Shown here: positions 1 to 28,273 of the stretch, piece after piece | Layout of the letters: every line of letters begins with the position of its first letter | Position numbering within the stretch: the stretch's first letter is position 1 | From: Patescibacteria group bacterium | Lineage (GTDB): Bacteria; Patescibacteriota; Microgenomatia; UBA1400; MFAQ01 | Reading direction: 5' to 3' | Assembly: GCA_035291985.1 (NCBI GenBank) | Contig: DATDRC010000066.1 | Location: 1-28,273, forward strand | DNA: 28,273 nt | Notes under the pieces: model-generated | Seen by the model: the letters and a program-made list of their open reading frames with translations, nothing else | What the model was told of the DNA's origin: nothing | The model's database searches: none | Translations under genes and position numbers: made by a program

Positions 1-642
1 GGAGTGGTGGATGGTGAAGTGGTTGGCAAACCGCCTCTGCCGGTGGAAGTGCCCTACCAGATGGAAGATTTTTGGCGCTGGCTGGCCGGTATCGATAAGG
101 ATGAGATCCATCCGGTAATCAGAGCGGCGATTACCCACTACGAATTAGTGCGGATTCACCCCTTTATTGAGGGCAACGGCCGGGTGGCCCGCGCTTTCGC
201 CCTCCTGGTTCTGGCGGCGGAGGGGTATAACTTCAAACACTTTTTCAGCATCGAGGAATTTTTTGATAAAAATTTGGCGGGTTACTATGCCGCTTTAGCG
301 GGCGTCGAAAAAAACAATAATGATCTGACGGGCTGGATCGAGTTTTATGGCGAGGCTTTAGCGATCGAACTAACTAAGTTGAAGGAAAGGGTCAGGCGTC
401 TGTCGGTCGATATGGCGATCAAGACCAAGCTGGGGGGAAAGCAGATCGCCCTATCAGAGCGACAAGTGGCTCTGATGGAGGCCCTGGAAATGCGGGAGGT
501 GCTGACGATGGCGGACGCGAGAAGCGTTCTGCCAATGGTTTCCGATGACACAATACTGCGGGATTTAACCTCACTGACCGGTAAAAAATTGGTCAGGAAA
601 AAAGGGAAAACAAAAGGGGCGCGGTATATACTTCGTAAATAA
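1..642 (+). CDS. Fic-domain protein with C-terminal winged HTH (5'-partial; frame open from window start)
   Basis: Fic motif HPFIEGNGRVAR; C-terminal LSERQ...VSDDTILRDLTSL...KKGKTKGARY resembles a DeoR-like wHTH. Confidence 0.9.
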   Translation, partial: GVVDGEVVGKPPLPVEVPYQMEDFWRWLAGIDKDEIHPVIRAAITHYELVRIHPFIEGNGRVARAFALLVLAAEGYNFKHFFSIEEFFDKNLAGYYAALAGVEKNNNDLTGWIEFYGEALAIELTKLKERVRRLSVDMAIKTKLGGKQIALSERQVALMEALEMREVLTMADARSVLPMVSDDTILRDLTSLTGKKLVRKKGKTKGARYILRK

Positions 643-643
643 T

Positions 644-2365
644 ATGAGGTTTAAAGAATTCGCAGAACACCTAGAGAAACTGGAGAAGATATCTTCGCGG
701 CTGGAGATCACCGATGAAGTGGTCAGGCTGCTCACGAAACTTTCTACCGAAGAGGTGGCCGGTGCAATTTATATTCTGATGGGGCGCCTGGAGCCTACTT
801 ATACCGGTTTGGAGTTTAATCTTGGTTGGAAGATGCTCCTGCGATCAATCGGTGAACTTTCGGGCGAGGAGAAGGAAAAGGTACTGGCGGACTTTAAAAA
901 GAGGGGCGACGTTGGTGAGGTGATGATGGATTTGCCGGTGAAGGTGTTTAGCGACAAAAAATTATCGGTCAAAGAGGTTTACGAGCGGCTGGTCCTGATC
1001 GCTAAATACGCCGGAGGAGGAAGTCAGGAAAAAAAGGTAGCGGAGCTAGCGAAGTTACTGTCAGAACTTGATCAGTTGTCGGCGAAGTTTGTGGCGAGAA
1101 TAGTTTTGGGCCGCTTGCGGCTAGGGTTCTCCGACAAAACAATTTTGGATGCCCTTTCCGTAGCCGAGAGAGGTGACAAAAGCGCGCGCAAGAAACTGGA
1201 TGAAGCCTATCAGATCAGGCCGGATGCGGGGCATTTGGCGGCGGCGGTGCTTGCCAAAGGATTGGATAAGGCGCTGGCGCGTTTGGAGGTCGAAGTAGGA
1301 GTACCGGTGATGCCGGCCCTATGCCAGCGGTTAAACAGCGCGGTAGCGATTATTGAAAAAATGGGGGAGGTGGCGGCCGAACAAAAATTTGACGGGACGC
1401 GGGTTCAGATCCATTTCAGACGAAAGGGTTTTGGCGATGGCGCTACGGTGAAGACGTATACCCGTAATTTGGAAGAGAACAGTCAGATGTTTCCGGAGCT
1501 CTCACGGCTGGGTGAATGGGTCAAGGGAGACGAGGCGGTCTTTGATTCGGAGGCGGTAGGGATTGATATCAAAACCGGCCAGATCTTGCCTTTTCAGGTG
1601 ACCATCACCCGAAAAAGGAAACATGGGGTTAGCGAAACGGCGAAAGCGATTCCCTTACGGTTTTATCTCTTTGATATTTTGGCGAAAGACGGAAGAACGC
1701 TACTTGCCGAACCTTACTTCGAAAGACGAAAGGTCCTGGCAGAAACAATTAGGGAAAACAAGACGGTGGTGGTTGACGAGACGCACCGAACCAGTGATCC
1801 GGTTGAGTTTCATAAATGGCACGAAGAGTTTCTGGCCGAGGGGTTTGAGGGGGCGGTCAGCAAAAAGTGGGCCGGTCCTTACCTCCCCGGGCGGCAGGGG
1901 TGGAACTGGGTGAAGATCAAGGAAAAAGAAGGGAGTACCGGGAAGCTGGTGGATACCCTCGACCTGGTGGTGATGGGCTACTACCGCGGCCGGGGAAAAA
2001 GGACTGTTTTTGGTCTGGGAGCATTTTTGGTGGGGGTGGCCCAAGACGACAAGGTAGTGACGATCGCCAAGATCGGAACCGGGTTGTCAGACGACCAGTT
2101 TCGGGATTTGAAGAAAAGGCTGGATGGTTTGGTAGTTGCCGAAATGCCAAAGGAATATGAGGTGGACAAGGCGCTCGTCGCCGATGTCTGGGTGGAACCG
2201 AAAGTAGTGGTCGAAATTGCCGCCGATGAGATTACCAAAAGCCCGGTCCATAGCGCCGGGGTGGCGCTGCGGTTTCCTCGGTTAGTGAAGTTTCGCGATG
2301 ATAAAGATTTGGCCGGGGTGACAACGCTCGCCGAGGTGGAGGAAATAAGAAAACAGGTCGTGTAG
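644..2365 (+). CDS. lig: ATP-dependent DNA ligase (archaeal/eukaryotic type)
   Basis: Adenylation motif EQKFDGTR, FDSE, EGAVSK, WVKIK, DLVVMGYY and C-terminal LRFPRLVKFRDDK; 573 aa with N-terminal DNA-binding domain. Confidence 0.95.
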   Translation: MRFKEFAEHLEKLEKISSRLEITDEVVRLLTKLSTEEVAGAIYILMGRLEPTYTGLEFNLGWKMLLRSIGELSGEEKEKVLADFKKRGDVGEVMMDLPVKVFSDKKLSVKEVYERLVLIAKYAGGGSQEKKVAELAKLLSELDQLSAKFVARIVLGRLRLGFSDKTILDALSVAERGDKSARKKLDEAYQIRPDAGHLAAAVLAKGLDKALARLEVEVGVPVMPALCQRLNSAVAIIEKMGEVAAEQKFDGTRVQIHFRRKGFGDGATVKTYTRNLEENSQMFPELSRLGEWVKGDEAVFDSEAVGIDIKTGQILPFQVTITRKRKHGVSETAKAIPLRFYLFDILAKDGRTLLAEPYFERRKVLAETIRENKTVVVDETHRTSDPVEFHKWHEEFLAEGFEGAVSKKWAGPYLPGRQGWNWVKIKEKEGSTGKLVDTLDLVVMGYYRGRGKRTVFGLGAFLVGVAQDDKVVTIAKIGTGLSDDQFRDLKKRLDGLVVAEMPKEYEVDKALVADVWVEPKVVVEIAADEITKSPVHSAGVALRFPRLVKFRDDKDLAGVTTLAEVEEIRKQVV

Positions 2366-2375
2366 AATGATGCCT

Positions 2376-3035
2376 ATGGCAGAAATCCTAAAACAAGTTG
2401 CTGATTTATTTTTGAATATCGACCAGAACTTGGCGGCAATCGTAGCCAACTTTGGGGTGTGGTCTTATGCCCTTCTTTTTGCCGTTATTTTTTTGGAAAC
2501 CGGCATAGTGGTAACGCCGTTTTTGCCGGGGGACTCGTTGATTTTTGCGGCCGGGGCTTTGGCGGCCAGCGACGCTTTTTCAGTCTTGTGGCTGTTTATT
2601 TTGCTGGTGGGTGCGGCAGTCCTCGGGGATACGGTCAATTATTGGATCGGTCATGTCGTCGGCCCGAAGGTTTTTGAGGGCAACCACCGATTGTTGAAGA
2701 AGGAGTATCTCCATAAGGCGCAGGCCTTTTACGATAAACACGGTGGGGCGGCGATCGTCCTGGCCCGTTTCGTGCCGATCGTGCGGACATTTGCCCCTTT
2801 CGTCGCCGGGGTTGGCAAGATGAACTATTCCCAATTCGTCTATTACAACATTATGGGCGGCGCTTTTTGGGTGACGCTGTTTCTTTTTAGCGGCTACTTT
2901 TTCGGCAACCTGCCCTGGGTGAAGCATAACTTTGAGTATCTGATTATCGCCATCGTCCTGATTTCAGTGGTGCCGATGGTGATCGAAGTCTACAAGGCAA
3001 AGACGGATAAGCATCACTACGACAAGAGCAAGTGA
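2376..3035 (+). CDS. dedA: DedA/VTT family membrane protein
   Basis: FLETG...PFLPGDSL and ARFVPIVRTFAPFVAG motifs; ATG 2376 chosen because it lies 7 nt after TAGAAT (2363-2368); alternative starts 2367/2370. Confidence 0.92.
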   Translation: MAEILKQVADLFLNIDQNLAAIVANFGVWSYALLFAVIFLETGIVVTPFLPGDSLIFAAGALAASDAFSVLWLFILLVGAAVLGDTVNYWIGHVVGPKVFEGNHRLLKKEYLHKAQAFYDKHGGAAIVLARFVPIVRTFAPFVAGVGKMNYSQFVYYNIMGGAFWVTLFLFSGYFFGNLPWVKHNFEYLIIAIVLISVVPMVIEVYKAKTDKHHYDKSK

Positions 3036-3061
3036 CACTTGACGGTAGTGTCACGTATGAT
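3032..3061 (+). promoter_or_regulatory. Putative promoter (GTGACA-N18-TATGAT) overlapped by a perfect 8-bp inverted repeat
   Basis: GTGACACT(3032-3039)-TGACGGT-AGTGTCAC(3047-3054); TATGAT 3056-3061 is 6 nt before ATG 3068. Confidence 0.5.
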
Positions 3062-3067
3062 TAATCC

Positions 3068-5644
3068 ATGGAGTGGAGAAAGGGTTTGTCAGAAGAAGAA
3101 GCAAGCAAGAGACTTTCGGTCTACGGTCGGAATGAGGTGAGGCTGGATGAAGGGCGGGTTTGGGTCAGAATTCTTTTTGGTCAAGTGAAATCGCCTCTGG
3201 TCTATGTTCTCTTGATTGCCAGTGGGGTTTCTTTGCTTCTTGGCGATGTGATTGATGCCGGAGTAATTTTTTTGGCGGTTCTGATCAACACCGTTTTCGG
3301 CTTTTTCCAGGAGTACCGGGCGGAAAAATCGATGGAGGCCCTCTCCAAACTGTTAACTCCCAGGGCAAGAGTCAAACGGGGCGATGAGTGGGAGGAGGTC
3401 GAGGCGACCCTATTGGTCCCCGGCGATGTGGTGAAACTGACGATTGGTTGGAAAGTGCCGGCGGACGGCCTGTTAATTGTCGAGGAGGATATGTACCTCA
3501 ACGAAGCGATTTTAACCGGGGAAAGTATGCCGGTAGTCAAGAAAACCTGGAAAGCCGAGGAAGGGTTTGAGTTGGGCAACGGCTTCTTTGACGGGATAGC
3601 CGGCGACTATAAAGGGCTTACCGGGACGGTGGTGGAAAAAGGGGTGGGGGAGATGTTGGTGGTGCGAACCGGATCGAGGACAAAGATGGGGGGGATCGCC
3701 AAGGTGGTGCGGGAAAGAGGGATTGGTCGGACGCCGTTGCAGAAGCGGCTTGATCGGTTGACGGGGCAACTGACGCTGGTTGTCTCGGTGGTGGCGGGGG
3801 GGGTCTTTATTTACGGTGTCATGACGGGAAATTCTTTCTTAACTTTTTTGAATACGTCGGTCGCTTTGGCGGTGGCGGCGATACCCGAAGGACTGGTGGT
3901 CGGGCTGACGGTTATTTTGGCGGTGGGGATGAAGCGGATTTTGAAAAGAAAAGCCATTGTCAGGGGACTGATGGCGGCGGAAACGCTGGGGAGTGTGTCA
4001 GTAATTTGTTTGGATAAAACCGGAACGATCACCGAGGGAAAAATGGCGGCGGTGGGGGCGGTGACCGATATAGGTGAAGGGACCGATGAGCAGATTGCGG
4101 ATGAGGGTAAGCATGATGAGGAGACGATGAGGTGGCTGATCGAGGGAGCGTTCTGGTGTAATGACCAGCGCGATCCGTTGGAGATTTCGATGCGGGACTG
4201 GGCGGTGCTCCGGCTGGAAAAAAGGTTAGGTAAGGACGCCATCTCGCGGTTTGTTCGAAAGAGTGAATTGCCTTTTGCTCATGAAACAAAATATATTGCC
4301 ACGAGACATGAAGTAAATAACAAAGTGGTTGATTTTGTCAGTGGGGCACCGGAGATTGTTTTGGAAAGATGTAGTTTTAAAGACGAAAAAATAAGAAAAA
4401 AGTGGGGAGAGAGATTTGTCGAGGTGGGGATTACCGGTTATCGGATGGTGGCAGTAGCGATGAGAAAAAGAGAGGCCGGGTTGGTCGGGAAAAAGATTGA
4501 ACAAACCGATATTGACGGACTGACATGGCTGGGACTGGTGCTCTTTAGCGATCCGCTTCGGGGCGGGGTGGCGGAATCGCTCTCGCGGGCGATGGAAGCG
4601 GGGATCAAGTTAAAGGTAATCACGGGCGATTATAAAGAGACCAGTTGGGCGGCGGTCCGACAGGTAGGGTTGGTGGAAGGCCATGAGGTAAAGCCCGATC
4701 TGGTGATGTTGGGGGAAGACTTTGACAAACTTTCGGGAGAAGAAAAGAAACAGAAAATTTTAAATTCGGTCTTGTTTGCGAGAACGTCGCCGGAGCAGAA
4801 ATACGAGATCGTCGAAACTCTGCAGGCAAACGGGGAGACGGTGGCGATGATGGGTGACGGGGTGAATGATGTTCCGGCCTTGAAAAAAGCCGATATCGGC
4901 ATCGTCGTCGAGGACGCCAGCGATCTGGCCCGTGAGGTGGCCGACCTGATCCTGCTGGACAACAACTTCGACACAATCTTGGCGGCGGTTGAAGAAGGCC
5001 GGGGGATGTTTGATAACTTGCGGAAAGTAATTCTTTTTCTATTATCCGATTCTTTTGCGGCGATAGTGGTGATAGTGGCCTCGATTTATTGGGGATGGCC
5101 CTTGCCGCTACTGGCTTCACAAATCCTGTGGATTAATTTGATCAGCGATGGATTTCCGTATATGGCCCTGACGGTGGAGCCAAAAGAAAAAGACTTGCTG
5201 GCGCGGAAACCAATAGCCCGAAACGCGCCGCTGATGGAGTGGAAAAGGGTCGCTTTGGTGGGAGTGATTTCGGTAACGGCGGGAGGACTGGCCCTGGCGG
5301 TATTTGGGTTCACATTTTTCTATCTTCATAAAGACATTGTCTTTTCGCGGACGATGGCTTTCGCGATGCAGGGGATTTCCTCGCTCGTTTATGTTTTTTC
5401 CAGCCGCTCGCTCTCCCGCCCGATTTGGAAGGATAATCTTTTGAAGAACCCATTTTTGAACTTGGGAGTTTTGGGTGGGTTAGCGCTCCAGGCGACGGCG
5501 ATCTACTGGCCGCCCTTGCAGGGGATATTCAGTACGGTGGCGATTTCGCTTGGCGACTGGCTGTGGTTATTCGGCGGCGGTTTGTTATTGATCGTCGTGG
5601 TTGAGACGATCAAGGCGGCTTACTTTCGAAACGGGTATAGTTAA
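3068..5644 (+). CDS. Cation-transporting P-type ATPase, type IIA (Ca2+-like)
   Basis: TGES, IPEGL, DKTGT phosphorylation site, TGD, MMGDGVNDVPAL, INLISDGFP. Confidence 0.93.
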   Translation: MEWRKGLSEEEASKRLSVYGRNEVRLDEGRVWVRILFGQVKSPLVYVLLIASGVSLLLGDVIDAGVIFLAVLINTVFGFFQEYRAEKSMEALSKLLTPRARVKRGDEWEEVEATLLVPGDVVKLTIGWKVPADGLLIVEEDMYLNEAILTGESMPVVKKTWKAEEGFELGNGFFDGIAGDYKGLTGTVVEKGVGEMLVVRTGSRTKMGGIAKVVRERGIGRTPLQKRLDRLTGQLTLVVSVVAGGVFIYGVMTGNSFLTFLNTSVALAVAAIPEGLVVGLTVILAVGMKRILKRKAIVRGLMAAETLGSVSVICLDKTGTITEGKMAAVGAVTDIGEGTDEQIADEGKHDEETMRWLIEGAFWCNDQRDPLEISMRDWAVLRLEKRLGKDAISRFVRKSELPFAHETKYIATRHEVNNKVVDFVSGAPEIVLERCSFKDEKIRKKWGERFVEVGITGYRMVAVAMRKREAGLVGKKIEQTDIDGLTWLGLVLFSDPLRGGVAESLSRAMEAGIKLKVITGDYKETSWAAVRQVGLVEGHEVKPDLVMLGEDFDKLSGEEKKQKILNSVLFARTSPEQKYEIVETLQANGETVAMMGDGVNDVPALKKADIGIVVEDASDLAREVADLILLDNNFDTILAAVEEGRGMFDNLRKVILFLLSDSFAAIVVIVASIYWGWPLPLLASQILWINLISDGFPYMALTVEPKEKDLLARKPIARNAPLMEWKRVALVGVISVTAGGLALAVFGFTFFYLHKDIVFSRTMAFAMQGISSLVYVFSSRSLSRPIWKDNLLKNPFLNLGVLGGLALQATAIYWPPLQGIFSTVAISLGDWLWLFGGGLLLIVVVETIKAAYFRNGYS

Positions 5645-5647
5645 GGT

Positions 5648-6628
5648 ATGTCGGTGAAGTTTTTGGCCTTGATCCTCCTTTTTGTCTTGTTGGCAATGGG
5701 AGTGAGATTGGTAATTCGGGCTTTTGACAGATTGGTTTTGGGTTTTTCGAATCGGGGAAAACTAGCGGTAGCGGCGATAGTGGTGGCGTTATCGACTTCT
5801 TTGCCGGAATTGTTTATCGCGGTGGCATCCGGATTGGCCGGGCGACCGGAGATTTCTCTGGCAAACTTACTGGGGGCAAATGTCGTCAACTTGAGCCTAG
5901 TGGTGGGCGGGGCGACGCTGGTCGCGGGATCGTTACCGATTGTGGGGGATTACTGGCGTTGGGAATTGGCGGCGATGTTTTTTGCCGGGATAGCGCCGAT
6001 CCTTCTGTTGATGGATGGGAGCTTGTCGCGTTTGGATGGTTTCATTTTGGTAGTGATCTATTTGGTCTACCTGGAAAGGGTGGTGATTGACGGCAAGAAA
6101 AAAAGCATAGCTGGGGCGGGTGTGGCGCACAAGAGAGGCCTGTTGACCCGCGTCAAAGAGTGGCATCGGGAAAAGAAAGACGGGTCGATCCTGGTATTGT
6201 TTCTGGGAATTGCGGTGATGATGTTTTCGGCGGGACTGATCGTTAAATTGACGGCCCAAATGGCGCCGGCCCTGGGGATCTCGACCGTGGTTTTCGGGCT
6301 GTTGATGGTATCTCTGGGGACGACCTTACCGGAACTGACCCTGGCGCTGGGGGCGGCGGCAAAGAAAGAAGTGGCTTTGATCATGGGCAATCTTTTTGGC
6401 AGTATCGTCACCAACGCCACCCTGATCGTCGGCCTGCTGGCCCTGATTTCTCCTTTTGAAACCGAGAGGATGGCCAATTACTCATTGGTGAACATGGCCT
6501 TTGTCGTTGTCTTTGGTTTGTTCTGGCTTTTCACTTCGACAAAGCGGAGACTTGATCGTTTCGAGGGGGTAATTTTGATGGGCGTCTTTCTCGTCTTTGC
6601 CGGATTGGAACTAATGCTGGCTGTCTGA
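5648..6628 (+). CDS. Sodium:calcium antiporter (CaCA/YrbG family)
   Basis: Two alpha repeats STSLPEL...GANVVNL and GTTLPEL...GSIVTNA; about 10 hydrophobic segments. Confidence 0.88.
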   Translation: MSVKFLALILLFVLLAMGVRLVIRAFDRLVLGFSNRGKLAVAAIVVALSTSLPELFIAVASGLAGRPEISLANLLGANVVNLSLVVGGATLVAGSLPIVGDYWRWELAAMFFAGIAPILLLMDGSLSRLDGFILVVIYLVYLERVVIDGKKKSIAGAGVAHKRGLLTRVKEWHREKKDGSILVLFLGIAVMMFSAGLIVKLTAQMAPALGISTVVFGLLMVSLGTTLPELTLALGAAAKKEVALIMGNLFGSIVTNATLIVGLLALISPFETERMANYSLVNMAFVVVFGLFWLFTSTKRRLDRFEGVILMGVFLVFAGLELMLAV

Positions 6629-7486
6629 TTCTTCAGCGGCAAAGAGGAAGGAGCGGGCCAAGGCAGTCAGGCGATCCTTTTGTTCCTGGAATTTGATTTT
6701 GGTGCGGAGGTCAGCAAAGAAACTTTGACGCAGTGCTTCAGTTTCGTAGAAGTTGCCGCCGTTCATGGGATAAAGAGAGGCGGCTTTCTTTTTTGGCAGT
6801 GCCAGGTCCAAGAGTCGGTAGATTTCGGTGACGGCGTAGCGGCTGATGGCATTAAAGGTTCCCAATTTTCGGACGCGACGAAGAGAGTAGCTATAGGTGG
6901 GGTCTTTGAAAACAGCAAAAGTCATTTTTTTGGCAATGGCTCTTTTGAGTAGACGGGCGCCTTCGTAGGGAGAGCGGTCAAAACCTTTTAGTTTTAGAAA
7001 CTTAGTCCGGTTGGCACCAAAAGCGGCTTCGATACCGAAGGGGGAGGGGGTATTTTTCTGGCTTTCCATATAGAGATTGATTAAGGTATCGGCGGCCTGC
7101 GGGGCGAGACTGTTTTCTTCGGCCTTGACCCAGGTGGTGAAGAAGTCAGCCTTTGATTGTTCCTGGCGGTATTTGAGCCCCAGGAGAAAGTGGGGCGCAA
7201 TTCGGTTATCGGCGTCGAGAAAGAGCAGGGTCTCGGCCTGGGCTTCTCCGGCGCCCAAATTTCTTTGTCGGCAGACGTCGCGGACAGGGCTAGTAACGAT
7301 TTTGAAAAGGGGTAGACGGTGGGCGAAGAGGTTCGCCTTGGCCACGGTTCGGTCAGCGGAATGACCGTCGACAATGATAACCTCGAAGTCGCGGTAAGTT
7401 TGCCGGGAAAGGTCGGTCAGAAGGGTGGGAAGGTATTTTTCCTCGTTGAGGGTGGGAATGATGATGGAAAGCGCGGGGGTGGTCAT
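6611..7486 (-). CDS. Glycosyltransferase family 2
   Basis: SIIIPTLNEE, IIVDGHSAD, RNLGA and FLDAD (DxD) motifs. Confidence 0.9.
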   Translation of the reverse strand: MTTPALSIIIPTLNEEKYLPTLLTDLSRQTYRDFEVIIVDGHSADRTVAKANLFAHRLPLFKIVTSPVRDVCRQRNLGAGEAQAETLLFLDADNRIAPHFLLGLKYRQEQSKADFFTTWVKAEENSLAPQAADTLINLYMESQKNTPSPFGIEAAFGANRTKFLKLKGFDRSPYEGARLLKRAIAKKMTFAVFKDPTYSYSLRRVRKLGTFNAISRYAVTEIYRLLDLALPKKKAASLYPMNGGNFYETEALRQSFFADLRTKIKFQEQKDRLTALARSFLFAAEESDSQH

Positions 7487-7541
7487 GTCTGGGCATGAAT
7501 TATACCGTAGAAGCCAAGACGGATGCGTTAGAATAGAGAAG

Positions 7542-8051
7542 ATGAAACTCCTAGTGGGCTTGGGGAATCCGGGAGAAGCGCATGTCGGTAACCGACATAA
7601 CGTGGGTTTTATGGTGGTTGATCGGTTAGCGGGCGAGGGCGCGGAGTGGGAGCCAAAGTTTGAGGCGCTGATACTAAAAGCGAAGGACTATTTGTTGGTG
7701 AAGCCGCAGATGTTTATGAACCGGTCGGGTGAGGTAGTCGCAAAGATCGCTAATTTTTACAAGGTTACGATTGACGACCTGGTGGTGATCCACGATGATC
7801 TGGATATCAGATTGGGGGAGTACAAAATCCAAAAGGGGGTCGGCCCGAAGGTCCATAACGGCCTGACTTCGGTCGAGGAACAGCTGGGAACGGCCAATTT
7901 TTGGCGGCTGAGGGTGGGGGTGGATAACCGGTTGCCGGGGCAGGCGCGGGTACCGGGAGACGAGTACGTTCTGTCTGATTTTACGGCGGAGGAAAAAGAA
8001 ATCAGCGATGGGGTGATGGGGGAAGCGGTTAAAGAATTAGAAAGAAGATGA
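7542..8051 (+). CDS. pth: Peptidyl-tRNA hydrolase
   Basis: MKLLVGLGNPG, RHNVGF, KPQMFMNRSG, IHDDLD, HNGL, RLRVGV; true start ATG 7542, the 39 upstream codons of the ORF call overlap the divergent GT2. Confidence 0.96.
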   Translation: MKLLVGLGNPGEAHVGNRHNVGFMVVDRLAGEGAEWEPKFEALILKAKDYLLVKPQMFMNRSGEVVAKIANFYKVTIDDLVVIHDDLDIRLGEYKIQKGVGPKVHNGLTSVEEQLGTANFWRLRVGVDNRLPGQARVPGDEYVLSDFTAEEKEISDGVMGEAVKELERR

Positions 8052-9262
8052 TTTTGGAGCACTACTGGCAGAGGCAGGCCGTTCATCAGGTGGTCAAGAT
8101 TTCGGGGGTGAGAGCGCTCTATTTAAATAACCTGTTGCGGGGGATAGCGGGGTCGATGGTGGCGATCTTTTTCCCAGCTTATGTTTTTCTCTGGGGGTAT
8201 GAGAATGGTGGTTTGGCAATGGGTTTGCGGGTATTGATTTTATCCCTGGTTATTGAGAGGGGTTTGGTCTTCCTCTTGGCTGGGCCCCTGGGGCGCTTGG
8301 TCAAGCGGATTGGTTTCAAAATGTCGATCTTGTTATCCTCTCTGCTTTTGTCAGTGTGGTTTATTTTGCCGGCGATTTTTCCCCGGAGCCTAGTACTGAT
8401 TATTGTTTTGTCGGTCGTGGCGGCCTTTTTGATTCCGGTCTATTGGTTGGCGAGGCTGTCGATCCTGTCTCTGGATGGAGATAAGGACCGCTATGGCGGG
8501 GAGGTCAGTTTTCTGGCCCTGCTGGATCAGGCGTCTTCGATTTTGGGGCCGTTTGTCGGAGGGGTGTTGGTGGCGACTTCGGGCTTCGGTCTGCTTTTTG
8601 GGGTGGCGACTTTTATCTGTCTGCTGTCAGCGATACCGATCTTTTTCGTCGGAGATTATCAGATTAAAGATGGGATAAGTCTGAAGCATTTTGAAAAGTG
8701 GATGGAGAACAAGAAGGAACGGCATCTCCATTGGTCGTTTATCGGCCAGGGCTTGGCGAACATGGTCGATGCCAACTTTTGGCCGCTGTATGTTTACCTG
8801 ATTGTCGGTAGTTTCGCTGTTCTAGGGGCCCTAACCTCGATTACTTTCGCCCTAGCGGCGGTAGCAATTTATTTGGCCGGCAGGGTGTTTGATAAAAAAC
8901 GGGCGCTTGGCGGAGTCGAGGATGAGAAAGAATACACCCTGGCCACCATCTTTTTGGGATTATTGACACTATTGCGGCCACTGATTGGCAGTGTCCTGGG
9001 ATTACTCTCTTTTGATGCTGTTTTCCGGATGAGCCTGCCGTTTTGGGGGGTTGATTATGACGCTTATCTCTATACGGCCGGTAAACGGGCGAGAAGCGTT
9101 TTGGAATTTTTTACCTATCGCGAAGTGCTTTATTCACTCTCGCGGGTGGTGGGGACGATGATCCTCCTGCTTTTTGTCGGGTCAAACTATTTTTGGTGGG
9201 TGGTTTTTGGGCTGGGAAGCATTGGTACCTGGCTGACCCTGGGAATGCAGAAAGAGAGTTAG
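8048..9262 (+). CDS. MFS transporter
   Basis: About 12 hydrophobic segments in two halves; GRLVKRIGFK loop motif, ILGPFVGGVL, GRVFDK. Confidence 0.8.
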   Translation: MILEHYWQRQAVHQVVKISGVRALYLNNLLRGIAGSMVAIFFPAYVFLWGYENGGLAMGLRVLILSLVIERGLVFLLAGPLGRLVKRIGFKMSILLSSLLLSVWFILPAIFPRSLVLIIVLSVVAAFLIPVYWLARLSILSLDGDKDRYGGEVSFLALLDQASSILGPFVGGVLVATSGFGLLFGVATFICLLSAIPIFFVGDYQIKDGISLKHFEKWMENKKERHLHWSFIGQGLANMVDANFWPLYVYLIVGSFAVLGALTSITFALAAVAIYLAGRVFDKKRALGGVEDEKEYTLATIFLGLLTLLRPLIGSVLGLLSFDAVFRMSLPFWGVDYDAYLYTAGKRARSVLEFFTYREVLYSLSRVVGTMILLLFVGSNYFWWVVFGLGSIGTWLTLGMQKES

Positions 9263-9272
9263 AATACATGAC

Positions 9273-9563
9273 ATGTCTGGATTTAACCCAATAAGCAAGA
9301 TTCTGGATAAGTACCAAGTCGATCCCGATAAGCAACGGCGGATCAGCCGCGAGTGGCAGGACTATGCCTATCGGTTGGCCTTGGAACTGGACGATAAAGC
9401 CCATACCAGTTTGTATATGCGGCTTTGTAAAAATACACCCCGACCGATTCTTGAGGAGGCAAGGGTCTTTGTCAAAGGAGCGACAACGGTAAAAAGTAGA
9501 GGGCGACTGTTTATGTGGAAGGTAAAAGAACTAAAAACATCTGATATGATGGGTGAGTCATGA
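9273..9563 (+). CDS. Hypothetical small basic/helical protein
   Basis: 96-aa ORF filling the gap between MFS and queA; TAGAAT 7 nt upstream of the ATG. Confidence 0.75.
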   Translation: MSGFNPISKILDKYQVDPDKQRRISREWQDYAYRLALELDDKAHTSLYMRLCKNTPRPILEEARVFVKGATTVKSRGRLFMWKVKELKTSDMMGES

Positions 9564-9589
9564 AAACGCGTATTAATCCGGAAAGATAG

Positions 9590-10645
9590 ATGAAGGCTTC
9601 ACTGTTTGATTACCAACTGGATATTGAGAAAATTGCCCAGGAACCGGCGGATCCAAGGGATAGCGCGAAATTGATGCTCATCGATAGGAAGACGGGAAAA
9701 ATAGTTGACCGACGATTTTCTGACTTGGTGGCGATCCTTTCGACTAACGATGTTCTGGTTTTTAATCAGACCAAAGTGATTCCGGTCCGTTTGTTGGGAA
9801 TGAAGAGTACCGGCGGCAAGGTCGAGTTACTTTTGGTGAAGCAGCTGGAAAGTGACACTTGGGAGGCGATTAGTAAACCGGGTCTAAGAGCGGGACAGAG
9901 GATTGAAGTGGAGGCTTTGCGCGCCGAGGTAATTGAGAAGAAGGAGGAAACGGTGATTCTCAAATTCAGCGACAGGGGTGAGTTTTTGCGGGAGAGGATT
10001 TTCGAATTTGGCAAGACGCCGATACCACCCTATATTCACAGCCATAAGACCGAAAGGGAATTGCGCCGGGTTTATCAAACGGTTTATGCCAAGAAAGAGG
10101 GTTCGGTGGCGGCGCCGACGGCCGGACTCCATTTCAGCCGTGATTTACTGGCGGCTCTGCAAAAAAAAGGAGTTCAAACCGAATTTTTAACCCTGCACGT
10201 TGGTTTGGGAACTTTCCGGGGGGTAAAGACAGAAAGAGTCGAAGACCATGAAATGCAGGCGGAGTGGTTTTCCCTCGATGAGGGAACGGCGGCGAGGTTG
10301 AATCAGGCAAGAAGGGAAGGTAAAAAAATTATTGCCGTCGGGACAACAACTACCAGGGTGTTGGAGAGTTCCCTCGCTCCCGATGGGACCTTGAGACCCG
10401 GTGACGGCGAAACAAATATTTTCATTTATCCGCCGTATAAGTTTAAATTTGTCGATCAGGTGCTGACCAACTTTCATTTGCCAAAGAGTACCTTATTGAT
10501 GTTGGTTGCCGCTTTTGTTTCTTTCCCGAACACAAAAGATAAATTTACTTCTTTCAAATCCAGTCTGATGGGAAAGGCTTACCAGCAGGCGATCGAAAAC
10601 GACTACCGTTTCTTCAGCTTTGGGGACGCGATGCTAATTCTTTAG
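9590..10645 (+). CDS. queA: S-adenosylmethionine:tRNA ribosyltransferase-isomerase
   Basis: FDYQL..IAQEP, VFNQTKVIPVRL, PIPPYI, YQTVYA, GSVAAPTAGLHF, TLHVGLGTF, NFHLPKSTL, YRFFSFGDAMLI. Confidence 0.97.
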   Translation: MKASLFDYQLDIEKIAQEPADPRDSAKLMLIDRKTGKIVDRRFSDLVAILSTNDVLVFNQTKVIPVRLLGMKSTGGKVELLLVKQLESDTWEAISKPGLRAGQRIEVEALRAEVIEKKEETVILKFSDRGEFLRERIFEFGKTPIPPYIHSHKTERELRRVYQTVYAKKEGSVAAPTAGLHFSRDLLAALQKKGVQTEFLTLHVGLGTFRGVKTERVEDHEMQAEWFSLDEGTAARLNQARREGKKIIAVGTTTTRVLESSLAPDGTLRPGDGETNIFIYPPYKFKFVDQVLTNFHLPKSTLLMLVAAFVSFPNTKDKFTSFKSSLMGKAYQQAIENDYRFFSFGDAMLIL

Positions 10646-11750
10646 TAGCCTCGACGGTTTTTAACATCAGCCGTAAATTGTGGACACTGGCGAGGGAATA
10701 GTAGAGCAGTTCTTTGGATCGGAATAGGTGGTGGAGATAGGCACGGCTGAAATTTTTGCAGGTAGGACAATCGCAGTTTTCGTCAATGGGGCCGGCGTCG
10801 CCGGCGAATTCTTTATTGCCGATATTGATTCTTTCGTTGGGGTAGTTACTCTCAAAACAATACTCGCCATTTTTGCTTATTACTTTGCCGGTATAAAGGG
10901 CGCCGTTTCGGGCGAGCCGAGTGGGGGCGACGCAATCGAACATATCAATGCCCAGAGAAATGGCAGTGAGGACATCGGAGGGTTTTAGCCCCAGGCCCAT
11001 GGTGTAGCGGGGTTTGTTCTCCGGTAGATAGTCGGCGATCCAGTCGATGACCTGCTGGGTGCCGGACATATTGTAGCCGATGGTTTCACCGCCGATGGCA
11101 ATGCCGGGGAGGTCTTGGGCGACAACAAACTGGGCGGCTTCACGGCGCAGATCTTCGTGAAGCGCACCCTGAATAATGCCGAAGAGAGCTTGTTTTTCGG
11201 TGTCGTGTTTTTGCCATTCTTTGACTCCCCGAACCAGCCAAGTGTTGGTTAATTCGAGGGCAGTCCGGGCCGCGTCTTTTTTAGCGGTGTCGGAAGTACA
11301 CTGGTCAAAAGCCATGATGATATCGGCGCCGAGCTTCACTTCGGAGTCGATGGCGATCTCGGGAGAAAGAAAGTTGACGGTGCCGTCCAGGTGGGAACGA
11401 AATTCGACGCCGTCGGGAGTAATTTTGGCCAGTCCACCCCCTGGCTCACCCAGTGACCAAACCTGGAAACCACCGCTGTCAGTGAGAATTGGTTTGTCCC
11501 AATTCATGAAGGCATGTAGGCCACCGAGCTTGGCAATAACGTCGCTGCCCGGGCGCAAGAAAAGGTGGTAGTTGTTGGCCAGGATGATTTGGGCGCCGAT
11601 CTCCTTAAGTTCTCGAGGATTGACGGACTTGACCGAGGCGTGGGTGCCAACGGGCATGAAAACGGGAGTGGCGAGATCGCCGTGGGGTGTAGAAAAGACG
11701 CCGGTGCGACCGCGGCCGGCCAGTTTGCCGGTGATTTTAAACTCGAACAT
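10614..11750 (-). CDS. tgt: tRNA-guanine transglycosylase
   Basis: TPVFMPVGT, ILTDSGGFQVWSL, GIIQG, DMFDCVAPTRLARNG, Zn site CDCPTC..FSRAYLHH...HNL; start ATG 11750 (MFEFK) with TATAAT 7 nt upstream. Confidence 0.97.
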   Translation of the reverse strand: MFEFKITGKLAGRGRTGVFSTPHGDLATPVFMPVGTHASVKSVNPRELKEIGAQIILANNYHLFLRPGSDVIAKLGGLHAFMNWDKPILTDSGGFQVWSLGEPGGGLAKITPDGVEFRSHLDGTVNFLSPEIAIDSEVKLGADIIMAFDQCTSDTAKKDAARTALELTNTWLVRGVKEWQKHDTEKQALFGIIQGALHEDLRREAAQFVVAQDLPGIAIGGETIGYNMSGTQQVIDWIADYLPENKPRYTMGLGLKPSDVLTAISLGIDMFDCVAPTRLARNGALYTGKVISKNGEYCFESNYPNERINIGNKEFAGDAGPIDENCDCPTCKNFSRAYLHHLFRSKELLYYSLASVHNLRLMLKTVEATKELASRPQS

Positions 11751-11757
11751 GCCTGTT

Positions 11758-11905
11758 ATTATATTGTATTTGTGCCTGGGGAGGGGGATTTTCTGAAGCT
11801 GGCGCCGAGGATGTTTTAGGTTTGAGAAATTTGATGGATTTAGCCTTGAAACAGGCATAAAGTATTGATACGAAGCAATAAAGCTTAATTCTAGCCTGCT
11901 ATAAT
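11758..11905. promoter_or_regulatory. Divergent -10 elements for tgt and the LD-carboxypeptidase
   Basis: Minus-strand TATAAT at 11758-11763, 7 nt from the tgt ATG; plus-strand extended -10 TGCTATAAT at 11897-11905, 7 nt from ATG 11913. Confidence 0.65.
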
Positions 11906-11912
11906 AGGTTTT

Positions 11913-12935
11913 ATGAGTGATTTTGTGAAGCCGGCGGCACTAACTAAAGGAGACGTCATCGGGGTAATCGCCCCATCGGATGCAATCGAGAAAAAATATA
12001 TCAGTCCAAACATCAAACTGGTGGCGGAATGGGGTTTGAAAGCCAAGCTGGGGAAGCATTTGTATTCGATGGTTGGGGATTTTGCGGCCGGGACGCCCGA
12101 AGAAAGACGCGAGGATATTTTGAAGATGATTGAGGATCCGGAAGTGAAAGTGATTTGGGCCGCTGAAGGTGGTTACGCGGCGACAGAGGTGTTACCGGTT
12201 TTTTCCAAAGAGGTGATTCAAAAACTGCGCCAGAATCCAAAATGGTTTATCGGCTACTCTGATGTTTGTATTTTATTAAATGCCCTGATGAGTTTTCGGA
12301 TTGCTTCAATCCAGGGCCCGAACTTTTCCGGAATAATCGATAAAGATCAAAAGAGTCAAGACTGGCTGAGACGGATGCTTTTCGGTGAAACGGGTTTGGA
12401 GATTGGGAGTGAGGCCAATTGGAAAAGTTTTATTTCCGGTCAGGCCGAAGGAAAGTTGTTGGTCTCAAATTTGGATAGTTTGGTGGCAACGCTGGGGACG
12501 CGTTTTGATCCTTTGATGCATGGATCGGGGGATCTGATTCTGGGACTGGAAGAATGGTGGATTGAGAAAAGTACACTCCAACGACAGATTGATATGATCC
12601 TTAATCACAAAAGAGCCAGTCGGATTAAAGGAATTATTTTGGGGAGATTTATCGGTATCGGAGAGTATTCTTATCCCGCTTGGGGTAAAAAAGTAACGGC
12701 AGAATCATTGATTGAAGGTCGGGTTAGATATCGAGGAACGGGAGTTCCCTTGGCCCAGCTGGCCGACTTCGGTCATCCGATGACCCAAAGTTGGTTAGAA
12801 GAAAAAATGCCCAAACTGGCAAAGCCGCAAACATTTTTGGCGCTACCTAATGGTATTAAAGTGAGATTTACGGTTGATTCTTCTTCCGGAAGACTGCAGT
12901 TTTTGGAATCGATAACGGCGGAGAAAGTTTCTTGA
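11913..12935 (+). CDS. LD-carboxypeptidase / MccF-like peptidase (S66 family)
   Basis: GDVIGVIAPS, AGTPEERRED, catalytic IGYSD (Ser), LGLEE (Glu), DFGH (His). Confidence 0.9.
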   Translation: MSDFVKPAALTKGDVIGVIAPSDAIEKKYISPNIKLVAEWGLKAKLGKHLYSMVGDFAAGTPEERREDILKMIEDPEVKVIWAAEGGYAATEVLPVFSKEVIQKLRQNPKWFIGYSDVCILLNALMSFRIASIQGPNFSGIIDKDQKSQDWLRRMLFGETGLEIGSEANWKSFISGQAEGKLLVSNLDSLVATLGTRFDPLMHGSGDLILGLEEWWIEKSTLQRQIDMILNHKRASRIKGIILGRFIGIGEYSYPAWGKKVTAESLIEGRVRYRGTGVPLAQLADFGHPMTQSWLEEKMPKLAKPQTFLALPNGIKVRFTVDSSSGRLQFLESITAEKVS

Positions 12936-12947
12936 TTAAACTTGTTA

Positions 12948-12975
12948 TTGACAGATATTTTTAATGTGTGATAAT
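12948..12975 (+). promoter_or_regulatory. Putative sigma70 promoter for the Ddl-like gene
   Basis: TTGACA (12948-12953), 16-nt spacer, TGTGATAAT (12967-12975) in an AT-rich intergenic region. Confidence 0.55.
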
Positions 12976-12991
12976 TAATGTGCATTCAAGA

Positions 12992-13025
12992 ATATTGATG
13001 AAATAATTACTTGATTCATCAATAT
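12992..13025. repeat. Perfect 11-bp inverted repeat (operator or hairpin)
   Basis: ATATTGATGAA (12992-13002), 12-nt spacer, TTCATCAATAT (13015-13025). Confidence 0.7.
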
Positions 13026-13047
13026 ATTTTATGATACGCATAGTACA

Positions 13048-14061
13048 ATGGACGATAGCGAACGGGGGGACCTGAAAGATAAAAAGATTCTCATCATCTA
13101 TACGGAGATGGACGACTGGAGTGAAGAAGATAAGATAACGTCTGTTTTGTCGACCGATGAGATGATGGCGGAGCTTGTCGCTTTGGGTTTTTCGAAAGTA
13201 TTTAAGAAAAAAGTGACCGAACCGATTGAGGAAGCTTTTATCGAATTCGATCCCGCGGAAACTATTATTTTTAACTGGGCCGAAAGTTGGGGCAGTGATG
13301 GCAGTGACTACTGGACGATTCCGGAACATCTTGAAAAATTGGGGTTTGTCTATACCGGCAGTGACCCCGAGTGTCTAAAGGAAACGATCGATAAAGTGGC
13401 GACAAAAAGGAAAATGTTAGCCAGGGGCATTTCCACTCCCTTGACGAAAATCTATGAAAGCAACGAGCCAAACGGTTGGAATATTTTTCCGGCGATTGTG
13501 AAACCGGCAAGAGAACACTGTTCGACTGGAGTAACTCGAGAGGCGGTAGTTGATAACCAAGAACAATTACACGCCCGGATCGCTTACAATCTTAGCGAGT
13601 ACGGGCCTCATGGGATTATCGTCGAGGACTTTATTGAGGGGAATGAGTATAACGTGACGGTTTGGGGAAATGAAAAACCCGAAGTCCTGCCGATCGGGAT
13701 GATCGATTTCTCGGGGTTTGATGACTACCATGATCGGATCTGTTCGTTTGATGCCAAATGGAGTGAGGGTTCGAAGGAGTGGAATAATACGCCGGTAATC
13801 TGTCCGGCACCGGTTGATGATGAGTTGAAAAAGCGACTCGAAGATTTGGCCCTGTCCACCTACAAACTTTTTGGGATTCGGGACTACGCCCGAATTGATA
13901 TGAGGGTGAGGGACGGGATTCCCTACGTTCTCGACGTTAACTCCAATCCGGACATAACCACTTCCGGCGGTTTGGTTAGATCCATACGCAAGGCGGGCTA
14001 CTCGTATGGCGAAGGCGTGGCGAAGATTCTGGCGATGGCTCTTTCCCGGATGCCGAAGTGA
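13048..14061 (+). CDS. D-Ala-D-Ala ligase-like ATP-grasp enzyme
   Basis: IFNWAE, YTGSDP, DKVATK, PAIVKPAREHCSTGV, EDFIEGNEYNV, RDYARIDMR, VLDVNSNPD. Confidence 0.85.
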   Translation: MDDSERGDLKDKKILIIYTEMDDWSEEDKITSVLSTDEMMAELVALGFSKVFKKKVTEPIEEAFIEFDPAETIIFNWAESWGSDGSDYWTIPEHLEKLGFVYTGSDPECLKETIDKVATKRKMLARGISTPLTKIYESNEPNGWNIFPAIVKPAREHCSTGVTREAVVDNQEQLHARIAYNLSEYGPHGIIVEDFIEGNEYNVTVWGNEKPEVLPIGMIDFSGFDDYHDRICSFDAKWSEGSKEWNNTPVICPAPVDDELKKRLEDLALSTYKLFGIRDYARIDMRVRDGIPYVLDVNSNPDITTSGGLVRSIRKAGYSYGEGVAKILAMALSRMPK

Positions 14062-14075
14062 TAGTATTGATGTAG

Positions 14076-14621
14076 ATGAAGAAACTGTTTTGGCATCAGG
14101 TAGTTTTGTTTGGTGTTTTGGCGCTTCTGACCCTGGGGCGTTATTTGACTGGTGCAGTTGGATTTAATATGTCACTGCTGTGGTGGTGGTTGGGTGGAAT
14201 AGTTGGTTTCCTATTTGTTTTTGCCGACCGGTTGGTCTATGCCTTTATGAGCCACCCGGAGGAGGCCCTTTCGCTCAGGTTAAAAGAATTGTTTGGCAAG
14301 GGGAAAATCATTAACGGTTTGGCCTTGGCGTTGGCGGAGAGAGAAAAACAAGATAAATTGATAATGAGAAGCGCCCTATTTTTGGTCGTTTGGGCGATTT
14401 TGACTGTCTTGACACTAACGTCGATAGCCAACACTTTTTCCCGCGGTTTCATGCTGGGGCTTTCGACACACCTGGTCTTTGATTTGGGTTGGGACTACTT
14501 TTTCGCGCGCAAAGATATCAATCTTTGGTTTTGGCAAATTAGAAATGTGACAAGTGCCGAGAAAAATGTTTTTGTTTGGGGAACGTTTGGCCTTTATTCA
14601 TTAACAGTTTGGTTTCTGTAG
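14076..14621 (+). CDS. Hypothetical membrane protein (possible HxxxD metal-dependent hydrolase)
   Basis: Several hydrophobic helices; LSTHLVFD motif; TGATAGTAT 8 nt before the ATG. Confidence 0.6.
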   Translation: MKKLFWHQVVLFGVLALLTLGRYLTGAVGFNMSLLWWWLGGIVGFLFVFADRLVYAFMSHPEEALSLRLKELFGKGKIINGLALALAEREKQDKLIMRSALFLVVWAILTVLTLTSIANTFSRGFMLGLSTHLVFDLGWDYFFARKDINLWFWQIRNVTSAEKNVFVWGTFGLYSLTVWFL

Positions 14622-14632
14622 TAACAGAAATT

Positions 14633-15607
14633 GTGAAAATTGATTGGAAATACCAGCGAGAGCAGTACGGCGCGGCGCTGATGGCGGCGGTACCGGTTTT
14701 CGTCAGTCTTTCCCTTTATATTTTTTATCGGCGGGGCTACTACGATCTGTATATTGCCAATAAGGCTTTTGCCGGGGATGCGGCTGTCCTTCTCGGAGTT
14801 GTTTTTCTTCTCGGACCATTGAGCCGTTTTTTTGTGATATTTGACCGTTACCTGCAGTATCGAAAGGAAATTGGTATAGTGGCTTTTTTTCTAGCTCTCG
14901 TCCATGGTTTGGTTTCCCTTTTTTTTCTGCCTTCGAAGTTTCCGATGTCCAGATATGTTTCGACTCTCAACTGGCCCTTTGTCTTCGGTTTGGCGGGCCT
15001 GGTGATATTGGTGATGCTTTTTTTCATCTCTAACAGTTGGGTCGAAAACCGTCTGGGGACGGAGAGGTGGTGGCGGTTACAGAATTGGGGTTTGCGGCTG
15101 GTCGTGGGGTTGACGGTTTTGCATGTTTTTGTAATGAAGATGAACGGCTGGTTGAGTTGGTATAAAGTCGGAGGAGAGGCGGCACTAGCCCATCCTGAAT
15201 TACCGGGCGGCGGGCTATTGGTGGGTTGGTTTCTGGGATTTGCAGTTTTGGTTCGTTTGTCTGAGTTTGGCGGAGTGAGATTTGGGAGAATTGTTTGGTA
15301 TTTTAGCGTGATAACTCTGCCGATTATCTTCGCGGTGACCTTTTGGTGGGGATTTCGGGTAGAGAAAATCAAGTCAACGGCTTGTTTTACCAGAGAACGG
15401 ATTGACAGGGCGCCAGAGGAGAAGAGGTGTTTGGTGATTTTCGACAATAAGGTCTATGACATGACCAGCGCGGCGAAATGGGATTTGACCGGACATGTCG
15501 GACGCCATCTTTGCGGCAAGGAATATGACCAGGAGACAATCGAGAGGGGGCCGCATAAAATAGCGGTGATGGAGCCGTTTTTGATTGGAAAATTGTGCGA
15601 AAGATAA
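14633..15607 (+). CDS. Ferric reductase-like (MsrQ-type) transmembrane domain fused to a C-terminal cytochrome b5-like domain
   Basis: RKEIGIVAFFLALVH and WWRLQN...LTVLH helices; C-terminal VIFDNKVYDMT...W...H...H..GKEY...PH...IGKL; GTG 14633 is the first start that does not overlap the upstream gene. Confidence 0.8.
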   Translation: MKIDWKYQREQYGAALMAAVPVFVSLSLYIFYRRGYYDLYIANKAFAGDAAVLLGVVFLLGPLSRFFVIFDRYLQYRKEIGIVAFFLALVHGLVSLFFLPSKFPMSRYVSTLNWPFVFGLAGLVILVMLFFISNSWVENRLGTERWWRLQNWGLRLVVGLTVLHVFVMKMNGWLSWYKVGGEAALAHPELPGGGLLVGWFLGFAVLVRLSEFGGVRFGRIVWYFSVITLPIIFAVTFWWGFRVEKIKSTACFTRERIDRAPEEKRCLVIFDNKVYDMTSAAKWDLTGHVGRHLCGKEYDQETIERGPHKIAVMEPFLIGKLCER

Positions 15608-15610
15608 CCC

Positions 15611-15639
15611 TTGACATCAGATACCCCGGCGGGTATATT
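15611..15639 (+). promoter_or_regulatory. sigma70 promoter with CsoR/RcnR-type operator in the spacer
   Basis: TTGACA (15611-15616)-N17-TATATT (15634-15639); ATACCC-CGGC-GGGTAT (15621-15636) fits the TAC-C/G-tract-GTA style operator of CsoR-family repressors. Confidence 0.8.
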
Positions 15640-15645
15640 GGTAAT

Positions 15646-15873
15646 GTGACCATTGAGGAAAAAAGAAATCTTGAAATTATGCTGAGGCGGATTGGCGGTC
15701 AGGTTAACGGCATTAGTAAAATGATTAATGACGATAAGGGTTGCGAAGCGGTGATGACCCAGGTGATGGCGGCGGTATCGTCTTTGAAAAGTGTCGGGCG
15801 GACGGTTTTGGCTGACGCCACCTGCAATGTACCAAAAGAAGAATCAACCAAATTATTAAAAAGATTTCTATAA
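15646..15873 (+). CDS. CsoR/RcnR/CstR-family transcriptional repressor
   Basis: LRRIGGQVNGISKMI..DKGCEAVMTQVMAAVSSL; second Cys in DATC; GTG 15646 lies 6 nt after the -10. Confidence 0.88.
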   Translation: MTIEEKRNLEIMLRRIGGQVNGISKMINDDKGCEAVMTQVMAAVSSLKSVGRTVLADATCNVPKEESTKLLKRFL

Positions 15874-15875
15874 TT

Positions 15876-16199
15876 ATGGCAGCAGTCCATTTTAGCGACG
15901 CCGACTTTGAGGAAAAAGTCCTCAAGAGTCCATTACCAGTTTTGGTCGATTTTTCTGCCGAGTGGTGCGGTCCCTGTCGGATAGCGGCCCCGATTATTGA
16001 TGAGTTGGCTGGTGTTTATGCCGGCAAAGTAACGATTGGGAAATTAGACGTCGATGAGAGCCAGGGGACGGCGGCTAAGTATGGGGTGATGAGTATTCCG
16101 ACAGTGATCGTGTTTAAGGGCGGCAAGGAAGTTGAACGAAAAGTGGGTTTTGCCGGTAAAGGTGGTTACGAAGAAATGATTAAGAAAGTTACCGGCTAA
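15876..16199 (+). CDS. trxA: Thioredoxin
   Basis: VLVDFSAEWCGPC, YGVMSIPT; 107 aa. Confidence 0.97.
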   Translation: MAAVHFSDADFEEKVLKSPLPVLVDFSAEWCGPCRIAAPIIDELAGVYAGKVTIGKLDVDESQGTAAKYGVMSIPTVIVFKGGKEVERKVGFAGKGGYEEMIKKVTG

Positions 16200-17260
16200 T
16201 GGCTGAAGCAAGAAACGTTATTGTTATCGGGGGGGCGTCGGCTGGTTATACGGCGGCAATCTACCTGGCCCGGGCAACGCTGTCGCCTTTGGTCTTGGCT
16301 GGGGAAAATGCCGGGGGGCAACTGATGTTTACAACGGAAGTAGAGAATTTTCCCGGTTTTTCGAAGGGGATTAGGGGACCTGATTTGATGATGGAAATGA
16401 GGGCACAAGCGGAGCGGTTTGGAGCAGAAATACAAAACGCGAACGTGACAAAAATAGATTTTTCAGGGGGGGTAAAAAGGGTTTGGGTTGGTGAAACAGA
16501 ATATCAGGCGAAGGCGGTCATTTTGGCCCTGGGGGCAATGAGCCGGATGCTTAAAGTCGGTGAAGAGAATTTTTTGGGGCGGGGGGTGTCGACCTGCGCG
16601 GTCTGCGATGCCGCCTTTTTTAAGGATAAAACGGTTTTTGTTGTCGGCGGCGGTGACGCGGCCATGGAAGATGTTTTGGCGCTGGCCCGATTTACCGATA
16701 AGGTAACCGTGATTTATCGAAAGGGTGAATTTAAGGCGAGCAAGATTATGCAGGCAAGGGTTGGAGAAAAAAACATTCCGGTCCTGTGGGAGACAGAGGT
16801 AACGGGAGTTATGGGCGAGAATAAACTAGAGAAAATCAGGATCAAGGATAAAGCCGGCGAGAAGGAGTTGTCGGCTGATGGGTTGTTTTTGGCGATCGGC
16901 CATATCCCGGCGACGGACATTCTTAAGGGTCAGGTGGAGTTGGACAGTCATGACTACTTGATAACAAAGATGACCGCACCAACAGCTTTGTCCGCCAGCA
17001 ACGCTGAGAGCGTAGCTCCTGCGGGCTGGCAGTCAGGCGGGCAGGCCTCGCCGCAAGCTGTGCAAGCAGGCGGGCAGGCCATGAGTAATCAAGAAATTTG
17101 GCTAAATGATTACCCGACCCAGACATCGGTAGCCGGTGTTTTTGGCGCGGGCGATATGGTCGATATCCGTTACCGCCAAGCGATTACGGCGGCAGGGATG
17201 GGCTGTATGGCGGCGCTCGACGCCGAAAAATTTCTGACGGGGACAATTCAAGGCTGGTAG
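16199..17260 (+). CDS. trxB: Thioredoxin reductase with a low-complexity insertion
   Basis: GGASAGYTAA, GGQLMFTTEVENFPGF, CAVCD, VVGGGDAA, TSVAGVFGAGD, YRQAITAAGMG. Confidence 0.95.
   Translation: MAEARNVIVIGGASAGYTAAIYLARATLSPLVLAGENAGGQLMFTTEVENFPGFSKGIRGPDLMMEMRAQAERFGAEIQNANVTKIDFSGGVKRVWVGETEYQAKAVILALGAMSRMLKVGEENFLGRGVSTCAVCDAAFFKDKTVFVVGGGDAAMEDVLALARFTDKVTVIYRKGEFKASKIMQARVGEKNIPVLWETEVTGVMGENKLEKIRIKDKAGEKELSADGLFLAIGHIPATDILKGQVELDSHDYLITKMTAPTALSASNAESVAPAGWQSGGQASPQAVQAGGQAMSNQEIWLNDYPTQTSVAGVFGAGDMVDIRYRQAITAAGMGCMAALDAEKFLTGTIQGW
16990..17080. repeat. GC-rich palindromic (REP-like) element(s) in frame inside trxB
   Basis: Hairpin GTCCGC..AGC-A-ACGCT-GAG-AGCGT-A-GCT..GCGGGC (16990-17026); 14-bp direct repeat CAGGCGGGCAGGCC at 17034-17047 and 17067-17080. 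Confidence 0.65.
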
Positions 17261-17276
17261 TGGTAGGATAGAGTTG

Positions 17277-17465
17277 ATGGTTTCGGAAAGAATACGAAAT
17301 TTAATCTTGGGAGATCAGTTGACGAGAGACGAAAGAGAAATCCTTGAGGAATGGTTGGCTGATTGCGACGAGGATGAGTATGAAGAATATCTCAGATTGA
17401 AGAGTGACGGGGTGGAGGTTCGAGTCGATGACGAAAGTGAATTAGAGCCTGACGATGAAATGTAA
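17277..17465 (+). CDS. Small, very acidic hypothetical protein
   Basis: 62 aa, 24 Asp/Glu by hand count; extended -10 TGGTAGGAT (17261-17269) 7 nt before ATG 17277. Confidence 0.65.
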   Translation: MVSERIRNLILGDQLTRDEREILEEWLADCDEDEYEEYLRLKSDGVEVRVDDESELEPDDEM

Positions 17466-17479
17466 TAGAATTAGGAGAA

Positions 17480-19231
17480 ATGAAACCAGCAGACAAAATT
17501 AGACAAGCGATTGAGGGGGTAGTTGGGAAGAATATCGATTTTGTGGTGGAGCATCCGGCGGATGAGAGTCATGGGGATTACGCAACCAATGTGGCGATGA
17601 TGATGGAGGGTAATCCGCGAGAGTTGGCGCAGGGGCTGGCGGAGAAGTTAAAAAAGAGCGCTGTTTTGGGTGGGGTGGTGGATCTCCCCCGAATCGAGGT
17701 GGCTGGCCCGGGATTCATCAATTTTTGGTTAAAAGAGGACTGGTTGCTTTCAGAAGCTGGTGAGGTAACCCAACTAAGTGATGAATATGGGAAAGGAAAC
17801 TGGGGAAAGGGACAGATTTATGAAGTTGAACATACCTCGCCAAATCCGAATAAGGCGATGCATTTGGGGCACCTTCGAAACAACGTAACGGGGATGGCGG
17901 TGGCTAATTTGTTTGAAGCGGGTGGAGTGAAAGTAATTCGGGATGCGGTTGATAACAACAGAGGGATCGCGATAGCAAAGTTGATGTGGGGATTCCTAAA
18001 GTTTGCCAAAAAAGATGGGAAAGAAACCGAAGATGTTGATTATTGGCATCTTCATCAGGATGAATGGCAAACTCCAGAAGATAAGGGGATGCGACCAGAT
18101 AGGTTTGTGGACGAGTTGTATGTCAAGGGAGCGGAAGATTCTAAGAATAAGCCGGTAGAGGAAAAGGTCAGAAAGTTGGTAGTCGATTGGGAGGCGGAAA
18201 ATAAGACGACTTGGGCTCTTTGGAGAAATGTTCTGGACTACTCGTATGAGGGGCAAGCAATGACTTTGGCGAGATTGGGTAACCGCTGGGATAAAGTTTG
18301 GCATGAGCACGAACACTATAAAGAGGGTAAAGCATGGGTCGATAAGGGGATCAAAAAGAAAATTTTCAAAGTTCTACCTGACGGGGCGGTATTAACTGAC
18401 TTATCAAAATTCGGTTTGACGGACACAATTGTAATTAAGTCTGATGGAACGGCTCTTTATATTACTCAGGATCTAGCGTTGACTTCGTTGAAAAAAAAGA
18501 CATACAAAGCTGATCGGTTGTTTTGGGTGATTGGTCCGGAGCAATCATTAGACCTGAAACAAATGTTCGCGGTCTGTGAACAGTTGGGGATTGGAAAAGT
18601 TAGCGATTTCTCCCATATCCCTTATGGATATATGTCGATCAAGGGACAGGGGAAGATGAGTAGTCGGACGGGAAACGTAGTTTATATTGACCAGCTCTTG
18701 GACTCGGCCAAAGATGAAATCAGTAAGGTAATTAAAGAGAGGGGCTTTACAAAGAAAGAGGAAGAATCGGTTTCGGAAAAGCTTGGTGTGGGTAGTGTTA
18801 AGTATTCTATTTTGAAAGTCGGAAGAATGACGGATATGGCTTTTGACCTGGCAAGCTCAATTTCTTTTGAGGGGGATTCCGGGCCTTACTTGAATTATGT
18901 TTATGTCAGAACCAAAGGAGTGGCGAGAAAAGCTAACGACGATAAAGCGGAAGTGATAATAGATGAGTTATCAGACACTGAAAAATCAATTCTAAGGTGG
19001 ATTGCCAGATTTTCTGAAGTAGTTGAGTCAGCCGGAAAAGATTTGGCTCCAAATTTAGTGTGCTCCTACTTATTTGAACTGTCACAGAAATATAATTCTT
19101 TTTATAGTAAAAACCCGATCGCGGGTGGAGGAAGATATAAGGGTAGAAGATTAACGATAAACAATGCAGTGGGACAAATAATCAAAACAGGGTTGAAACT
19201 TTTGGGAATTGAGGTGGTGGAAAAGATGTAG
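17480..19231 (+). CDS. argS: Arginine--tRNA ligase
   Basis: HGDYATN, AGPGFINF, EHTSPNPNKAMHLGH, KSDGTALY, GKMSSRTG, FEGDSGPYLNYVYVR; SD AGGAG upstream. Confidence 0.97.
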   Translation: MKPADKIRQAIEGVVGKNIDFVVEHPADESHGDYATNVAMMMEGNPRELAQGLAEKLKKSAVLGGVVDLPRIEVAGPGFINFWLKEDWLLSEAGEVTQLSDEYGKGNWGKGQIYEVEHTSPNPNKAMHLGHLRNNVTGMAVANLFEAGGVKVIRDAVDNNRGIAIAKLMWGFLKFAKKDGKETEDVDYWHLHQDEWQTPEDKGMRPDRFVDELYVKGAEDSKNKPVEEKVRKLVVDWEAENKTTWALWRNVLDYSYEGQAMTLARLGNRWDKVWHEHEHYKEGKAWVDKGIKKKIFKVLPDGAVLTDLSKFGLTDTIVIKSDGTALYITQDLALTSLKKKTYKADRLFWVIGPEQSLDLKQMFAVCEQLGIGKVSDFSHIPYGYMSIKGQGKMSSRTGNVVYIDQLLDSAKDEISKVIKERGFTKKEEESVSEKLGVGSVKYSILKVGRMTDMAFDLASSISFEGDSGPYLNYVYVRTKGVARKANDDKAEVIIDELSDTEKSILRWIARFSEVVESAGKDLAPNLVCSYLFELSQKYNSFYSKNPIAGGGRYKGRRLTINNAVGQIIKTGLKLLGIEVVEKM

Positions 19232-19244
19232 GAGCGGTTTTGAT

Positions 19245-19273
19245 TTGACAACTGCTGATTTTTAAATTAGTAT
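19245..19273 (+). promoter_or_regulatory. sigma70 promoter of the T-box leader
   Basis: TTGACA (19245-19250)-N17-TAGTAT (19268-19273). Confidence 0.7.
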
Positions 19274-19290
19274 TGGGGAAATTGTATAAA

Positions 19291-19442
19291 GGCGTTTGAG
19301 GGGAGTCGCGATCTCCGAGCCTCTTGGAGAAATACAAGACGGGTAAGCCCGAAATAGCAGGAATAAGTTCATTAGGGGTGGTACCGACTTAAAGAGTCCC
19401 CCGTCTGTTTTGATATTTTCGAAATAGACGGGGGATTTTTTT
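19291..19442 (+). ncRNA. T-box riboswitch (ultrashort Stem I, transcriptional; probable Arg specifier)
   Basis: T-box GGGGTGGTACCG (19375-19386); antiterminator GGGG-TGGTACC-GAC-TTAAAGA-GTC-CCC; mutually exclusive terminator; Stem I GGC..GA..GA-GCC (19291-19321) with CGC at 19307-19309; TCTTG/CAAGA stem; CGGG-TAAG-CCCG stem IIA. Confidence 0.88.
19397..19442 (+). terminator. Intrinsic terminator of the T-box leader
   Basis: TCCCCCGTCTGTTT / GAAATAGACGGGGGA stem followed by T7; the 5' arm overlaps the antiterminator 3' strand. Confidence 0.9.
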
Positions 19443-19462
19443 GTTATTAAATACATATAGAA

Positions 19463-20749
19463 ATGAGCGAGACTCTGAAAAAAAGTGAGGTGAAAAAGTG
19501 GGGATATCGACAACCGGTTATTTTAGTGGAGTCGCAGTCGGCGCCGATTTTGTTTGGAGATCCGGCGGAGCAGGCTTATATGCGAGGTTGTAACACAACC
19601 ACGAAAGGTGATTTGGTGGTGACTGATTTTCCACTTAATCGGCTATATGTTGAGGGATATTTGAGGGACATATTGGGTTTTGATTTACCTGATTACCTAG
19701 TGATCGAACAAACAGGAGCGGGCTGTCTTTCTGAGAACTTACTTGATCCGACAAATCAAGATTGTTTGAAGAAAATGGAACAATATTGGTTGTTAAAGGG
19801 CCGACAACCGAAGCTTCAGTTTTTTAACGTGACAGAGCATGAATTGTCTTTGGTGAGAGCTTTGGGTATCGAGTCGACTTGTGGCAATCCGGAGATGGCG
19901 ATCAAGGTTGGATCCAAGCCGGGGTTCAGAAGGCTGTGTGAAGGGTTGGGAATCCCAATGCCGAGAGGGGTTATTTGTCACAGTCTTACGGAAACGATCG
20001 TTGCAGTTTCTGCGTTATTGACTGAAGGGAAAGGGGCGATGATAAAAACAGAAAATGGTACTGGAGGGACAGACTTGAAAAGCAATGTAGTGATAGGAAA
20101 AGTGGATGAGGTTACGAGAAAACTGGCCGATTTTGACGGATTTTTGGGTGGCGAGTGGGTGGTAGAGGAAAAAGTTGATGGAGAAGATGGTTCGATTCAC
20201 GTTTTTGTTCAAGACGGTCAAATGGCCGAAAAGTCATTTGTTTTAGGGGCAATTTCTGCAGACAACTCTTATGTTGGGGGATACTTCCCCTTTGAGCCAA
20301 GTGACGAACAAATTGGAATGATGAAAATGGTTGACGATATCTTGGTGCCGGCACTGCAAGAGCTTGGCGTGTTTGGGCACCACTGTTTTGATTTTAAGGG
20401 GGGGTACTTTTTGGAAGATAACGTCCGACCGGGAGCGCTGGATTTCATTCACGGAATGGTGGTCCGAATCGCGGAAAAACATTTCGAGGGGAAATCTTAC
20501 GCATACTGGCACTACCATGTGGCAACAAGCGGACCGACTAATTTCGAACGAGTTTACGAGACACTTTCTGAATATCTCGATCCCAAAAACGCTAAAGATG
20601 GTTGTGTGGCGATGGTAAGTAACCAGGAGGTGTTGCCTTTTGGAAGATCGCTTGACTTAACTGCAATTAACTTTGGTGATGATGCGTCGGTGGAGAAAGC
20701 GAAGGAATTCTTTACTGAGCTAGAGATATTAGCAAAAGAGAAACTTTGA
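19463..20749 (+). CDS. ATP-grasp ligase resembling the PGM1 peptide-ligase family (pre-ATP-grasp plus ATP-grasp)
   Basis: LQFFNVTEHELSLVRALG, GNPEMAIKVGSKPGFRRLCEGLGIPMPRG, MIKTENGTGG, WVVEEKV, FLEDNVRPG (E-x-N-x-R). Confidence 0.7.
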   Translation: MSETLKKSEVKKWGYRQPVILVESQSAPILFGDPAEQAYMRGCNTTTKGDLVVTDFPLNRLYVEGYLRDILGFDLPDYLVIEQTGAGCLSENLLDPTNQDCLKKMEQYWLLKGRQPKLQFFNVTEHELSLVRALGIESTCGNPEMAIKVGSKPGFRRLCEGLGIPMPRGVICHSLTETIVAVSALLTEGKGAMIKTENGTGGTDLKSNVVIGKVDEVTRKLADFDGFLGGEWVVEEKVDGEDGSIHVFVQDGQMAEKSFVLGAISADNSYVGGYFPFEPSDEQIGMMKMVDDILVPALQELGVFGHHCFDFKGGYFLEDNVRPGALDFIHGMVVRIAEKHFEGKSYAYWHYHVATSGPTNFERVYETLSEYLDPKNAKDGCVAMVSNQEVLPFGRSLDLTAINFGDDASVEKAKEFFTELEILAKEKL

Positions 20750-20750
20750 T

Positions 20751-21890
20751 ATGGATGGCCTAACCTTGTTAAAACAATTAATTGCAATTAGATCTTACAG
20801 CGGTGAGGAAAAGAAATTGGCAATGTTTATTGCCGGTTGGTTTCGGAAGAGGAAAATAAAAGCAAATTTCCAAAGAGATAATCTGATCGTCTTTTTGCCC
20901 GGAAATAATTCCAAGAAAGCTTTTATCTTTAATTCGCATATGGATACGGTTTCGGCTGGTGACCGCTCGCTCTGGAAATTCGATCCCCTGGTGCCGACGA
21001 TGGTCAAAAATAAATTGGTGGGGTTGGGAGCCAGTGACATGAAGTCGGGGTTGGCGGCGGCAATGTTAACTTGTGAAGCATTTTCAAAGGCGAAACCGGA
21101 GGTTGATTTGTGGTTTACCTACGTAGTTAGAGAAGAGCAAGATGGTTCGGGGACGAATAACTTTGCCAAATGGTTTCAAGAGAGGGGCTATCACAAAAAA
21201 TATGAACAGATTGGGGCCATATTTACGGAACCGACGGGATTGTCTGAAGTGGAACACGGACACCGGGGAAACTTGTTTTTGGTCGCGACAGCGACCGGAG
21301 ATTCGGGACATGCGAGCAGACCAGGGGACATAAAAATCCATGCAGTGAAAAAAATGCTAGAGTTTGCACATGTGTTAGAAGAAGAAATGAAAAGATGGCA
21401 GAAAGAATACAAAAGCGAAATATTCGATCCGCCGACGGTCGGCGTTTTCACCTCAATAGAGGCGGGAGTAAGGGGGTGTGGTGAAATAGTCGTGGTGGAG
21501 TCGGTGAACAAATTCCCATCGAGTTGCCGGGCGACTTTTGACGTGCGATCTGTCCCCGGTTTTCACGAAGAGGCATTTTCAAAGATTGCAAGTTTGGGAA
21601 AGAAGCAAGGTGTTAAGGTGGAATTGCTCTTTCCGGCGGCGCCGTCTGGTTTTACAAAAGCAGATGACAAACTAATCACGGTGATAAAGAAGACAGTGGG
21701 TAAGGTGAAATTGACAGTCAGCCAGGGTTCTGCCGATATGGGTTTTCTTTCCGAACTGGGAGTGAAGGCGATTATTTTTGGACCTGGTGAGAAACAACAG
21801 TGTCACGTGGTGAATGAATACTGCTATCCGGATCAGGTGGAGAAAGCGGCTGGGATTTATCAAAAAGTCGTTTCGGATTGGGCCGTGTGA
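20751..21890 (+). CDS. M20 family metallohydrolase (ArgE/DapE-like)
   Basis: NSHMDTV, GLGASDMKSG, VREEQDG, FTEPT, GHAS, FDVR, ADMGF, FGPG, CHVVNE; all metal ligands present. Confidence 0.92.
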   Translation: MDGLTLLKQLIAIRSYSGEEKKLAMFIAGWFRKRKIKANFQRDNLIVFLPGNNSKKAFIFNSHMDTVSAGDRSLWKFDPLVPTMVKNKLVGLGASDMKSGLAAAMLTCEAFSKAKPEVDLWFTYVVREEQDGSGTNNFAKWFQERGYHKKYEQIGAIFTEPTGLSEVEHGHRGNLFLVATATGDSGHASRPGDIKIHAVKKMLEFAHVLEEEMKRWQKEYKSEIFDPPTVGVFTSIEAGVRGCGEIVVVESVNKFPSSCRATFDVRSVPGFHEEAFSKIASLGKKQGVKVELLFPAAPSGFTKADDKLITVIKKTVGKVKLTVSQGSADMGFLSELGVKAIIFGPGEKQQCHVVNEYCYPDQVEKAAGIYQKVVSDWAV

Positions 21891-21902
21891 TATCCTTGGC
21901 CC

Positions 21903-22595
21903 ATGAAAAAGGAGTGGTGGGCACATCGGTCCGTGGATAGTAGTGGTAGGGTTGTAGAGGTTCTTGTCGGAACGCATCAGGTAGCGTTGGTGATAGAGTT
22001 TGACAGCAATGGAGAAATAATGTCAGGACTGTATCGACCGGAAAAAGGACTATTGGTGAGTGTAGATCCGAGGGTTCCGAAGCCGCAGGAATTGTATCGG
22101 GATGTGGCTTATTACCGTTTTTGTGACTTTTTGGGTTGGCAGGGGGTGGCCCCCGTCTTTCCTTGGCAACTTGAGCCGGGAGATAAGGGTGTAATTCGGC
22201 CATATTGGAAAGTGATAAAAAACATGGAGATTTATCATTTTGGTAAAAAGAAACTGGATGGTGGTGACCGCTTGTTCTGGAGGCGACTGGCTCTGGCCGA
22301 TTATATTTTTGGGGTTGGCGACAGGGTCAGCAATGATTTTCTGATTACCCAAGATGGTACCCAAGTGGTGGATAGCGGTTTTTCTTTCCTGCCAGAACTA
22401 AACTTTCCTTATCAACAATCGATTATTCGCGACCTGTATAGGGGCGATAGCGTTGATGATTCACTGCTTACTGACTTGGAGCGACTACGGCAAGACTTTG
22501 ATCCAAATTATGTTGATGGCTTGATCGGAGAGATTGAGTTGTACTGGGTTTGGGAACGGGTGCGAAGGATTCGGTCTGAGAAGACGTTTTGTTGA
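21903..22595 (+). CDS. Atypical kinase-fold protein resembling SCO1664 / PI3-PI4-kinase-like family
   Basis: LYRPEKG, RDVAYY..DFLGW..VAP, RRLALADYIFGVGDR, VVDSGFSF, EIE..WERVRRI match the remembered SCO1664 pattern (YKP..G, REVAAY..LGW..VP, RR.A.FD...NADR, VDHG..F). Confidence 0.6.
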   Translation: MKKEWWAHRSVDSSGRVVEVLVGTHQVALVIEFDSNGEIMSGLYRPEKGLLVSVDPRVPKPQELYRDVAYYRFCDFLGWQGVAPVFPWQLEPGDKGVIRPYWKVIKNMEIYHFGKKKLDGGDRLFWRRLALADYIFGVGDRVSNDFLITQDGTQVVDSGFSFLPELNFPYQQSIIRDLYRGDSVDDSLLTDLERLRQDFDPNYVDGLIGEIELYWVWERVRRIRSEKTFC

Positions 22596-22625
22596 CTTGA
22601 TATTTCGTGTTATATTTGTTGTAGG

Positions 22626-22682
22626 ATGCAAGTGCGTCGGCGTAGAACAATTAGCAATGATTTAACGGAATACCCGCTCTAA
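22626..22682 (+). CDS. Arginine-rich attenuator leader peptide MQVRRRRTISNDLTEYPL
   Basis: ATG CAA GTG CGT CGG CGT AGA ... CCG CTC TAA; extended -10 TGTTATATT (22608-22616) upstream; stop codon lies in the terminator loop; below the ORF-track size cutoff. Confidence 0.75.
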   Translation: MQVRRRRTISNDLTEYPL

Positions 22683-22695
22683 TGGCGGGTTTTTT
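22672..22695 (+). terminator. Intrinsic terminator / attenuator upstream of the deiminase-like gene
   Basis: ACCCGC-TCTAATG-GCGGGT-TTTTT, ending 3 nt before ATG 22699. Confidence 0.85.
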
Positions 22696-22698
22696 GTT

Positions 22699-23907
22699 AT
22701 GAGCAGACAAAATCCGGAAAGAAGAGAGGCCTTAGGAAGGAATGAGGTGGGTATAAATGAAGAAGTGGATTGGTTGGCGACGACTTTATCTTGGGGTCCG
22801 ACCGGGGTAGAAGCAGTTTTGGCAACTTTGATTCCGGAAAAGCACAGTTTGTTTTTCGACAAGATGGACGTGCTGTTGGCAAGAAGGCAGTACGAGGCCT
22901 TTCATGACACGCTTGAAAGAAGAGGTTGTTGTGTAATCAGGGTGAGAGACTTGGCAACGGAGGCGTTATTAAGAAGAGGTGGAGTGATGCCAGCCAAAAG
23001 TTTGGCGGAACTGAGGGGGAGAATTATTGCAAAGGCTGACACTCTTGTTCATAAGTATGGAAGAGGTATGAGAGAGGTGGGTGATTGTATCGCGGAGGTC
23101 CTGGTCGAAGACGCGGCCCTTTACGGAGAAGAGGGGGCGATTAGGTTGAATGCGATTCTGGCCCAAGTGGATACCGATTTTCTGCCGATGGCGAACCTAT
23201 TATTTGGACGGGATCAAAGCAACGTGGTGGGCGACATCTTGCTTTGGTCAAACATGATGCATGAAATTCGCCGTCCAGAAGTAGATTTGTGGATGATAGC
23301 GACGGAATCATTACTGGCTAATATCAAAACGACGGTGGTAACCGGTTTGGGCAGACTGGAAGGTGGAGATACGATTGTCCATAGGGGCAACTGCTTTGTG
23401 GGAGTTGGTGGCAGATCGAATCTAGCCGGTGTTGAGCAAATTGCACCGTCAGTTTTGGGTGCCGGCTTCAGGATGTTTGCGGTTTATCATCCCGAGAGAG
23501 ACGCGGGTTTGCGTGAGCACCAAACAACCATGCATTTGGACACTTTCTATATGCCCGGTCCAAAAAATACCGCAGTTGTATTAATGGAAGAGGCTCACGA
23601 AAGAACATTGCTGGAAGTAGTGGAAAACTCTAATGGAGTGAGATTGGAACCGAGAGGTACTTTTGCCGATTATCTGCTGGAGTCAGGAGCGGACATCATT
23701 CCTTTGACCCGAGAACAACAACTGAACTACCAGGCAAACTATGTGGTGTTGGATGAGAAAAGCGTCATGTTGACCATCTACGGCGATGGCTATCTGAAGG
23801 GGGAATTTGAGAAGCGGGGGGTGGAGGTCGTGGACGGCGATTTGAGCGCCATCACCAATGGATACGGTGGAGCCCACTGCTCTTTGACGCCCATACTTCG
23901 AATTTAG
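22699..23907 (+). CDS. Arginine deiminase-like protein (amidinotransferase superfamily)
   Basis: LFFDKMD..ARRQYEAFHDTL, PMANLLFGRD, RLEGGD, MHLDT, GYGGAHC (catalytic Asp/His/Cys); 402 aa. Confidence 0.85.
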   Translation: MSRQNPERREALGRNEVGINEEVDWLATTLSWGPTGVEAVLATLIPEKHSLFFDKMDVLLARRQYEAFHDTLERRGCCVIRVRDLATEALLRRGGVMPAKSLAELRGRIIAKADTLVHKYGRGMREVGDCIAEVLVEDAALYGEEGAIRLNAILAQVDTDFLPMANLLFGRDQSNVVGDILLWSNMMHEIRRPEVDLWMIATESLLANIKTTVVTGLGRLEGGDTIVHRGNCFVGVGGRSNLAGVEQIAPSVLGAGFRMFAVYHPERDAGLREHQTTMHLDTFYMPGPKNTAVVLMEEAHERTLLEVVENSNGVRLEPRGTFADYLLESGADIIPLTREQQLNYQANYVVLDEKSVMLTIYGDGYLKGEFEKRGVEVVDGDLSAITNGYGGAHCSLTPILRI

Positions 23908-23964
23908 GAGCGCTCCCCCCTTGATCTGTAGTAAAATTGTAGTGAATATTTGTTTTTGACAAAC

Positions 23965-25179
23965 ATGTATAACAAGGCAGATAACGAAAAAATTGAAGAG
24001 ATTTTGAGCCGGGGGGTGGCGAATATTATTCCCGGTAAAGAGGCTTTGGAACAATTACTGACCTCGGGCAGAAAATTAAATGTTTATTTCGGGATTGATC
24101 CGACCTCGACCAGGATCCATCTGGGGAATGCCGTCCCATTGCGGCGACTGCAGCTGTTTGTCGAACTGGGCCACAAGGTCACCTTCTTGATCGGTGATTT
24201 TACGGCTCTGATTGGCGACACTTCGGATAAGGAGAGCGAGAGGCCGGTGCTGACTTATGAACAGATCGAGGGGAACTTTAAGACATACAAGGAACAAGCC
24301 GAGAAATTCCTGGATTTCTCGAAGGTAAAACTGGTTCATAACAGTGACTGGCTCCAGAGCATCAATTTTCCGGGGGTAGTGAAGCTGATGCGCCACTTTA
24401 GTTTAAATGACTTTATCAGTCGGGAACTAATTAAGAAGCGGCTGACGGAGGGAAAGAGTATCTCGCTGCCGGAGGTGATCTACCCGGTAATGCAGGGCTA
24501 TGACTCATATTTCCTGGATACCGATATTCAGATTGGCGGGACCGATCAGGTCTTCAACATGCAGGCAGGGAGAACCCTACAAAAAAACTTACGCAAGAAA
24601 GAGTCGTTTATCATTGAAAATGAGTTCCTGCCCGGCACCGATGGCCGGAAGATGAGCAAAACCTGGGGGAACGGAATTTATCTGACCGATACCCCGGAGG
24701 ACATTTATGGCAAGGTGATGTCGATCTCTGATGAGGTGATCGAATCGTACTTTGTCTTGGCGACATCACTACCGACGAAAGAAGTCGAGGAGTATAAAAA
24801 AAGGCTTTCGGGTGGGGAGAATCCGATGGTCATTAAGAAGGAATTAGCCCGGGTAATCGTCACCGAGCTTTATGATGAGGAAGCGGCTAAAAAAGCCGAG
24901 GCCCACTTTGCGACGACGGTGGTCAGTAAGCAGCCGGCCGAGGACGTAGTGGTGGTGAAACTGACCAGCCTGAAGCTACTGATGGATGAACTAGTTGGCT
25001 TTGTTTTGGAAAATAATTTAGTTGAAAGCAAATCGGAGTTTCGCCGTCTGCTCGAACAGGGAGGAATCTACCTAAATGAAACCAGGGTTGAGAACGACGT
25101 CAAAGAACTGAGTCTGAATAGCGGTGAGAATGTAGTGCGGGTGGGAAAACGCAAATACTTGAAGCTTTCCGTGGAGTAG
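23965..25179 (+). CDS. tyrS: Tyrosine--tRNA ligase
   Basis: YFGIDPT, IHLGN, YPVMQGYD, QIGGTDQVFN, KMSKT; C-terminal S4-like domain; ATG 23965 preferred over TTG 23950. Confidence 0.97.
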   Translation: MYNKADNEKIEEILSRGVANIIPGKEALEQLLTSGRKLNVYFGIDPTSTRIHLGNAVPLRRLQLFVELGHKVTFLIGDFTALIGDTSDKESERPVLTYEQIEGNFKTYKEQAEKFLDFSKVKLVHNSDWLQSINFPGVVKLMRHFSLNDFISRELIKKRLTEGKSISLPEVIYPVMQGYDSYFLDTDIQIGGTDQVFNMQAGRTLQKNLRKKESFIIENEFLPGTDGRKMSKTWGNGIYLTDTPEDIYGKVMSISDEVIESYFVLATSLPTKEVEEYKKRLSGGENPMVIKKELARVIVTELYDEEAAKKAEAHFATTVVSKQPAEDVVVVKLTSLKLLMDELVGFVLENNLVESKSEFRRLLEQGGIYLNETRVENDVKELSLNSGENVVRVGKRKYLKLSVE

Positions 25180-25191
25180 AATAGAGCCATT

Positions 25192-26466
25192 ATGGCGGAC
25201 GAAAAAGCAAACCAGCTGGAAGAAAATCTTGACCCACGCGACCATCGGGTTTTGGGGCGGGAATTGGATCTGTTTACTTTTTCGGATACGGTTGGCAAGG
25301 GTTTGCCGCTGTGGACCTCTCGGGGGACGACTTTCCGACGGGAACTGGAGAGATTTATTGTCGATACCGAACTGGCCTGGGGCTACCAGCACGTGATGAC
25401 GCCCGATATTGCCAAGATAGATTTGTATAAGAAGTCGGGCCACTATCCCTATTACAAAGAAACAATGTACGCGCCGATCCAGGTCGAAGAGGAAGAGTTT
25501 ATGCTCCGGCCGATGACCTGCCCGCACCACTTTGAATTGTTTTTGTCCCGCCCCAGAAGCTATCGCGAGCTGCCGATGCGAATTGCGGAGTTGGCCAAAC
25601 TCTATCGCTACGAATTATCCGGGGTTTTGTCGGGGTTAACTAGGGTTAGGTCGTTCTGCTTGGCCGATGCCCACATCATTTGCGCCGACGAGGAGCAAAT
25701 GAAGACTGAAATTAAACTGGCTCTCGACCTAATCGAGTATGTGGCCGGTGTTTTCGGATTGAAAATGGGCGAGAACTACCGTTATCGCCTGTCTTTGGGT
25801 GATCGAGCGAAGACAAAGAAATATTACGACGATCCGGCGGCGTGGGATAAGGCCGAGGAGGGACTGCGCCAGGTATTAAGGGAGCGGCAGTGCGACTTTT
25901 TTGAGGCGGCGGACGAGGCGGCATTTTATGGACCGAAGATTGATATCCAAATGAAGAAAATCAATGGCCAGGAGGACACCGCTTTTACGGTTCAGTATGA
26001 CTTTGTTATGCCGAAGCGGTTTGATTTGAAATTTATCGATAAAGACGGAAGCGAAAAACTAGCGCTGGTGGTGCACCGGTCGAGTATCGGGGCGATAGAA
26101 AGAAGCGCCGCCTTTTTGTTAGAGCATTTCAATGGCAATTTACCGGTGTGGCTGTCGCCTGTCCAGGTAGCGGTCTTGCCGGTTAGCGAAAAGACGGCTG
26201 ACTATGCCAGGGAAGTTGGAACGGCGATGAAAGAAGCCGGAATTCGCTACGAGACGGCGGAGGAGGCGGAGAGCTTGGGCAAAAAGATTAGAAACGCCGA
26301 AGCGATGAAAATTCCTTATATGCTTATTGTTGGCGAGAAAGAAGCCGAAAGCGGTCAGGTCTCTGTCCGCGCCCATGGACAGAAAGATGGGGGGACAATG
26401 GAGCTTCCGGCTTTTGTCGAAAGGATCAAAAAAGAGATTGAAACGAAGGCGTTGCCTGGAATTTAA
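25192..26466 (+). CDS. thrS: Threonine--tRNA ligase, short form lacking the N-terminal editing domain
   Basis: DHRVLGRELDLF, RPMTCPHH, SYRELP, YRYELSG, EAAFYGPKID, VHRSSIGAIER, SPVQV; anticodon domain; only about 15 aa precede the catalytic core. Confidence 0.97.
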   Translation: MADEKANQLEENLDPRDHRVLGRELDLFTFSDTVGKGLPLWTSRGTTFRRELERFIVDTELAWGYQHVMTPDIAKIDLYKKSGHYPYYKETMYAPIQVEEEEFMLRPMTCPHHFELFLSRPRSYRELPMRIAELAKLYRYELSGVLSGLTRVRSFCLADAHIICADEEQMKTEIKLALDLIEYVAGVFGLKMGENYRYRLSLGDRAKTKKYYDDPAAWDKAEEGLRQVLRERQCDFFEAADEAAFYGPKIDIQMKKINGQEDTAFTVQYDFVMPKRFDLKFIDKDGSEKLALVVHRSSIGAIERSAAFLLEHFNGNLPVWLSPVQVAVLPVSEKTADYAREVGTAMKEAGIRYETAEEAESLGKKIRNAEAMKIPYMLIVGEKEAESGQVSVRAHGQKDGGTMELPAFVERIKKEIETKALPGI

Positions 26467-26768
26467 TAGTCAATAATGTCGAGGTCGTAAGGATTTGTGA
26501 AAATTGTCCAAACTTGGTTGGAGTCAAGATGGACGAGGGTGTCGATGGTGTCGAAAAGTGAATGGAGTTGTTCTCTTGGCACTATAAATTTGGAAATTGG
26601 AGCCTGCATAAGTTGTCCCGTGTGGCAGTAAAATTCCAATAGATTCTTGCCGGTGACATTTCCAATATCTCCCCTCCTGACTTTGATGGTGGTTCGGTAG
26701 AGTGTAGTAGTCCAAGGGTCAAAGCGTGGTTTGTCCATAATGGATAAACAATTCTCCTTGTTGTGCAT
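26463..26768 (-). CDS. Hypothetical protein
   Basis: 101-aa ORF filling the thrS-lysS gap; start 26768 or 26738; its stop overlaps the thrS stop in TTAA. Confidence 0.55.
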   Translation of the reverse strand: MHNKENCLSIMDKPRFDPWTTTLYRTTIKVRRGDIGNVTGKNLLEFYCHTGQLMQAPISKFIVPREQLHSLFDTIDTLVHLDSNQVWTIFTNPYDLDIIDY

Positions 26769-26834
26769 GACTTATAGTACTACTCGAGCCTGATGATGGC
26801 AAGAGAGGAGGAGAACAGGGTAAAATGTGTTGAT

Positions 26835-28273
26835 ATGGCTAGCCGAATTGATGAAATCCTAGCGGAGAGGCGGCGGAAGATTGAAGAACTAACTCGCTTA
26901 GGTATTGATTTGTACCCGGCCAGGAGCCAGAAAGACGCGGCTAATGGCGAAGTGGTGGCTAATTTTCCTAAATATGAGGGCAAGAGCCTTAATCTAACGG
27001 GTAGAATTGTCAGTTGGCGGGAGCATGGCAAGCTTACCTTTGGTCATCTCTATGACCAGTCGGGGAAAATTCAGTTGTTTATCCGGGCTGAGGCGATTGA
27101 GCCGACGAGTAGAGAAAAGCAGGTCTTGGGTTTTGGTGATCTGAAACTTTTGGATGTGGGTGACTTTATTCAAGTTTTCGGGGAAATCGTTAAGACCAAA
27201 ACGGGTGAAGTGTCGGTCTTGGCGGCGACAATAAAATTGCTGACTAAATCGCTAAGACCTTTGCCGGAAAAATGGGCGGGGATCAGGGACCCGGAGACGG
27301 CGTTTCGGAAGCGCTATCTCGATCTACTGATGAGCCCGGAGAAAAAGGAAAGATTTGAACGAAAAGCGAGGTTTTGGGAGGCGAACCGGAAATTCATGAA
27401 AGATCATGGTTTTATCGAGGTAGAGACGCCGGTTTTGGAGACAACTGTCGGGGGCGCCGATGCGCGACCTTTTGTAACTCACATGAACGCCTTGGATCAG
27501 GATTTTTACCTGCGAATTTCAACCGAGCTGTATGAGAAAAGACTATTGGCTGGAGGTTTCGAAAAAATATATACCCTGGGGCCGAACTTTAGGAATGAGG
27601 GTATGGATGATGAACACCTGCCGGAATACTACCAACTGGAGTGGTACTGGGCCTATGCCGACTATCACGACGGCATGAAGTTCGTCAAAGAGATGTATCG
27701 GTACGTGGCCCGTGAGGTTTATGGGCGGACGAAGTTTACCAGCCGGGGGATGACTTATGATTTGGCGGATGAATGGGAAGAAATCGACTACGCCAAGGTG
27801 ATTAAAGAAAAACTGGGGGTTGATATTTTCAGCTCGACCGATGGGGCGATGATGAAAGTGGTGAAGGCGAAGGGGCTAAAGTTGGGAGGGGATATTAATC
27901 GGGCCAGATTGATTGATAATCTATGGAAGTTGGTAAGGAAGGATATTGCCGGACCGGCTTTTCTCACCAATGAACCGAAGTTTATGTCGCCGTTGGCGAA
28001 GAGCAAACCGGAGAACCCGGAAGTGACGGAGAGATTCCATGTCATTATCGCCGGGTCGGAAATTGGGAATGGCTATTCGGAGTTGAATAACCCGGTGGAT
28101 CAGAGAGCGCGGTTAACGGAGCAGCAAAAAGCCCGGGAAGAAGGTGATGAGGAAGCGCAGATGATGGATCCCGATTTTGTCGAGATGCTGGAGTACGGTA
28201 TGCCGCCGACCTGTGGTTGGGGCCACTCCGAAAGATTATTCTGGTTCCTGGAGGACGTTTCCGGGCGCGAGGG
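26835..28273 (+). CDS. lysS: Lysine--tRNA ligase class II (3'-partial)
   Basis: Translated by hand because it is missing from the ORF track: MASRIDEI, LTGRIVSWREHGK, RKRYLDL, IEVETP, GGADARPF, FRNEG, EIGNGYSELN, LEYGMPP; TAAAAT 8 nt before ATG 26835. Confidence 0.96.
   Translation, partial: MASRIDEILAERRRKIEELTRLGIDLYPARSQKDAANGEVVANFPKYEGKSLNLTGRIVSWREHGKLTFGHLYDQSGKIQLFIRAEAIEPTSREKQVLGFGDLKLLDVGDFIQVFGEIVKTKTGEVSVLAATIKLLTKSLRPLPEKWAGIRDPETAFRKRYLDLLMSPEKKERFERKARFWEANRKFMKDHGFIEVETPVLETTVGGADARPFVTHMNALDQDFYLRISTELYEKRLLAGGFEKIYTLGPNFRNEGMDDEHLPEYYQLEWYWAYADYHDGMKFVKEMYRYVAREVYGRTKFTSRGMTYDLADEWEEIDYAKVIKEKLGVDIFSSTDGAMMKVVKAKGLKLGGDINRARLIDNLWKLVRKDIAGPAFLTNEPKFMSPLAKSKPENPEVTERFHVIIAGSEIGNGYSELNNPVDQRARLTEQQKAREEGDEEAQMMDPDFVEMLEYGMPPTCGWGHSERLFWFLEDVSGRE

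Follow-up and report, generated by a model that had tools for sequence, protein, structure and literature searches.

How would a member of the CPR/Patescibacteria, bacteria thought to be without amino-acid biosynthesis and sparsely regulated, come to carry two RNA elements that both indicate arginine around a small set of enzymes, and what would these enzymes do for the neighbouring arginyl-tRNA synthetase? The locus that raises this question occupies positions 17480-23907 of the window, i.e. the whole stretch of 28,273 nucleotides analysed here from a Patescibacteria group bacterium (GCA_035291985.1, DATDRC010000066.1). A preliminary description had proposed the order argS, T-box, ligase/M20/kinase, attenuator and deiminase, and every one of these elements was found in its place, all on the plus strand. 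About twenty groundwater and soil DNA runs contain the locus nearly intact; as it recurs in this way, it is not an assembly artefact. None of the RNA runs listed contains it. Genomes in these lineages are minimal in size (0.75-1.3 Mb).

Gene neighbourhood and genome content

The arginyl-tRNA synthetase gene argS (17480-19231) encodes a protein with the domains PF00750, PF05746 and PF03485. Homologs of the ligase encoded downstream (19463-20749) adjoin argS in nearly all loci, and this link holds even at 27-35% ligase identity and also in genomes without any deiminase or PF02274 gene. The gene for an M20 deacylase (20751-21890) starts 1 nt past the ligase stop, and ligase and M20 genes are adjacent in 12/12 loci, namely those whose contig extends far enough. 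The kinase-like gene (21903-22595) is present in some ligase loci, not all. The neighbourhood and co-occurrence analysis proposed in the preliminary description found the four genes, including the deiminase-like gene (22699-23907), together in many lineages.

The genome to which the window belongs is 94% complete; searches of it turned up no argG, argH, OTC, carbamate kinase, ArgR or APC permease, and no OTCace_N or AA_kinase domain. A search of the same genome for arcB, arcC and arginine transporters, suggested beforehand, found no arcB, arcC, arcD or APC permease. The lack of canonical arg and arc partners, earlier described for the window, extends in this way to the genome, and the claim that no protein regulator takes part agrees with the failure to find ArgR.

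The sister clade of the ligase shows the arrangement argS, ligase, MR_MLE and M20, once with a GNAT. This grouping of the ligase with an MR_MLE epimerase and an M20 suggests an N-acyl- or dipeptidyl-arginine intermediate. In Geobacillus kaustophilus, D-amino acids are converted irreversibly to the L form by a GNAT N-succinyltransferase, an N-succinylamino-acid racemase and an M20 L-desuccinylase. The sister clade would share with this pathway the logic of acylation, epimerisation and stereospecific hydrolysis. Unlike in G. kaustophilus, an ATP-grasp ligase takes the place of the GNAT or stands beside it, the clade of the window has no MR_MLE member other than enolase, and the activity is predicted. 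Since no epimerase or racemase was found in the window's genome, in which the sole MR_MLE member is enolase, the chemistry of the sister clade is not simply transferable. N-acylating enzymes together with M20 proteins were also observed beside other aminoacyl-tRNA synthetase genes under cognate sensors, for Tyr in G002 and for His in L007.

T-box leader upstream of the ligase gene

Between argS and the ligase gene lies a predicted promoter-like site, TTGACA-17-TAGTAT (19245-19273; 10/12 matches in a consensus scan), followed by a leader of the terminator type with an ultrashort Stem I (19286-19446). Judged from its sequence and predicted fold, this leader is a genuine, Arg-specific T-box, with tRNA binding predicted. 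It comprises Stem I (19291-19321), Stem II (19322-19339), a T-box core with the UGGU bulge, GGGUGGUACCG (19375-19386), which is kept in 12 leaders, and a terminator with a U-run (19393-19439). The 3' side of the core shares sequence with the terminator's 5' arm, placing antiterminator and terminator in competition. The Rfam model RF00230 gives 23.3 bits (E 0.0035), far below the gathering score of 93, and homologous leaders reach 33-48 bits, likewise below it. The fold z-score is -4.35. Among the 12 homologous leaders, 93.5% of cells are paired, against 27-53% in slid controls, and compensatory changes affect 9 of 13 pairs; Stem I and Stem II covary. Covarying helices stand on both sides of an invariant terminal loop of Stem I, GUCGCGA (19305-19311), in the arrangement of a K-turn with specifier.

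The specifier is read as CGC (Arg, 19307-19309) because the identical Stem I loop directly precedes argH-argG in two other families (L049 and L050; G389 and G333), which bears out the arginine specificity proposed before. Leaders for Ser, Gly, Ile and Trp served to calibrate the register. The same loop also precedes a ligase-M20-argH-argG-...-argS cluster in L008. The tRNA-Arg genes found in the assembly carry the anticodons UCG, CCG and CCU, and neither ACG nor GCG was among them; were the register GCG instead, tRNA-Ala(CGC) would fit. A73, the match to UGGU, is present in every one of these tRNA-Arg genes and equally in the tRNA-Ala genes.

Similar to the RF00230 T-boxes of glyQS and tyrS and the actinobacterial ultrashort ileS leaders, this leader has a basal K-turn in Stem I, a specifier for the tRNA anticodon, Stem II, Stem IIA/B, a UGGN bulge pairing with the tRNA 3' end, and mutually exclusive antiterminator and terminator. 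Stem I terminates here in the specifier loop, and the distal platform for the tRNA elbow is absent (the Rfam alignment has 7 nt for 75 model positions). According to a review (PMC7583486), it is translational T-boxes that are characterised by an ultrashort Stem I, and transcriptional T-boxes require the platform. Unlike those known T-boxes, the present leader combines an ultrashort Stem I, a 7-nt specifier loop and no platform with an intrinsic terminator. Its specificity for Arg, its presence in CPR bacteria and its position upstream of a non-aaRS operon set it apart as well. In relatives, leaders for Ser, Ile, Gly and Trp are built in this short form too.

Ligase, M20 deacylase and kinase-like protein

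The ligase (P0001) has no Pfam match above threshold. Its AF2 model (pLDDT 89.8) is closest in Foldseek to 8ynd, 3wvq/3wvr (PGM1) and 8yi6 (BesA), with TM 0.69-0.74, and a profile search against the PDB gave E 2e-6. At 16.5 bits, the pre-ATP-grasp domain PF18604 is sub-threshold in the window ligase, but it passes in homologs; the protein has the ATP-grasp fold and pre-ATP-grasp domain of PGM1-like amide ligases. Its predicted chemistry is likewise that of PGM1/BesA, an acyl phosphate followed by an amide bond. It differs from them in sequence (16-18% identity) and in its primary-metabolism context beside argS, with Arg sensors, in minimal genomes. The family is small, with 30 representatives at E<=1e-30 among 1.84 billion.

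The M20 protein (P0004) is a putative N-alpha deacylase of the ArgE/DapE family. It passes PF01546 and PF07687, scores just under the TIGR01910 cut-off (191.6 against 217.6 bits), and among solved structures is nearest to DapE and ArgE. An ATP-grasp enzyme first and an M20 enzyme last around a protected amino group recall the LysW/ArgW pathway of arginine or lysine metabolism (LysX/ArgX ... LysK), although the ligase is PGM1-like rather than RimK/LysX-like, and no carrier protein of the LysW/ArgW type, AA_kinase, reductase or aminotransferase was found. The sole small acidic ORF (17277-17465), considered as a LysW-type carrier, has neither a zinc ribbon nor an EDWGE tail and was rejected.

The small protein-kinase-like protein (P0002; AF2 pLDDT 84.8) is of the SCO1664 / PI3-PI4K type. 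Its closest folds are PI4K-II, CtkA and Fam20, it superposes on the Atlas model of SCO1664 with TM 0.82-0.84, and GDRxxND and DSG are invariant, providing the D-R-x-x-x-N and D-x-G motifs. Its TIGR03843 score of 23.6 bits against 172.4 indicates that it is not an equivalog.

In loci without a T-box, Arg-codon leader peptides stand before the ligase. Type A leaders end in L-R-R-R-[V/I]-stop and form a 2:3 antiterminator in the nascent RNA. In modelling, their P(terminator) was 0.05-0.66 on an RRR stall against 0.92-0.99 with the ribosome at the stop, which predicts the ligase to be ON at low Arg. Type B leaders precede ligase-argS, and an RRR leader precedes the sister-clade operon in L071. Plain equilibrium models gave no switching for type A or type B leaders.

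Deiminase-like enzyme and its leader

The deiminase-like protein (P0003) scores 85 bits with PF02274 and aligns over the full length of the arcA models, with scores far under the cut-offs (67.2 against 489.1 bits and 71.5 against 414; models TIGR01078 and NF002381). The motifs NLLFGRD, GVGGRS, MHLDT and GGAHC are retained, and the catalytic Cys-His-Asp and arginine-binding residues that it has in common with ArcA are present; by motif, the enzyme is divergent yet catalytically intact. Unlike for ArcA, no arcB, arcC or arcD accompanies it in the genome, and unlike in the ADI pathway its predicted control is by a leader peptide instead of ArgR or ArcR. In other lineages, a deiminase-like gene is paired with a CtlX citrulline hydrolase (L010) or clustered with argG and argH while having its own promoter, TTGACT-16-TATAAT (L008), and one natural ligase-ADI fusion was found (P0074).

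Upstream of the deiminase gene, a leader ORF of 18 codons (22626-22682) contains four consecutive Arg codons (22635-22646), and its TAA stop (22680-22682) lies within the loop of an intrinsic terminator (ACCCGC/GCGGGU and U-run, 22672-22696), which the ORF overlaps. A -10-like TATATT (22611-22616) lies 9 nt upstream of the leader ATG, with the same spacing in G002; as a candidate promoter of non-canonical spacing, it would possibly give a near-leaderless transcript. The Arg run is retained across the genus through synonymous codon changes, and an Arg-rich ORF with a terminator precedes the deiminase gene in at least seven loci from several lineages, including L007, L061, L062 and L064. A genome-wide survey of 6377 short ATG ORFs yielded only two that contain RRRR and also have a terminator at their stop codon; the second is located within a long ORF on the opposite strand. 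With the T-box covarying and the Arg-rich leaders recurring across loci, the proposal that both RNA elements of the locus indicate Arg gains support.

With a stall modelled at any Arg codon, P(terminator) was 0.93-1.0 in the deiminase leaders, whereas a ribosome modelled at the stop lowered it to 0.00 for the leaders of the window, G002, L056 and L007 and to 0.36-0.5 for those of L062 and L061. In L064, the leader stop is 13 nt upstream of the hairpin, and a ribosome modelled there has no effect. No 2:3 antiterminator alternative was found in any of the seven deiminase leaders. Since a stall keeps the terminator and a ribosome at the stop removes it, the deiminase is predicted to be ON at high Arg. 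Similar to the trp, his and pheA attenuators, this leader is a short ORF rich in codons for the sensed amino acid and followed by an intrinsic terminator. Unlike them, it has no 2:3 antiterminator, and its predicted output is inverted, with sufficiency giving read-through. In pyrBI, ribosome-polymerase coupling brings a trailing ribosome into the hairpin and prevents termination, and a close-following ribosome would act likewise here. From a limited literature search, we know of no amino-acid attenuator described with such inverted logic. The speF orf34 leader senses Arg by two Arg codons and acts via Rho, RBS unfolding and RNase G (PMC6386406), unlike the deiminase leader, which is predicted to act by the ribosome in the terminator.

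A proposed two-branch model and its alternatives

We consider it probable that the locus forms an arginine module under RNA control, whose two branches have opposite predicted polarity and whose enzymes have presumed arginine-related substrates. In the first branch, the T-box would read tRNA-Arg through the CGC specifier in the terminal loop of its ultrashort Stem I, and uncharged tRNA-Arg would stabilise the antiterminator, so that ligase, M20 deacylase and small kinase would be made at low arginine charging. In the second, the deiminase gene would have its own start region and an Arg leader ORF stopping in the terminator loop. With ample Arg-tRNA, the ribosome would trail the polymerase into the hairpin and block its folding, giving read-through; with scarce Arg-tRNA, it would stall about 26 nt upstream, the hairpin would fold and transcription would end. 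The same hairpin would also halt read-through arriving from the first branch. As to chemistry, we infer with low confidence a protected arginine intermediate: the ligase may acylate or aminoacylate arginine, or a related amino acid, at its alpha-amino group, partner enzymes would work on the product, and the M20 enzyme would strip the added group, freeing L-arginine for ArgRS.

The interpretation given in the preliminary description, which already put forward the opposite polarity, is supported in part. This polarity fits the leader geometry and the ribosome-mask modelling, and also the finding that L061, L062 and L064 each carry Arg leaders of two different architectures. The ligase-ADI fusion and the L008 cluster speak for a common pathway, and ligase and deiminase may work in it together rather than as antagonistic arms. 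In a single arginine-starvation regulon, stalling would cause deiminase read-through as in a classical attenuator, and low Arg would switch on every gene; the ADI-like enzyme would then act by hydrolysis, within one supply pathway, on a guanidino precursor or on N-acyl-arginine supplied by the ligase. Consistent with it are the fusion, the L008 cluster led by a single T-box, in which the deiminase accompanies argG and argH, and the L064 geometry without modelled effect at the stop. We regard it as unlikely, as a stall leaves the terminator in place in all seven leaders with no antiterminator found, two different Arg leaders per locus are hard to reconcile with the same polarity, the ADI motifs binding free arginine are retained and the L008 deiminase has a promoter of its own.

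Detoxification through N-acylation and analogue-resistant TyrRS under T-box control are both established, and the module might deal with arginine look-alikes (D-arginine, canavanine-type): these would reduce tRNA-Arg charging and trigger the sensors, the ligase would N-acylate, the M20 enzyme would return only true L-arginine and the kinase would modify a further compound. The Tyr and His counterparts and the MR_MLE epimerase/racemase-family gene and GNAT of the sister clade fit such proofreading, but the window's genome has no racemase or epimerase and the oppositely wired deiminase is left unexplained, making it improbable. Very unlikely is a cluster making a small peptide natural product that contains arginine or an amidino group, with the M20 enzyme for maturation or self-protection. 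PGM1-family ligases use guanidino acids and adjoin amidinotransferases in pheganomycin- and ketomemicin-type clusters, PF02274 includes amidinotransferases as well, and the fusion would suit such a pairing with a guanidino-modifying enzyme. However, four forms of Arg-starvation sensor are found ahead of the ligase, the tight link is with argS even where PF02274 genes are missing, the genomes are minimal, architecture and binding residues of the hydrolase are ADI-like rather than amidinotransferase-like, and neither a precursor peptide nor an export gene was found nearby. That the RNA elements are relics or chance, with constitutive neighbours inside an aaRS cluster, was already disfavoured and is scarcely credible: the sub-gathering Rfam scores and the RNA runs without the locus are outweighed by T-box covariation, cross-lineage conservation with synonymous Arg-codon changes, a leader ORF unique genome-wide and the identical loop upstream of argH-argG.

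Significance

The two predicted, opposed Arg switches of the two-branch module point to an undescribed supply route of arginine to arginyl-tRNA synthetase. A broader proposal, which we put forward tentatively and hold to be somewhat doubtful as a whole, is that the ligase family represents a new ATP-dependent route bringing L-arginine to ArgRS via an N-alpha-acyl or dipeptidyl intermediate, run with an epimerase in the sister clade (e.g. D-Arg to L-Arg), coupled to a deiminase here and wired to Arg limitation at least three separate times (T-box and at least two leader-peptide types), and that the deiminase leader represents a new 'inverse' class of amino-acid-induced attenuator, acting by ribosome occupancy of the terminator.

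In this CPR bacterium, the locus would control one amino acid through a dense circuit that uses no protein regulator. The predicted transcriptional T-box without a tRNA-elbow platform bears on fast tRNA capture by T-boxes, and the predicted leader-peptide attenuator of inverted logic would suit a catabolic gene. In the ATP-grasp ligase and M20 family, the link to ArgRS and arginine starvation has been kept over deep divergence, and the parallel Tyr and His modules suggest that the principle may be general. The family offers a concrete handle on arginine acquisition by ultra-small symbionts.

Gene content of the locus

The window belongs to a CPR genome of 752 kb (94% complete), whose closest named relatives are Candidatus Collierbacteria. 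In the stretch 17480-23907, argS is the first gene and an ADI-family deiminase gene (PF02274, 22699-23907) the last, with tyrS and more aminoacyl-tRNA synthetase (aaRS) genes 3' of it. Between them are encoded a putative ligase of 428 aa (19463-20749) with no Pfam match above threshold, an ArgE/DapE-type M20 hydrolase (20751-21890), whose start codon is located 1 nt past the stop of the ligase gene, and a kinase-like protein of 230 aa (21903-22595), also without a Pfam match.

The ligase has a confident predicted fold (pLDDT 89.8), and its model is similar to the PGM1-type peptide ligases 8ynd and 3wvq/3wvr and to BesA 8yi6 (TM ~0.7), structures that were also recovered by sequence with the ligase family profile. 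The kinase-like protein shows a minimal protein-kinase-like fold (pLDDT 84.8), with PI4K-II, CtkA, and Fam20 as nearest folds; models of the SCO1664 family resemble it (TM 0.82-0.84), and it has the invariant motifs GDRxxND and DSG. The ADI-like protein falls far short of the arcA cut-offs and retains all catalytic and arginine-binding motifs of the Pseudomonas ADI, a set also retained by its counterparts in six other loci. Between trxB and argS we found a very acidic ORF of 62 aa (17277-17465) with 55% identity to an ORF at the same position in the sister species G002; it lacks a zinc ribbon, and other loci gave no match.

The preliminary description had noted that canonical arg and arc partners are absent from the window, and a search of the 94%-complete genome agrees: argG, argH, OTC, and AA_kinase were not found, nor were an ArgR C-domain or an APC permease. 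The genome contains a single PF02274 gene. In the relative locus L010 (2719-5966), a CtlX citrulline hydrolase (348 bits, cut-off 334) is encoded directly upstream of the ADI-like gene, a pair that fits a putative catabolic role from arginine via citrulline to ornithine. Upstream of ctlX, L010 also possesses a gene with a weak TiaS_TCKD match.

Co-occurrence and gene neighbourhoods

The genes initially proposed as a module also occur together in other lineages, where the arrangement ligase-M20-(kinase-like)-ADI-argS recurs at ligase identities of 47-54%. Ligase and M20 genes were adjacent in all loci with sufficient contig extent (12/12). Ligase homologs of 32-35% identity are located directly upstream of argS and surrounded by unrelated envelope genes; in their genomes neither a PF02274 gene nor argG was found. 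The family is small, as an exhaustive profile search yielded only 30 representatives at E<=1e-30, including P0074, a natural ligase-ADI fusion. A sister clade of the ligase (~410 aa) is found in argS-(PLP enzyme)-ligase-MR_MLE-M20 clusters, one of which includes a GNAT.

Among the neighbouring genes, a relA/spoT-family gene immediately follows argS in L008 (17076-17311), and in L010 (11532-12651) the M20 gene lies among genes for a PEP-utilisers domain protein and for two proteins without annotation.

T-box upstream of the ligase

Rfam gave no match in the whole window, either at the gathering threshold or in an E-value search. A local search detected a T-box at 19286-19405 (23 bits), in which 7 nt replace 75 Stem I positions. 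It consists of a K-turn-like base, a helix of 5 bp, the 7-nt terminal loop GUCGCGA, a short Stem II, the hairpin CGGG-UAAG-CCCG, the core GGGUGGUACCG, and a 20-bp terminator with U-run. Homologous leaders precede the ligase in G002, L007, L008, and L055-L058, and at greater distance in L065. In L010, L049, L050, and L054, the identical loop is found in leaders of other genes. In 12 aligned 5' domains, pairing was retained in 93.5% of cells, compared to 27-53% with slid partners. Nine of the 13 pairs showed changes on both sides, and none of 500 shuffles reached the observed covariation.

One review describes an ultrashort Stem I as characteristic of translational T-boxes in actinobacteria, with the distal platform held essential for transcriptional ones (PMC7583486); a terminator-type T-box lacking the platform is therefore an unusual combination. 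This design appears to be common among these CPR genomes, and no report on T-boxes in CPR/Patescibacteria was found within the literature searched. Relatives (L038, L039, L040, L043, and L044) possess many T-boxes with a very short Stem I and the specifier in or near the terminal loop, upstream of trpS, serS, ileS, and glyS, most of them under the Rfam gathering score. Elsewhere in the genome of the window, a T-box core occurs only once, as GGUGGCACC with a terminator at a contig edge (contig C18, ~50-330).

The loop GUCGCGA can be read in two registers, CGC (Arg) or GCG (Ala). In short-Stem-I loops of relatives (SerRS CU-UCC-AA, GlyRS CUUU-GGC-AA, IleRS UC-AUC-A, and TrpRS ..UGG-G) one or two purines follow the codon, and because both occur, loop geometry does not fix the register. 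The discriminator base of the tRNAs does not discriminate either. As a caveat for the Arg register, the assembly (94%-complete genome) encodes tRNA-Arg with UCG, CCG, and CCU anticodons, and none with ACG or GCG. The Ala register was rejected from gene context, not from structure: the identical loop is located directly upstream of argH-argG in L049 and L050, which are genomes from a different family, and upstream of ligase-M20-argH-argG-kinase-like-ADI-argS in L008. The Arg specifier initially proposed is thus borne out by gene context.

The same Arg-type T-box precedes, in L054 (1481-3018), a gene for a 273-aa protein without family match and then an ORF that is alpha/beta-hydrolase-like (GKSLG motif); both may be additional members of the Arg regulon. 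L010 has a second Arg-type T-box (13161-13328) upstream of an ORF truncated at the contig end, and L034 has a T-box upstream of a PPDK_N-like ORF.

Other predicted arginine sensors upstream of the ligase

Loci without the T-box possess different leaders upstream of the ligase. In type A (L059-L064), the encoded peptide ends with L-R-R-R-[V/I]-stop, and of the three segments that follow, CCUCUCAC has two alternative pairing partners, GUGGGAGG upstream and GGGAGG plus U-run downstream. In type B (L014, L017, L018, L068, and L069), the encoded peptide is conserved, contains RR, and ends with MR-stop upstream of a terminator. When only a 28-nt ribosome mask was applied, equilibrium folding showed no switching in either type. 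In the model, type A switched only when the mask also held the RNA behind the ribosome, as in co-transcriptional translation: P(terminator) fell to 0.05-0.66 on stalling at RRR and rose again to 0.92-0.99 with the ribosome at the stop. All four type A leaders modelled formed the antiterminator in nascent RNA.

The sister-clade locus L071 has an RRR leader, and L015 has a T-box upstream of the ligase. Arginine-responsive control of the ligase would thus have arisen in several forms. In the Dojkabacteria leader L015 (5010-5500), the T-box and its terminator are followed by a second short ORF with its own terminator, which contains RR and ends with RR-stop; this may represent tandem control.

Leader of the deiminase gene

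Downstream of the kinase-like gene and ahead of the deiminase gene, a leader ORF of 18 codons (22626-22682) has four Arg codons of three kinds in succession, and overlaps a terminator (22672-22690) with its TAA within the loop. The four-Arg run is preserved across synonymous changes in G002, three Arg codons are preserved in L056 and L057, and the stop remains within the loop in all three. In more distant loci, unrelated leaders are also Arg-rich, with 6-8 Arg among 17-20 residues in L061, L062, and L064, and 3 among 16 in L007, and in each case a CCCGC/GCGGG-type terminator follows ahead of the ADI gene. The whole genome has one further short ORF with RRRR and a terminator (contig C1), considered a chance occurrence because it lies inside a long opposite-strand ORF. 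Natural variants were found in L055 (3976-4060), where the reading frame spans the entire terminator, and in L058 (6518-6545), where a deletion has shortened the ORF to 8 codons, with its end still within the loop.

Seven deiminase leaders were folded with a ribosome footprint imposed. Stalling at any Arg codon left P(terminator) at 0.93-1.0 in 7/7, and no antiterminator appeared. With the stop codon in the ribosomal A site, P(terminator) was 0.00 in the window, G002, L056, and L007, and was lowered to 0.50 in L061 and 0.36 in L062; in L064 the ribosome had no effect (0.96). In the simplest reading of these models, a ribosome reaching the end of the ORF would prevent termination, so that the deiminase would be ON at arginine sufficiency. 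A conserved TATATT, 9 nt upstream of the leader ATG, hints at a separate, near-leaderless transcript, and near-consensus promoters are present at the equivalent position in L061, L062, and L008.

Proposed regulation and predicted chemistry

Two-way regulation, as proposed in the preliminary description, is the best-supported explanation of the locus and, judging from sequence and folding models, a fairly probable one; for its deiminase half, folding predicts expression at sufficient arginine. The best argument for opposite polarity of ligase and deiminase comes from L061, L062, and L064, each of which has a classical-type leader for the ligase and a terminator-overlap leader for the deiminase. 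Alternatively, both enzymes could serve one shared pathway, a reading that we keep alive, as the natural fusion P0074 and the gene layout of L008 speak for it. The locus was in none of the RNA runs listed.

The ligase fold and the partner gene sets point tentatively to amide formation on arginine, or on a close relative of it, at the alpha-amino group. Partner enzymes would act on this intermediate, and the M20 enzyme would release the product; as partner, the sister clade would have an epimerase, and the window and P0074 a deiminase. The sole MR_MLE_C match in the 94%-complete genome of the window is enolase (SHRSGDTDE motif), and the MR_MLE and PLP enzymes of the sister clade have no homolog there. 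D-to-L conversion was consequently rejected for this genome, and since the epimerase is missing, the D-to-L analogy is not directly transferable to the window. Arginine synthetase ArcE was rejected as a relative of the ligase, as it is a P-loop NTPase (PMC11032458), and a LysW carrier pathway was rejected because neither carrier protein nor AA_kinase was found.

Parallel modules for tyrosine and histidine

In L006 of the sister species G002 (1681-6442, minus strand), a Tyr T-box (UAC) is followed by genes for a 348-aa protein, an M20 enzyme, and tyrS. The 348-aa protein has no Pfam match, and its Atlas features are like those of a double GNAT; a relationship to the ligase was rejected (hhalign probability 0.1%). 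T-boxes are also present upstream of this family in six other relatives. In L007 (13803-16861), hisS is followed by genes for an M20 enzyme and a GNAT. The combination of an N-acylating enzyme and an M20 enzyme beside the aaRS for the same amino acid may represent a general design in CPR bacteria.

Follow-up and report, generated by a model that had tools for sequence, protein, structure and literature searches.

An arginine-type T-box leader with an ultrashort Stem I and an intrinsic terminator upstream of an ATP-grasp ligase operon in a candidate phyla radiation genome

The window analyzed here, a stretch of 28,273 nucleotides, comes from a 0.75-Mb, Collierbacteria-like groundwater genome, which bears out the initial annotation of this DNA as probably belonging to the candidate phyla radiation (CPR). 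All features described below lie on its + strand. The argS gene (17480–19231), which serves here as context alone, is separated by a spacer of 231 nt from the next ORF, whose ATG is at 19463. This ORF (19463–20749) encodes a 428-aa ATP-grasp protein with weak similarity to the peptide ligase PGM1, and its homologs contain a pre-ATP-grasp domain. The second gene (20751–21890) starts 1 nt past the ligase stop and encodes an M20 hydrolase of the ArgE/DapE family; the third (21903–22595) encodes a 230-aa protein with no informative match, for which a 233-aa counterpart exists in a homologous cluster (L063). Further downstream lies a gene for a divergent enzyme of the ADI family (guanidino-group modifying; 22699–23907), whose score of 67 bits falls far short of the arcA cut-off, 489. 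The spacer that precedes it (22608–22701) may contain an Arg leader-peptide attenuator, a candidate put forward in the initial sequence reading. The ADI-like gene may be under its own control or perhaps be reached by read-through from the element described below.

The spacer between argS and the ligase gene starts with a promoter-like site, TTGACA-17-TAGTAT (19245–19273), which is near consensus (10/12 matches) and is kept in the orthologous spacer of a same-genus genome (G002). It is followed by a structured leader (19291–19442) whose modules had been described as a Stem I of about 31 nt with a K-turn-like tandem GA/GA and a terminal loop GTCGCGA, a Stem II reduced to TCTTG/CAAGA, and a hairpin CGGG-TAAG-CCCG; all were recovered at the positions given here. 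Stem I (19291–19321) is 31 nt long and consists of a GGC/GCC base, a K-turn-like GUUUGA..GA element in which GA 19298–19299 lies opposite GA 19317–19318 next to the GGC/GCC pairs, and a 5-bp helix GGGGA/UCUCC. A 5′ GA combined with a 3′ GA or AA at this place is common to the 78 leaders that we aligned. The helix is closed by the 7-nt apical loop GUCGCGA (19305–19311), in which the putative specifier CGC (19307–19309) is followed by a purine, G19310. Stem II (19322–19339, 18 nt) is a UCUUG/CAAGA hairpin with a purine-rich loop, GAGAAAUA; it has no distal helix, and no S-turn is recognizable in its five base pairs. Next come the Stem IIA hairpin CGGG-UAAG-CCCG (19340–19351), succeeded by an F-box-like segment, and a purine-rich linker, AAAUAGCAGGAAUAAGUUCAUUA (19352–19374), in which Stem III is a vestige of 3 bp at best. 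In relatives, the linker either measures about 10–20 nt or accommodates a long inserted hairpin. The Stem IIA/B pseudoknot is limited here to a possible GC/GC pairing of 2 bp, while it comprises 4–7 covarying base pairs in more divergent Arg leaders.

The 3′ half of the leader contains the two competing structures expected of a T-box switch. The T-box sequence, AGGGGUGGUACCGAC, lies at 19374–19388, and the antiterminator proposed in the initial annotation, with its UGGU bulge, is indeed present at 19375–19402: the helices GGGG/CCCC (19375–19378 and 19399–19402) and GAC/GUC, the latter closed by UUAAAGA, flank a 7-nt bulge UGGUACC (19379–19385) that exposes UGGU at 19379–19382. The antiterminator has a predicted stability of −8.8 kcal/mol. 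A competing terminator had also been correctly recognized, but its stem had been underestimated at about 14 bp. The intrinsic terminator (19396–19442) has a stem of 17 pairs (19396–19412/19420–19436), or 20 if an A-U extension is counted, and is followed by a run of seven U (19436–19442). It reuses the GUCCCC of the antiterminator, so that the two structures overlap at 19396–19402. With about −29 to −35 kcal/mol for the terminator against −8.8 kcal/mol for the antiterminator, termination is predicted to be the default state. The leader as a whole folds with a z score of −6.0 relative to shuffled sequences.

Assignment of this element to the T-box class was addressed with covariance models and comparison with relatives. 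The Rfam T-box model RF00230 found no match at its gathering threshold, either in the window or in the whole genome. In a permissive local scan, it aligned with the leader from end to end, over the K-turn, Stem II, Stem IIA, and the T-box sequence, and was the best local cis-regulatory match, with a score of 23.3 bits (E = 0.0022 in 321 nt) that remains far below the gathering cut-off of 93; in this alignment, the 75 Stem I positions of the model shrink to 7 nt. Weak matches to miRNA precursors, PyrR, and NsiR1 were rejected because they concern the terminator hairpin alone. We also built a covariance model (R2) from 49 leaders that precede serS, aspS, ileS, trpS, proS, and some other non-arginine genes; its training set comprised neither this leader nor any other Arg leader. 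On the 28-kb window, R2 gave a single match, at 19288–19386, with 91.3 bits (E = 1.8e−21). Applied to 151 related genomes, another model (R1), which covers Stem I through the T-box bulge, matched at about 195 places in 103 of them. This leader is its sole match in its own genome, and five T-box matches are present in G002. On a phylum-wide sample, the model found matches in 12 of 151 genomes, nine of them outside the order. In addition, the pattern GGGTAAGCCC-N18-48-GGTGGNACC, which starts with the Stem IIA motif, occurs about 145 times in 94 of the 286 genomes of the order, and not once when it is read backwards.

Conservation of the pairing supports the same assignment. A BLAST search of 60 relatives with the leader retrieved a 94% identical ortholog in G002, along with many partial matches to the Stem IIA segment, several per genome. 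The leader and its ortholog differ by three substitutions in helices, all of which preserve pairing (G-U to G-C, G-C to G-U, and A-U to G-U); the remaining changes fall in loops and linkers, the 7-nt loop is kept, and the flanks diverge freely. Across the 78 aligned leaders, 96.5% of the cells of the paired columns can pair, compared with 68% in shuffles and at most 47% with slid partners, and 14 of 17 pairs show two-sided changes (8/8 in Stem I, 5/5 in Stem II), figures that come from an alignment fitted to the model. These data confirm that the element is a real T-box with an ultrashort Stem I, an apical specifier, and an intrinsic terminator. They also modify its initial description as a hybrid: the combination of ultrashort Stem I and terminator is genuine, but the distribution of R1 matches indicates that the leader is no one-off and is one member of a predicted family of CPR ultrashort transcriptional T-boxes.

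Being the sole T-box match in its genome, and having several canonical modules missing or reduced, the leader might be a decayed relic, in which the hairpin would do nothing but terminate argS transcription and the T-box-like motifs would be out of use. We consider this highly improbable. The leader is separated from argS by the promoter-like site, and G002 keeps all of its helices and the 7-nt loop although the flanks diverge. The same loop and layout also stand in front of homologous operons of lineages in which protein identity has dropped to about 50%.

The amino acid specificity of the leader cannot be read from a single loop, as UCG (loop positions 2–4), CGC (3–5), and GCG (4–6) are all physically present in GUCGCGA. 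We addressed the register by examining 7-nt apical loops upstream of synthetase genes, annotated by Pfam and NCBIfam and extended by BLASTP. Of 38 automatic calls, 35 placed at loop positions 3–5 a codon for the amino acid that the downstream synthetase handles, with UCC or AGC before serS, GAC before aspS, AUC before ileS, CCU before proS, and CGC before argS. The three exceptions result from 1-nt alignment shifts or from a misplaced hairpin, and in each of them the cognate codon is visible by eye. The loops share the layout N-U-codon-R-A and are as large as an anticodon loop; among 46 of them, 33 have U at position 2, 41 a purine at position 6, and 38 A at position 7. Leaders with loops of 8–11 nt, upstream of trpS (UGG) and cysS (UGY), fit as well.

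The loop GUCGCG(A) was found in 18 leaders, every one of which adjoins arginine genes: argS in ten genomes from two sister genera, one argH-like Lyase_1 gene (a second such gene lies behind the related loop AUCGCAAU), one tRNA-Arg(TCT) gene, and five homologous ATP-grasp operons, the remaining leader being near a contig end, beside an ATP-grasp cluster. The proteins of the five operons are 49–78% identical. Two of these operons belong to this genome and to G002; the other three come from lineages, metagenomic or from NCBI, in which the ligase is 49–54% identical to the one described here. The stems around this loop covary (GGGGA/UCUCC, GAAGA/UCUUC, CCGGA/UCCGG, and CUGG/CCAG). A second read-out is provided by the antiterminator bulge, which is UGGU in all 13 Arg-type leaders counted and UGGC in 19 of 21 serS leaders, in agreement with the discriminator bases, A in all tRNA-Arg genes seen and G in tRNA-Ser. 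The initial annotation had taken UGGU to imply a discriminator A or G, and A is what the tRNA-Arg genes carry. On the basis of the family-wide register and of the arginine neighbors of the loop, the prediction that CGC is an Arg specifier, as first proposed, is well supported, and GCG and UCG do not qualify.

Could this real T-box nevertheless sense another tRNA? Among the 35 tRNA genes assembled for its genome are those for tRNA-Ala(CGC), whose discriminator is A, and for tRNA-Ser(CGA), which would read GCG and UCG, respectively, and none is tRNA-Arg(GCG) or tRNA-Arg(ACG). GCG had been mentioned from the start as an alternative, alanine, register. An Ala or Ser specificity has, in our opinion, hardly any likelihood, because the 3–5 register holds across the family and the identical loop, which was never seen before alaS, stands upstream of argS in ten cases and also of an argH-like gene and a tRNA-Arg gene. 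The lone automatic CGC call upstream of serS is due to a misplaced hairpin, the real loop of that leader showing AGC, and the discriminator G of tRNA-Ser, matched by UGGC in serS leaders, argues further against Ser. Finally, tRNA-Arg(GCG), with discriminator A, does exist in one genome of the same genus and in three genomes of the family. The assembly examined here (112 contigs, 94% complete) also lacks tRNA-Met, tRNA-His, and tRNA-Trp, which indicates that its tRNA set is incomplete, and both CGC and CGU codons are used in the genes of the window. The predicted cognate tRNA for the arginine specifier is tRNA-Arg(GCG), a perfect Watson-Crick match to CGC, in place of the tRNA-Arg(ACG) suggested initially.

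The location of the leader directly after argS had been regarded as fitting an arginine T-box. The association with arginine genes is true, but the regulatory logic drawn from it does not hold: a T-box acts on what lies downstream and this leader has its own promoter-like site, so argS is not its target. Covariance-model scans of the window and of the genome found no T-box before argS. The predicted target of the leader is the operon made of the ATP-grasp ligase, the M20 hydrolase, and the 230-aa ORF. According to a search of the order with the ATP-grasp protein, this operon is carried by just two of 286 genomes, this one (G000) and G002. Homologous clusters were retrieved from metagenome contigs, where ATP-grasp operons sit with argG, argH, the ADI-like gene, and argS. 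In L063 (6001–13311), the order is Arg T-box, ATP-grasp, M20, argH-like, argG, 233-aa ORF, ADI-like, and argS, all co-directional; other clusters run ligase, M20, ADI-like, and argS. Judging by these gene orders, the adjacency of argS does reflect a conserved arginine gene cluster. An ADI-family enzyme that shares an operon with argG and argH, as in L063, would be odd for a true arginine deiminase.

The clusters differ in their leaders. The sole T-box found in L160, close to the end of the contig, is of the Arg type and lies 3.8 kb past the gene for the ATP-grasp protein. No T-box was found in L161 and L162, two ATP-grasp/M20/ADI/ArgRS clusters that have a different, attenuator-like leader instead (L161:4790–4985 and L162:6820–7010), with repeated CCUCUC and GUGGUGAGAGG, an end of the form CCUCUC..GAGAGG-U6, and attenuator-like alternative pairings. 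Elsewhere in the order, an Arg-type T-box with the loop GUCGCGA and a terminator followed by U8 (L010:1495–1800; G057:C1, about 35.0 kb) stands directly upstream of tRNA-Arg(TCT), an unusual position for a T-box. The tRNA gene is followed by a 409-aa ORF without Pfam match, which was considered as a possible ATP-grasp homolog and rejected, as it is unrelated to the ATP-grasp protein. Arg-type T-boxes also precede the two Lyase_1 (argH-like) genes mentioned above, in L108:31–340 (G278; GUCGCGA) and L086:1012–1305 (G231; AUCGCAAU), which suggests that the Arg T-box regulon of the order includes arginine synthesis from citrulline.

As to its mode of action, the leader could resemble the ultrashort ileS leaders of Actinobacteria and have its main effect on translation or on the stability of the mRNA instead of on termination. 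All characterized T-boxes with an ultrashort Stem I are translational (PMC7583486), and the lack of an elbow contact should slow tRNA capture, which is unfavorable for a kinetic switch. The helix that competes with the antiterminator, however, is a G+C-rich hairpin of 17 bp directly followed by U7, and there is nothing to sequester, as no Shine-Dalgarno sequence was found between 19443 and the ATG at 19463 (window 19443–19465), the start codon being located 20 nt past the U-tract. Moreover, at least 65 of the 78 family leaders likewise have a stable hairpin with a U-run behind it; in most of the others, inspection by eye reveals a U-run after a helix in which the T-box bulge itself is paired. 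We therefore regard control at the level of translation or stability as improbable. A strong hairpin with U7, no Shine-Dalgarno sequence to mask, and the same output in relatives make transcription attenuation the best reading, and we put the probability that this is an arginine-specific T-box leader working by transcription attenuation at roughly 0.85. Points that count against this attenuation reading are that the distal Stem I platform is missing, that no S-turn is recognizable in Stem II, that the IIA/B pseudoknot is so short, that the first gene lacks a Shine-Dalgarno sequence, and that tRNA-Arg(GCG) is absent from the incomplete tRNA set of this assembly. A look through the listed RNA-seq runs turned up none that covers this locus.

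Two further observations concern the outputs of the family. In four lineages (the window, L002, L063, and L065), the ATP-grasp gene that follows an Arg T-box lacks a Shine-Dalgarno sequence, and a clear AAGGAG is seen at synthetase genes that follow sister T-boxes. About ten members of the family have a terminator whose 3′ arm (GGUGC, then U7) pairs with the bulge GCACC, so that the terminator encloses the antiterminator region and does not just overlap with its 3′ strand; the examples (L073, L083, L085, L086, L094, and L008) are mostly serS leaders, and one stands before a gene for a HAD-family hydrolase.

Under the attenuation reading, transcription would start at the leader's own promoter (19245–19273), and the nascent 31-nt Stem I would display the Arg codon CGC in its 7-nt apical loop, where tRNA-Arg(GCG) is expected to pair with it. 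The small Stem II hairpin and Stem IIA presumably aid the contact with the tRNA, given that the elbow-binding distal part of Stem I is absent. If the tRNA is uncharged, its 3′ ACCA would pair with the UGGU bulge and stabilize the weak antiterminator (−8.8 kcal/mol), allowing read-through into the ligase/M20/230-aa ORF operon and possibly into the ADI-like gene. With a charged tRNA, or with none, the far more stable terminator (about −30 kcal/mol, U7) would form and transcription would stop at about 19442.

The leader and its relatives, which go undetected by the standard Rfam model, join a terminator to a Stem I of the shortest kind. If they work as read here, they would set a new lower limit to the RNA needed for sensing tRNA charging during transcription, and a new annotation model would be required. 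A broader proposal, which we put forward tentatively and hold to be possible although somewhat doubtful, has two joint parts: that kinetic co-transcriptional tRNA sensing requires no more of a T-box than a K-turn, a specifier loop as large as an anticodon loop, a mini Stem II, and a pseudoknot in vestigial form, and that the Arg subgroup forms an arginine-starvation regulon of CPR bacteria. Such a regulon would comprise argS, argH/argG, tRNA-Arg(UCU), and the cluster of the PGM1-like ligase, M20 hydrolase, and ADI-like enzyme. The first part would contradict the view that terminator-type T-boxes need an elbow-binding Stem I; if the second were true, the ligase/M20/ADI-like cluster would represent an undescribed route of arginine acquisition in organisms without classical biosynthesis. 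Since the invariant loop of the Arg subgroup would tag genes that respond to arginine starvation, it offers a testable functional hint for this orphan cluster, in bacteria with minimal metabolism.

The leader shares features with two known kinds of T-boxes. In the literature, an ultrashort Stem I with an apical specifier characterizes translational, mostly actinobacterial ileS leaders, in which an elongated Stem II with an S-turn compensates for the short Stem I (PMC7583486). These leaders are known from Mycobacterium and Nocardia (Sherwood et al. 2015; structures 6UFG and 6UFM; both as cited in PMC7583486). Reviews hold that T-boxes acting on transcription generally need the distal Stem I platform; they associate slow, reversible control of translation with a short Stem I and fast control of transcription with a long one that binds the elbow (PMC7583486). 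The class II model of TBDB was searched just in Actinobacteria and in class I matches with a truncated Stem I. A full-text search for T-box together with candidate phyla radiation or Patescibacteria retrieved no paper, and we found no description of the CPR ultrashort terminator-type family in the searchable literature, which has the ultrashort Stem I just for the translational actinobacterial ileS leaders.

Like the actinobacterial ileS T-boxes, the present leader has a basal K-turn-like motif, a very short Stem I, and an apical specifier followed by a purine; the distance between the start of Stem I and the codon is about 17 nt, which comes near the C18/A19 numbering given for N. farcinica. 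Both lack the elbow-binding distal platform and retain a Stem II domain and an antiterminator-type helix with UGGN. They differ in their output, which is here an intrinsic terminator with U7 and not a Shine-Dalgarno sequestrator, in their specifier (Arg, not Ile), in their regulated genes, which are not a synthetase here, and in their host, a CPR bacterium. In contrast to their elongated Stem II with an S-turn, Stem II is reduced here to 5 bp and 18 nt without a recognizable S-turn, very little is left of the pseudoknot, and Stem III is a vestige. With class I transcriptional T-boxes (RF00230; the tyrS/glyQS type of Firmicutes, including Arg-specific members), the leader shares the T-box sequence, the competition between antiterminator and terminator, the match between UGGN and the discriminator base, the K-turn motif, a specifier of the form NNC with a purine behind it, and a Stem IIA region that is F-box-like. 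Unlike them, it has a Stem I of 31 nt that ends in the specifier loop, with no specifier internal loop, AG bulge, or distal loop, and no distal interdigitated T-loop platform for stacking on the tRNA elbow. It belongs to the CPR ultrashort transcriptional family, as indicated by the full-length R2 match (91 bits), the N-U-codon-R-A loop, the GGGUAAGCCC motif of Stem IIA, and the terminator. Within this family, it is part of an Arg-specific subgroup with the invariant GUCGCG(A) loop, and its predicted target is a rare accessory operon in place of argS.

Follow-up and report, generated by a model that had tools for sequence, protein, structure and literature searches.

A short leader preceding a gene for an arginine deiminase (ADI)-like enzyme in a Patescibacteria group bacterium is probably a ribosome-occlusion attenuator, of the coupling type represented by pyrBI, that senses charged tRNA-Arg and allows expression of the ADI-like gene when arginine is sufficient. 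We assign this reading a probability of roughly 0.55. The direction of control, in which arginine would act as the inducer, is a prediction from the anatomy of the leader.

The leader was analysed in a stretch of 28,273 nucleotides (the window) from an uncultured groundwater bacterium. All of its parts lie on the forward strand, and leader and switch together are compact, spanning about 75 nt. An extended -10 promoter element, TG-n-TATATT, can be read in the sequence at 22608-22616, 9 nt 5' of the ATG of a short open reading frame (sORF). Transcription from this element is predicted to start at about 22623-22624, such that the sORF would be leaderless or near-leaderless. The sORF encodes MQVRRRRTISNDLTEYPL and occupies 22626-22682, with 18 codons between the ATG at 22626 and the TAA at 22680-22682, the initiator included. 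It contains four tandem Arg codons at 22635-22646 (CGT at 22635, CGG at 22638, CGT at 22641 and AGA at 22644-22646), which are the proposed sensor. An intrinsic terminator hairpin at 22672-22690, ACCCGC(T)/(G)GCGGGT, follows 25 nt after the end of the Arg run, with seven pairs, five of them G-C, and an energy of -10.7 kcal/mol; its loop, CTAAT, holds the stop codon of the sORF. All coordinates that a sequence-only reading of this DNA had given for the sORF, the Arg codons, the TAA and the hairpin were correct on re-reading. The U-tract, T5 followed by GTT at 22691-22698, abuts the start codon of the ADI-family gene at 22699, which has no Shine-Dalgarno (SD) sequence. Given that this arrangement leaves no room for a promoter, the ADI-like gene should be transcribed only via readthrough of the terminator. 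A gene for a 230-residue protein at 21903-22595 lies upstream, outside the switch proper, and transcripts that originate from it would meet the terminator as well. The leader does not vary across four groundwater DNA runs, in which the sole difference is at 22771, and population data are thus uninformative. A look for transcripts turned up no RNA run listed as containing the locus.

Judged from this genome alone, the window sORF would be weak evidence. Arg codons make up 5.06% of the codons in long ORFs, RRRR occurs four times per 136,276 residues of long ORFs, and several of the 653 short ORFs that follow a TANNNT hexamer contain RRR or RRRR. A genome scan for leaderless sORFs with amino-acid runs returned scattered matches only, which are probably due to chance. 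The start of the sORF is of the leaderless type usual in this genome, where 110 of 430 long ORFs have a -10-like box in the peak 6-11 nt 5' of the ATG and no enrichment of SD motifs is seen. An Arg-run sORF of this kind that ends in a terminator abutting a gene start is found at one place only in the 0.75-Mb genome, which is the window locus, and no other leader of the Arg-sORF and terminator design was found elsewhere in this genome. The tRNA-Arg complement was examined to judge whether CGT is a slow codon; only anticodons TCG, CCG and CCT were found, in an assembly that gives just 35 tRNAs and lacks those for Met, His and Trp.

The evidence that the window leader is more than a chance arrangement is comparative. 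The same architecture is found at 17 other loci, with ADI-like proteins that are 35-95% identical; counts below refer to 18 leaders, the window and these 17 homologous loci, with some frame counts made over 17 leaders. An extended -10 element of the form TGnTAnnnT lies 7-10 nt 5' of the sORF ATG in 17 of the 18 leaders (16 of the 17 homologous loci). Every leader has two to four consecutive in-frame Arg codons, with synonymous differences between lineages: the run is CGT CGG CGT AGA, AGA CGT CGC CGT, AGG CGT CGT CGT, CGA CGT or CGC CGT. Without exception the run shares the frame of the 5' ATG, though it is preceded by anything from two to eight codons (13 in L060). Over the stretch that ends 13 nt short of the stem, frame 0 is open in all of 17 leaders, compared with 3 of 17 for the +1 frame and 3 of 17 for the +2 frame. 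In all leaders a T-tract of 5-8 nt lies 0-11 nt 5' of the SD-less ADI-like ATG. The stems display compensatory changes (CCCGC/GCGGG, CCTGC/GCAGG, CTCGC/GCGAG and ACCGCC/GGCGGT), and hairpin energies range from -7.4 to -14.3 kcal/mol; the terminator is under selection. A MAFFT alignment of the leaders mis-registers the 3' arms.

These comparisons effectively refute the idea of a chance sORF that overlaps the ordinary terminator of the upstream 230-residue gene. Arg-rich short ORFs do arise by chance in this genome, and the terminator in the window does follow a co-directional gene. However, the architecture is kept at the 17 other loci, and the frame and codon signatures indicate translation. 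The terminator is also not simply that of the upstream gene, given that in L055, L056 and L059 the upstream gene is divergent, on the opposite strand.

In the tree, the ADI-like proteins behind the 18 leaders form two well-supported clades, with L060 in addition; gene contexts differ among the leader-bearing loci, one of which is mosaic. The sequence-only reading had proposed that homologues be checked for the ORF and its Arg run, and its hypothesis withstands this check. Within the clade of at least 46% identity, all homologues that have an intergenic leader keep the in-frame run of two to four Arg codons, the frame open to the hairpin and the terminator, and L060, with a protein only 35% identical, has a looser version of the leader. 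A further 26 ADI-like genes, related more distantly (23-45% identity; from other phyla, L057/L058 and L047), showed no such leader in their upstream sequence.

The most constant feature of the leaders is the distance from the end of the Arg run to the stem, which is 22-32 nt in 16 of 18 leaders, with a median of 26. The sequence-only reading had stressed instead that the stop codon lies inside the terminator. That is true in the window, yet, counted from the start of the stem, the stop begins anywhere from -4 to +48 in 16 of 18 leaders; in the other two it begins at -13, which leaves a gap of 10 nt to the stem. What the leaders have in common is not a stop in the loop but an interval of about 25 nt separating the Arg run from the stem. 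The sORF stop lies 0-25 nt from the ADI-like ATG or overlaps it. A stretch that contains AUUA, 3' of the Arg run, is conserved partly independently of the reading frame, which counts against the occlusion reading.

The position of the stop is compatible with a device that depends on translation without sensing arginine specifically. Such a device would report general translational capacity: the leaderless sORF would bring a ribosome to the SD-less ADI start, by termination and re-initiation, and open the terminator in passing, with the Arg codons kept for some other reason. In a genome without SD-led initiation, a stop that is so close to the next ATG would be useful for loading ribosomes, and about a third of the lineages have two Arg codons only, which also counts against the occlusion reading. 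We nonetheless consider a pure loading device unlikely. The tandem Arg codons are the sole universally conserved coding feature and are kept through synonymous changes, and the distance from these codons to the stem is the most constant measure, whereas pure loading would require neither the codons nor the distance.

The peptide itself could be the sensor, as for arrest peptides of the TnaC, SpeFL or fungal AAP kind. An RR[T/I/M]I peptide, together with free arginine or a related compound, would stall the ribosome over the terminator and so block it. The residues after the Arg run are indeed biased, with T, I or M and then I in most leaders, and the peptides of L055 and L059 have 16 of 17 residues in common, with three synonymous changes. 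However, the leader peptides have anything between 8 and 35 residues, their stops are scattered over 60 nt, and the C-terminal 8-10 residues, which would be near the peptidyl-transferase centre, are not conserved; even the frame of the C-terminal part changes between relatives, as between the window and L052. Arrest sensors are recognised by a conserved peptide near the C-terminus or arrest site, and the part common to these leaders is only RR and a hydrophobic residue. Arrest is therefore quite improbable.

Even less credence is given to an independent small gene, for a small protein or an sRNA, that merely adjoins the ADI-like gene. The promoter, ORF and terminator such a gene would need are all present, and the peptide is basic. 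Nevertheless, the unit always lies directly 5' of an ADI-like gene and never elsewhere in this genome, the 0-11 nt from the terminator to the ATG leave no separate promoter for the ADI-like gene, little of the peptide beyond the Arg run is conserved, and the leader has no Rfam match at gathering scores.

Folding was used to look for competing structures. The sequence-only reading had noted no convincing antiterminator in the window leader, and this was upheld there and in all 18 leaders: no antiterminator or other competing helix was found in full folds, in folds with the stalled ribosome masked or in folds made before the 3' arm is available. The terminator stem has a probability of about 1.0 in every leader, and masking a stalled ribosome leaves the terminator as the minimum-energy fold. 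The spacer between the Arg run and the stem is AU-rich and has no complementarity to the 5' arm. A 5' hairpin that pairs AUG with CGU was considered as a pause or synchronising hairpin and rejected; it is part of the minimum-energy fold in 10 of 18 leaders, with non-significant z-scores of -1.7 to +0.9. No convincing pause element was found in the leaders.

These folds bear on the possibility of a classical, starvation-induced attenuator, in which a ribosome stalled at the Arg codons causes readthrough and the ADI-like gene is induced when arginine is scarce. That logic would be sensible if the enzyme supplies arginine, for instance as an amidinotransferase. The trp, his and leu leaders are typified by a run of regulatory codons with a terminator behind it, and the leader has a weak likeness to the Rfam models for the Trp, Phe and Leu leaders (E 0.1-0.4, 17-20 bits), which is driven by the terminator and far below gathering scores. 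In L044, a 33-nt in-frame deletion sets the Arg codons on the stem, such that a stalled ribosome would itself mask the stem; under the occlusion model this deletion would abolish regulation. It could be an assembly artefact. Starvation induction is nevertheless very unlikely, since none of the 18 leaders has an antiterminator or anti-antiterminator and the spacer does not complement the 5' arm. Moreover, a stalled ribosome would be 22-32 nt from the stem, where termination in E. coli is near maximal (PMC4824070).

The occlusion attenuator that we favour would work as follows. The extended -10 element would start a leaderless transcript at about 22623, and the 5'-proximal ATG would open the Arg-run sORF. 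With ample Arg-tRNA, the pioneer ribosome would run close behind RNA polymerase and cover the 5' arm of the hairpin as the 3' arm emerges, resulting in readthrough; on terminating at the sORF stop, 0-25 nt from the ADI ATG, it may re-initiate there. With scarce Arg-tRNA, the ribosome would stall on the Arg codons, about 25 nt upstream, and leave the whole hairpin free to form, resulting in termination. Termination would also be expected if translation were absent altogether. On this model, the conserved distance would be about 25 nt because a ribosome stalled any nearer would interfere with the hairpin.

The geometry of the leaders agrees with published data on how the position of a ribosome determines its repression of terminators (PMC4824070). 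In E. coli, a stop codon 5 bp before a terminator reduces termination efficiency to less than 10%, one 28 bp before it allows about 90%, and the maximum is reached beyond 30 bp (PMC4824070). The short distance of about 47-70 nt from the sORF start codon to the terminator counts against the occlusion reading. In E. coli, translation weakens a terminator 30 bp after the start codon by only about 10%, since ribosomes rarely catch up with RNA polymerase over the first 100 nt if no pause brings the two into step (PMC4824070).

The regulated gene, at 22699-23907, encodes a divergent ADI-family (guanidino-group-modifying) hydrolase of 402 residues, with a match to Pfam PF02274 at 85 bits. Its profile aligns to the ADI from P. 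aeruginosa (1RXX, E 2.5e-16) with the EGGD, R, MHLDT and GGxHC positions aligned, such that the ADI fold with the catalytic Cys, His and acid residues is present by profile alignment, and the solved structures nearest to the protein are arginine deiminases. The protein reaches 67 bits against the arcA equivalog TIGR01078, which has a cut-off of 489, and 71 bits against NF002381, with a cut-off of 414. By these scores the enzyme is ADI-like only, and not a canonical ArcA. The sequence-only reading had named a deiminase as the target; the family assignment stands, but the narrower one is at odds with the arcA score and with the genome, 93.7% complete, in which neither arcB (ornithine carbamoyltransferase, OTC) nor arcC (carbamate kinase) was found. 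No ArgR domain was found in the genome (about 94% complete) either, in keeping with the earlier suggestion that the switch requires no ArgR. The gene argS is adjacent or close by in the window, L004 and L054. That the enzyme degrades arginine is plausible. To shut off an arginine-consuming enzyme when Arg-tRNA is low makes physiological sense, and the failure to find ArgR, OTC or carbamate kinase in a genome that is 94% complete makes a cis-acting sensor plausible.

A T-box-like leader lies upstream in the window, at 19286-19442, and its loop fits either CGC (Arg) or GCG (Ala). It was considered as a pointer to the direction of control and set aside, given that the two readings make it indecisive. 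That this element and the Arg leader act reciprocally, as a two-sensor arginine module, is speculative and rather doubtful.

Ribosome-mediated attenuation is a textbook mechanism. To our knowledge, the classical amino-acid attenuators all switch biosynthesis on during starvation, and we know of none established for arginine. The ultrasmall CPR/Patescibacteria have very few transcription factors, and hardly anything is known of how they regulate their genes. If the occlusion reading is true, the leader would be the first leader-peptide attenuator induced by amino-acid sufficiency and the first leader-peptide switch characterised in Patescibacteria/CPR, working without any protein regulator. It would provide a comparatively well-supported case of reversed logic, where occlusion of a terminator makes expression of a catabolic-type enzyme depend on sufficiency, with a sensor-to-hairpin "ruler" of about 25 nt that matches measured distances of interference between ribosomes and terminators. 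It would also point independently to arginine, or a close relative of it, as the substrate of an orphan ADI-like enzyme, and be evidence for leaderless sORFs as sensors outside Actinobacteria. We see about an even chance that the leaders form an antiterminator-free family of inverted logic, in which a leaderless Arg-sORF serves as a "speed check" that precedes a terminator by the length a ribosome needs to stay clear of it (about 25 nt), and an arginine-consuming enzyme is on only with charged tRNA-Arg.

No published description of such a leader was found, and the closest known systems each have part of its design. In the pyrBI (pyrL) and pyrE attenuators of E. coli, an intrinsic terminator is reached or crossed by the leader ORF, and there is no antiterminator; a trailing ribosome blocks the hairpin, and loss of coupling results in termination. 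The leaders described here are similar in that the ORF ends near, inside or beyond the terminator and no antiterminator is found. The variable in pyrBI and pyrE is UTP-sensitive pausing of the polymerase, whereas here it would be the speed of the ribosome at tandem Arg codons. The present sORF also differs in that it is leaderless, has 8-35 codons and precedes a presumed amino-acid-consuming enzyme in a CPR-like bacterium. With trpL, hisL, leuL, pheL, thrL and ilvL the leader shares a short ORF, tandem codons for the sensed amino acid and an intrinsic terminator. Those leaders rely on mutually exclusive 1:2, 2:3 and 3:4 helices, give readthrough upon starvation and control biosynthetic operons; here there is no alternative helix, readthrough is predicted upon sufficiency instead, and the gene controlled encodes an ADI-family hydrolase rather than part of a biosynthetic operon. 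Arginine-dependent induction, which is predicted here for an ADI-like gene, is known for the arginine deiminase of arcABC(D) operons under ArgR/AhrC and ArcR. Those operons use protein regulators; searches of the present genome turned up neither an ArgR domain nor OTC or carbamate kinase, and its enzyme scores far short of the arcA equivalog cut-off.

Two further systems couple ribosomes on tandem codons to downstream expression. In the speF leader ORF (orf34/SpeFL) of Salmonella and E. coli, two consecutive Arg codons tie downstream expression to arginine supply by ribosome pausing, and transcription is kept from ending early when the ORF is translated (PMC6386406). The leader described here likewise has consecutive Arg codons in a preceding ORF, whose translation is proposed to oppose termination. 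The speF system, however, depends on Rho-dependent termination, unmasking of a ribosome-binding site (RBS) and mRNA folds sensitive to RNase G; its leader is long and SD-led, and high arginine lowers expression. Leaderless polycysteine sORFs in mycobacteria, the "Cys ribulon", are ribosome-mediated sensors for the downstream operon (bioRxiv 10.1101/834739), and resemble the Arg leader in that a leaderless sORF has tandem codons for one amino acid. There, stalled ribosomes unmask an RBS and limitation is the inducing condition, whereas the Arg leader has an intrinsic terminator and is predicted to be induced by sufficiency.

In the window's own genome (G000; 0.75 Mb in 112 contigs, 94% complete, of groundwater origin and CPR/Patescibacteria-like), a short open reading frame (sORF) directly precedes a gene of the arginine deiminase (ADI) family on the forward strand. 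The sequence-only reading had assigned to this leader a start codon, four tandem Arg codons, a stop codon within a hairpin loop and a terminator with its T-tract, and re-reading of positions 22200-23100 found all of these coordinates exact. The ATG lies at 22626, the Arg codons CGT CGG CGT AGA at 22635-22646, and the TAA at 22680-22682, in the loop of a hairpin at 22672-22690 that folds with seven pairs, five of them G-C. The stem starts 25 nt past the end of the Arg run, and the hairpin is followed on its 3' side by T5 and then GTT before the ATG, at 22699, of the 402-aa ADI-family ORF. The gene order is argS, a 428-aa protein, an M20 ArgE/DapE-like deacylase, a 230-aa protein, the ADI-family gene, tyrS, thrS and lysS. 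The 230-aa protein (21903-22595), which has no assigned function and only weak matches (PI3/PI4-kinase and SCO1664 family), is encoded with the ADI-like gene at many loci, including the leaderless locus L003, and at locus L056 on the strand opposite to it; the protein probably works together with the ADI-like enzyme.

The description of the regulated enzyme as a deiminase holds at the level of the family. The ADI Pfam domain scores 85 bits, the closest solved relatives are arginine deiminases, and the clade profile aligns with the P. aeruginosa ADI (1RXX; E 2.5e-16) with the EGGD, Arg, MHLDT and GGxHC positions matched, but the arcA model gives only 67 bits against a cut-off of 489. Ornithine carbamoyltransferase, carbamate kinase and the ArgR C-domain were not found in G000 by searches in which control genomes scored. 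The protein is therefore a stand-alone, probably active guanidino-group hydrolase outside any arcABC pathway. That the substrate is arginine or a close derivative is suggested, circumstantially, by the Arg-codon leader and by argS, which recurs nearby. In the window argS lies three genes upstream (17480-19231), in L054 it is directly downstream and convergent (2716-4212), and in L004 it is probably the 611-aa ORF at 3717-5552, also directly downstream and convergent.

A T-box-like leader was also seen beside argS, between it and the 428-aa, M20 and 230-aa genes (window 19286-19442), with a counterpart on the minus strand of L061 at about 2530-2700. It comprises a T-box sequence (GGUGGUACC), a long terminator, and a short stem with the loop GUCGCGA, in which either CGC (Arg) or GCG (Ala) may act as specifier. 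Its Rfam T-box score is 23 bits against a gathering score of 93; it is kept almost base for base in the congener genome G002, where the proteins are only about 48% identical.

Homologues of the ADI-like gene were sought in 61 related genomes, 185,579 species genomes, JGI metagenomes and a collection of 5.8 billion proteins. The gene is present in 3 of the 61 related genomes, and the protein collection yielded 21 relatives, whose contigs were fetched; upstream regions of the homologues from these sources were read and measured. The unit of promoter, Arg-containing sORF and terminator recurs at 17 further loci, before ADI-like proteins 35-95% identical to that of the window. Among the leader peptides are those of L005 (MTGRRRRTIRSLKGSNNPL), L050 (MLQRRRRIIRIET), L051 (MLIRRRRIIEA), L052 (MQRRRSRLSSTVNGI), L004 (MKNIFVRRIINNILTF), L048 (MKSFLPRRIIINFCIL) and L055 (MNKFVACRRIVIKYIKP); in L056 and L042 a longer frame passes through the terminator. 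In the protein tree, two well-supported clades (11 and 5 rows) contain the leader-bearing genes, apart from L060, which stands on a long branch. The nearest leaderless relatives, L057 and L058, are embedded in an operon with spacers of 3-11 nt, and the Arg-codon leader is absent upstream of all 26 more distant ADI-like homologues.

One locus, L049 (689-2706), is a mosaic. Its upstream 229-aa gene and leader belong to the L002 type and clade (77% identical to L002), and its ADI-like gene to the other clade, that of the window (77% identical to the window's gene); recombination must have joined the two where leader and gene meet, or close by.

Could the Arg run be fortuitous? Arg makes up 5.06% of codons in G000, and the long ORFs (136,276 residues) contain four instances of RRRR. 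Of 653 short ORFs behind a TANNNT hexamer, a few others also carry RRR or RRRR, but the window's sORF is the only one found in a genome scan to end in a terminator that abuts a gene start. The evidence from G000 alone is only suggestive; we regard the comparison across loci as decisive against chance, and the Arg-codon leader is very probably a real, conserved element.

In every leader the Arg run is in frame with a 5'-proximal ATG located 2-8 codons before it (13 in L060). The run is encoded by lineage-specific synonymous variants (CGT CGG CGT AGA; AGA CGT CGC CGT; AGG CGT CGT CGT; CGC CGT; CGA CGT), some lineages having two Arg codons only. As far as a point 13 nt short of the stem, the sORF frame is free of stops in 17 of 17 leaders, whereas either alternative frame is so in only 3 of 17. 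Conservation does not extend to the C-terminal peptide, and the window and L052 read the same pre-stem nucleotides in different frames; by this comparison the constraint is therefore on an open frame, not on a peptide. An AU-rich, AUUA-containing stretch just 3' of the Arg run (window 22647-22660, leader alignment A3) is conserved in all leaders, in part independently of frame. Because L052 reads this stretch in a frame different from that of L050, it may be constrained as RNA or DNA, possibly as a pause signal.

CGT is the rarest CGN codon in G000 (12% of Arg codons), yet it forms the majority of Arg-run codons across leaders. With aragorn only 35 tRNA genes were found in an assembly that also lacks tRNA-Met, His and Trp; in this tRNA-incomplete assembly the tRNA-Arg anticodons are TCG, CCG and CCT, with neither ACG (CGT/CGC) nor TCT (AGA) found, and the window leader uses CGT and AGA.

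Of the 18 leaders, 17 have an extended -10 box (TGnTAnnnT) that ends 7-10 nt short of the sORF ATG. Across G000, 110 of 430 long ORFs (about a quarter) have a -10-like box ending 6-11 nt ahead of the ATG, where such boxes peak, and Shine-Dalgarno (SD)-like motifs occur at gene starts (15%) no more often than at random positions (19%). First genes thus appear as a rule to have leaderless mRNAs, and by these motifs the sORF is a typical leaderless start for this genome. A TTGAC(A/T) box at 22592-22597 has equivalents in L004, L005, L048, L050 and L052. It precedes the -10 hexamer by only 5-13 nt, in most cases 7-8, which is too little for a standard -35, and it may be a binding site or a promoter element of an unusual kind.

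All leaders carry a hairpin, with energies from -7.4 to -14.3 kcal/mol, and a run of 5-8 T behind it, and the stem has changed in a compensatory manner (CCCGC/GCGGG, CCTGC/GCAGG, CTCGC/GCGAG with a U-G intermediate, ACCGCC/GGCGGT). The T-tract ends 0-11 nt before an SD-less ATG and leaves no space for a promoter, so that readthrough is predicted to be obligatory for the ADI-like gene. That the hairpin merely terminates the upstream gene is ruled out by L055, L056 and L059, where that gene is on the opposite strand, and by the L049 mosaic. The sequence-only reading had seen no convincing antiterminator in the window's leader, and no leader folds with one: the terminator stem has a probability of about 1.0 in the full leader, and masking the RNA that a ribosome stalled at the Arg run would cover leaves it the minimum-energy fold. 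A 5' hairpin pairing AUG with CGU codons was dropped for want of statistical support.

The first Arg codon varies from codon 3 to codon 9. The distance from the end of the Arg run to the first stem base is constrained: 16 of 18 leaders have 22-32 nt (median 26), and the exceptions are L060 (19 nt) and the deletion variant L044. The suggestion that homologues would keep an Arg-run ORF with its stop in the hairpin was right for the ORF and the terminator at the 17 further loci; the stop itself begins anywhere from -13 to +48 nt relative to the stem start. In 16 of 18 leaders the stop is at most 4 nt from the stem, within it or past it, and a terminating or elongating sORF ribosome would therefore cover the 5' arm. 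The leader distances fit measurements in E. coli, where the ribosome shields about 10 nt 3' of the A site, and where tR2 termination efficiency is below 10% with a stop 5 bp before the terminator, about 90% at 28 bp, and maximal beyond 30 bp (PMC4824070). Given this match, a ribosome stalled on the Arg codons would be outside the interference range of the hairpin, and one that has passed them would be positioned to abolish termination.

The leader is thus likely to be a translation-dependent attenuator of the ADI-like gene. The occlusion model of the sequence-only reading, a coupling attenuation of the pyrBI kind in which the variable would be Arg-tRNA supply and the ON state Arg sufficiency, is supported by spacing, stop placement and the E. 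coli distances, but no pause element that would let the ribosome catch up was identified in the leaders. In E. coli a terminator 30 bp past the start codon is barely repressed by translation, and only with a synchronising pause can a ribosome catch up with the polymerase in the first 100 nt or so (PMC4824070). Overall, the predicted Arg-sufficiency-ON direction is the best-supported reading, with a probability of about 0.55. Re-initiation by the sORF-terminating ribosome may add a second, concordant layer, because the sORF stop lies 0-25 nt from the SD-less ADI start. In L044 (1443-1500) a 33-nt in-frame deletion (peptide MTGGRRPL) brings the Arg codons right onto the stem of the terminator, before an ADI-like protein identical to that of locus L045; under the occlusion model this would be a constitutive or deregulated allele, and the deletion may be an assembly artefact.

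Full-text literature searches found no described leader-peptide attenuator for arginine deiminase, in agreement with the initial claim, and no described Arg-codon transcription attenuator of the antiterminator-free, occlusion kind. The trp, his and leu leaders share tandem regulatory codons, but their defining alternative helices are absent from the ADI leader, whose predicted logic is inverted. Two Arg codons are likewise used in the Salmonella speF leader orf34, but that leader works through Rho, RBS unmasking and RNase G, and speF expression falls at high Arg (PMC6386406). For sensory sORFs that are leaderless, the closest precedent is the polycysteine sORFs of mycobacteria, also leaderless, but these control translation and respond to limitation (bioRxiv 10.1101/834739). 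The pyrBI and pyrE attenuators resemble the ADI leader in its proposed way of working, but they sense UTP, whereas the ADI leader would sense an amino acid.
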